Origin: Octopus vulgaris
Lineage: Eukaryota
Direction: 5' to 3'
DNA: 64,000 bases
NCBI GenBank assembly: GCA_951406725.2
Contig: OX597814.1
Coordinates: 124,310,001-124,374,000, forward strand
Made by a program: the position numbers and the translations under genes. Shown here one piece after another: positions 1-64,000 of this stretch. The first letter of the stretch is position 1. Each line of letters begins with the position of its first letter. The notes beneath the pieces are model-generated. The model saw only the letters and a list, made by a program, of their open reading frames with translations. It was not told the origin of the DNA and ran no database searches.

Positions 1-328
1 AGGTAATGCAGTACGATCGTTTCATGCAACTCCATTTAATTGAACAATGCAATCATTACATCAATTCAAAATGTAGAGCAATCTTCAGCTGCACAAAGGC
101 ATATAATTTAATTAAATTAGAACAGATGAACACATTAGTATATTTATACCTAAAATCGCCAAGAAGTTAGGGAGATAGACAAAGAACATACTGTTTCTAC
201 TTCAGCATAAAAGTTGCTAAAATTATGAAGAAGACTCTGCCTGCCACTGATTTTTTGTTTTTATGGGGTCAGTTTTAATTTATAGACTAGTTTATCAAAT
301 CCCTTGTATATCTAAGGCTGAGAGAACA

Positions 329-566
329 GAGGGCAGTATGAAATACAGAAGGAAGTAAGAGAATGATAATAGAACTGAGATATGTAAAGATATTGTAGTT
401 GCAGTTCCATTATTCAAGTAGAAGTGTGTATATATGTGGTACAGGAAACTTCTTCACCACTTATATACACCATTCTACTTGTATAATGGAACTGCAAATA
501 CAATATACCTATGTATCTCACTTTTATTTTTATTCTTTTACTTCCCTCTATATTTCATATCTTCTC
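329..566. repeat. Imperfect long inverted repeat (about 105-bp arms, 15-nt loop)
   Basis: The left arm ...ttgcagttccattattcaagtagaagtgtgtatatatgtggt is near reverse-complementary to accacttatatacaccattctacttgtataatggaactgcaa... Confidence 0.85.
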
Positions 567-581
567 CACAATAATTAATAC

Positions 582-707
582 TCAAACATTTTCTCGCACC
601 GTCTCGAGGAAGGGATATATAAAATATCCTGGAAACAGCTGTAAGACTTTTTCTTGATAAATGTTATGAAAACTACTTACAGCCTTATATTTTTTATCCC
701 ATTCTGT

Positions 708-710
<3 letters not shown>
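582..710 (+). mobile_element. Penelope-type terminal fragment with a degenerate type I hammerhead
   Basis: gtct-c(-)gagga-ag-ggatat/atatcc-tg-gaaa-cagctg-ta-agac at 601-647, running into (TA)n. The same 3' end recurs in the palindrome at 56806-56911. Confidence 0.6.
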
Positions 711-770
<60 letters not shown>

Positions 771-780
771 CATGCATATA

Positions 781-1286
781 TGGGTACAAGGCGACACCAA
801 GAGTGCAGATAGCATGAAATACGTAAACAACATGAAAAAATGGAAAATAGGACAAGTAAACACAGACCAAGAACCTTTCATCAGTTGTCGGCTGTCTATC
901 TACTCTTCATTTCGAGTATGATTCTTCAAAGACAGTTGCTCCCATAAATTCTAAAATAAGGAATATGGAAGGTCAAAGAAGTGAACAAAAACATGACAGT
1001 GGAGACATACAAGGAAACCGAACGAAAACAAACATGGAGGGTCGTTAGACCAGAACGAGAGAAAAATATTGAACGCTGGGACAAACATAGTCGTTGATTA
1101 TTGAAAAGCTTGCAAGACGCAACGAAAATTTTAGGAAAAATAAATAAGTAAAGGAATGAAAATTTTACCGGAGAGTGTGTTAAATAATAAGGCACTAAAA
1201 GAGAATGACTCTCTACAGACACAACAAAATATGATCCAACACACGAACTCACATAAAGAATCTTGCAAACCAAATCCCAAAACAAA

Positions 1287-1287
<1 letters not shown>
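781..1287. mobile_element. Interspersed repeat between TA tracts, probably Penelope-derived
   Basis: 1095-1287 is homologous to 16373-16737. It carries a hammerhead-like core on the minus strand at 874-961. Confidence 0.6.
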
Positions 1288-1346
<59 letters not shown>

Positions 1347-2454
1347 ATATATATATATATTCACAAATACACTCACACATATGTATATGAAACATATTGT
1401 TTACTTTTTGGTAATGAATCTAATTCGTTTCCGACTCTCATTTGTCACAACAAAAGTTCGTTGCCACATCAATTAAATTATACGTATTGTGGAACAATTC
1501 ATTTCAAGACGTCAGCCTAAACTGAACGTATACACCCAATGCCCCCTCTGAAACATTAATAAACAAATAATCATTATTTGTTTATAATAAACGTCAATAA
1601 ACAAATAACCTATTAAAAAATAGTACAATAAGATAATAATTAACCCAAATAAATGAAGAGAAACAAAATAGAAATTAATAAATTAAAAAAAAATATCATT
1701 CACACCTGATTTGAAGTAGCTCTCTCTTATGAAGATATAAAAGCTGACGGACATTAAAATATAACATTATTGATGTTATTACATGATAAATAACATAAAT
1801 AATTTGTAAAACGAACGAATGATTAATTAAATTAGCAAAAATGTAAATTAAAAATTTAAAGTATTTAAAAAAATAAACTAACTATAGAAAAATTTCATAA
1901 TTTTACACCTGAGTTTGGCTGGGTTGTATTTGGAAGAACGGTAGAATAGCGGTAGAGGAGGAAATTATTGAAGAAGAGAAGAGATCTTTTAAGAGAACGC
2001 ATTTGTTCTGTTGTAGAATCATCAAATTCTTCTATTATTGGAAAAGAAACAGAAATAAAAGCGTCTTGGATTCATTTTAAAAAGGAAGTATTTAGGTTGG
2101 ATTGTTGCAGTTTATTCTTCTGAACTGTTCAAAAGTATTGTAATACTTCATTATAAAAATAGTAAGCACTTATTTCAACATTATCTAAGAAAGACAGATA
2201 CATTATTTTAGTGCTTGTTAGCTTACGCCGGAGACCAAAAAATGGGACGGGGGAGAATCAGTGTTCCACTTTTTTCCTGATACGGCTCCTTATCTTATTT
2301 TGTTTCTTTTTAGAATTCAGTCGTTGTTCCAACGATTTAACCTCTTTCTGCTCAAGCTTATTCAGGTTGTCAATGGTCAAGTTCTCTTTTCTGCTTCCCA
2401 AATATTTTTGAGTAATAATATTTTACACCCGACGTGTACACTCACGCCATAACC

Positions 2455-3260
2455 GTAGCACTGAGCATCAACGCAGTCTATTGTGGACCAACAACCGGAT
2501 TAGTACTTCCCACCTTGAAGGATATGCATTTGTAATCCAGGAACAGGAAATATCAGCCAAATGCACAAAAGGGACAGAGATGCAGGAAAAGCAGTAAAAT
2601 GTGACAACCGATGCAGACTTTGTAGTTATCACTGAAGATATCACCCGCATCATAAGTAGTCATCCGATAACGTCATCACGGTTTTATCTACTGATGAGAC
2701 TTGATGTAGCTAGAACAATGTATAACGAGATCCGTCGAAAGGATAACCCTGAGGACAAAGAAATAAGAACCCATAGTATGGTGGATGTCATAACCACTAA
2801 TAATAAAAAGGAATATTGGTGGAATGTTCCAGTGAAGACCTCGATAAAATGTAAGCACAACAGACTTGATATAATGATTTGAGATAGAGAAGAGAAACTG
2901 TGTACAGTTGTGGAAATCAGCTGCCCAGCGGGTGTTAAAATAAAGCTAAAGATGAGTAAAAAAGAGAATATCTACGCTGAACTATTCAGAAATTTGTACT
3001 TACTCTATTCAGATTAAAAGTTCAGGTTTATATCTGTAATTATTGGAGCTCTGGGATATGTAATATACTGCCTAAATACAAATCTTGAGAAATTAGGGTT
3101 CTCAAGACTAGAAAGAAGAAAGATATATTAACCTAAATCCCATCAGTATATAGTATTTATCATGTGAGTCAATGCCATCACTGGAACTGTAAAAATCTGT
3201 AACACTTTCCAGAAATTTATCATTTAAGTATATATGAGCAAGTCTAGATATGCAACTTTA
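2455..3260 (+). mobile_element. R4/Dong-like non-LTR retrotransposon 3' fragment (CCHC finger plus RLE endonuclease), decayed
   Basis: CDNRCRLC, EDITRIISS, WWNVPVKTSIKCKHNRLDIMI, VEISCPA and IIGALG motifs with stops and frameshifts. Confidence 0.85.
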
Positions 3261-3273
3261 CGCATGAGAGTAC

Positions 3274-3497
3274 TCTCTTTTACTCTTTACTCTCTTACTT
3301 GTTTCAGTCATGTGACTGTGGCCATGCTGGAGCACCGCCTTTAATCGAGGAAATCGACCCCAGGACTTATTCTTTGTAAGCCTAGTACTTATTCTATCGG
3401 TCTGTTTTGCCGAACCGCTAAGTTACAGGGAGGTAAACACACCAGCATCGGTTGTCAAGCGATGTTGGGGGGGACAAACACAGACACACAAACATAT

Positions 3498-3533
<36 letters not shown>

Positions 3534-3698
3534 ATATATACGACGGGCTTCTTTCAGTTTCCGTCTACCAAATCCACTCACAAAGCTTTGGTCGGCCCGA
3601 GGCTATAGTAGAAAACACTTGCCCAAGGTGCCACGCAGTAGGACTGAACCCAGAACCATGTGGTTGGTAAGCAAGCTACTTACCACACAGCCACTCCT
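3274..3698 (-). mobile_element. tRNA-derived SINE family A (CORE-like domain, internal microsatellite)
   Basis: Minus-strand head ggagtggctgtgtggtaag...ggttcagtcc and ccttgggcaagtg. Near-identical copies lie at 6372, 53915 and 63565. Confidence 0.92.
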
Positions 3699-3754
3699 TA
3701 AAACAAAACATACAAACATGCACGTATACGTACACATGCATACATACATACATA

Positions 3755-3872
3755 AAATATAAATACCCTGTTGTTGATGTTGAAATTGAAATGAAGGAGC
3801 CTTGGATCTAGCTTAAGAATCGGCTCTTTCTCGAGTGGCAAGATATCTTGAAATACAACTGAATAATGACAA
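3755..3872. repeat. Short interspersed repeat flanked by (CATA)n
   Basis: Reverse-complement homologue at 35764-35875. Confidence 0.7.
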
Positions 3873-3907
<35 letters not shown>

Positions 3908-3930
3908 TATATATGTGGGTGTGTATATAA

Positions 3931-4000
<70 letters not shown>

Positions 4001-4185
4001 CAATAATATATATACACACACATGTAAAATAACGATGGTGACTAGACGCAGTATAAAAGCGAAAAGGAAATTTTCACTAATAATGACTGAGAGTGCGGGT
4101 TAGCGTCTACATTGCTAGAAACAAGAGTCAAAATGCACAGGTCTATGTTCTGACAGGGGAGATAATCGCTCCACAGCGAGCGAGA

Positions 4186-4229
4186 TCATTATATTAGCTA
4201 GCTAGTTTCGCTTAGCTCATCAGTAATGA
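4186..4229 (-). ncRNA. Minimal type I hammerhead ribozyme candidate
   Basis: Minus strand: tcatta CTGATGA gc-taa-gc GAAA ctagctagctaa TA taatga. Stem I is a perfect 6 bp; stem III is palindromic with one mismatch. Confidence 0.75.
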
Positions 4230-5217
4230 CAACTTCGTCACTTGTTAAGCTAAATCCCATCAGTATATAGTATTTACCAAATGAATCAATGCCTGATTCA
4301 GCCAAATGGTACTATATATGTGCGTGCTTGCATGTGTGTGTATGTGTGTATGAGTGTATGTATGTATGTATACCTCTACATCTGCACTTGCACACATGCA
4401 CACATGTATAAATACATGGTATATAAGCCTATCTTGAACTTTTCACAGTTCAATATACCTATACGCACTCCAGTAGAGGTTTACATACACGCATACATGG
4501 ACACTTAGATATACATCATGTATGCATGCACAAAAAGATGCATAAGAATAGAAATAGAAAAGATTGCAGAAAATGTATGATACATAGGTTCAGAGCATGG
4601 ACATTGACTATAAAGTTCAAGATGCGATAGGTAATGGAATAAAATCTCTAACAATTTAACATTGCCTACATTTGTACTCCGACACTGGAACCAGTGTTGA
4701 GAAGAACAATCTTTTTTTGCGTAGGTCTGTGATGGAGTGTAGAATTCTTGGAAGAATGACCAACTATCGAGTGTGAAAAAACACCCTATATTTAAAGTGT
4801 AAAACTAGGAATGTAGCATACCAAATGAAGTGCATGAAAGGTTGTGTAAAGACAGTGCCAAATACATAGAGGAGAAACTACCCGCAGTATAGATGAAAGG
4901 ATTGGGGTGCACAAGCGTGAATAAAGATAAAAGACACAAGTACCCATACTCTACTAACATATCCTGCTGAAACACAATGGTTTAACAGACAAGGTTGAGA
5001 TAAAAGTTGTTCCCATACATCCGAAAGATCCGGTTCAATAGATTGTAGAAGTGTATTCCGAATACAGACACACACATACACGCACATTCATTAAAACGAA
5101 TGAGTAGAGTAACAGTATATCTACTACAGAAATAAAAGAATGAGGATGGAATAATATTAAAATGAAATCAAACATTACACACACACATATCTCAAATACG
5201 CTTACTCACAAATCACA

Positions 5218-5293
<76 letters not shown>

Positions 5294-6205
5294 GCCAAAG
5301 CCTACAATCTATCTACAAATATACACGTTTTATGTCGGTATCAACAAAAATATGAACATATTGAAATTAAAACAAATACAATGAGTACAAAACAATAAAA
5401 TGACAACATATATATAGACGACGTCTGACAACCTACCATATACAAGAAAATTAGTTGGAAAATTTGAAATCATTGAGAAAGCAACAGTAATAGTATGAAA
5501 ATTTCTGACATTCATAATTGAAGTGAACTATAATCAGCGTGGTTGTTTATTGACAATATGACAATGACAGTTTATTAGCTACATCAGTTAATTTCCTCTT
5601 TATATTAAAGTTATTGTTATTGGTCTCTAGACACCTAATTGAAAGCTGACAAACTTGTCATTGATTTTTTGGTGGCTCCTAAATGAATGCTGATGGTGGG
5701 GAATCGAGTTTTGAAGGAGTTTGATGTCAAACTAATGTATAACATTGAAAGTGTTAGTATATAGTATTTACTGCAGTACAGTGAATAATTCTTTTAGGCA
5801 TGCAAGTTTCTTTAAGAGGGCATTCGTTTGAGTTTGTGAAATTACAATACACACACACTCTCACACACACATACACGCACATGCAGGCATGTACGCACAT
5901 GCAGGCATGTACGCACACACACGTACACACATACATACATACTCACACACATACACACACACATACTCACACACACAAGAACACATACATACAAAAGCAA
6001 ACTGTTGGAGACCCTTCCCTTTTTTGCTCATCAATTGTAGAAATGGAACATATCTGCATCATTATTCTTATTAACACAGAGTAAGGCTTTGTACGAGGGT
6101 GGGCTGAAAACTTCATAGGCTGACAATGAGCACGCGCAAATATATACATAGGTATGCATATGCACAAACAGCGTAAATCAGAAAAACTGAAATAAATTTG
6201 GATAT

Positions 6206-6647
6206 CATGAGGGTCGAGTGAAAAGTTCAGAGGTTGACCAAGATATTCTCTCAGAACGTGATCAAATGAAGTTTATTTTTCAATGTAGTTCCCCTTGCGG
6301 TCCACACACGTCTTCCATCGGTGTTGCAGCGCTTGCATGCCATTGGTGGAAAAGTTTTCATCATGTTCCGTTTTTTACTTTTTTTTTTTTTACTTTTTAC
6401 TTGTTTTAGTCATTTGACTGTGGCCATGCTAGAGTACCGCCTTTAGTCGAACAAATCGACCCCAGGACGTATTCTTTGTAAGCCTAGTACTTATTCTATC
6501 GGTCTCTTTTTGCCGAACCGCTAAGTTATGGGGACGTAAACACACCAGCATCAGTTGTTAAGCGATGTTGGGGGGACAAACACACACAAACATATGCACA
6601 CACACACATATATACATATATACATACATACATACATACATACATAG

Positions 6648-6718
<71 letters not shown>

Positions 6719-7892
6719 CGACGGGCTTCTTTCAGTTTCCGTCAACCAAATCCACTCACAAGGCTTTGGTCGGCCCGAGGCTATAGTAGAAGTCACTTGC
6801 CCAAGGTGCCACGCAGAAGGACTGAACCTGGAACCATGTGATTGGTAAGCAAGCTACTTACCACACAGCCACTCCTGTGGATAAAATAGTCGTCAACAGC
6901 AGATATGACGTCATCATTACTGCGATGCTGTTTCCCAGCCAGGTGTTTTTTTATGTTGGGGAGCAGATGATAGTCAAATGGGGCTAAATCTAAAGAATAG
7001 GAAGGCTGATCAACCAGTTTAAAGCCACAGTAACGCACAGCTGCCATTGAAACCAAGGGCTTGTGTGTGCTGGACAATTGTCCTCATAAAACAAAACCCC
7101 TTTTGTCAGCTTCTCTGAACGTTTGATCATGATAGCCTTTCGTTACGGCCTCAGCAATTTAGCATAGTACTCTCCATTGATGGCGTGGCCCTTTTGAAGA
7201 TGATCAATGAACACAATGTCTTTTGCATCTCCAAAACTGAGGCCGTCACCTTCACTGCAGATGAAACAACCTTGGCCTTCTCTGGAGCAGGTGAAGAGGG
7301 CGTTTCCACTGCATGGATAATCTTTTTGTTACTGGCTGAAAGTGATGAAGCCAACACTCATTCTGGATACGGAAACGTTCATGGAAACCAGCTGGATCTG
7401 CCTGAAATAATATTAGAATATTTTCAAATTTCTCACAGAATATACTAATAGCCTTGGCCATTTGAGTTATAGCTTGTTATCCACCCCCACATGGTGACTA
7501 TGATCAGGGTTTTCTTCTGTGGTGGCTGTTGCAGGACGTCCAGTCTTTGGGTCATCTTCAAGACTCTCTGTTCCCCTTCTAAATTCAGCTGCCCACTTAT
7601 GCACAGTTGATAAAGCTGGAGCTTCACCTCCTAACGTACCAATGAATGCCCATGGGGGATAAGCCCTTTTTCTGCAGGTACTTGATAATACCACAATGCC
7701 AAATTGTGTATATTAAGAGAGGCCGCTACTACTTACTTTTGAAGTCTTCTTTGAACAGTGAGATGTCAGTTTACCTGGAAAGAAACTACGCAGTTATTAT
7801 TAAGAAGAGTTAAAATTTATGCATACAATATTTCACAGCTCTAGCATCATTCCTTTATTGTCGGCCAATGAAGTTTTCAGCCCACCCTCGTA
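6206..7892 (-). mobile_element. Mariner transposon, decayed, interrupted by a SINE
   Basis: TIRs (ta)cgagggtgggctgaaaacttca at 7892 and catgagggtcgagtgaaaagttca at 6206. Protein fragments KWAAEFRRGTESLEDDPKTGRP, YSLDLAPFDYHL and HRWKTCVDRKGNYIEK*. Confidence 0.92.
6372..6876 (-). mobile_element. SINE family A inserted in the mariner ORF
   Basis: High identity to 3274-3698. The mariner frame resumes on both sides. Confidence 0.92.
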
Positions 7893-8173
7893 CAAAGCCT
7901 TACTGTGTGTTAAATAAGAATAATGATGCAAATATATTCCATTTCTACAATTGATGAGCGAAAAAGGAAAGGGTCTCCAACAGTTTGCTTTTTTATGTAT
8001 GTATGTATATATGCATGCATACATGCATACATGCATGTATGTATGTATATATGCATGCATACATGCATACATGCATACATGCATGCATAATGTATGTATG
8101 TATGTATGTATGTATGTATGTATGTATGTATGTATGTATGTATGTATGTATGTATGTATGTATATAAGAATGT

Positions 8174-8216
<43 letters not shown>

Positions 8217-9530
8217 AGAAAGAGAAAGAAGGAGAAAGAGACAGGTACAAAGAATATCGATTAACACTGGGGGGTGGTATAGTTTAGATCTATTCAGATT
8301 GGATGATGCTTGTCCGATATTCAGTAGAGCAGATTAAGAAACTTTAATGAAATTTCAGTTAACAATCTCACAATATATATTGCCGGTATGGTGGGAGGTA
8401 TGTTTTTTCAACACTTCAGATAAAAATGGCGAGTTTAACTACATTCATGCCAGACCTACCTTTATGTTTGTTCTTCATGTCTATAAGAAACAGAGTTAAA
8501 TTCCTTTGCTTTTCTGTCTCAGTAACAGAAGCATCTGTTTTCATTGCTAATACTTTCCTCTTCCCTTCAAATTGCTATGCCTTCGCACCCATTCAAGTTT
8601 GTACACATCAAATAGATTACCGATTTTTATCAGTACATCAGGCATATCGGTTTCCAGAAACATCTTAAAGATGTTGCATAACTGTTTATTAAGCAACCAT
8701 CTCACTGTTTTACTTTGGTTTCACCAACATTGCAAATATCCATTTATGTTTAATTAATATCGGTAAATTGTTAAAGCTAATATCCATTTACTCCATTCTT
8801 AAAACCAGCGTGTTAGTAAATCTAAAGATTAATTTCACCAACTCAAAGACTTTAACAAATGGAAACAATATGAGTAAAGATTTAAATGACAGCTGCTGAA
8901 CTTCCAGGATTACTGCTTTTCTCTTTTGGCTTGTCAGATAGTCTAAGTAACGAATCTTCTAAAATTTGATAGCTCTGTTGCCAAAATGGATTTTAGAATT
9001 GATGAGCATATAAAATTCATCAATTTGTTTGCTTCTCATTTTTCTTCTGTGCATTTATCTACAGATCATGTGTTCTCAACCTCTGTGGGGAGGTCACCTC
9101 TTCCAAGTATCTTATAATGCGTCTGCTGTAGATAAAAGTAAGGATTAGGTTAGGTAGAGAATAGGGCAAAGTCAGCGTTATGGAGAGGATACATGGTAGG
9201 TTTTGATAGTGTTAGAGTTTAAAGATATAGTTAGGGGTAGTTGATTTAGTTTAGATAGAGAGAAGGGTGGAGTTAGCGTTATGGAGAGATTATAGGTCAA
9301 GAATAAGGTTAGAATTTAAAGATAGTGATGGAATTGGTGTTAGAGTTAGATAGTATTAAGATAAAGGTTAGGATTAATGACTGAGGTTGTGCTCATGTTT
9401 AGAGTTGGGCCTAAGAGTTGTGTGTGTAAAGAAAATTTATACAAAGGTGTTTGAAGTTCAGGGAAAATATTTCTCAATGTGGAGTACAAGGGTAAAATGT
9501 TAGGGATGAAGAGAGGAGGGAATATAAATG

Positions 9531-10112
9531 TACGAGGGTGAGTCAAACAGTAATGTCATTTTGTTTAGGACGGGTATAATTACCAACATATGAAAATCTA
9601 TGAAAATCTATCATACATCAAAATGAAGCTGGTCCTCAGTGGATCACATCCTTACTTCTCAACATAGTCACCATTTCTCTCAATAGCAATGTTCCACCTT
9701 CGAATAATAGCATGTATCTCTGTCCAGTAAAATTCTGTTGACTGTTCTTTGAGCTACTTCTTCACTACAGTTTTCAATTCCTCGTCACTGGAATGATGTT
9801 TGCCTCTCAAACCCTCTTTCATGGGGCCGAAGAGAGGATAGTCTGAAGGCGCTAAATTATTTCAGTGATGTGGAAATGAAAACTGTAGTGAAGAAGTGGC
9901 TCAAAGAACAGTGATTAGAATTTTACTGGGCAGGGATACATGCTCTCATTCAAAGGTGGAACATTGCTATTGAGAGAAACGGTGACTATGTCGAGAAGTA
10001 GGGATGTGATGCAAAGAGGACGCGCTTCATTTTGACATATGAAATATGTTCCTGTGTTGGTAATTATACCTGTCCTAAATAAAATGGCATTACCTTTTGA
10101 CTCACCCTCGTA
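9531..10112. mobile_element. Foldback mariner MITE made of two transposase 3' ends
   Basis: TA-flanked TIRs tacgagggtgagtcaa / ttgactcaccctcgta. The roughly 260-bp arms encode ...ALIQRWNIAIERNGDYVEK*. Confidence 0.9.
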
Positions 10113-10239
10113 GTTAGATTAAACAGGAGTAGTATATATTTTATGCTTGATACTTATATCGGTATATTTTGTCAGACTGCTAAGTTGTCTCTGTTGTCAA
10201 GCGATGACAGAGACAAACGCAAAAACGATACACAAACAT

Positions 10240-10297
10240 CTGCACACACACACACACACACATACACACGCACATGTATGTATGTATATTTATATAC

Positions 10298-10358
<61 letters not shown>

Positions 10359-10429
10359 TATATATATGTATATATATATATACATACATATATATACTTA
10401 CATATATATGTATGTGTATATATATATGG

Positions 10430-10462
<33 letters not shown>

Positions 10463-10480
10463 CATACATACATATATATG

Positions 10481-10546
<66 letters not shown>

Positions 10547-10560
10547 CATACATATATATG

Positions 10561-10614
<54 letters not shown>

Positions 10615-10631
10615 CATACATACATATATAT

Positions 10632-10718
<87 letters not shown>

Positions 10719-10728
10719 CATATATATG

Positions 10729-10785
<57 letters not shown>
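10240..10785. repeat. Compound (CA)/(TA)/(TATG) microsatellite
   Basis: Direct inspection; it accounts for the YIYI ORFs. Confidence 0.97.
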
Positions 10786-10787
<2 letters not shown>

Positions 10788-11255
10788 TTGCAGTGCGGTT
10801 AAGTAGTTCGCTTCGTGACTGTGCTTTAGGGGTTCACTTTTACAGAACAATACTTTAGGCCAGTGTCGTCTAAGATAGCTTCGGGTCGTCCAAAGTCATA
10901 AACTGATTTGATAGACGTAAATTGAAAGAAGCTAGTCATGTGTGTGTGTGTGTGTATGTGAGTGTGTGAGTCAATGAATATGTATATGTATGCATGTATG
11001 TATGTATGTGCGTGCACGCACACGTGTCTACATCCGTGTGTTTGTTGTTTACATTCTCCGAAAGCCGCTCAGCTGCAGACGAATGTTGTTCATTTGCCAT
11101 GACGCTGCACCTTCAAAGACGTGTGGTATAAGATACCCCTCACTTGAAAAACATGTCAGTATTAGCTACAGAAAGGACATCCTTCTGTAAATGATTTCCA
11201 CAACGATATATTCAGATAACCCATGCAATCATGGAAAAACGGACGTAAAACAAAT
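10786..11255 (+). mobile_element. Old diverged SINE related to family A
   Basis: Degenerate tRNA head and aaattgaaagaagc motif; tail acccatgcaatcatggaaaaacggacgt. Confidence 0.6.
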
Positions 11256-12554
11256 ACATATATGAGTCGGCAAAGGGGCTTCTACCCACTTTGCCATTCA
11301 TGTATACACGAAATAGTAAACAAACTATCTCATAGCACCTTGGAGTTTGAAGAAATAGATGTAGCAAGCTTTGCTTTTTCGAGAGGAGAATAATTCTAAA
11401 ACATTCACACAATCCTGGTATCTTCCCGAACTATAAAAGACGAAATTTGTAGTCGATGCCCTCATGACAGAAATAGCAATCAAAATCTATTCTACTATTT
11501 TTACAAAGTAAGGGCACACTGGATAATATAACGTTAAATACATTATGTTTGAATAAAACATGAAATGAGATCGGCTTGCTTGCCTTCTATCATAAATCTG
11601 CTGGACCATTGTCTGGTATTGCGCCGAACTACTAACAACTGTACAGAGTGAAATCTACGAAGAAACGATAAATTGTTACTTGTTAGTCAATGATGAGGAG
11701 AGAGAAAAAATGTTTACAATATTGAAATGTGATGAAAATGAAACAGCATCACATAGAATAATGTTTGATTCATTTCTATTTAACAGCAGAAGGAATATTA
11801 ATTCCTCAACAGTTATTTTCTTTCGTCAAATTCTGCCTGAAGGAACGCAACAGCATTTGGTGAATGAAATAGCAGGTTTCAGATAGCACTGTCGTCTGCC
11901 GAGAGCTTCTATTAAGCATTAGCTGCGTCCATTGAGATGTATTTATACAGTGAAGAGAGAAATGGTAACTTAAGGTTTCAGCAGCTACTTCTTAGAATGC
12001 CTGAAGGGTATAAGATGTGTAAGTGTGAAAACTGCTTCATACATTTTGTGTAGGTGCGGGACATACCCCATAGCTATTGTATATGTAGTTGGTCGTTAAC
12101 ACATTGAGATAACTTAACAATAAAGAAGTATGTCTATGGTCATTCGACCTTCTGTCATTCTATTCACATCAGGATGCTTTATAGGAAATATTCAATCAAT
12201 CCCAGCACTTAACTGATCATTTATTTTATCGACCCTGGAATGATGAAAGGAAGAAATTAACCTCAGTTAGATTTGAACTCAGAATGTAAACCGTTGTAAT
12301 ATTTACCACGAGACATATTTTCTGATGTTCTGATGTTTCTGATATTTTCTGCTGAAATAGTAGTTAAATCTCCCTCGAATCATACCCAAAACAACTTTTA
12401 AAAAAATTACCTTGTATTACGTGGTTCTAAGTAAATTGAAGACTACTTAATGAAGACTAATCTAGGGCAAAAACACAATAACAGCCACATGGAGGTCGTA
12501 TAGGTGGGATACGTAGTGATAGAGTTAGTATGTACTATTAGGTGTATTACTGAT

Positions 12555-12803
12555 GGTTTCCCGGTTTCCTTGGCGTATAGGTTCCCCACCTGGACGGGAC
12601 GCCGGTCCGTCGCAGGTGAGCTGCAGGTGAGAGAAAGTTGTGGCGAAAGTGTCAGCAGAAGTTCGCTATTACCTTCTACCGGAGCCGCGTAGAGCTTAGT
12701 TAGGTGTTTTGCTCATAAACACACACATCGCCCAGTTCGAGATTCGAACCTGCGATCCCTTGACCGCGAGTCCGCTGCTTTAACCACTAGGTCATGTACC
12801 TCC
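12555..12803 (-). mobile_element. tRNA-derived SINE family C
   Basis: Minus strand ggaggtacatgacctagtggttaa...ggttcgaatc (Pol III A/B boxes). Homologous to 61829-62123 and 58150-58428. Confidence 0.88.
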
Positions 12804-13058
12804 ACGATTGAAGATATACTATATAGAATTGTATAGATGATTGATATGCCACATGTTATTGTAGATGGTAGATAGACCTCATGTTTTTTTTTTATAACTG
12901 GCTGGTGTATATGTCACATAGATATGGAGAGAATGGTAGATATATACGAAATGGATAACATATAGATGGCGTATGTACCGCATGGATATCGTAAAGAACG
13001 TGGCTGTACTAGTATATAGCAGGTTTGGTTGGCGTATAGTTAAAATCAAGAAATAGTG

Positions 13059-13396
13059 CTGAGTGTTAAAAAGACAAGAAACAAGGTCTAGTGGCGTAGA
13101 AAGCTTTCTCAGTGCTCAGGGACAAAAACGTATTTTCCATCAGCACCTAAGTTAGCTAACATGATGGGCCAAAAGAAATTTATTTGCACCTTCAAACCTG
13201 AGCTCAAGATACTGCCCTTCTTGTCTTTCTACTGCTATATAACATTATAACAGTCCCTTAATTTTTTTTCAGCTTTTAAGGAGTATCGTGTGGAGTTGAA
13301 AATAAATCTGGCGTCATCAGCAAAAAATTCTGTGGGCTCTTTCAGTTGCTTAAAATTTTTAGGTACTGAAAATCCACAAGCGGTTGGTATCTTGAA
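13059..13396. repeat. 338-bp direct repeat, copy 1 (piece of decayed gypsy pol)
   Basis: About 5 differences from 15833-16169. Confidence 0.95.
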
Positions 13397-13439
13397 TATT
13401 GTATATATGACGGTAAATCTGTGTTATAAGCCAAGTTCA

Positions 13440-14470
13440 GATAGCATCGAAATCAGTTATCGTTTGCTGTCAACACGCAGAATATCATGTCACTACCGTC
13501 TCAGGCTTTCTTGAGCTGTTTTTTTTTATACATTCACTTTAAGTCTGTCCAATTCCTGATACTATCCATCCACATAATTTTTGATTTTCTTCTTCCACTT
13601 TTTTTCTATTCACTTTACCTTCTATTAACAGTCTGTAAATCATTTTCCTAATTAAGTGTTTAAAATATTTTCCCTCGTTGATTATGAAAAAAATTCCAAG
13701 TTTATTTATTTTTTTGTCATTCTTAATACTTTATTGCTGGTTTTTACATTCTGTTCACGATATTCTCAAAAGTCTTCTACACCTCAAAGGTTTCCAAACT
13801 ATTTGATAATGGTTTTGTTAATGCTCACGTTTCTGATTTATATAATAGAGCGGGATGTAAAAAAAAAAAAAATAATAATCATTTTCTGGTTTCGCTATTA
13901 ATATTTCTTGAATATAATGTGTTTGATATTCTTTCAAACTACTTTCTCGCTTTCTAGCTATCTTAATCCTTCTTTTAATCTTTCCTTTAAATTTCTCGTT
14001 TTCTGATTCCCTAAATCCCAGGTATGTTATTATCTTCAGTGTCTGTTCAATTGGTTTTCACTCAATTGCAATATTTATTTTAGGCAACTGTTGTTTCTTG
14101 CTGATTACAATTGATTTTATTTTCTTTACATTTAGTTCCATTCCACAGGGCATTTCTTTGTCATTTACTGAGGTTACGAGGTTCTGTAGGTAATCTCTGT
14201 TGAAAGTTAATGAGGTACTATCATCTGCGAATTCGAAGTTGTTGATGTTCATATGTCCTATTGACATTCCTAGCATGTCTCCCACTTCTTTGGAGGTTTT
14301 CTAAGTGTTTTAGTTAAATAGGCTACAGGATAGTACACAACCATGTTTGAATCTTAATTTCATTTCTTAATTTTAAATTCTGAAGTGTTCCTCTCTTGAT
14401 TAAATCTGCGGTATGATAGGGTACAAAAGTACTACATCTCACGAACAAATACCATTTACTCCAAATGTAA
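13440..14470 (-). mobile_element. RTE-clade LINE reverse transcriptase fragment, decayed
   Basis: NINNFEFADDSTSL...GMELNVKKIKSIVISK...TYLG. Confidence 0.8.
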
Positions 14471-14945
14471 AAAAGGCTTTTGCCGACTTCCACCACGTGT
14501 CCATAAGGTCCCTTATGTTTCTAAACAACCACGAAGACTGTTTCCATACACGGAGAAGGACAGCAACAATGACAATATACAGAATATTTGAAGTAAACAT
14601 TAAAATGTTAGGAACGACAATAGCATTGTTTCATCTGTGTAATGTCAAATGAAAGGAATAGTAATAGTTCAAGTGAGGATGTAGAATATCTGTTGGAAAC
14701 TTAAATAGAATTTATTGATTAACGATATTTGAATTGAGAGGAATGTCAATAACCATCTGTTATACTTTGATCATCTAATCTCACGTCCACTTGTGCTTGC
14801 AGGTGGATTTTCCTGGTTAGGAAGAATTTCGGTCAACTTAAAGGAATGTCGTCCTTTCTCAGTTGTTTCTTCGTATTGTAAACTTTCTATTATGGTTTCG
14901 GTTCTGTTGACGTGAAGTTCGGTATAATATCTGTAATGAAGAGAA

Positions 14946-15650
14946 TTGTTCCATCAGTTATTGGCGTATATGGAACGAAATAACGAGTTGAAACTGTTTC
15001 ACCGTTTTAACAACAACAAACTTCCTGTGAGCGATGAAAAGTGGAACGGCTATTGGAAGGTGACTGCAGATTTACCAGGATGCCAAGGACTCTTTCTCAT
15101 CCCAGTTACGAAAAAAACGGACATTTTAATGTGGTGTGAAGGAAAGAAAGTTGTGAATCTAGTCGAGTTAACGGTTCCTCATGAAGATAACATAGACGCC
15201 GCTTGGGCTCGAAAGACTGACCGTTGTGTAAACCTCCTCGAGGAATGTGAAGACGCAGGCTGGAAAGCGGAGCATTTTCCAATCGAAGTCGTATGTAGAG
15301 GGTTTGTTGGACACAGTGTGAGACGACTGTTGTTACCGTTGGACCTCACCGATCGTAAAGTAAATATCACCATGACCGATATCCAAACCACAGTGGAGGA
15401 GGCTAGCCACTGGATTTGGTAAAAAAGAGATGATGAGCGATGGCAAGGAGAATATTGAGCTGTATTTAATAACCAGTTGATCTAGCAATCGGGGCCTCAT
15501 ATCAGTGAGGGGGCCGGTGCGCATTGATGCCGTCGAGAGGTAGGCCCCGAAACGGCGCGCATTCTCTCCTGATAACTCCATACACTTGCTGGCTTCCGAT
15601 ATGCAGAGCCCTCGACTGGTAGCACTTGCATGTACAAATTGTTTGCAAAA
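14946..15650 (+). mobile_element. HERO-like (RLE) non-LTR retrotransposon 3' end with structured 3' UTR
   Basis: WKVTADL...KTDILMW...LVELTVPHEDNI...PIEVVCRGFVG...VEEASHWIW. Confidence 0.88.
15507..15578 (+). ncRNA. Rearranged hammerhead-like motif (G8 mutated to A)
   Basis: gag|ggggcc ... gccg-TC-gagag ... ggcccc-GAAA-cggc ... ctctc-CTGATAA-ctc. Confidence 0.6.
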
Positions 15651-15832
15651 CATCCTGGTGACAGAACTGATCATTGGTGATCTTGGGATCAGAAATATTT
15701 TTCGCGGTAACACACCCGGATAGCATGTCTGCTAACTTGTCCACAAAATCGAGATGGTATATTACAATGAATTTATAGTCTGTTAACTCGTTTCTATATC
15801 GATAGACGTTCAATTTTGATTTCAGATAATCT

Positions 15833-17570
15833 CTGAGTGTTAAAAAGACAAGAAACAAGGTCTAGTGGCGTAGAAAGCTTTCTCAGTGCTCAGGGACAAA
15901 AACGTATTTGCCATCAGCACCTAAGTTAGCTAACATGATGGGCCAAAAGAAATTTATTTGCACCTTCAAACCTGAGCTCAAGATACTGCCCTTCTTGTCT
16001 TTCTACTGCTATATAACATTATAACAGTCCCTTAATTTTTTTCAGCTTTTAAGGAGTATCGTGTAGAGTTGAAAATAAATCTGGCGTCATCAGCAAAAAA
16101 TTCTGTGGGCTCGTTCAGTTGCTTAAAATCTTTAGGTACTGAAAATCCACAAGCGGTTGGTATCTTGAAGAACCAATTCTTATTCTACTATTTTCAAATA
16201 TTTGTTTGCAAAGGGAACTGGATATCTGCGATATTTATATTTTCCTTTGTTGAACTTCATTCCGAATTTGTTTTTGAATCTTTGATAAAATTGCATTGGT
16301 TAGCGTAATATTTTCCTATGTTTTGACTGTAACTATATTAGCAACAAGATAAACGAAAGTTTGTAAGAGTTTTGTTTTTGGATTTGGTTTGCAAGATTCT
16401 TTATATGAGTTCGTGTGTTGAAGCATATTCTGTTGTGTCTGGAGAGAGTCATTTTCTTTTTGTGCCTATAAGGCACAAAAAGAAAATGACTTTTTGTGCT
16501 TTATTATGTAACACACTTACCGGTAAAATTTCCACTTTTTTCTTATTTTTATTTTCCTAAAATTTTCGTTGCGTCTTGCAACCTTTTCAATAGTTAGAGT
16601 CAAAACTATTGAAAATGTTGCAAGACGCAACGAAAATTTAAGGAAAATAAAAATAAGAAAAAAGTGGAAATTTTACCGGTGAGTGTGTTACATAATAAGG
16701 CACAAAAAGAAAATAACTGTCCCCAGACACAACAGAATTGTAAGAGTTTATTTCTCAGAAAGACCACATCAAGAATTTTCTGAGATTTGGGCAGAATTAG
16801 TGAAATCAAAGACGAAGCGGTTAAATTTGTAATGCTAACCATTTCCTCAGAGGCCATGAGGCAGTAGTCTGCAGGACAAATAGGAACTTTTTATGATGCA
16901 TACTGTTAACTCATTTCACAAAAGAGATTGTTTACAACGACTTTGATAAGCAGTGTGTCGATATTAGAGGAAGGATATGCATGAACTTTAGGATACTCGT
17001 AAATGATTATCATGTTAAAATAATAGATTACTACTTGAGTTTGGGTCCTCTTACCGTATTTGTCACAAAACATTGCCATCTGTAAATAGTCCTGCTTTCT
17101 GGAGTAATACTGTTCGAGGGGCCGTCTTGACAGATTTGTGAGAGGCTTTAGTTTTGAAATATTTACTCCAGGAAACAGCTCATATGATGTACTTTTCAAA
17201 GTAGACAGGGTCATGTATAAAGTTAATAAAGCAAGTTTATCCACCCCAGTTTTATGTTTATTGGAGTGTTACTGTATTAGATCCATTCCAATAATGAGTT
17301 GGGGAACGAGAAAATGGACAAAAGGAAAATTTACGTCTCAGTGAATTTTAGCGTAGAGTTTAATAATAGTATTGATCTGACTTATTTTGCGAGAGTAATA
17401 GTTTTATGAGTAGCATTATTGCATTAGCTGTTGCTGTCATCCAGAATGTGTTTTTTAAATGAAGGTGTTATCTGAACCAGTATCAATTAATACTTTGACC
17501 ATTTAGTTATTGATAGAAGCATCAATTAAATGGCTTCCTTCAGGTACAGATGCATGAGTACTTGACAGCA
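15833..17570 (-). mobile_element. Ty3/gypsy pol relic (protease, RT, possible integrase piece), heavily decayed
   Basis: VKVLIDTGSDNTF and IIGMDL (aspartic protease); HAYPSSNIDTLL, TFVYLVAN (YLDN position) and FFADDARFI (RT thumb). Confidence 0.75.
16373..16737. mobile_element. Palindromic retro-insertion with a 12-bp TSD inside the gypsy relic
   Basis: TSD ttgtaagagttt at 16361-16372 and 16738-16749. Arms at 16491-16595 / 16604-16710. Homologous to 1095-1287. Confidence 0.88.
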
Positions 17571-17865
17571 TGGTGTCCTTTTCACTATTCTCTTGGTATG
17601 CGGACGGTAATGGTCGATCATAAAATGTGCGTACGCTTAGATTTCAAGAGTTCCTTGCTTCAACAGAGCATCGCCAATTTTCGGTGGCTGTCGCTTTGCA
17701 GAGCTCTTCGATAGAACGGCAACGGCTATTACCACAGAGAGTCTTGTTTCAACAATGTTTCCATAGCCCCTCTACATAAAGACTCTCTCCCCACACCTCA
17801 ACTGACCATCACTGGCTCTTACCTCACAGAGACTCTTAACAGAACAGCAAGGGTAATGGCCTTAA

Positions 17866-18105
17866 GGCGGCGAGCTGGCAGAAACGTTAGCACGCCGGGC
17901 GAAATGCTTTGCGGTTTTTCGTCTGCCGTTACGTTCTGAGTTCAAATTCCGCCGAGGTCGACTTTGCCTTTCATCCTTTCGGGTCGATAAATTAAGTACC
18001 ATTTATGCACTGGGGTCGATGTAATCGACTTAATCCTTTTGTCTGTCCTTGTTTGTCCCCTTTACGTTGAGCCCCTTGTGGGCAATAAGGAAAAAAAAAT
18101 GAAAT
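17866..18105 (+). mobile_element. SINE family B (Nin-like domain), full length
   Basis: ggcggcgagctggcagaaacgttag...gagttcaaattcc...gcctttcatcctttcg. 15-bp TSD aagggtaatggcctt at 17849-17863 and 18106-18120. Confidence 0.93.
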
Positions 18106-19854
18106 AAGGGTAATGGCCTTCGACACATAGACACCTTCACTTCACAATTTCCAGATCAAAAAATTGAGTGTTTGAATCTCATCGCGGCCAGCAATTGTGG
18201 GAAATAATATTCCACAAGTAGTGTAGACATTGTCCAGTTTTGGTGGGTAGTGTAATTAAAAAAATATATATACAACTGCAATGAAATAGCGATAAAACAG
18301 TAATGAGATAGCACCGTGTTCTTATAACAGTAGTTACGATACAGCTTTGAAAATGGATAACAACTCAAGCTAAGAAAAATAAGTTTTACAGAAATATGTT
18401 TGTAAAGTCAGTTAGGTAATTTATGTGTTATAGAAAATATATTATCGATGACTGTTTATGAACCAAAGTTTTTTTTCTTTGAGTATCATACTAGTTAGAA
18501 TGAATAAGTTAGTAATATGATGAAAAAGGCAACAGAAAATAAGCGATTTTTTTTACGAGAACTGCAGAAAATGAGATATTACAAACTATTATTTTTTCAC
18601 TTTAAACGTGTCCAATATTTTAGACGAGAAGAGAAAAAAATTCTGTACGAAGAAGAATACAGCAGTTCCCGTGATACTCATAAACTGACCAAAGAATGTT
18701 TTGCTCGTTATTGCACTTGAAGCTGAAAATGGCTTGTGGTTATTAAAGCTGTTACATCACATAAAAATGGTTCAATATTTAGTATTGCTGTTTTTATTAT
18801 ATTCTGCTTAGAAAGAGAGAGGTAAGTGACGGTGTACGAAACTTACCGAGGAGGGGCATTTGTAAAGCAAGAGCTGTTGTCATTCTGTCTAAGCGAGAAT
18901 GTGTGAGACTAGAACCACCGAGAGGAGGTGATCTTTTTTCCGAGTGAGTCAAAGAGTTTTGTGGGGTGAGAGCCATCAAAGCAGGGTCTCTCAGTGTCGG
19001 TAATCATTGTCAGTCTGTCAGTCTGTCAGGCAAGAACTGATGATGTTCTGTCGAAGGGCCCTATGCAGAGAGAGCTGGTGACGTTCTGTTGAGCTGAGAG
19101 AATGTGGAAAGCTAACTATGCTCTTTCCTTTATAATAGTATAATTAATTGATGTCCGCCTTCTATAGTTCGTTGTTTGACAAATTTATTCTTGAATAATC
19201 ATGAATGCTGTCGCATATAAAGAATTCACTGGTTCAATCTGAACGATGGTTTGTCACTAGCAACCAAATACTTCAGAAGAACGTAAGTTTTGTGGCAGAT
19301 CAATTTCGAAGGAATGCTGTCGCTACACTTAGCGGTTTACAACCAAGGTCTATTTAAAAAATGAATGCTGTCGCTCCCGTTGCTTTCCACAAAATAGTTT
19401 TCTTTAAAATTTTAAAGACTGTCAGCAACTGAACGTTAATGTGAAGGAAAGAGTGAAAATTAATCGTTATAAATCAAATCCTTGAAAAGACCACGTGCAT
19501 TGCCCTTCCTGCTCTAAGTCATTAAGAATAAATGTCACATAGATGAAATTATTGGTATTTTATTAGCCTTTCGTTTCACTGGTAATAAAATATAATAGGG
19601 TATGTCTATAGATTTATTAGCCAACACTATGTGCTGTGATGATTGTAAAGAATACGTCTCTACAATACATTCATGCCTGGCGACATTTGTCACAAGAACA
19701 GAAACTTTCGTACAACTTTTCTCTCTTTCTCCCCCAAGATGTATTGTTTACGATAGTCGTAACACATAGTGTCAGTTAATAAGTCCGTCCTGTAGTGCAC
19801 TACAAGGCATTGGTCAGCCCTAGGAAATTGTAGGAAGCACAAAAAGCATAGATA

Positions 19855-20678
19855 CTAAAGGCACAAGGCCTGAAATTTTGGAGGAAGGAACTAGTCGATA
19901 ACAATCCACTCCAGTATTTCACTGGTACTTATTTTATTGACCTCGAAAGGATCAAAGGCAAAGTCAACCTCGGCGGAATTTGAACTCAGAACGTAGCGAC
20001 TAGCGAAATACCACTCAGCATTTCACTCAGCGTACTAACGTTTCTTATTTCTTTATTGCCCACAAGGGGCTAAACACAGAGGGGACAAACAAGGACAGAC
20101 AAAGGAATTAAGTCGATTACATCGACCCCAGTGTGTAACTGGTACTTATTTAATCGACCCCGAAAGGATGAAAGGCAAAGTCGACCTCGGCGGAATTTGA
20201 ACTCAGAACGTTACTGAAGACGAAATATCTATTTCTTTACTATCCACAAGGGGCTAAACACAGAAAGGACAAACAAGGACAGACAAATGGATTAAGTCGA
20301 TTATATCGACCCCAGTGCGTAACTGGTACTTATTTAATCGACCCCGAAAGGATGAAAAGCAAAGTCGAGCTCGGCGGAATTTGAACTCAGAACGTAGTGG
20401 CAGACGAAATACACTACGCATTTCGCTTGGCGTGCAAACGTTTCTTATTTCTTTATTGCCCACAAGGGGCTAAACATAGAGGGGACAAACAAGGGCAGAC
20501 AAAGGGATTAAGTCGATTACATCGACCCCAGTGCATGCACTGGTACTTATTTTATTGACCTCGAAAGGATCAAAGGCAAAGTCAACCTCGGCGGAATTTG
20601 AACTCAGAACATAATGGCAGACGAAATACAGCTAAGTATTTCGCCCAGCGCGCTAACGTTTCTGCCAGCTCGCCGCCT
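19855..20678 (-). mobile_element. Tandem array of four SINE family B units
   Basis: Four copies of cctcggcggaatttgaactcagaac (one reads gctcgg) with a single intact head at 20678. Confidence 0.92.
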
Positions 20679-21663
20679 TGGCACGTGCCAAAAATGTCAA
20701 CACGATGATTGAACCCGAAACCACGTGACTTTGAAGATAACTTCTTTATGATGCGATCATGTCTGCACTCACACCAGAAAAAAAAATTAATAAAACGACA
20801 GGATAGTGTCACGATCAGAATGCCTAGTTCATAAGCTTGCTCGATCAAGAGTCACGTGACAACTGAACAACAACAACAACAGCAACAACAACGATTAATG
20901 GTAACCAACAGCACAATTAAGTTCTCTTGAATAGTTCAGATAGCAATCCAACAAAACGCTGTTAACACACCGGTAGCTTAAAGCTTTAGCTAGCTGCCAA
21001 CAGTGCGTAACTGCATTTTCCTCTTTTTTCTGTCCTTTAATATATTGCACAGACGTATAGCTTACGATCATCGGATAATAAATCTATAGATATATTCTAA
21101 AATACATAATAGCACATAGATACATGGCTGTCGTATCTATTATGTATATGTGGCATATTCACATAGATATTTTAGATATTCCATATATTGTATAGATGGT
21201 GGATATAGATATTGGATATGCCACATTGATATTGCATAAATATTAGATATACCATATAAATATAATATATAGATGTTGCATATTGTATAGACGATGGGTA
21301 TAACACGTGGATATTGTACAGGTGCTGATTAAAAGAACGGATACGCCATGTCAATATTGAATACGAGCAAAACGTCCCCCCCTCCAATTGATGGTGCTGA
21401 GTTGTCAAACATTTAAACCAAATTTTCTCAAAACAACTTATCCGACCGTCCCATAGCCCCACGTTTGAGAAACACTGATTTAACCTAAATATGAGACACC
21501 AGCAAAAAAAAAAAAAAATAAATAAATATAGACTTTTTTCTATTCCAAAAGAAAAACGATTTTATTCACACAAATATGCAACCGAAGAGTTTAAAGTACC
21601 AGTAATGATAAGGCTGTTGACTGGGAGAACGCAAACATGGTAAATCATTTATTAGCAAGAAAT

Positions 21664-23262
21664 CAGTAGGGGAGACCGGGGCAAGTTGACACATTTTCTC
21701 TAGAGAAAATGCGAAACTACTTTCGGACGATTTAATGACATCATAGTAGTGCTGTTAGTATAAGTTTCCCCCTCATCTGATTTCGTCGCCGTTGTGAGAG
21801 TTTGTGTGCTACACGCGGACAACACTGGAATTTTCCACTTGGTAAGTTATTTTCGACATTTTTGATAATTAGTTATTTTGGATATTTTTTAAGACTGCAT
21901 TATGTGTATTAAGCCTTAAGGAGTTAGTAAAATATCTCTCACGACCCTATACAGATGGATTCTTGTGAAACCCTAGTGGTTTTCTCTCAGTGTTTACATT
22001 TACGAGGGAAATGGGGTCGGGGCAAGTTGACACATGTAAACAAGTGCACGTTGACACAGTGTGTCAACTTGCCCCGGCCTGTGATAAAGTTGTTGTTGGT
22101 TGCTTATATTGATTCACAGACTGCATCTATCCCATGTTAACTAAGAGTGCTTGCTATTTGATTCATGTCTGGTACATTGGATCAATTCATTGAGTAATTT
22201 ATGTATTGCTTGCTATAGTTTTAGATTAGCTATCTTTATCTATACCAACCTATTCTATCTTCATACCACTACCTACTTAGTCAACAGCTTGTATACTGCC
22301 TCAGTCTTGTAACCTGTCCCACTGATATATAAGCAGAGCTTCGCTTTGCTTTCACTGTTGGATTATGCAATGAGCTAAATTGCTTTTTTTCTCCCCCCTC
22401 TCTCTCTCTACAATTGTCATGGTGCGACACTACAAACGCAAAAGCGAGAGGGCAACCCCTCCACAGGATGTAACCCAACAGGCTATTAAACAAGTCCGAG
22501 CTCGTGTCATCTCCTTGCGGGAAGCTTCGAGGACATTTGGCATCCCTTTAAAAACTCTGTCTCGCTACTGCACCAAGGCCGCTGAAGCAAACAACAACGA
22601 TCACAGTTTTAGTGAATACAAAAAAGCCACGGCAAGTTCTCACCGACGAGTTCGAGAATCAGTTAGAGGCTTATGTTTTGGCTGCCTCAGAAATTTACTA
22701 TAGGCTTGCTTCAAAGGATGTGCGGAAATTGGCTTTTCAGATGGCAAAGGCGCATGGATGTAATATCCCTCCAACCTGGCATGAGACAGAAATGGCAGGT
22801 GAAGACTGGTTCTTTGGATATCTTCAACGACACAAGAATTTATCCATAAGAAGTCCACAGGCAACAAGCTTGGCACGAACAACAAGGCAAATGTTGCTAT
22901 GTTTTTCAACCAACTTGATGAGGTGATGCTTCGGTATAAATTTGATCCACTCAATATCTACAATATGGATAAAACTGGCATAACAACCATGCAGCGACCC
23001 GATAGAATTATTGCCAGAAAAGGAACAAAGCAAGTGGGAAAAATGACAAGTGCGGTGAGGGGGAACTCTGGTCACATTGGCATGCTGTGTAAATGCCGCA
23101 GGAAACAGTATGCCACTGTTTTTTGTTTTTCCCCGGAAGAACTTTAGGCCACATTTCCTGAACAATGGATCATCAGGCAGCGATGGAGGTGCTAATCCAT
23201 CTGGTTGGATGTATGAGGAGCAGTTTGTGAAATTCCTTCAACACTTTGTGAGGTATGTGAAA
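21664..23262 (+). mobile_element. pogo/Tigger-like (HTH-psq, CENP-B, DDE_1) transposon, 3'-truncated and frameshifted
   Basis: Left end cagtaggggagaccggggcaagttgacaca, repeated at 22019 and inverted at 22059. ATG at 22419 MVRHYKRK; AGEDWFFGYLQRH, IYNMDKTG, SGWM. Putative 5' UTR intron (ggtaag at 21841). Confidence 0.9.
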
Positions 23263-23989
23263 TATTGTGTAGATAGTGGATATAACACATAGGTATTGTA
23301 TGGAAGGTGTATACACTATATGGATATTGTGCAGATGGTAGAAAGTGCCATATTCATTCACCAAATCAAGTCTCTATAGTCTTCTGATTGTAGAGACTTG
23401 ATCTGGTGATTTCTTTATATTTCAAAAGCTTTTATTTTGCATTTTTCACTTTGTTGGAGTTGCTAAATATTTAAGTATCTGTTATATATTAGGGATATAT
23501 ATAAAAATAGTGAGGAGAGAAGAAAATAATGTTTCTGACGCTGATAATGCTGTTTATGTAATTGTTAGCCAAGCGAGAAAGTATTAAAGATCAATAAAAG
23601 TATGGAAAGAGAGACTTTGAAGAATATTAAGAAACTGAGACAGACAACTTACCCTCATCACCTGACCTCACTCGAGAATTGGCAGCAAATCTACAATGCT
23701 ATTTGTATATTGGCTGCAAAAGAAAAAAAAAAAAAAGAAAATAAGAAAGAAAGCTTCTAATGGAACTCCACAAAAGAATTAAATGTTTCTTTTTTTCTTA
23801 CTAGAAATCAGACATCATGAAACTGTATCTGCTAAATACTGAAACATCGAAAATGTGAAACAGAAAACATGGTTATGATTATCTTCAATAATTGAGCAGC
23901 ACTTTCGCCTTTTGACTGTTTTAACCTTCAGTTTAATCCAATGTATATTTTGTAGAGGTTTTTCTTTAAATTCGGTAATTACACAATCA

Positions 23990-24054
23990 AACATACATAC
24001 ATACAAATATTACACACACACACACATATATATGCATGTATATGTGTATGTGTG

Positions 24055-24094
<40 letters not shown>

Positions 24095-24450
24095 TATATG
24101 CATGCATATATATATATGTATATATACATAATACATATATGCATGCATATATATATACAAATATATACATATATATATCCAGGCATATACATGTATACAT
24201 ACATATACATACACACACACATATATATGCATATATATAGATATATGTGAGTGTATATATATATATAAATATATGCCTTTATGTGTGTATGAATGTATTT
24301 ATGAATGCATGAATTTATATATATCTATGAATGAATGTATGTATGTATGCATGTATACACACATACACACATACACACATACATAAGGCATACATACATA
24401 TGAATACATACATACATGCATATATACAAACACACATACATACGTATGTA
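23990..24450. repeat. TA/CA-rich compound microsatellite
   Basis: Direct inspection. Confidence 0.95.
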
Positions 24451-24744
24451 AATTGCTCTATCTTAAAACTTCCTGATATTTTTGGCAGGCTTATGGTCAT
24501 TTCAAGTCAGATTACTTCCCCAACCTCATACCTATCTATAATTTGATTGTGTGGATCATGAAGTGGAATAATAGTAGAATCAAAATGACAGCAAACCGTG
24601 AAAGGTTTAGAGGTTCCCAGTGAGAGAACAGATGCCGTCCAAGCTCATTTGATGTAGGTGAGGCCTAAGCCTAAACCAACGATGCTGTAATTTTTCTGGT
24701 AATCCTAGGGACTTTGGTGCAGGTAAAAGCGTATATTTTCATCT

Positions 24745-25750
24745 TTTATAATTTACTTGCTTCAATCATTTGACTGCGGCTATGCTGGGGCTTCACACTG
24801 AAGGGTTTCAGTTAAAGAAATTGACCCCATTACTTATTATTCGAACGTTCTTTTTGCGGTACTGCTAAGTTACAGGGATATAAACACACCAATTTTGGTT
24901 GTCAAGCGGTGATGAGGAACAGGCACAGGACACACGCACGCACACACATACATACAACGGGCTTCTCCCAGTTTCCATCCACCAAATCTACTCACACGGT
25001 TATGGTCAGCTTGAGGCTATAGTAAGATACATAGGCGGCGAGCTGGCAGAAACGTTAGCGCGCCGGGCGAAATGCTTAGCGGTATTTCGTCTGTCGTTAC
25101 GTTCTGAGTTCAAATTCCGCCGAGGTCGACTTTGCCTTTCATCCTTTCGGGGTCGATAAATAAAGTACCAGTTTCGCACTGGGGGCGACGTAATCGACTT
25201 AATCCCTTTGTCTGTCCTTGTTTGTCCCCTCTATGTTTAGCCCGTTGTGGGCAGTAAAAAAATATATAGTAAGACACATGCCAAATCGCCGCGCATGGGA
25301 CTGAACCTGGATCCATATGGTTGAGCAAGAAATGTCTTACCACAAAACCACGCTTGCGCCTATTATTTAACTTTTATATTTACTTGTTTTAATCATTAGA
25401 CCGCAGCCATGTTGGAGCACTGCCTTGAAGTGTTTAGTCGAACAAATCGACGCTAGTAATTATGCTTTTGTAAAATTTAGTACTTATTTTGTTGGCTTCT
25501 TTTGCCGAAATACTAATTACGGGGCTGTAAACAAACTAACACCAGCTGTCAAGCGATGGAGAGAGTGAACAGCACAGAAACAAAGGCAGTACCCCCCCAC
25601 ACACACACGACGGGCTTACACACCGTTTTGGTCTACTAAATTCACTCAGATTGGTCAGCTCGGGACTATAGCAGAAGACACTTGACCAAGGTACCACATA
25701 GCAGGACTGAACCTGAAACCAGGTAGCTTGAAAGTACGCTTCTTATCCAT
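24745..25750 (-). mobile_element. Two older SINE family A copies in tandem
   Basis: Diverged homology to 3274-3698 (24745-25360 and 25375-25750). Confidence 0.8.
25034..25264 (+). mobile_element. SINE family B nested in SINE A
   Basis: TSD tatagtaaga(t/c)acat at 25018-25032 and 25265-25279. Confidence 0.92.
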
Positions 25751-25816
25751 GTGCAGTACATATATGCAGTATTAGTATGTATGTGTGTGTGTAGGTGAAT
25801 GTTTGTACAGTAATAC

Positions 25817-26189
25817 CTCACCATATCGAGATTCACCTATCACACTCTTAGTACATCACGGTTCACCTATCACGCACTCAGTACATCGCGGTTCACCTAT
25901 CGCGCACTCATTACATCACGGTTCACCTATCACGCACTCAGTACATCGCGGTTCACCTATCGCACACTCACCATATCGCGGTTTACCTATTGCGGCTTAC
26001 CTATCGCGCACTCAGTATATCGCGGTTCACCTATCACGCACTCAGTACATCGCAGTTCACCTATCCCGCTCTCAGTACATCGCGGTTCACCTATTGCACT
26101 CAGGACATTGCTGTTCACCTATCGCGCACTCAGTACATCGCGGTTCACCTATCGCAATCAGGATATTGTGGTTCACCTATCGCGCACTC
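25817..26189. repeat. CpG-rich 30-bp minisatellite, about 12-13 units
   Basis: Unit cagtacatcgcggttcacctatcgcgcact. Confidence 0.95.
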
Positions 26190-27182
26190 TTTCAGAGCTT
26201 TCCTAAATCTACGGCTAGTTCTCCATGGGCTGCGGTCTCTACAAACATCACTCCTTAATATTTGTCGGTTTTATAACGCGTGTTCACCCTGTTTGCTCTA
26301 TTACACGCTCTTTGTCTCCTATTGTAGTTTTTACTTCTATATCTAGGGCAGGTACCTATTTCTTTATTACCCACAAGGGGCTAAAAACAGAGGACAGACA
26401 TAGGTATTAAGTCGATTACATCGACCCCAGTGCGTAACTGGTACTTAATTTATCGACCCCGAAAGGATGAAAGGCAAAGTCTACCTCGGCGGAATTTGAA
26501 CTCACAACGTAATGCAGACGAAATACCGCTAAGCATTTCGTCCGGCGTGCTAACGTTTCTGCCAGCTCACCTCTAGGGCAGGTACCACTGGTTTCATAAC
26601 ATATAATGTTATCTAACTTCTTTCTAGCACCCCTGTATACTCGAACCCTATCTTTCTGATCACGTACAGAGAATTGCATGCGGTGCATGAAGTTCTATAC
26701 ATGTTTCTTCGTTTCATAGGATTTACGTTGTGGGGTCACGTTGTTCATTATCCTAACTAGGTCTGCTATCAGTATGTTAATTTTTATGTTGTGAGACAAA
26801 GCTGAGTTCTTGTGAACAACATATGGATTTCATGTAATAAGAGTGGAGGAGCTGCACTCTGTTGTTGACAGTGTCTAACCAAAGTTCAGTATCAAGTACG
26901 GGGAGTCTATTGTTGAGGTACCTAATGGGGTAATCTATAGTTACCTTGATTATTTGCTGGATGGAGTTAGCTACTTGCTGGATGCTCTCCATTATGCTCT
27001 TCTCAGTTTCTACATTACTGTTACTAGAGTTGGTCTTAACTATGATATTAATGTCATCTACATACCTACTGTAAAGTAGAAGAGTTGTGGACCAATCTGA
27101 TAAGGATTGCTTAAGTTTTCTGTCCCACCATGTCATGAAGAGGGCCGACCACATCTCCAGCTACACCGACACCAATGGCTGC
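26190..27182 (-). mobile_element. Penelope-like element RT fragment (Neptune-like), interrupted by a SINE
   Basis: LFMTWWD, YSRYVDDINI, RLPVLDTELW, HSYYMK, then VMFVET. Confidence 0.82.
26357..26571 (-). mobile_element. SINE family B
   Basis: TSD tctagggcaggtacc at 26342-26356 and 26572-26586. Confidence 0.92.
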
Positions 27183-28275
27183 ATATAATTATATATATTT
27201 TTCAGCTGGAAAAAAGGGAAGAGACATTGGCACATATATATATTTACAGTTGATATTCTCAGTGGTTCTCTTAAGATACCCAGACTTCTCTCGATATGGT
27301 TGTAACTGAAAACCTGATAATTGCTCTCAGTTTGACATCTGCATCGGTCCTTGATAAACTATATTGATTGAAATGCGCCACTGTGAAGCAATGCAGCTTG
27401 ATGCACAATACCCGTTGCCAGCAGCTATTAACATTAGTAGCCTCATCGTTTGGTCAAATAATTCACAACTTTAATTTAATTGTTAAATATTTCAAGAAGA
27501 TATATTAATTATTTATTAATTATTTGTATCATGTATTAAACACAAATTAGTTTCACGAGATTTAGAAGAATTAGTAGCTTTCCAAATACCTAGATGTACG
27601 CAGCTGTAATTTCATCTAATTAACACGATTTTTTGAAGTTCATTAGAGTTATATTATTTTAATATAACAAAACATTTTAGAATCAATATTGTAATGAGAT
27701 CGGTTTTAATTAACAGACTTCATAAGAATCAATTTAAAAGTAAGAAACTTTTATTGTAAATACAATATATATCTGAGACAGATAATTGTCATCAATTCAA
27801 CATGATTTTTGTAGTGGTGTATTGTTCTTATTGGCATAATTCATGTAAATAAATAGGTGCCATGAGGAACTTCGGTCCGTCTTTTTAAACAATAGCAACG
27901 TGCTTATATTGAATTCTAACAATAGTGAAACGTAATCTTTATTTTTTAACTGTCACTTGTTTCATCCATTGGACTGTGGTCATGCTGGGGCGCCGTCTTG
28001 AAGGGTTTAGTCGAACCAATCGACCGCAGTATTTATTTTAAAAGCTGGCGCTTATCATACCGGTTTCAGTCGCCGAACATCTGATTTAAGGGGTTCATAA
28101 ACAAACCAACACCGGTTGTCAATCATCGGGGAGGAAGAAACAAATTCATACATACGCGCGCGTATACACACATTCACACATACACACACACGCGCGGGCG
28201 GGTGCGCAGTAAACTTCCACGTAGTTTCCGCGCACCAGTTTCATTCACAAGGCATTGATCGATCCGGAGCTATAG

Positions 28276-28845
28276 TATTGGGTTGTCCGGAAAGTTCGTG
28301 CCGATTTATAGTAGCTTAACTTTCGACTTATTTTAGAACATGGTTGAGTCCATAAAATAGGATTTGACTACACCTCCATTTAGAGCACAGTTTAAGCTAC
28401 CTTTTCGTGGAAGAAGGTTTATGTTCCTCTAATCTGTGTTAATTCTGTAACCCTTTAAAATGGAAGATAAGAAAGTTCATTTTCAGCACTTGATGCTCTG
28501 AGAACTAGACAAAAATTGTTGCGGCTCGGTTGGGATGTGTTACCTCACTTTCCATATTCACCAGATATTGCTCCTTCGGATTTCCACTTATTCAGATCTC
28601 TACAGAATAGTCTTAATGGTAAAAATTTCAATTCTTTGGATGACGTAAAAACATACCTTGATGAATTCTTTGCCATGAAACCACCTCAATTCTGGGAAGA
28701 GGGTATTTTCAAGTAAAAGGAAAGATGGAGACGCATTGTGCAATAAAATGGTTCATATTTGGTTGATTAAGAATGTAATGGCAAGTATTTATTGACCTTT
28801 TTCTTTCCTTTAAAAATCGGTACGAACTTTCCGGACAATCCAATA
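28276..28845 (+). mobile_element. Internally deleted mariner
   Basis: TIR tattgggttgtccggaaagttcgtgccgattt / aaatcggtacgaactttccggacaatccaata. MEDKKVHF is fused to HFPYSPDIAPSDFHLFRSLQN. Inserted in an old SINE A. Confidence 0.93.
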
Positions 28846-29026
28846 GAATTCACTTATCACTGTTGAGTGGTAATTTATTTCATTGTTTTCCGGGAATGTT
28901 AAAAGGCAAAATTAATCTCGAAATTATTTGAAATCAGAATGTAAATTGTCGTAATTAAATACTGCAAGGCATTTTGTTTGGTTCCTTAATTTGTTAATCT
29001 AATTTAGAGTCGACCAATCCAGCGTC

Positions 29027-29466
29027 TTGTGATTTCGTATAATAACCTTCTTAGCGAAGGTTATTATTATTATTGTGATTTCGTATAATAACTATCTTAG
29101 CGAAGGCGGAGGTATTGTTTTTAGTCGCGTTTGTTCGTTTGTTTGTTTGCCTGTCCGTGGACAAGATATCTCAAGAATCGCTGGATGGATTCGGACGAAA
29201 CTTTCAGGGATATTTTGCCTCGTGATTGGCACAAACTAATTAGATTTTGGGATTGATCGGGTACCAGACAAGGATTCTGGATTATTTTTTCCGTTATTTT
29301 TTACTTAATTTTTGAGAGCGGTCGGGTTCATTTTTAGTATTCTCGTTTGTGAGAGCAATCGAGTTTATTTCAGATATTCTCATTCTAAAAACCATCTCCG
29401 GCTAATCGTTGTGAGGACGTTGGTGTTGCCTTGACGGATGTTTGTGCTCCCTGAGTGCTCTTGTTA
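29027..29466 (+). mobile_element. DINE-1/HINE-like non-autonomous Helentron-type element
   Basis: gcgaaggcggaggtattgtttt followed by (gttt)n; gatggattcggacgaaact; 3' ccttgacggatgtttgtgctccctgagtgc hairpin. The 5' end is tandemly duplicated. Confidence 0.72.
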
Positions 29467-30162
29467 ACAAATGTTTTATTAACTTGTATTGCTTAGCTCA
29501 GGTTTTACCCTATCGTTGGTATCATGTATCCTACAATCTGAAGGCTTGCGGTTCAGTGTTTAGGGTGTTGAACTCATAATCATAAGTTTCGATTTCGGAT
29601 CGCATAATGTGCTGTGTTCTTGAGCAAAACACTTCATTCTACGTTGTTCCAGTCCACTCTGCTGAAAATGAGATCCAACAACAACTGGGTTGGGATTAAC
29701 TCTGTAGCGAGCTGGTCTCGGTCGCTTATACACCATGGAAACCTAAATAAGTTCTGCCCACATGAACCTGTTGGCTCACGATAGATCTAAGACCAAAGCT
29801 ATTTGACCATAATCTTCAGATGGTGGACTCCTACTCTTCTCCACACCAATCTTCTTCCTATTTCACGCTCCCTTATCATTCTCAACACTCTTCACAACCC
29901 TCTCTTTTATTCGCTATATTCTACTGCCAGCATTATTAAAGTTGGTAGTATGCGAGTTCACCATATCATCAGCTTTTCTGCGCTGCCTGTCATTACTCTC
30001 TCTTCTTCGAGCCACTTGTTCCTGACACCCATCACTTACAATTACCCTTGTGTACATCTAATACTATCCATCATTATCTACCACCCTTCAACTCTATCAC
30101 TCGGGTTTTTCCCATAATACTCTTGTTACCTCTAGTGACTCATCCTGGTCCTTACAACATCA

Positions 30163-30203
<41 letters not shown>

Positions 30204-31094
30204 TCTCTCTTTGTTTCGCTGTCTTGCAGCCAACCTCTCAGTGACTTTCTTTGAGCGAACGAACGCATGATAAAGTTGTGATGACTCGCAAGATCATAAG
30301 GTCACTGGTGTTTTTGCATCAAGTACTCTCTATAAAATAGTTAGCGAAGGACCAGAGTTAACTTAATTTTGAGAGTATCCTAAGTCTTGTTCAGGGCATA
30401 GCAAAATCTCCAGTCCTGGTGCTACAATAAAATACACTCAGTGCACTTTGTAAAATGTTATGAGGGCAGTAACTCCGAATTGGAAATGGTTCAGACAATA
30501 GCGTTACGCCCAGCCAGTGCTAATACAGAAAGTGTTATAAAATAATGATTGAGATGATATAGCACTTTGTAGAATATACATTATTTCTTAGAGTTTCGTA
30601 CCCAGTTAATTTATTAGACATCCATCAAATAATAACTTGGCTAATCAACTTTAAATGCTTGTTTGCTTATTTCTCAACTGATTCTGGCAGTAGTAATAAA
30701 AAAAGAACATTTCTGCCTGAAGATCAGTCACGAGAAACTAGGAATAACGGATTGTGGAGTTTTTTTATCTTCAATATACCACTACATATAACCCTGCATT
30801 TGGTATTCGAGTGCTATTTTCTTCACTTTACTTAGCACTTATGTGCTCGAACATGTGTGTGCGCGTGTGTATCGCTCATTCTCCAAGTTGGAGTTCTACT
30901 CACAAGTGGTTGAATAAAAAACTGAAAATTGAACTGTATCTCCTGAAATTTTCAGCTAAGAATACATCCTCATACCATCAAGCAGTGTTTGAAAAACCTA
31001 AGATTTTTTTCTTTCACTCAGGAGGATTTTATTCACAGAAAAAGAATGCGAGTATAATTCTTCGACGCGGAGCTGCAGCAGAATAACGCAGATA

Positions 31095-31590
31095 CTAAGT
31101 ATGAATTCAAACTAAGAAAAACCCTCGAGCCATTAAGAATCTAGAACCTTTTGAAAATGACCTCTTCCATTTCATAAGAAGAATTAAATTCTGGAAAGTT
31201 GATAACAACGTCCAGTGGCCACTTAATGATATCTCACAGTTTGTTTGGAATTTCAGGAAAATCTTCATCCTGTTAAACAAGATAAGGAACCTCTATACTG
31301 GCGACAATGAGTTAAATAATAGATTCCTTTCAAACAGTTTCACGGATGCAAACAAGAAAGCAAATCCAAAGATATCGCCACTGATCTAAACATGAGCGGT
31401 GGAGTGGAATATCTTCCTTACGTAAATCTTTTATTACATTCAATGACCACAAAGTTAATTTTAGTAATAACATAAATTTAGATTAATTAGCACCGCCTAA
31501 ACGGAAAGAGGAATAATTTGTAAGCATATTTCAGTTACTACCTTACTTAAAATAAGGAATGTTATGGAGATCTATTTATGGGACAAATGC
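31095..31590 (+). mobile_element. Decayed Penelope-like (Naiad-type) ORF fragment
   Basis: LEPFENDLFHFIRRIKF and SFITFNDHKVNFSNN resemble the FITLKDHKxNF motif. Confidence 0.68.
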
Positions 31591-31846
31591 GTTCTTTCTC
31601 AGAGTCGTTGTTGTAGCCATAATGCTCTGTTGATCTGATGAGCTAAACTTCTTTATTTGCATAGATTGGTGAAAATAAAATGGTATCGTATAATGCCGAG
31701 CATGCGCATTAATGCAAGCATGTAAGCACAATTTCTTCCGAGCTGAAATAAATATTACGTGAATAAGGTTGCGTTAATGCTCATAATCCTAAGAATTTCA
31801 CATGGTTAAATAAATATATATTCATCCTTCATACTTTCTGACTTTT

Positions 31847-31876
31847 ATGGTGTATGTATGTATGTACGTACGTATG

Positions 31877-31910
<34 letters not shown>

Positions 31911-32285
31911 TGTATGTATGTATGTATGTATGTATGTATGTATGTATGTATGTATGTATATATGTATGTATTTATGTATGTATATATGTATGTATTTATG
32001 TATGTATGTATGTACGTTTGTATGTATGTATGTATGTATGTATGTATGTATGTATGTATTTATGTATGTATGTATGTATTTATGTATGTATGTATGTTTG
32101 TATGTATGTATGTACGTATGTATGTATTTATGTATGTATGTATGTATGTATGTATTTATGTATATATGTATGTATGTATGTTTGTTTGTATGTATGTATG
32201 TATGTATGTTATGTATGTATGTATGTATGTATGTATGTATGTATGTATGTATTATGTATGTATGTATGTATGTATGTATGCATGC
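31847..32285. repeat. (TATG)n microsatellite
   Basis: Direct inspection. Confidence 0.97.
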
Positions 32286-32286
32286 A

Positions 32287-35200
32287 CTAGCTGACGTACC
32301 CAGTAATTCCCGGAAAAAGCGGGGCTTATCCCTTGGTTCCGTTCTCATAATTGTTTCGCTAATACAATAACAATACAAATCATATAGCCCTCAAAACGGT
32401 TTTTGTGCATTTACGGAGAATACCGAACTGTCTTACACAGGATCTTGTATTTAGGAATTCCCAATAAGTTATGAATACCTAAATTGTGAAGTCAGTTATG
32501 TAATAACACGATATTAATTACTCGATAGTAAGAGTTCAAATAAAGTAGCCCCGAAAAGGACTTTATTGTGTTCCCAGAGTATATAGAACTTAGGAAGAAA
32601 TGCCAATCGTGAAGCATGTTACGTAATAACAGGCTAATCAGATATGAGATATTAACAATTCAATGTAAATAACTCTGAAAAGGGCTTTTGTGCATTCCCA
32701 GATAATATTACCCTCATTTAGAATGAATGTAGAAACAGACTGACATTTAGTTTTACAGTAGACATACAAATAAATTTGCATATAGATTTTAAAATAAAAT
32801 AACATGTCGATTATTAATTCATTTACAACACTTACAGTTAAATAATAAATACCTGATGATTTGGTGAATCTTATTAAGTCTGCAGAGATTCTTGATAAAC
32901 AATATTTTTGGTCTTTCCTTGTGGGGCATAATAAACAAATGATTAGGATTGCCGACGCTTGAGCAACCCACATGAAGTTGACCATGGGAGACAACTGGTT
33001 CCGCAAGGTTCAGATTTATGGCATCCAAGGACTGTCCCTGGGCTTTGTTAATGCTCATTGCAAAGCTCAGTTTCAACGGGAATTGCAGGCGCTTGTTCTG
33101 GAAAGGCATATCCAAGGGAATAAGTGGAATTCTATGAATGTATATAGGCTCACCGCTAGCTTTACCAGTTAAAATTGTTGTCTCCAAGATTATTGGCATC
33201 ATCTTCTTTATTATAAGTCGTCTGTCATTGCAAATCTTTGGTGGATCGAGGTTTCGAAGTAGCATAGCAGGTGCCCCAATCTTGAGGTGCAAGTTGTGAG
33301 GTGGGAGGTCAGGTGGTGTTAGACTATTCAAGAATTCAGCTAGATAATTCACAGCTTCATCAATGGAATTGTAGAGGTGACGCTCACCTGGCAACTGTTC
33401 TAGAAGTTTAAAGTTCAAATGATCAACTCCCATATTCTTTGAAGCTAAAATGGCATGGGTTTTCAGCCAGTTGTGGTATGTAAACTGGTTCCTCAGGTTA
33501 GGAAAAACCTTGTTCATTAGTTTCTTTAAATCAGATACCATATGTCCAAAAGGCAAACTTACAAGGCCAAACTTCTCGCCAACCGAAGTGCCATTACCAA
33601 CAATTGCTTTGAAAAGGTTCTGTCTGCATTATCACCACTGAGCTGCTCTTTCATGTTGGTGGTGTGTCTTAGCTTTTGCACGCTGCTCCATAGGTAGGAC
33701 GATTTTATGCTGGCATTTACTTCATCAGCTCTTGTCCTCTTTGGAACCACCGGAAGGGTTTGTCTAAAATCTCCTGCAAGCAAGACTGTGGCACCTCCCA
33801 TGAGCCTGGCGTTGTGTCTCAGATCCTGAAGGGACATGCCAAGAGCTTCAAAGAAAACCTTATGGCTCATTGTCGCTTCATTCCAGATGATCAATCTGCA
33901 TTCACCCAGAAGTTTGCCTTTTATAGAACCACGACTGATGTTGCAGTTTGCCTTCTCTTTCTTGGACAGGTCCAAAGGGAGTTTGAGACAGGAATGAGCT
34001 GTGTGGTCACCACTTAGCAGAGTTGCAGCTATTCCACTTGACGCCACTGCTATGACAATGTATTTCATTTGGCGCAGTTTAGCGAGAAGAACGTTGATGA
34101 CATGTTTTTCCAGTTCCACCTGGAGCATCCAGAAAGTAAAGACCTCCTCTTTCATTTTCAATGCTCGAAATAATGGTGTTATAAACACCCAGTTGGTCCT
34201 CCATCAGTTTGTGTTCTTTATCAGCTATATACGCCGTCATTTCATCGATGTCATAGCTGATTTCTCGCAGGTACTCAATTGCCAGATTTCTTACTGCCTA
34301 CTCCGGTTGAGGCAGACTAAATGTGGAATTGCCTTGACCTCCCATAGCTTGCATTCGGGTGTCCAGGTCACTTAATGTCTCATTGTAAATGGTGTTATTG
34401 AACGTGGCAAATTCTTTTTAGATGTCCTCTGCCATGCTGGTTTTGTGGATCGCCCAAAACTTGTGAGGTTCATGAAAGCCACATGTCATCAACATGATAG
34501 AAAATAGGAGGCGCAGTTGACTTAGTGCTGTGCTGACTACAGTCTCCTCCAGTCTGGTCCCAGTGAGCATCCTCCTCCAATAGTCCATGTTTGGCACATG
34601 CTTCTCTATAGGTCGTGCAGACTTCCCGTTGTCTTCGAAAGTCTGTGAATGATGTAGGTCCTCTGACAGTGTGTAGCAGTAGATGCAGAAAGAAACACTC
34701 CTGATGATCAGGAAGCACAGTGTACACCCGCCCGATGACCCCACTTCTGACGACAGCATCTTATTTCCAGCCCTCAATGCGTGTTCCTTGCTTGCTTCTG
34801 TTCCATCTATTGTGTACCCAGGGGACCTCTACGTATTGTGTACACGGGGACCTCTACGTACAACAGTGTTTGGGCAAACAGATCACATTGGTATAATTTG
34901 AAGAAAGCTGTCAAAGTGGTTTCTCATGGATTCAGAACTACGTTTCGAGCATTGATTTCTGTGAAATATACACGCTGGCCATTTTCAAGATGTACAGATA
35001 GATTTTAAGAAGGTGTTCCTACATGTAGACAGGGTGTGACCTTTGTGTTGACAGTGCATTTGTCTAAAGGCAGAACAGTTCTTCATGCAGCACTTGTCAA
35101 TTGACTGAAGTGACATGAAAGGCATCGTCATTCTTGGTATATTCGTGAATAAGTCACTAACTGAAATAAGTGGATCTATTGTTTAGGAAAATACTATTTA

Positions 35201-35531
35201 CTTGTTTAAGGGTTGCACTGGATAAATTGCGAAAATAACTCTAACAGTTCAAATACTAAAACGTAAGCATACACAACTTCATTTATACCAAATAATATAG
35301 GAAACTGAATGGGTTATTTACCTTGGCTGCTAAAATTAAATATATTAGTTATATATAAAGATCCCTTCCAGGGACCCTATTATCGATTTTTTCCACACTC
35401 TGAGTATCCCATGAGGTTTCCCGATATGAGTTCTACTCACGTGTCAAGGTTCATCAAAATCGATAAAACGATGTAGGAGGAGTTAGCTAACAACTCCGCA
35501 AACAAACACACCCACAGACAGAATTTCCCAC

Positions 35532-35535
<4 letters not shown>
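32287..35535 (-). mobile_element. Helitron with a pseudogenised PIF1-like helicase
   Basis: 3' hairpin ccgggaattactggg then CTAG|T at 32287. LDAPGGTGKT, VASSGIAATLL, GDFRQTLPV and FAMSINKAQGQSL across frameshifts (about 32940-35010). Confidence 0.93.
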
Positions 35536-35562
<27 letters not shown>

Positions 35563-35899
35563 TGTTCGTATGTATATATGTATGTATGTATATATGTCTC
35601 TTTTATTTTTTAATCGTCCACTGTGGAGGGAGCCAGTTTCCAACAAAGGCACGAGGCTCCATCTTCGGTGTGTAGTTAACACAAATTCACTTTTGGAACT
35701 TGAGAAGTCTTGCACATTTTTACTGTTCCATTCACAGACTGCACTTATGTATGTATGTATGTATGTCATTTCTCAGCTTTATTTCAAGGGTTCTTGCCAA
35801 TAGAGAAAGAGGCGAGTTCTAACCTAGATCCAAGGCTCCATTGGAATTTCAACATCAACGACAGGATCTTTTCGTATGTATGTATAAAATTTTTTTAAA

Positions 35900-36540
35900 A
35901 AGATATGGGACCTTGGTGAGTGTGTGTGCTCCAACTATGTGCTCTGCTGATGACGAAAAAGTTTCTTTCTCCCATGCTTTGAAGGGCATTATAAGAAATA
36001 TCCCTCGGGTAGACAAAGTCATCGTACTGGGTGACTTTAATGCTAGAGTGGGTAGGGATTTTAACACATGGACTGTAATTGGGAAGCATGGGGTAGAAAA
36101 GTGTAATAGTAATGGTATGCTTCTGTTGCAGAGGTGCGAAGAGCTGCGTCCGTGTGTTACCAATACCACGTTTCAACAAAAACCACATGGATGCCCCCTG
36201 CATCTAAAGAATGGCATATTCTGGATTACATCCTTGTTAAGATGCGTGACAGATGAGATGTGCAGTATGTTCGTGTTCTTCGCGGGGCTGAGTGTTGGAC
36301 TGACCACCGCCTGGTACGTGCCAAAATGAAATTAATCACAAAACGTAAAATCCGGGCTGCAGGTATTACCCTGCCTGAAAGACTGAATGTTGCTCGTCTT
36401 AGGTGTAATAGCGTGAAGAGAACTTTACGAGAGGAAATGAATGTTGCAGATATTGGGGAGGATTGGCCGATCCTTAGAAAATCAGTTTATTATATAGGTA
36501 GGAAAGTTTTGGGATTGATACAAGTTTTGGGATTTATTTA
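35900..36540 (+). mobile_element. RTE/BovB-like LINE APE endonuclease fragment
   Basis: SVCAPTM, LGDFNARVG, CNSNGMLLL, HILDYILV, AECWTDHRLV. Confidence 0.88.
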
Positions 36541-36633
36541 GTTCGAGTGTTATTTTCTCAACCTTGATTTGAGAAAATAGCACCACTTTCTGAACCTTGC
36601 TTTTTTTTATAGGAAAAGGGAGGGAGAAGAAAA

Positions 36634-36688
<55 letters not shown>

Positions 36689-37057
36689 TGAGTGAGGTTA
36701 AAAAGTAGGGTCGAGAGGAAGAAAGCTTTGGAACATCATCATATTTTATATAAGTTAGAAACTGGCAGAGACAAAACATTATGAACATTATGTGGTTGGT
36801 GCAGAAACACAAGTATATATGCAAAGTAAACATTTCTGTACATGGCCTCGATTAAACAAAACAAAAATAAGAAACAGAGAGATAGAGAAATACACATAGG
36901 CGCATATACACTCACACGCAGGCCTTGTCGCTTCAGTTCGACCGCTTGGCGCTTTGATTATAATAAAAATATTAACGTGAACAAGAAGAAACTTTTTGAA
37001 ATTTTGCGACTTCTTTTTATTTCTTAAGATGGAACCTTTACAAAATAATATATTCAC

Positions 37058-37492
37058 GGATCTTTTCGGTTTGAACGGCAGTTTTTTTCTAGCGGTGTCA
37101 TATGAAATTGTCTCCCATAATTATAACCCTAGTATCGATCTATTGCATTTCAATCTGTTTTAGGGTTAGGGTTAGTTAGGGTTAGGGTTTGGGGTGGGAG
37201 GAAGGGTATCTTTTTTTTCTTCACAAATGTAAATAAACCCAATCTGTTTCTTAAACGAGGGACATATTCATACGGCACAGAATGTTTTATACCTGAATAG
37301 ACGTCAGTGATTGGTTGAAATTTCAGAAATTGAAGAAAAAAACCAACAAATATCTTACAAACTATATAATTTTCTCAATAAAGCCAAGAGAAAAAGATGT
37401 TTTATAAACACATTCTACCAGTATACGAAGTTTTAAATTCTTTAGTTACCTAGAAATTATGTTAAAAACTGCCGTTCAAACCGAAAAGATCC
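37058..37492. mobile_element. MITE with 29-bp TIRs, an 8-bp TSD and internal TTAGGG repeats
   Basis: ggatcttttcggtttgaacggcagttttt / aaaaactgccgttcaaaccgaaaagatcc; TSD atattcac / aaattcac. Confidence 0.9.
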
Positions 37493-39021
37493 AAATTCAC
37501 TTCTGTTGAGAAGCAAAAGTTACAACAATCGTTACTCTATTTGTAAGGCTTTGAATGTTGTAATCCCGTCCGAATAATTTCATAATTTTGAACATTGTCA
37601 CTTTTCGACGATATTTTGATAATACGTGTGTCCCCAGACCTTAACAGATTTCTAAAAGAATGTTGATTCTGATTAAATCATCTTTTAAATTCATTTCTAT
37701 TCAATCTTCAAAAACTGAATTATTATCTGTAAATACTTTTTTCCCAATAAGTTATTGAATTTGAAAGATATCAATTACTTAATTGGCAATCTGCTGGGTA
37801 AAGATAGTTATACGAGTCAAGATAGTTACACTAGTTTTTAATAATTTTGCTATTGACGTAAGCTAAATCTTTGACGAAACTGCATTAATACTGAAACTAC
37901 ATTAAACGATATTTTCGTTAAAAATTCTAAAATTATCATCATTCGGAGAGTATTTATTTAATAAGTAAATGAATTGTTTAGCGATACATGTACTTACGTG
38001 GAGACTGAATGGCGAATTGGAAGAAATAATTTCACATTTTCCATTTTATGTGTCTGAGAAATAAAATTTTTCATATAACTAGTTCCGTCTTTAAACCTAT
38101 TTAGTTTTATCGCTTCGTTGTAATAATATGATATTATTTAGAAGTAAGATCATTCGGATGAAATACTGGATAACCGTATACTAACGTATTTCATTAAATA
38201 ATTGATTCTGGCAGACAGATGTTTTGAGATTTATTAACGTAATTAAAGTAATTTTTCCCTTGTTTCTTGAAAGGTAAGAATTTATTGGGTTTTAGATCTT
38301 GAAAATTAGTTATATTTAACGGTGTTTCCACCATAATATTTAGGTTTCAGTCATTAAATAATTCAAATAGATCTTTTAGGAATTTATCTAAAAGATGGGT
38401 ATTCATTTCCTGTGTAAGAATTATAGTAGAAATACTGTAATCCGAAAATTACCTACCATTTCTCCAGAATGGTCGGTAATCCAAAAGGAAAAGATCAGGT
38501 AATAATTACTACACCATCACGATATTAAAACATTTTGAATGATTAAACTCATTGTTTAACAAAGACCATCAAAATCAAAAATATCCACGAAGTCCAAGCT
38601 TCTCATCGTAACACCAAAAGAATTATCATAAATGTTATCAAAAGCATATTTGCATAGAAAGAAAATAATAAATGAATGCGGAGAACTTAAGGAAAATTGG
38701 ACTATTTAGTCTTGTCGAGGCGAGACACAAGTTATGGCGGTGGCAACTGCCTGTCCAACCACGTGAGCCTGAGAAAAAAAAAAGATCTGATGTCGCTTAC
38801 AAACTAATAATACCACGAGATCAGAGTCAACACATAAAGGCCTAATATCTAGAACAGATCTTGAATTTGTCTCATTTCCTGTTACTTGATCTCCAAATGC
38901 CTAACGAGCTAGGTTCGGTCTACGAAGCTTTAAGTTGCACGGAGCCGAGTCGAAGCGCTATTAATAATACATGTAACTCCTATCAAATGTATTGTGTGTC
39001 ACTCTCGTTTGTCCACCCACT

Positions 39022-39076
<55 letters not shown>

Positions 39077-40170
39077 GCACACACACACATAACTGCATGG
39101 CAACAAACAATGCATATATATATATTTCCATACATACATACATACATACATACATACATACATACATACATGCAAACATACATACACACATACATACATA
39201 CATATTTGATAAGATAATTCTACGTCATCAGAATTGTAAGGCAAGACTACCAAAGATATTTTAAAATTGTCTTTAAGACTTTCGAAATAATTTTCCAGTG
39301 AAATGAATCCGTAGACAATACAACCGTTTGCCGGAAATTTTCCCCTCATTCACGAAATGAGTTTCTAAATTTGTTGAGTCGTTATATACCATTACATGTA
39401 CGTACTCTACAGATATAGATTGATCTGTAGATCGATAGAATATGGTCATAGTTATTGATTAATCCTGAAATAGTCATGAGTTTCAATGTGTCCGGCTGAT
39501 TAACAATAACAGTACAGTCATATTGTGATAAATGGTTGGTCTGACATGTTGAGTTCTTGATATTCTTGTTTAGCCCAGGTCAATCCTGACCGAGCAAATC
39601 GACCTATGATCAAAGGCAAATCTATTCATGATCATTCTGTCCGGTTAGAGTTATCTGAGACTACACAATCTGATATATCATTGATTTTTTTTGAAGGCCG
39701 TGTAGTGTGATTTTAGGGAGATTTATCTACTATTTCCAGTAAGTCGTATGATTAAGTAGAAGCTCCCTCATTGGTTGTTATCCGCCTGTTATATACTGAT
39801 GGAGAGTGGATAGCTGTTTTTGTATGTTGTGATATTTAGAATTTACATGACTAATGGTAGACTGATATATAATAGTAGTCCTTTCATATTGTATTATATC
39901 ATACTAGACCGAAATGTCCAGTTGTTGTTGGCTGATCGATAGATGATAGCTGTCATGTGATACGGTGATATATCTTATATTAGACTGAGATGTCCAACTT
40001 GATATCGAAATCTGGACGGCATCTGGAAGGAAAAGAAATTAAACAATCATATATAAAATAATAAAATGTCAAATGAAAATAGCAAGAACCAATTCTGGTA
40101 ATAATAGGTGTCTTGGGAATGATTAAAAAGAGGAAAAGTCTAATATATAATCACACACACACATACGCGC

Positions 40171-40232
<62 letters not shown>

Positions 40233-40445
40233 GAACAACATGCAGAGAACAGAACGACGTGTGTGTGTACGTATCTTATTACGAGTAGTTTCAATACAAT
40301 AAAAAAAGAACACAAATAAATAAAAAGCCTTCACAGCTGAAAGTATGCTATAAGAGTAAAACTATCGCAATAATAGTAACAACAACAATAGCAGCAGCAG
40401 CAGCAACAGCAGCAGCAACAGCAGCAGCAACAGCAGCAGCAACAG

Positions 40446-40476
<31 letters not shown>

Positions 40477-40477
<1 letters not shown>

Positions 40478-40975
40478 CTGTTAGAATTGGGAAAAGGTAG
40501 AAAATGGTATAAACATGAGCCAACGGGTGTGGTAGAAAATGACAGCCAAATTCCCATGATCCAATGTGATCATGGAATCGGACATTGGAAATCTGATATT
40601 GTGCTGGTAGATAATAGGGAGGGGTTAAATCATGTCTGATCTCAAACATCACGTGTCCTGGAGACAGAAGAAACGTCGAAAAAGAAGAAAAATTGGCAAG
40701 AAATGAACCTCTGGTGCGATAAATCAAAAGGCCCTGGTCAGTGGAAAAGGTGTAGACTGTGTCAATAACAGTTGGCTCCCAAGGAGCAGTGAACAATAAA
40801 ATTAAAAAGTGGTTGGAAAATAGAGCACACCCAAAAAAGAGCATTACTTAGCCGCGCGAAGAATCTCCACGAAGTTTTCGAGATGTGGATAAAAATATAC
40901 CACCTTAGGTCATGGGAAGTGAATAGCTGGTACATTAGTGGCACTTCCAGCCATCAGCTATAGCAGATACAACAA
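40477..40975 (+). mobile_element. R4/Dong-like 3' fragment following a (CAG/CAA)n tract
   Basis: KWYKHEPTGVVEN, IQCDH, SDIVLVD, ITCPGD. Confidence 0.75.
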
Positions 40976-41099
40976 CATCAACAACAACAACAACACCGAT
41001 AATAATAATGTCTTCAAATTTTGCCACAAGGGCAGTAAGTTTGGGGGAGGGGATTCATTGATTGACAGTATTTTATATCGCTTGCACATACTTTTCATC

Positions 41100-42300
41100 A
41101 GATTTACTAAAAGTAGAACTTCCACCTTCTCCTCACCCACCATTACAAGTGGAACTTGAAGAATTTGATGAAGGTTTGATCGGAGAGACAAGAATTCCGT
41201 CTTCAACATCTTTCAGTCTCTATCACCATAGATCAAGAAAAACTAGTTGTCCTCAGCCAGACGAAGGTGACAGAAGGTCCGACACACAACGACAGTTTTT
41301 CGACAGAACTTCACATGTCAGCAATGCTCACATTCTGAACGAGTACGTGAAGGACGGCTTCACAGTTCTCAGCTTATCTCATAGTGAACTGATTATACGT
41401 CTGTCTCTAGTGCTTATCTTGAACCAGCAATGCACTTCTTTTCTTCAGTCAAGCTAGGCCAAGAAATTCCAGAAGTTTTTTATAGGCTTTGAGTCTTCTG
41501 GGATTAAATTCTCAGCCTGAATTCTTTGAAGCTTAGGGTCTTCTCGAGAACGTTTTCACCTTATACTGCTAGTGACATTCCAACAACCGCATTGTCCGAT
41601 TGGTAGGGGACACTGAGTACCCTGGAACATCCCAGATGCTAGACCCACGAACGTGGTCTTCGCTCGATCCAGGGATAAAAAAAGAGACAAGTTTTAGAGG
41701 AATGTGCTTTATAAATAGTGGCAATACCTCCTCATCACCTAAGAATCTATGAAAAAGTTGCAATATGAACGCATACCAGTGTATCATTGGTCTCAGAAAA
41801 GCAAGCCGTCCGTGCAGGTGTTGGCAGCAAATTGACATCCAGCCAAGAGAAGCCGTATAAGAACAGAAAGAGCAAACCTTCCAACTTGATCCGATGTAAT
41901 TTGGAGCAAGGCATCATGATCAGGTGATAATATATGACTGAAATGTTGCATGTATTTGCTAACTTTTTTTGATGTATCAGGCACAGCTTCTAAAATTCCT
42001 CGTAGCTTCACTCCATTTGTTATCTATCTAGAAGTCTGGCCCGAAGCAGACTTTAAGAAATTTAACTGGACTGTTGGCCCAGTAACAGATGACACAGTTG
42101 CTGATTAGCATGAACTTGACTTTCCAGGGTTTCCAGTTGTATTCCCATCGACTCATTTGAAATGCACTTGTAAGTGTTCTTCCCTCTCTCTGGAAGGAAT
42201 ATTAGACATGGCGCCACGATATTCACCACCATGTATGTGGCGCTTTGCCTTCGATTGGATAGAGCGTTCTTAGTAGAACCTTCTTATTTGCTTAAACAAT
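41100..42300 (-). mobile_element. Decayed L1/Tx1-like LINE fragment
   Basis: SMGIQL..WK, SPVKFLKVCFGPDF*IDNKWSE and SICCQHLHGRL resemble the Tx1 RT C-terminal region. Confidence 0.62.
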
Positions 42301-43448
42301 AAAATTCTCCACGAGGATTAGCGGGGATTGTAGTTATTGTGTTATGACCAGTGAAATTAGCTGTATTTGTGCAGGGTATGGTGGATGTGTTGTTGCTACG
42401 GTTGTTGGTGTTTTGTTGCCAATACTGTTGGTGCCAAACGGTTACAATGACCATGCGATAAAGATGCCAGCTGTTGAAGATGCTAAATTTCTACTGCTGT
42501 GTTTTTCGCGGCCTTCGCCACTGCCATCATTTTCAAATTGATGACACAAGTGTTAATGTAGTTGATGGTGGAGCTGGCGATCTTAAACGTCATTAACGGC
42601 GCCACTGATTACTGGAATGAATTTCGGTGGAAAAAAACCACATCCTTTTCTCTTCTTTTTGTTTCACTGAAAGGTCTTCGTACCTTCAACCGTCACTTTC
42701 CCTTTTCCTTTCCTGTCTAACTAGTTTTCAAGATAATAAATAAATGAAAAAGAAATCAAATAGAATAAATATATGACGCTTTATCAAAATAATTATTTGT
42801 TAAATGAAATTTTTAAAAGTGTGCCTTCAGGAGGCTGTTGTACACTTGTATAGCGAGTCTAACAAAAAATATATATGACTTCTATTGTGCATTTCAAAAG
42901 CATAATTTATCGTTCAGCAATAACTACAAAAGCAACTTCAACACCATCAGCAGCATCAGGAGCATCAGCATCAGGAGCAGCAGCAACAGAAACAACAACA
43001 ATAATAATGATCTAAATTTTGGCAGAAGGTTAGCGTTTTAAGGAGTGGGGAGTCAGTCGATTATATCGACCTCTGCCTTACCTGGTACTTTTTCTTATTG
43101 ACCCTGAAAGGATGAAGGGCAAAGTTGACCTCGGTGACATCTGAACTTAGAATGTACAAAGCCGGAAAAAATGCAAAATTACATTTTCTCCGATGCCCTA
43201 ACGATTCTGCCAGCAGGGACTTCGTCATATAGACTGCCTACACTATTGAGGCAAGACGGTCAGATATGATTACAGAGGACAAAATAAGCAAACAGTATAA
43301 GATAATAGATTTTTGTAATTTAAAACCCTAGGCTTAACACCAACATGAACTGCTATCTTGTTGTCTCTTGAAGGTTTCTGGGTGAGACTTGGAGCCAACT
43401 TGTACAAATACAAAGCAAAAGTCAAATATAATAATAATAATAATAATG

Positions 43449-43526
<78 letters not shown>

Positions 43527-43529
<3 letters not shown>

Positions 43530-44195
43530 CAGTACCAGGTAAATGCCCTGATGCAGTACCAGGCAATGCCCTGATGCAGTACCAGGCAATGCCCTGATGC
43601 AGTACCAGGCAATGCCCTGATGCAGTACCAGGTAAATGCCCTGATGCAGTACCAGGCAGTGGCTCTCATGGCTTCTGATCTTAACTGATTGGAAGTGTTA
43701 TCATGTACATTGTTTTGTCTTGGTATAAAAGATGGGCTACAGCAAATATTCTGCTCAATACCACAGATTTGCTTGTCAGTTGTTTGACCTTAACCAGTTG
43801 AGCATGTCCCTTAGTGGCTGACGATATGTGCATCTCTGATCACGAGCAGAAGTAGTGGGGGAGCATCATAGCCATGTGTTGAGAAGGATTCTTTGGGGTT
43901 TGAATAATTCACCTCTGGAAACATGGGTGTTTCGTTCAACGTCCTTAAACAACCCTTATTCAGGGACCTTTTGAGCGGGATGGGTTACTCGATCTGAAGA
44001 AAATTCTAACTGGGCTCCACCTGCAAGGTCATGTGCTGTTTATCTTGATATGAGATCACCATGTCGCGCACATATGGTTGTGATGCATGTGCCTGGTGTA
44101 CCCTTATCAGACGGGTAGTCATGATGGGTATACTGGGCTTCGTATATTTTACCCCAGTGTCACTTTGATGGCATGCTCTGCTCGCTCACTCAATA
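43527..44195 (+). mobile_element. Non-coding element embedded in (AAT)n with its 5' 23-mer repeated five times
   Basis: Unit aatgccctgatgcagtaccagg(c/t) at 43527-43657. A truncated second copy lies at 45760-46130. Confidence 0.85.
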
Positions 44196-44228
44196 CTAAT
44201 AATAATAATAACAACAAGAACAACAATA

Positions 44229-44260
<32 letters not shown>

Positions 44261-44508
44261 AAGAGCATAGTCGCTTTGAATTTTCTTTCCTGTTCCCCCT
44301 TCACTTCCCTTGTTTCCTTGTATTCATTTCTTTTTTATTTTCTTCTTTCTCTCTGTTTTACTTCCTCCATTTTTTCTATCACATGACTTTGTAAATGAAC
44401 AATTTGGTGTCTTTATTTTAATGACCTACCAATATATATACAGTGAGTTTCTTTGCCCTAGGCATCGGGAAGACTCTCGGCAAGAAATGGAAACAAAATT
44501 GAAAGAAG

Positions 44509-44585
<77 letters not shown>

Positions 44586-44610
44586 TTAAAATAATAATAA
44601 TAATAATAAT

Positions 44611-44954
44611 TGACCCACGAATAGTCAAGAAAGAAGGCGAAAATAGAAATAGATACAACCTTCTTATGTACGTAATAGCCCTGCTATGGAAAATGAAGAA
44701 GGTGAAGATAGTGCCAACTGTTTTTGGGTCCTTGGGAACAGTATCGGAAGGCATGAAGGGGAATATAAAGGAAATTGGAATAGAGTACACAGTGGAACAA
44801 TTACAAAAGGCTTGCCTCCTTGGCACGGCCAGAATAATCCTGAAAGTATTAGATTGCTGCAAAGAATGGATAGCATGGTACCATAGGCTGCAGGTAGCAA
44901 GCCTGCTACGCATGCAGGTCTCTAGGAGCTCCAACAAAACCTGTGATAAAGAGA

Positions 44955-45023
<69 letters not shown>

Positions 45024-45500
45024 CAGGAGGCTTTGTTAGAAAATGATAATTATAAGATCTTGTGGGATTTCTCCATAAAGCCTAACTATTCTATAGAAGC
45101 AAGTAGATCAGATATGATTATAGAGGATAAAATGAACACATAGTGTGAGATGATAGGTTTTGAAATTCCCTATGGTAACAGTAAATATCAAAGAAACTAA
45201 AAAAAAAAAAAAAAAAAAAGAAAAAATTTATTATCAGGATCTAGTCAGAGAACTGAAGATACTGTGGAAAACCAAGACAGCAATTATGCCAGTAGTAATT
45301 GGTAAACTTGGCACAACACCCAAGTTGCTTAATAAAAGACTGTAAGAAATTGGAATTGAAACTCACGTTGTCGATCTGCAGAAAAGTACCATTGTGCATC
45401 CTGCAAGAATTCTAAGGAAGAATCTTGAGATCTGAAGAGATTTTTTTTCACTGAACATCACGATAAAATATCTGCTAACTAAAATAATATGCACTAGCAT
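44611..45500 (+). mobile_element. Two short R4/Dong-like 3' fragments separated by (AAT)n
   Basis: LWKMKKVKIVPTVFGSLG..LQKACLLGTARI (44611-44957); KILWDFSI..RSDMII..PVVIGKLG (45024-45500). Confidence 0.85.
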
Positions 45501-45524
45501 AATAATAATAATAATGATAATAGT

Positions 45525-45735
45525 TTCAAAATTTGGCACAAGGCCAGCAATTTTTTGGGGGAGGGGGCTGAGTCGATTACAACGACCTTAGCGTTCAACA
45601 GGTACTTATTTTATCGACCTCAAAAGGATTAAATGCAAAGTAGACTTCAGCGGAATTTGAACTCAGAACATAGAGACTAACGAAATGTCGGTAAGCATTT
45701 TGCCCGGTATGCTAAAGATTCTGCCAGCTCCCCGT
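45525..45735 (-). mobile_element. SINE family B, diverged
   Basis: gcggaatttgaactcagaac...ctgccagctc. Confidence 0.8.
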
Positions 45736-46139
45736 TTTAATAATAATAGTGGCCGGCAATACGTGCATCTCTGATCATGAGCAGAAGTAGTTGGGGAGCA
45801 TCATACCCATGTGTTGAAAGGAATTCTTGGATGTTTGGATAATTCACCTTTGGAAACATGGGTGGTTCGTTCAACATCCTTAAACAATCCTTATTCAGGG
45901 ACCCTTTGAGCGGGATGGGCTACTCAACCAGAAGAAAATTCTAACTGGGCCCCGCCTGCAAGGTCATGTGCTGTTTGTCTTGATATGAGATCACCATGTC
46001 GCGCACATAATGTTGTGATGCATGTGCCTAGTGTACCCTTATCAGACGGGTAGTCATGATGGGTATACTGGGCTTCGTATATTTTGCCCCGGTGTCGCTT
46101 TGATGGCATGCACTGCTCTCTCACTCAATGATAATAATG

Positions 46140-46257
<118 letters not shown>

Positions 46258-46267
46258 TAATAATAAC

Positions 46268-46870
46268 AAATACTACAAAATTGGCATTGCTGCTTATTGG
46301 TATGAACATCATCTTGAGCCAGAGGTTGAAGGTAAAATTGTCATTATCCTCTTTGATTTTCCTGTCAACTCTGACAGAACGATCCAGGCTAATCGACCAG
46401 ACATAATCAATAAAGACAAGGAAGAAAATTCTTGTAGAATAATAGACGTAAATGTTCCTACTGATAAAAATATATCTGTGGAGGAATTTGATAAATTAAG
46501 TAAATATAAGGACCTGGGAATTGAAATGGAAAAGATGTGGTATCTTAAAGCGAGAATTGTTCCTGTTATAGTAGGGGCCCTAGGTATGATAAAAAAGAAC
46601 GTCAGAAACTTTAGATAATATCCCAGGAGAACCATGTCTCAGAGAAATCCAAAAGATTGTGCTGAGAAGTACTGCCCGCATACTTAGAAAAACCTTATCC
46701 ATTTAAATGTCTGTGTTATATTACATGAAGATATTTCGCTACTGCTCCTGCCATTTGTGCTCCCCAAGCTTTCAGTCATACTGTAACATCTCTTGTCCTT
46801 CACTCGCTCTAGGACGCTGGGTGTGTTTCGGAAAATGATTGTAACAAACATGCAGATTAAAAGTAAATAA
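46268..46870 (+). mobile_element. R4/Dong-like RLE 3' fragment
   Basis: WYEH..FDFPVNSDRTIQANRPDII..IDVNVP..KLSKYKDL..PVIVGALG. Confidence 0.9.
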
Positions 46871-46989
46871 CAACAACAATAATAATAGAAATAATGACAG
46901 GATCAAGCAAAGTAAACAAGACCGAGGGCTCTGAGAAGTAAAATAACAACAACAACAACAACAACATTATTTATGCATCTACTAAGGTA

Positions 46990-51735
<4,746 letters not shown>

Positions 51736-51738
51736 TGG

Positions 51739-51788
<50 letters not shown>

Positions 51789-52931
51789 AATATGGGTTAA
51801 TATCGGTACTGCTGAATAAGATAATTCCAACACAGATTGAATCAAGAGAGACTTGGAAACAGAGCTGTCTAGAAAATCTGAAATAAATAACATCACAACG
51901 AAAAGCAAAATCAAAATTTACAAACATACATAAATAAATAAATGAAGAAAAAATGAAAGAGATGCTATCAGGGCCTCTGTAAGTGCGGCTATTAAAGCAC
52001 AAATTATATCGTTGGAATAGTATACATGTCTATTAATGAGATCAACATGTAACATGAAGAAAAACAAAGAGAAATGAACTTTTCAATAGTAACAAAATGA
52101 TTTGAAACGATACCAGTAAATACAGCTGATACTTATTTAGTTTTGTATTTCAATGATTACTGCGAATAAAATGTGTTCGTTAAGTAACGCTTCTTTAAAT
52201 AATGTTTCCTTTAAATAAATAACTGAAAATTGGGATAATCAATACAAAAAGAAACCGACTTTTAAATACTAACAAAACAAACGAATTTTAGATAAGTGTA
52301 CACTATTTAAAAAGAAATCAAAGATGTCATTTATATAAAAAAATCAAATTAATCACCAACAAAATGCTTTTGATCGGGCTTATGTTGTATGATGGATTTC
52401 TTAGTGTTAGCTTATTACTAATATAATACGAAGATAGCATATTGGTTTAGAAGCAGTACTCTCTCACTAGATTGATTCTAAAGAAAACAGTTTGTCTTTT
52501 ACTGTGCGTGCTTAAAATTACAAGCAAAATTAAAAGAAATATAGTCGACCAATGAACACTATGTTGTAGTGTTATGCACATGTTACCCGTTAACATTATA
52601 TCCAATTCATACGAGTACCATAAAAGATACATGAGTTGAGAGAAAAGCGAGGAAGTAAGGGAAATATCTCTGCAAAAACATTTGGGAATGTACGGAGATT
52701 TATAATAAAGATAGCAAGATTCCCCCAAATTGAAACAAAGCAGATTAAAAAAAGAATTCATACTGAACATACCACAAAATGACCGACTGTATATGGTCTG
52801 TCACAAATCAATAAAAGCATTAAAACAGAAACCACTACATATAACAATACATAATAAACCACGAAAGAAAATAATGTAGCAGAGAAAACCACACATACAA
52901 TAAAAGATACCACAAAACAGTGAATATATTA

Positions 52932-53543
52932 TTTTCTACTTTAGGAACAAGGCCTGAACATTTTTGGTGGGCGAGGGGGGATTAAGTCGACCCCAGTACG
53001 CAACTGGTACTTAATTTATCGACCCCGAAATGATAAAAGGCAAAGTCGACCTCGGCGGAATTTGAACTCAGAACGTAAAGACAGACGAAATACTGCTAAG
53101 CATTTCGCTCGGCGTGCTAACGTTTCTTATTTCTTTATTGCCCACAAGAGGCTAAACATAGAGGGGACAAACAAGGACAAACAAACGGATTGAGTCGATT
53201 ATATCGACCCCAGTGCGTAACTGGTACTTATTTAATCGACTCCGAAAGGATGAAAGGCAAAGTCGACCTCGGCGGAATTTGAATTCAGTACGTAAAGACA
53301 GACGAAATACCTATTTCTTTACTACCCACAAGGGGCTAAACACAGAGAGGACAAACAAGGACAGACAAACGGACTAAGTCGATTACATCGATCCCAGTGC
53401 GGAACTGGTACTTATTTAATCGACCCTGAAAGGATGAAAGGCAAAGTCGACCTCGGCGTAATTTGAACTTAGAACGTAGCGGCAGACCAAATACCGGTGA
53501 GCATTTCGTCCGGCGCGCTAACGTTTCTGCCAGCTCGCCGCCT
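52932..53543 (-). mobile_element. Three-unit SINE family B array with one 19-bp TSD
   Basis: caaaacagtgaatatatta at 52913-52931 and 53544-53562. Confidence 0.92.
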
Positions 53544-53914
53544 CAAAACAGTGAATATATTACAAATCCCAATTACATAGGAAACCCACAAGGCTTTGTA
53601 GCTAATAAAAAACAGACATGCGATTAGAGTTGACTATGACAGGTTACGGTATAGTTTCTTGGAACAACATTTCAGCGTCGGAAAAACTATTCATTTGAAA
53701 GAAACATTTACGAGAGAAGAAAGTAAAAATATATGAATTAATTAAGAGTGATTTCTGGAAGATACTTTACACGACAGTTTACTCAATTTTATAATGAAAG
53801 AATCACATAAACGAAATTGAGCAGCATAGTGAAATTACACAAATTTGACATCCCTACACGGTCTTCTTAATATGGAGTGCAGTTTAAGTTATGGATACAA
53901 GGAATGTGCATAAG

Positions 53915-54143
53915 CGTAGGAGTGGTTGTGTGGTAAGTTGCTTGCTTACCAACCACACGGTTCCGGGTTCAGTCCCACTAGATGGCACCATGGGCAGGTG
54001 TCTTCTATTATAGCCTCGGGCCGACCAAAGCCTTGTGAGTGGATTTGGTAGATAGAAACTGAAAGAAGCCCGTCGTATATAGCATGGCCGCAGCTCTGAG
54101 CTGAAGCTAGAGAGAAAAAATATATATATATATATGTATGTGC

Positions 54144-54180
<37 letters not shown>

Positions 54181-54375
54181 TATGCGTCTGTGTGTCTGTA
54201 TTTGTCCCCCCAACATCGCTTGTCAACCGATGCTGGTGTGTTTACGTCCCCGTAACTTAGCGGTTCGGCAAAAGAAACCGATAAAATAAGTACTAGGCTT
54301 ACTGGGGTCGATTTGCTCGATTAACGGCGGTGCTCCAGCATGGCCACTGTAAAATCACTGAAACAAAATGAAAGA
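53915..54375 (+). mobile_element. SINE family A
   Basis: ggagtggttgtgtggtaag head; internal microsatellite. Confidence 0.92.
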
Positions 54376-55144
54376 ATAGAAGAATGAAATATTTCCGAAT
54401 AACAAGGAATCTCGACTTGAATCTTAATAAAGTACAGCTTGTATTCTTACATACAGGGCTTGACGTAATATTCATTACACAAGAATGTATCAAGGAAACT
54501 GTGAGGAAGATTGACACCACCGTAAAACCAGTTGACACCCCTATACCCGTCTGGTATTCACTTACTGTGGAGAATCCCGAACGTGTATCGCTTCGTAGAT
54601 CTACAAGACTAAGTAAACTGTCTGAGCATGGAAATTTGTAAACATTTGTGAACTCTGATATTTTGATGTATTTGAGAAAACTGTGTATGTGGATTGATGT
54701 CTATTATGATAACAACAACAACAACAAATGACAACAACAACAATAACAAGAACAACAGCAACAATAACACAAACACCTACAGCTGACAATAACAATTTAT
54801 TAAATAGAGAAAAATGTTATAAGAGCGGCTTATTATAGGTTGTCGGAGTGTTTCATGTAACAACAGTTCGGTGTCAGTAGAACTATTCATTTGAATGAAA
54901 TATTTACGAGAAAAGCTACTGAAAATATATAGCTCTTATATTGATTTAGAGTTGCTTCTGAACAACACATAAGACAAAGTAAAAAGAACTAAAATTCACA
55001 AAGATAGAGAAAACCAGTGAAGACAATAGACATCTTCAGAGAAACACTTAACCAAATACACAACCGCTACAAGAGTATAAAGTCAGTATCAACAACGAAT
55101 GACAAACAGAATGAAATACGTTGAACAACTGACCAATCTGAGTT

Positions 55145-55580
55145 TAGGTTGAGGAAGAGGTAACGGGAATAATAATGGAGAAGGACATGGAGGAGGCGAG
55201 GACGGGAAGAAGAGGAGGAGAAGGAAAAGGAGAAGGAGATGAAGGTATAGAAGGAAAAAGGAAGAGAAGAGGAGGAGAAGGAGCATATGAAGTCATAAAA
55301 GAAAAAAGATGAAATGAAGGAGAGAAGAAGAAAAAAGAAAATGAGGAAGAGAGAGAGAGAGATGAAGACATAGAGGAAAAGGTGAAACGAAGGAGGAGGA
55401 AGAGGAGAGGAAGAAGAAGAAAGGAGGATAAGGGAAAAGAGAAGAAAAAAGTAAAAGAAAGGAAGAGAAAGTAAATAAGGAGAAGGAGGGAAAAGGTGGA
55501 GCAAGAGAAGATAACACGAAGAAAATAAGAAAGAAGAAGAAGAAGAAGAAGAAGAAGAAGAAGAAGAAGAAGAAGAAGAA
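55145..55580. repeat. Polypurine low-complexity tract ending in (GAA)n
   Basis: Direct inspection. Confidence 0.92.
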
Positions 55581-55827
55581 TTTCGCCGGGGTCGATAAAG
55601 TAAGTATCAGTTGAGAATCAATAACGGACAGGATGATGCAATCTGTTCAGTTGGTATTGCAGTAGTGTGAGACACTGGGTTTAACCTATTCGAGTTGGAT
55701 CCGCTGCTAACTTGTGGCTCCCAAATTGGAAAGGAAATATACAACATAAAACTATGAAATAAACAGAACAAATCTATTCATACTTAGAGAAATAGAAGAG
55801 GAGGGACTAAATATGAAAAAGAATATA

Positions 55828-56730
55828 TACAAGGGTGGGACAAAATAATGGAAACACCTTAGAATTTCAAACAAATTTATTTTAATATGGGGTAGGACCG
55901 CCTTTAGCAGTAATTACAGCTTGAATTCAACGCGGTCTGGACTAGTACAGTTTGAATTGTTTCCAAAGGAATTTGTCTCCATTCTTCAGCTAAAACTGCC
56001 TCCAGTTCTTGTAGTGTTGATGGTGGAAGATATCGACTCCTTATTTGTTTTTCTAAATGTTCAATAAATGTTCAATAATATTGAAATCTGGGGACTGTGG
56101 TGACCAGATAAGATTTTCAACTTCACTAGAATGTTCATTATGTCATTCAGTAACAACTTTAGCAGTGTGAATTGGTGCATTATCATCCTGAAAGATTGCG
56201 TTTCCCATAGGATGAATTTGATCAGATAAAATGCTTAAATAATCTTGACTATTAATTCTGCCATGAAGGGAAACCATTGGGCCGGAGGATTTCCAAGATA
56301 CAGCATCCCAGATCATCATAGATCCTCCTCCATGTTTAACAGTTGGAAGAAGGTAGTTTGGGTCAAATGCTTCTTTTGGCTGTCTCCACACGAGAAAATA
56401 GCATTCTTCCGCTGCTCTAGGGACCAGTTGTGTAGGTTTTTACTCCACTCTAAAAGCTTTGCAACATTTGTTTTTGAAAGTAGTGGTTTTCTGATTGCAG
56501 CCCTCCTGTGAAATCCAGCTTTGTCCAGCTCCCGGCGAACAGTTTTTGTGGAAACTAGGTTCTCGAGGTGGTCATTAAGCTCTGCAGTAATTTGGGGAGC
56601 TGTACTTTTATGATCCTTCCTAACAATTCACGTAAGAGTTCGACGGTCCCTATCTGAAAGTTTTGGTTTTCTTCCGGAGTTTTTCTTTGACGAGGAGATT
56701 TTCCCCTCTTTCTCAAAAGCTGTCATTACT
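55828..56730 (-). mobile_element. Tc1-like transposon, 5'-truncated
   Basis: TIR (ta)caagggtgggacaaaataatggaaaca; SGRKPKLSDRD, TVKHGGGSMMIW, FQDDNAPIH, SPQSPDFNIIE. Confidence 0.92.
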
Positions 56731-56805
56731 CCAGATTCGGTGATTATGCGAATAAGGGGTCCAACTCAGGTCATATATCAGCGTGTGTATATATATATAT
56801 TATAT

Positions 56806-56911
56806 ATTTTTCAGAATGAGTTAAAAAAACCAAGGCTATGAAGATTTTAGAACATTTATAAATGTTCTAAAATCTTCACAGCCTTGGTTTTTTTTATCTC
56901 ATTCTGAAAAA
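56806..56911. repeat. Near-perfect loopless palindrome of a Penelope-type 3' end, between TA tracts
   Basis: Centre aacatttataaatgtt; the arm matches 655-710. Confidence 0.9.
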
Positions 56912-57098
56912 AGAATTTATATATATATATGAAAATAGTAATGCAATACGAAAGTATTGCTTTCCAGTAAAAGATAGCCCGTAAGGGTAAAATTATACAT
57001 ATAAAAGTAAATAAACAGTGAAGCTATACAATAGCGTCGTATTTATTACGATCGCTATTTTCCAGTAAATATCGGTACTTCGTTGTACCATTTATTTA

Positions 57099-57150
<52 letters not shown>

Positions 57151-57335
57151 CATATAAAAACAATTAAGGGTACTACAGGTAGCACCGGCAAGCTAAAAAT
57201 TGCCGTCAGAAGACAACTACAACCACAAAGTTTCGCTGATACACATTAATTGAAGCCGGGAAAATGAGCAAAAATTCTAAACCCACGGGCCAATAACGAC
57301 AAGAATTGTAAAATAAAAAGTCAGACATACCCGTA

Positions 57336-57387
57336 TCGTTACGATTTCTAACTTTGTGGGAATGCCAATTAGTTCTCATCAGCGAGT
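57336..57387 (-). ncRNA. Degenerate type I hammerhead remnant
   Basis: tcg CTGATGA gaact...agtta GAAA tcgtaa cga. Confidence 0.4.
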
Positions 57388-57549
57388 CCCACGTAAGGAA
57401 TGCTAGAAATACCTTAGAATATTATACCAGACCTAGAAAAATATGGTGTCGGAACTCTCATCTTACAAGAAAATATCCAACAATGCATTTGCAGTACCAG
57501 CATTTGGGATACTTGACTGGTTTGCAGATGGAATCCACTCCATAAACGT

Positions 57550-57829
57550 TTTTATAAACCCAACATTGGAATATCAAAGTTTAAAAGGTTTTAATCGACT
57601 AAAAATACAGCAATATACAATACAAACAAAGATTGCTAAATTGTAAGCAAAACCAAACTTCAACGCAATAACATTTTTATGCAGCGAGTTGCTACATTCT
57701 AGACTAATGAAAATCAACGCTGAACATGTCGTCTACAAACAACAAAACAGAACTCAGCGCAGTCGCACTGCTGGCATATAACAGCAATCGAGAAATCAAA
57801 ATCACGTGATCAAAACTAAAATCACAACA
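57550..57829 (-). mobile_element. Solo LTR candidate (280 bp)
   Basis: Minus strand starts tgttgtg and contains attaaa. 5-bp TSD aacgt at 57545-57549 and 57830-57834. Removing it rejoins the LINE frame (IHSINV*ARKIL). Confidence 0.72.
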
Positions 57830-58149
57830 AACGTATAAGCCCGTAAGATCCTTGCATCAACTGGAAACTTCCATAGAAACAGTGATATCGACAGGCTCTA
57901 CATAAGTAGAGGTAAAGAAGGTAGCGGTTTGAGATCGGTGCAGACAGCCTTCGAATGTCCTATAGTCTCTCTCGGATACCACTTGCTAAACAACAGCGTC
58001 AATAATAAACTTAGTGCTGAAAAGCGAAGAGAAACATCCTATGTATCAACAGTGAGCTCCTCGGGAAACATTCTCTTACTGATGACTTTCCATACAACCT
58101 CAAAACAACTTAACGTACCTCAAAGAGGACCTGTATGTGAAACGCTCTG

Positions 58150-58428
58150 CATTGTTTTTTTTTTGTTTTGCGCCCTTTTCAAGCCTAGCCAGGATCATGG
58201 GCCCGGTTTCCCGGTTTCTATGGCGTATGTGTCCCCACCCCAGCTCGACGTGACGCCAGTCCATCGCAGCCTTACTCAAGAAACAGGAAGAAAGAGAGAG
58301 AAAGTTGGGGCGAAACAGTGCAACAGGGGTCGCCACCACCCCCTGCCGGAGCCTCGTGGAGTTTTAGGTGTTTTCGCTCAATAAACACACACAACGCCCG
58401 GTCTGGGAATCGAAACCGCGATCCTCCG
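58150..58428 (-). mobile_element. SINE family C, 5'-truncated
   Basis: Homology to 12555-12803 and 61829-62123. Confidence 0.85.
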
Positions 58429-59065
58429 GTTTATGCATGGGTATGTTCACGGAAGGCTTCATGAAGACAGACAGTAATATCGACACAAAGCGCAGCCTTT
58501 CTCGAACTCGTGACAGCAACATCACTTCTCTCTTTGAAAGCTACCTAATAAAGGAGAGACAGAGAAGGTCTGGAACTCCAAGATGGAGCCAAAAATGTCG
58601 ATTATGTCGTATTTCTTTGGAAGACATCTCATATGTGATTTGTAGCTACTCAAAAATGTCACCAAGGTACTACGTCCCTGTGCTACACGACCTTATCCAA
58701 AAGCAATACATAGTGCCATTTGCAAAACAAAGACTCTCCTGAAATCAATAGAGAAAATCTCTGTTATTGAATGCGTACATAAACACCAACACATGGTGGA
58801 ACATTCCCATGAAAACACCTGTCAAGTGTATACGTGTAAATGTAACAAGTTAGATATTGTTCTTTGGAGAAAGGAAGAAGAATGTACTGTCATAGAGGTC
58901 AGCTGTCCTGCTGACGTGAATATCTATTTGAAAATTAAAGGGAAAGGTGATAACTATGGACAACTGCTTCGAAACCTCCAGCTTCTATACCCAGGTTATA
59001 AATTCATGATAATGTCAATGATAATTGGTGCACTTTGTTTTGTGAATAAATATCTAACTGATAAT

Positions 59066-59306
59066 TACTCTTTACTCTTTCACTTGTTTCAGTCATTTGA
59101 CTGCGGCAATGCTGGAGCTCCGCCTTTAGTCGAGCAAATCGACCCCAGCACTTAGTCTTTGTAAACCTAGTATTTATTCTATCGTACTCTTTTGCCGAAC
59201 CGCTAAGTTATGGGGATGTAAACACACCAGTATCGGTTGTCAAGCGATGTTGGGGGGTGTGTGACAAACACAGACACGCAAACATATACACAGATACATA
59301 CATACA

Positions 59307-59310
<4 letters not shown>
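59066..59310 (-). mobile_element. SINE family A 3' half (5' half at 62400-62568)
   Basis: The two halves are complementary portions of one consensus, split at the internal TA tract. Confidence 0.88.
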
Positions 59311-59399
<89 letters not shown>

Positions 59400-59400
<1 letters not shown>

Positions 59401-61783
59401 ATAAGATTAGCTCGTGTACGAGTGGGTATATATTTGTAAAAAATGAAGTTTGAAAATGCTGCTATATTAGACAAATTTTAATTTTTATATATACATTATT
59501 TATTTAACATGTTTCGGTTCTTGAAATGACGAACCTTATGAAAAAAAATTATATATAAAAAAGAGAGTTCATGCTATATGTTTAAAGAGTATGATGTAAT
59601 AGTTCATAATTGTGACATATATTCAATAGAGTCAAATATAAAAAATTCATATATAATATTCAATAGAGTCAAATATAGAAAATTCATATATATTAAAGCG
59701 AGTCCATGCTATATGTTTAAAGAGTATGATGTAGTAGTTCATAATTGTGACATGCATTCAATAGAGTCAAATATAAAAAATTCATGTTCTTGAAAAAGCG
59801 AGGAGTTCATTTTAGGTTTTACCTTGTGTTCCAATGGGAGCAACTGTAATGATTTTTGGTTGGTGTCTGTTCGTATAGTTTTGGTGAATTTTGTGATTGT
59901 TTAGGTTTATATCAGCTCAGCTTAGCTGTCTCACTTACACTTTTCACTGACGTCATATAGTTCCAAACCAATCAAAACCCAGTCTTAACAAATATATCCT
60001 GTTAGGAAACAGATCAAGCGGAACGACGGTTTGGCCACGGGAGAAATACGTCATCCTTTTTTTTGGCGAATCGAAGTTAGATCTGATCCATGACTGTATC
60101 CCGTTAGGTGGCTAGTCCAGCGGAACGAGACGTCATCAATGTTTTGACTCATCATCCCGTTAGGTGGCTAGTCCAGCAGAACGGGACGTCATCAATGTTT
60201 TGACCAATCAACCCGTTTGGTGGCTCGTCCAGCAGAACGAGACGTCATTCATATTTTGACCAATCATCCCGTTATGTGGCTAGTCCAGCAGAACGAGACG
60301 TCATCAATGTTTTGACCAATCAGAATCGGGTCTGACCTAAAGCTGTATTAGATCTGACCCATGACTGTATCCTGTTAGGTGGCTAGTCCAGCGGAACGAG
60401 ACGTCATCAATGTTTTGACCAATCATCCCGTTAGGTAGCTAGTCCAGCAGAACGAGACGTCATCAATGTTTTGACCAATCAGAATCGGGTCTGACTCATA
60501 GCTGCATCGTGTGGGGAAACCGACCAAGCAGGGTGACAATAGCTTGCCCACTGAGGTAATGCGTCATCAGTTTTTTGACGAATCAGGATTAGATCTGCTC
60601 GTAGAGATCTTTTTATAAAATTTTCCTTCCCTAAGACATGTCTCTGTCAGTGTGAATGACTGTTTAAGGATCTGAGAAATTGTAATTCGCCCCACTTCCA
60701 TTATTATAATACTCTCACTGTGGCCGTAGCAGCTGTGACCACGGTGGTTGTAGTAGTAGTGCGAGTTGGGGCAGTCGTAGTGGTTTCGTTTCTCTTTTTC
60801 GGAGGACCAATGTTTTGTTTTAATATTCCTGGCCCAGGGTGTTCAAACTTGGTCTAAATTTTTTGATGAAATAAAGTTCTTTATTTTGGCGTTGCGTGAA
60901 GGTTACGCTGTCACTGAATTTATAAAGCAGGTAAGTTGTAAATTTCGGATTTACATTTCCAGCACATCTATCTATGTGTCCGCTGACCGGTATTTTCCGG
61001 TATTCAGGGTTTCTAATTTGTCATTTATGCACCGCCATCCTGTTACGTAAGCTATTTTTTGTATGGCCTATATACTGCCTATTGCAGCCTGCGCATGTTA
61101 AGACGTAAATTAAGTTTTCTGATGCGCAGGTGAAGTTTGCTCTAATGGTGAACTGATGGCCTTGTTCTAGTATAAATTCTGAACCTTCTACCAAGATGAC
61201 ACAGATTCCGCAGTTGGGCCTTCCACGTTTTGTGGTTGATGTTGAGTGCAGTTTAGCTTGGGTTAAAATCCTTTTCAAGGATTTTGGTTGCCGTTTACTT
61301 TTAATGATGGTGTGTGTTTCGAGGATCCGGTTCATCTTTGGGTCTCCCTTTAGTAGGGCTGTGCTTTGTAGTATGGTGCTGAAGGCCTCATTGTTGAGTG
61401 GGTTGTGTGTAGAGATGTAGGGAAGGGTTTTTAATTGTTCTTTCTTTTTTGGTTTTGTTTGTCTCAGGTCTTCTATACTTAATTTGAGTGCCCTTTTGAT
61501 TGCACTGTCTATTAGGGGCTGTGGATAGTTTCTATTTGTGAGTGTGGTTCTAAGTTCCTGGAGACGTGTGTGTCGGGTGTTTGTGTCTGATATTATGGTG
61601 CAAATCCTTCTAGCTAAACAAAAAGGGACATTTATTCTAGTGTGTCGTGAGTGGCATGAATCAAAGGGTAGGTACTGTTTGGAGTCTGTCGGTTTATAGT
61701 AGATATCTGTCTCTATTTTGTTGCCGGTTTTCTTAATGAGGATGTCTAAAAATGGTAATTCTTCTTCGTTATGATCCATTCGT
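59400..61783 (-). mobile_element. Penelope-like element (RT thumb plus GIY-YIG endonuclease plus long 3' region), 5'-truncated
   Basis: ORF 61779-61021: LPFLDILI, TDIYYKPTDSKQYL, NLIYVLTCAGCNRQYIGHT..R; continues to ELYFIKKFRPSLN. Decayed hammerhead ...ggttc..gaaccgaaacatgttaaataaa near 59500-59540. Confidence 0.93.
60080..60490. repeat. 56-bp minisatellite (6 units) in the Penelope 3' region
   Basis: ccgttaggtggctagtccagcagaacgagacgtcatcaatgttttgaccaatcatc. Confidence 0.93.
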
Positions 61784-61786
61784 ATG

Positions 61787-61828
<42 letters not shown>

Positions 61829-61830
<2 letters not shown>

Positions 61831-62123
61831 AGGCGCAATAGCTCAGTGGTTAGGGAAGCGGACTCGCAGTCGTGGGATCGTGGTTTCGATTCCCAGACCG
61901 GGCGTTGGGAGTGTTTATTGAGCGAAAACACCTAAAGCTCCACGAGGCTCCGGTAGGGGGTGGTGGCGATCCCTGCTGTACTCCTTCGTCACAACTTTCT
62001 CTCACTCTTTCTTCTGTTGGCCTGCTCGCTTAGCCAGCGAGGTGGCGTATTGAAGGCTAAAACAATGCGAAACGCATTGTGACCACCGATGTGTAGCAAC
62101 ATCTAATAGACTGGTCCGTCACG
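61829..62123 (+). mobile_element. SINE family C, full length
   Basis: ggaggcgcaatagctcagtggttagg...gtttcgattccc (A/B boxes); A tail. Confidence 0.9.
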
Positions 62124-62183
62124 AAAAAAAAACATATATACATATGTATTTCCAAGGAATTTAATGCGCTTGGCTTAGATTTT

Positions 62184-62270
62184 CCTTTGGGGCTGGCCAG
62201 ATCGGAGCAATCTCAAGATTAATCAGCCGAAATTGCGAGGATGATCCGGTGTTTAACTGAAGATTGAAGG
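62184..62270 (+). ncRNA. Rearranged hammerhead-like motif with intact core, in a short TA-flanked element (about 62148-62345)
   Basis: cctttgg|ggctg ... gcaa-TC-tcaag ... cagcc-GAAA-ttgc ... tttaa-CTGAAGA-ttgaagg. Confidence 0.65.
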
Positions 62271-62341
62271 CTTCGAATCTCCCGTCCGTGTTTTTTGTAT
62301 CGTCTAAATGTTTTGCGTTCTTGTCCTAGTTTGTATTTTTT

Positions 62342-62405
<64 letters not shown>

Positions 62406-62784
62406 CGACAGGCTTCTTTCAGTTTCCGTTTACCAAATCTACTCACAAGGCTTTGGTGGGCCCAAGACTGTAGTAGAAGACACTCTCCCTAGGTGCCACG
62501 CAGTGGGACTGAACCCGGAACCATGTGATTCGTAAGGAAGCTACTTACCACACACCCACTCCTACACCTACAATCTGTATAAGCTAGGATTTTCAGAAAA
62601 CAGAAATTGACCAAGTCGCACATTACAAATAAAATCTGTAAACAGAACATTAAAAGTGAGCAAGATTTTCTCTATTTTTAGAATATGAATTTGTATTTGT
62701 TATCAACATTCCAACAATGGAGCTTTGTATCATTGTTATAAACCAGCTCCTTCCTCAGAGGAAGAATTCAAATTAAAACAAGAG

Positions 62785-63014
62785 AATACACACACACACA
62801 CACACACCCACCCACCCACCCCACACACACACACACACACATACACACATACATACATACATACATGCACGCACGCTCACAGACACAGACACACACACAC
62901 ATACATACATACATACATATACGCACGCTCACAGACACACACACACATACATACATACATACACATACACACACACATACATACATACATACATACATAC
63001 ATACATACATACAT

Positions 63015-63061
<47 letters not shown>

Positions 63062-63062
63062 G
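62785..63062. repeat. Compound (CA)/(CATA)/(CAGA) microsatellite
   Basis: Direct inspection. Confidence 0.96.
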
Positions 63063-63564
63063 GTAGAGCACCAGTTTTCCGGCACTCTTGGTTTCCCCAT
63101 CTATTAGAATTCTTCATTTTGCCGGGTTAACGGAAGGCATGTAACAATAATTCCAGGCATATACCTAGCAGACTGCCGCAACATTATTAACTTCTAAACC
63201 TTTGGGACACACCTTTGTTTATTCGCAAGAAACATTCTTCCAACCCTTCAGCTACAAGAATTTGAATGAAAATGTTAATCTAATGCCACCTGTTAACTAC
63301 TGGATCCCCATCGGACTCTCTCCTGGAAAGTAATTCTGAAAGGTATATATTTATCGTTTCCTCTTTCATTCAGAGACGATAATCTCTGCAATGGCTGTAA
63401 ATCTTCTATTAACTTTTTGCTTTGCAGAGAGAGGGCCCTCTGGAAGTTACGTTAGCAAGTGGTGTTGCATTTAGTTTTAAACATTTCTATCTTCACATTA
63501 TTATAAGTTTGGTACAGGAAGTGTGTTTCCGATTTCATATGTTACGAGGAAATATACTACAATA

Positions 63565-63727
63565 GGCGTTGGAGTGGCTGTGTGGTAAGTAGCTTGCTTA
63601 CGAACCACGTGGTTCCGGGTTCAGTCACACTGCGTGGCACCTTGGGCAAGTGTCTTCTACTATCGCCTCGGGCCGACCAAAGCCTTGTGGGTGGATTTGG
63701 AAGACGGAAATTGAAAGAAGCTCGTCG

Positions 63728-63789
<62 letters not shown>

Positions 63790-63985
63790 TGTGTCTGTTT
63801 GTCCCCCAACGCCGCTTGACAACCGATGCTGGTGTGTTTACGTCCCCGTAACTTAGCTGTTCGGCAAAAGACCGATAGAATAAGTATTAGGCTTACAAAG
63901 AATAAGTCCAGGGGTCGATTTGCTCGACTAAAGGCGTGTCCAGCGTGGCCACAGTCAAATGACTGAAACAAGTAAAAGAGTAAAA
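63565..63985 (+). mobile_element. SINE family A, full length
   Basis: High identity to the other family A copies. Confidence 0.93.
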
Positions 63986-64000
63986 GTGTGTTGTCAACGC

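Follow-up and report, generated by a model that had tools for sequence, protein, structure and literature searches.

A truncated LINE copy with a hammerhead-like motif in its 3' UTR

The window, the whole 64-kb stretch of DNA analysed here, contains a 5'-truncated LINE copy that shares 87% identity over 636 bp with the young copy L098, whose 1115-aa ORF includes a reverse transcriptase (RT) and a restriction-like endonuclease. The original prediction had placed a rearranged hammerhead motif at 15507-15578 in the 3' end of a LINE, which this assignment bears out. The four motif strings that it quoted are present in the sequence where it put them, in the 3' UTR, 76 nt 3' of the stop codon of the LINE family. 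The features of this locus and of a second motif in the window are listed below.

15012..15654, + strand: 5'-truncated LINE copy of the restriction-like-endonuclease type, about 640 bp
15012..15458, + strand: remnant of the C-terminal endonuclease coding region, with a premature stop at 15420-15422 and the family stop at 15456-15458
15482..15494, + strand: helix A, 5' strand (outer part 15482-15488, inner part 15491-15494), assigned from duplex energy and covariation in relatives; it would close the RNA beside A9
15495..15509, + strand: hairpin H, directly abutting helix A on one side and stem II on the other; in 19 of 22 motifs its terminal bases pair
15510..15515, + strand: 5' strand of stem II, displaced; G15510 would correspond to G10.1 and the first pair is G-C in 19 of 22 motifs
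15517..15522, + strand: helix X, 5' strand (-9.8 kcal/mol), joining stem II to stem I in the manner described for the 'I' helix of type-SGC hammerheads (PMC10085705)
15529..15539, + strand: block S, i.e. stem III 3' strand, U16.1 and C17, and stem I 3' strand; predicted cut between 15534 and 15535, truncation peak at the equivalent of 15535
15540..15556, + strand: 3-nt linker followed by block G, i.e. stem II 3' strand, GAAA (15549-15552) and stem III 5' strand
15557..15575, + strand: core CUGAUAA (15569-15575), preceded by the 3' strand of helix X and the 5' strand of stem I (15564-15568)
15576..15592, + strand: helix A, 3' strand, assigned from duplex energy
15535..15654, + strand: predicted 3' cleavage product, up to the usual 3' end of the element; it occurs alone as short genomic insertions elsewhere
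62184..62270, + strand: a second repeat family, apparently non-coding, in which the predicted fold recurs but lacks hairpin H; here stem I is damaged, and the cut is predicted after 62212

A first-look search of the 2.8-Gb genome G000 gave 2525 candidates of the LINE family. Young copies are about 99.5% identical to one another, with ORFs of about 1110 aa in which an RVT_1 domain was detected (E 6.5e-19) and zinc-finger and C-terminal restriction-like endonuclease motifs were recognized by eye. Among solved structures, the closest relatives of the LINE protein are R2 proteins. With a predicted single ORF comprising zinc finger, RT, CCHC motif and endonuclease, the family is a non-LTR retrotransposon of the restriction-like-endonuclease (RLE) class; it is putatively HERO-like. 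Searching the full ORF returned only RVT_1 and no GIY-YIG endonuclease, which places the family outside the Penelope-like elements (PLEs), with which it shares the partial-tandem layout only. No relative was found in viral contigs.

Architecture of the motif

Read 5' to 3', the predicted fold runs through helix A, hairpin H, the stem II 5' strand, helix X, block S, the 3-nt linker, block G, helix X, the core and helix A. Stem I pairs 15535-15539 with 15564-15568, stem III pairs 15529-15533 with 15552-15556, and stem II (ggggcc/ggcccc) pairs 15510-15515 with 15543-15548, while helix X (15517-15522/15557-15562) corresponds to the tgcgc/gcgca extension of stem III. All these pairings, as well as the G8 to A change at 15574, had been noted previously and were confirmed. 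A fourth pairing, proposed between gag and the ctc following the core, did not hold up: CTC follows the core in 3 of 30 LINE copies and CCCC in 24 of 30, and this strand pairs with GGGG at 15491-15494 as part of helix A (15482-15494/15576-15592), the gag lying in hairpin H. The helix A duplex is predicted at -9.0 kcal/mol versus -0.4 for gag/ctc.

CUGAUGA is present in 76 of 81 LINE family copies (27 of 30 in a narrower set), so that the family consensus does carry CUGANGA as anticipated. Since family copies mostly show CUGAUGA followed by CCCC, we regard G8A as private to the window copy and gag/ctc as an accident of that copy. Being truncated and carrying G8A, the window copy is predicted to be inactive, in line with the earlier view that it is probably dead.

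A canonical stem II starting directly after CUGANGA was ruled out, as only 4 of 22 motifs would allow the base following A9 to pair with 11.1, the base preceding GAAA, whereas the displaced strand gives a G-C pair in 19 of 22. We infer that in three dimensions the displaced strand supplies the 10.1-11.1 pair next to A9-G12. The fold would then amount to the non-circular S-G-C arrangement with a break introduced between A9 and 10.1, which helix A and usually hairpin H close. Nested folding energies were no better than those of shuffled sequences (z 0.14 and -0.66), as expected for a pseudoknotted RNA.

The family form has a hammerhead core, with CUGANGA, GAAA and UH framed by predicted stems I-III. 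Its strand order, unlike that of types I-III of Rfam, is not circularly permuted, nor does it fit their covariance models: no hammerhead was among the 150 window matches listed (of 174) in Rfam, and Rfam searches with four loci gave only one match (17.3 bits, E 7.7). The closest known relatives are the type-SGC and type-CSG non-circularly permuted hammerheads. Eckert et al. (2023, PMC10085705) describe active S-G-C hammerheads in which the stem II strand is assumed to follow CUGANGA uninterrupted. The LINE motif resembles them in the S-G-C order, the 3-nt linker between stems I and II, the helix joining the other sides of these stems and the full core. It differs in that stem II is not formed by the strand following CUGANGA and the chain is opened between A9 and 10.1. 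Judged by its predicted pairings, the motif thus has the order, the short linker and the 'I' helix of type SGC, and lacks the uninterrupted block C. We classify it as hammerhead-like in its predicted working, outside types I-III and outside strict type SGC. Hammerhead variants with additional helices are also mentioned, citing Weinberg 2015, in PMC13725137. A literature search, largely of open-access papers, turned up neither this topology nor a HERO element with a hammerhead.

Conservation in distant relatives

Distant relatives were collected as 80 metagenome-contig loci from an endonuclease profile search (29-51% identity), of which 10 with a UTR below 200 nt were left out. A strict S-G-C descriptor matched 40 of the 70 remaining UTRs but none of 1400 dinucleotide shuffles and none of the 70 reverse complements; CUGANGA was present in 59 of 70. 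Many of the 30 UTRs that did not match are visibly decayed, but about 11 are devoid of any core.

As the strict descriptor itself demanded stems I and III, two independent tests were run. The first kept the core and shuffled the sequence upstream of it; in 18 of 21 loci, stem II together with helix A outperformed at least 95 of the 100 shuffles. Moreover, a descriptor consisting of the helices only matched 29 of 70 loci and 0 of 34 shuffles; inside these 29 matches CUGANGA was found in all, GAAA in 26 and UH in 27, and G17 in none. Several Watson-Crick pair types occur at most stem positions among 22 motifs, about 6 of whose parses are mis-registered. These data show that the predicted fold and its core are conserved across distant relatives, and that equivalent folds exist in other 3' UTRs of this kind, as the original prediction required.

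The fold in further repeat families

The second motif in the window belongs to an apparently non-coding family, which forms a tandem of about 755-bp units in L396 (one of two regions examined). The family is a candidate retrozyme, a class of non-coding tandem units that contain a hammerhead and are expressed as circular RNA. Evidence tying the motif to the neighbouring GIY-YIG element was not found: the motif lies on the opposite strand and nothing links its family to the adjacent GIY-YIG ORF. The idea of an RNA module shared by two unrelated repeat families, with covarying stems, was supported; hairpin H is absent from the 62184 family. No autonomous partner for the 62184 family was found in the regions examined. 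The adjacent ORF (60830-61842, - strand) is truncated and Penelope-like with a C-terminal GIY-YIG domain; it is followed at 60050-60600 by short tandem repeats containing GATGACGTC, and a tRNA-like SINE (about 61830-62130) lies between it and the 62184 motif.

Genome-wide, GAAAC precedes CTGANGA by 15-40 nt at 68,258 places in G000, versus 23,289 for the reversed pattern. Among 20 other repeat regions of G000 with GAAAC before CTGANGA, 9 parse to the fold and 11 do not. One of these nine is likely due to chance, three belong to the 62184 group, and five (L192, L194, L203, L206 and L210) represent three more repeat families.

A related arrangement is present in Naiad PLEs. In Craig et al. (2021, PMC8557442), Naiad elements are reported to be without canonical hammerheads and eight are marked 'HHR_half_core', with no fold proposed there. 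Inspection of the supplement by eye revealed the same strand order and pairings as in the LINE motif in at least five consensus 3' ends, namely Naiad_Obim, Naiad_Ovul and the three whose entries immediately precede Naiad_Aacu, Naiad_Anas and Naiad-1_Movir. At least two further Naiad ends have the ordinary C-G order.

Many short insertions begin at the predicted cut site

If the RNA is cut, short insertions are expected to begin there. A search pattern that left out copies with intact upstream sequence matched 44 places in G000, 20 of which were internal deletions or indels and were left out. Nine of the 24 true truncations, spanning -13 to +4, begin at position 0, corresponding to 15535 in the window (p 3e-6 versus uniform), two at -1 and at most three at any other position. 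Among the first 100 of 488 LINE copies, 23 of whose 24 exceptions were inspected, 2 begin at position 0 and none at -1 to -6. In the 62184 family, where 513 places were matched, the first 30 taken and 5 of these left out, 11 of 25 truncations begin at position 0, 9 at +2/+3 and none at -1 to -3, the first T of the position-0 starts possibly deriving from a (TA)n target. A control window at +9 to +25 yielded 12 truncation candidates with at most 3 per position, 8 of them at +21 to +25 (20 of 55 rows, chosen by eye, with lower detection odds). This secondary cluster implies that RT stalling or microhomology also acts here; position 0 is the highest single truncation position, yet not the sole hot spot.

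Because the core is invariant and the truncations peak at this position, cleavage in vivo at the predicted bond, after C15534, is very probable. That the fold has ceased to cut and serves as a protein-binding scaffold for the RT, the truncation peak marking an RT pause, is in our estimate very improbable. Such a scaffold would fit the secondary cluster and the fact that nearly all insertions read through the site, but the core bases and the exclusion of G17 are kept across elements with only 29-51% protein identity, and two families that differ in sequence have their peaks at the same predicted bond. Furthermore, little structure would be left to stall the RT at position 0, because the downstream partner strands would already have been copied.

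Small deletions between short repeats recur within the motif, in about 10 of 44 rows, for instance, from the H loop to the linker that precedes stem III, and possibly reflect RT slippage across folded RNA.

Element ends, partial tandems and a model for the template

It had been suggested that the motif could define the 3' end or the RT-binding site of the element RNA. In 46 of 50 copies, insertions end 114-123 nt (about 118 nt) beyond the predicted cut, which therefore does not generate the 3' end; judging by the truncation peak, it marks a 5' boundary. Of 20 long loci, 13 are truncated within the 3737-bp unit and 7 run beyond the unit start, all 7 continuing into an upstream 3' end with an identical junction. 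Insertion 3' ends run 0-12 nt into this junction sequence, as expected if the RT starts inside a longer RNA. Internal RT initiation has been shown for a Penelope-like element (PMC11167929). Head-to-tail signatures were also found in 12 of 80 metagenome loci, assembly being able to collapse such repeats.

Upstream, 26 of 28 junction copies reach past the upstream cut, by 12 to >1500 nt (two share a flank), the remaining two stop 3' of it and none stops at it. This rules out the cut as 5' end of full-length copies.

We lean, by a modest preference, towards a model in which the pseudoknotted hammerhead fold cuts the element RNA after C15534 and re-joins the unit-length RNA into a circle, which would be copied by the RT from an internal start about 118 nt downstream. 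Hammerhead cleavage leaves 5'-OH and cyclic-phosphate ends. A partial-tandem locus transcribed through two ribozymes would thus release a unit RNA with such ends, which would stay paired via helices A, II, X and III, so that the ribozyme would be rebuilt in cis. Judging from this anatomy, ends held by four helices should favour ligation, by the RNA itself or by a host ligase. The RT would start internally, cross the sealed site and perhaps circle more than once, giving rise to partial tandems, while unsealed RNAs would yield the short copies of about 118 nt beginning at the cut. Cutting at two ribozymes in succession would leave the RT start close to the 5' end of the RNA, which would yield full and over-length copies only once sealed into a circle. 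Against this model, partial tandems could also arise from uncut read-through transcripts, and hammerheads with a break between A9 and 10.1 have no recorded activity.

The use of uncut RNA is the basis of another explanation, which we consider rather unlikely: slow or upstream-only cutting would free the element RNA from a read-through transcript and provide a translatable 5' end, the template being linear, uncut tandem RNA. The same fold and truncation evidence fits this explanation, and the cut site is unscarred in most copies (exact in 392 of 488; 21 of 23 exceptions inspected are point changes or small indels). In addition, 5' ribozymes act in this way in R2 and L1Tc and tandem cutting has been proposed for PLEs (PMC6765202), and SGC hammerheads are slow, with rates of 0.007-0.19 per min (PMC10085705). 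However, long copies should begin at the upstream site if the template's 5' end were set by the cut, and 0 of 28 do; tandems would also be expected to shorten in every generation unless regenerated.

The exactness of the junctions bears likewise on the possibility that the RNA stays nicked with its products paired and that the RT jumps the nick, no covalent circle being formed. The four helices would hold the cleavage products together, R2 RT is known for end-to-end template jumping, and a single base is lost at the cut site in 2 of 44 rows (L323 and L348). Yet template jumps usually add or lose bases and the junctions are nearly always exact, which makes this possibility improbable.

Several unusual loci were encountered. 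L135:1-5470 comprises two head-to-tail units that are 69.5% identical and each carry the motif, representing either two different families in tandem or a chimeric assembly. Runs X1 and X2, from one study, contain a unit of about 1250 nt with deep coverage and an internal deletion (L098:2257-3249 joined to 5733-6018), which has kept the ribozyme motif and the junction. The X1 contig of this unit (1283 nt) is nearly self-closing, as would be expected alike of a circle, a tandem and a partial-tandem locus; its RNA nature is a guess, and the unit carries no weight in the model above. The deletion joint was absent from 30 G000 loci checked. Run X4 shows two other deletions with similar break points. 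The deleted unit is possibly a non-autonomous, retrozyme-like derivative.

Relation to other retroelement ribozymes

Penelope-like pLTR hammerheads and non-LTR retrozymes (PMC11167929, PMC6765202, bioRxiv 10.64898/2026.07.22.740005) resemble the LINE motif in having a hammerhead near the 3' end, partial tandems and an RT start inside the RNA. PLEs differ from the LINE, whose protein is an R2-group RT with restriction-like endonuclease and without GIY-YIG, and whose ribozyme is not a minimal type I. The 5' HDV-like ribozymes of R2 and L1Tc (PMC6765202) are likewise self-cleaving RNAs processing a LINE transcript, a function predicted for the LINE motif; they differ in class, in their 5' location and in that full-length copies start at the cut, whereas the long copies described here read through it.

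We put forward tentatively, as a proposition falling somewhat short of probable, that the fold constitutes a seventh hammerhead topology, opened inside the CUGANGA block and widespread in animal genomes, and that the LINE clade uses it for a circular RNA that is rolling-circle copied from an internal start, a module and strategy shared with Naiad. If true, this would be a natural hammerhead topology outside the six counted by Eckert et al., would mean that non-circular permutations occur in high copy number in eukaryotic genomes, and would supply a ribozyme for some Naiad elements in which Craig et al. could find none. It also suggests that an R2-related LINE clade copies itself as PLEs do, from tandem or circular RNA, which bears on the purpose of retroelement hammerheads and on R2-type gene-insertion tools. 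Every step of the mechanism is testable with young copies carrying intact ORFs.

Other repeats in the window

Decayed repeats at 46019-46618, 57839-59155 and 32819-34203 (- strand) comprise fragments of the endonuclease of another LINE type together with a pair of helicase-like ORFs, which is presumably Helitron-like. The strict scan found no motif near these repeats. A nearly identical direct repeat of about 340 bp (13062-13397 and 15835-16170) brackets 2.8 kb including the LINE copy and is too long for a target-site duplication.
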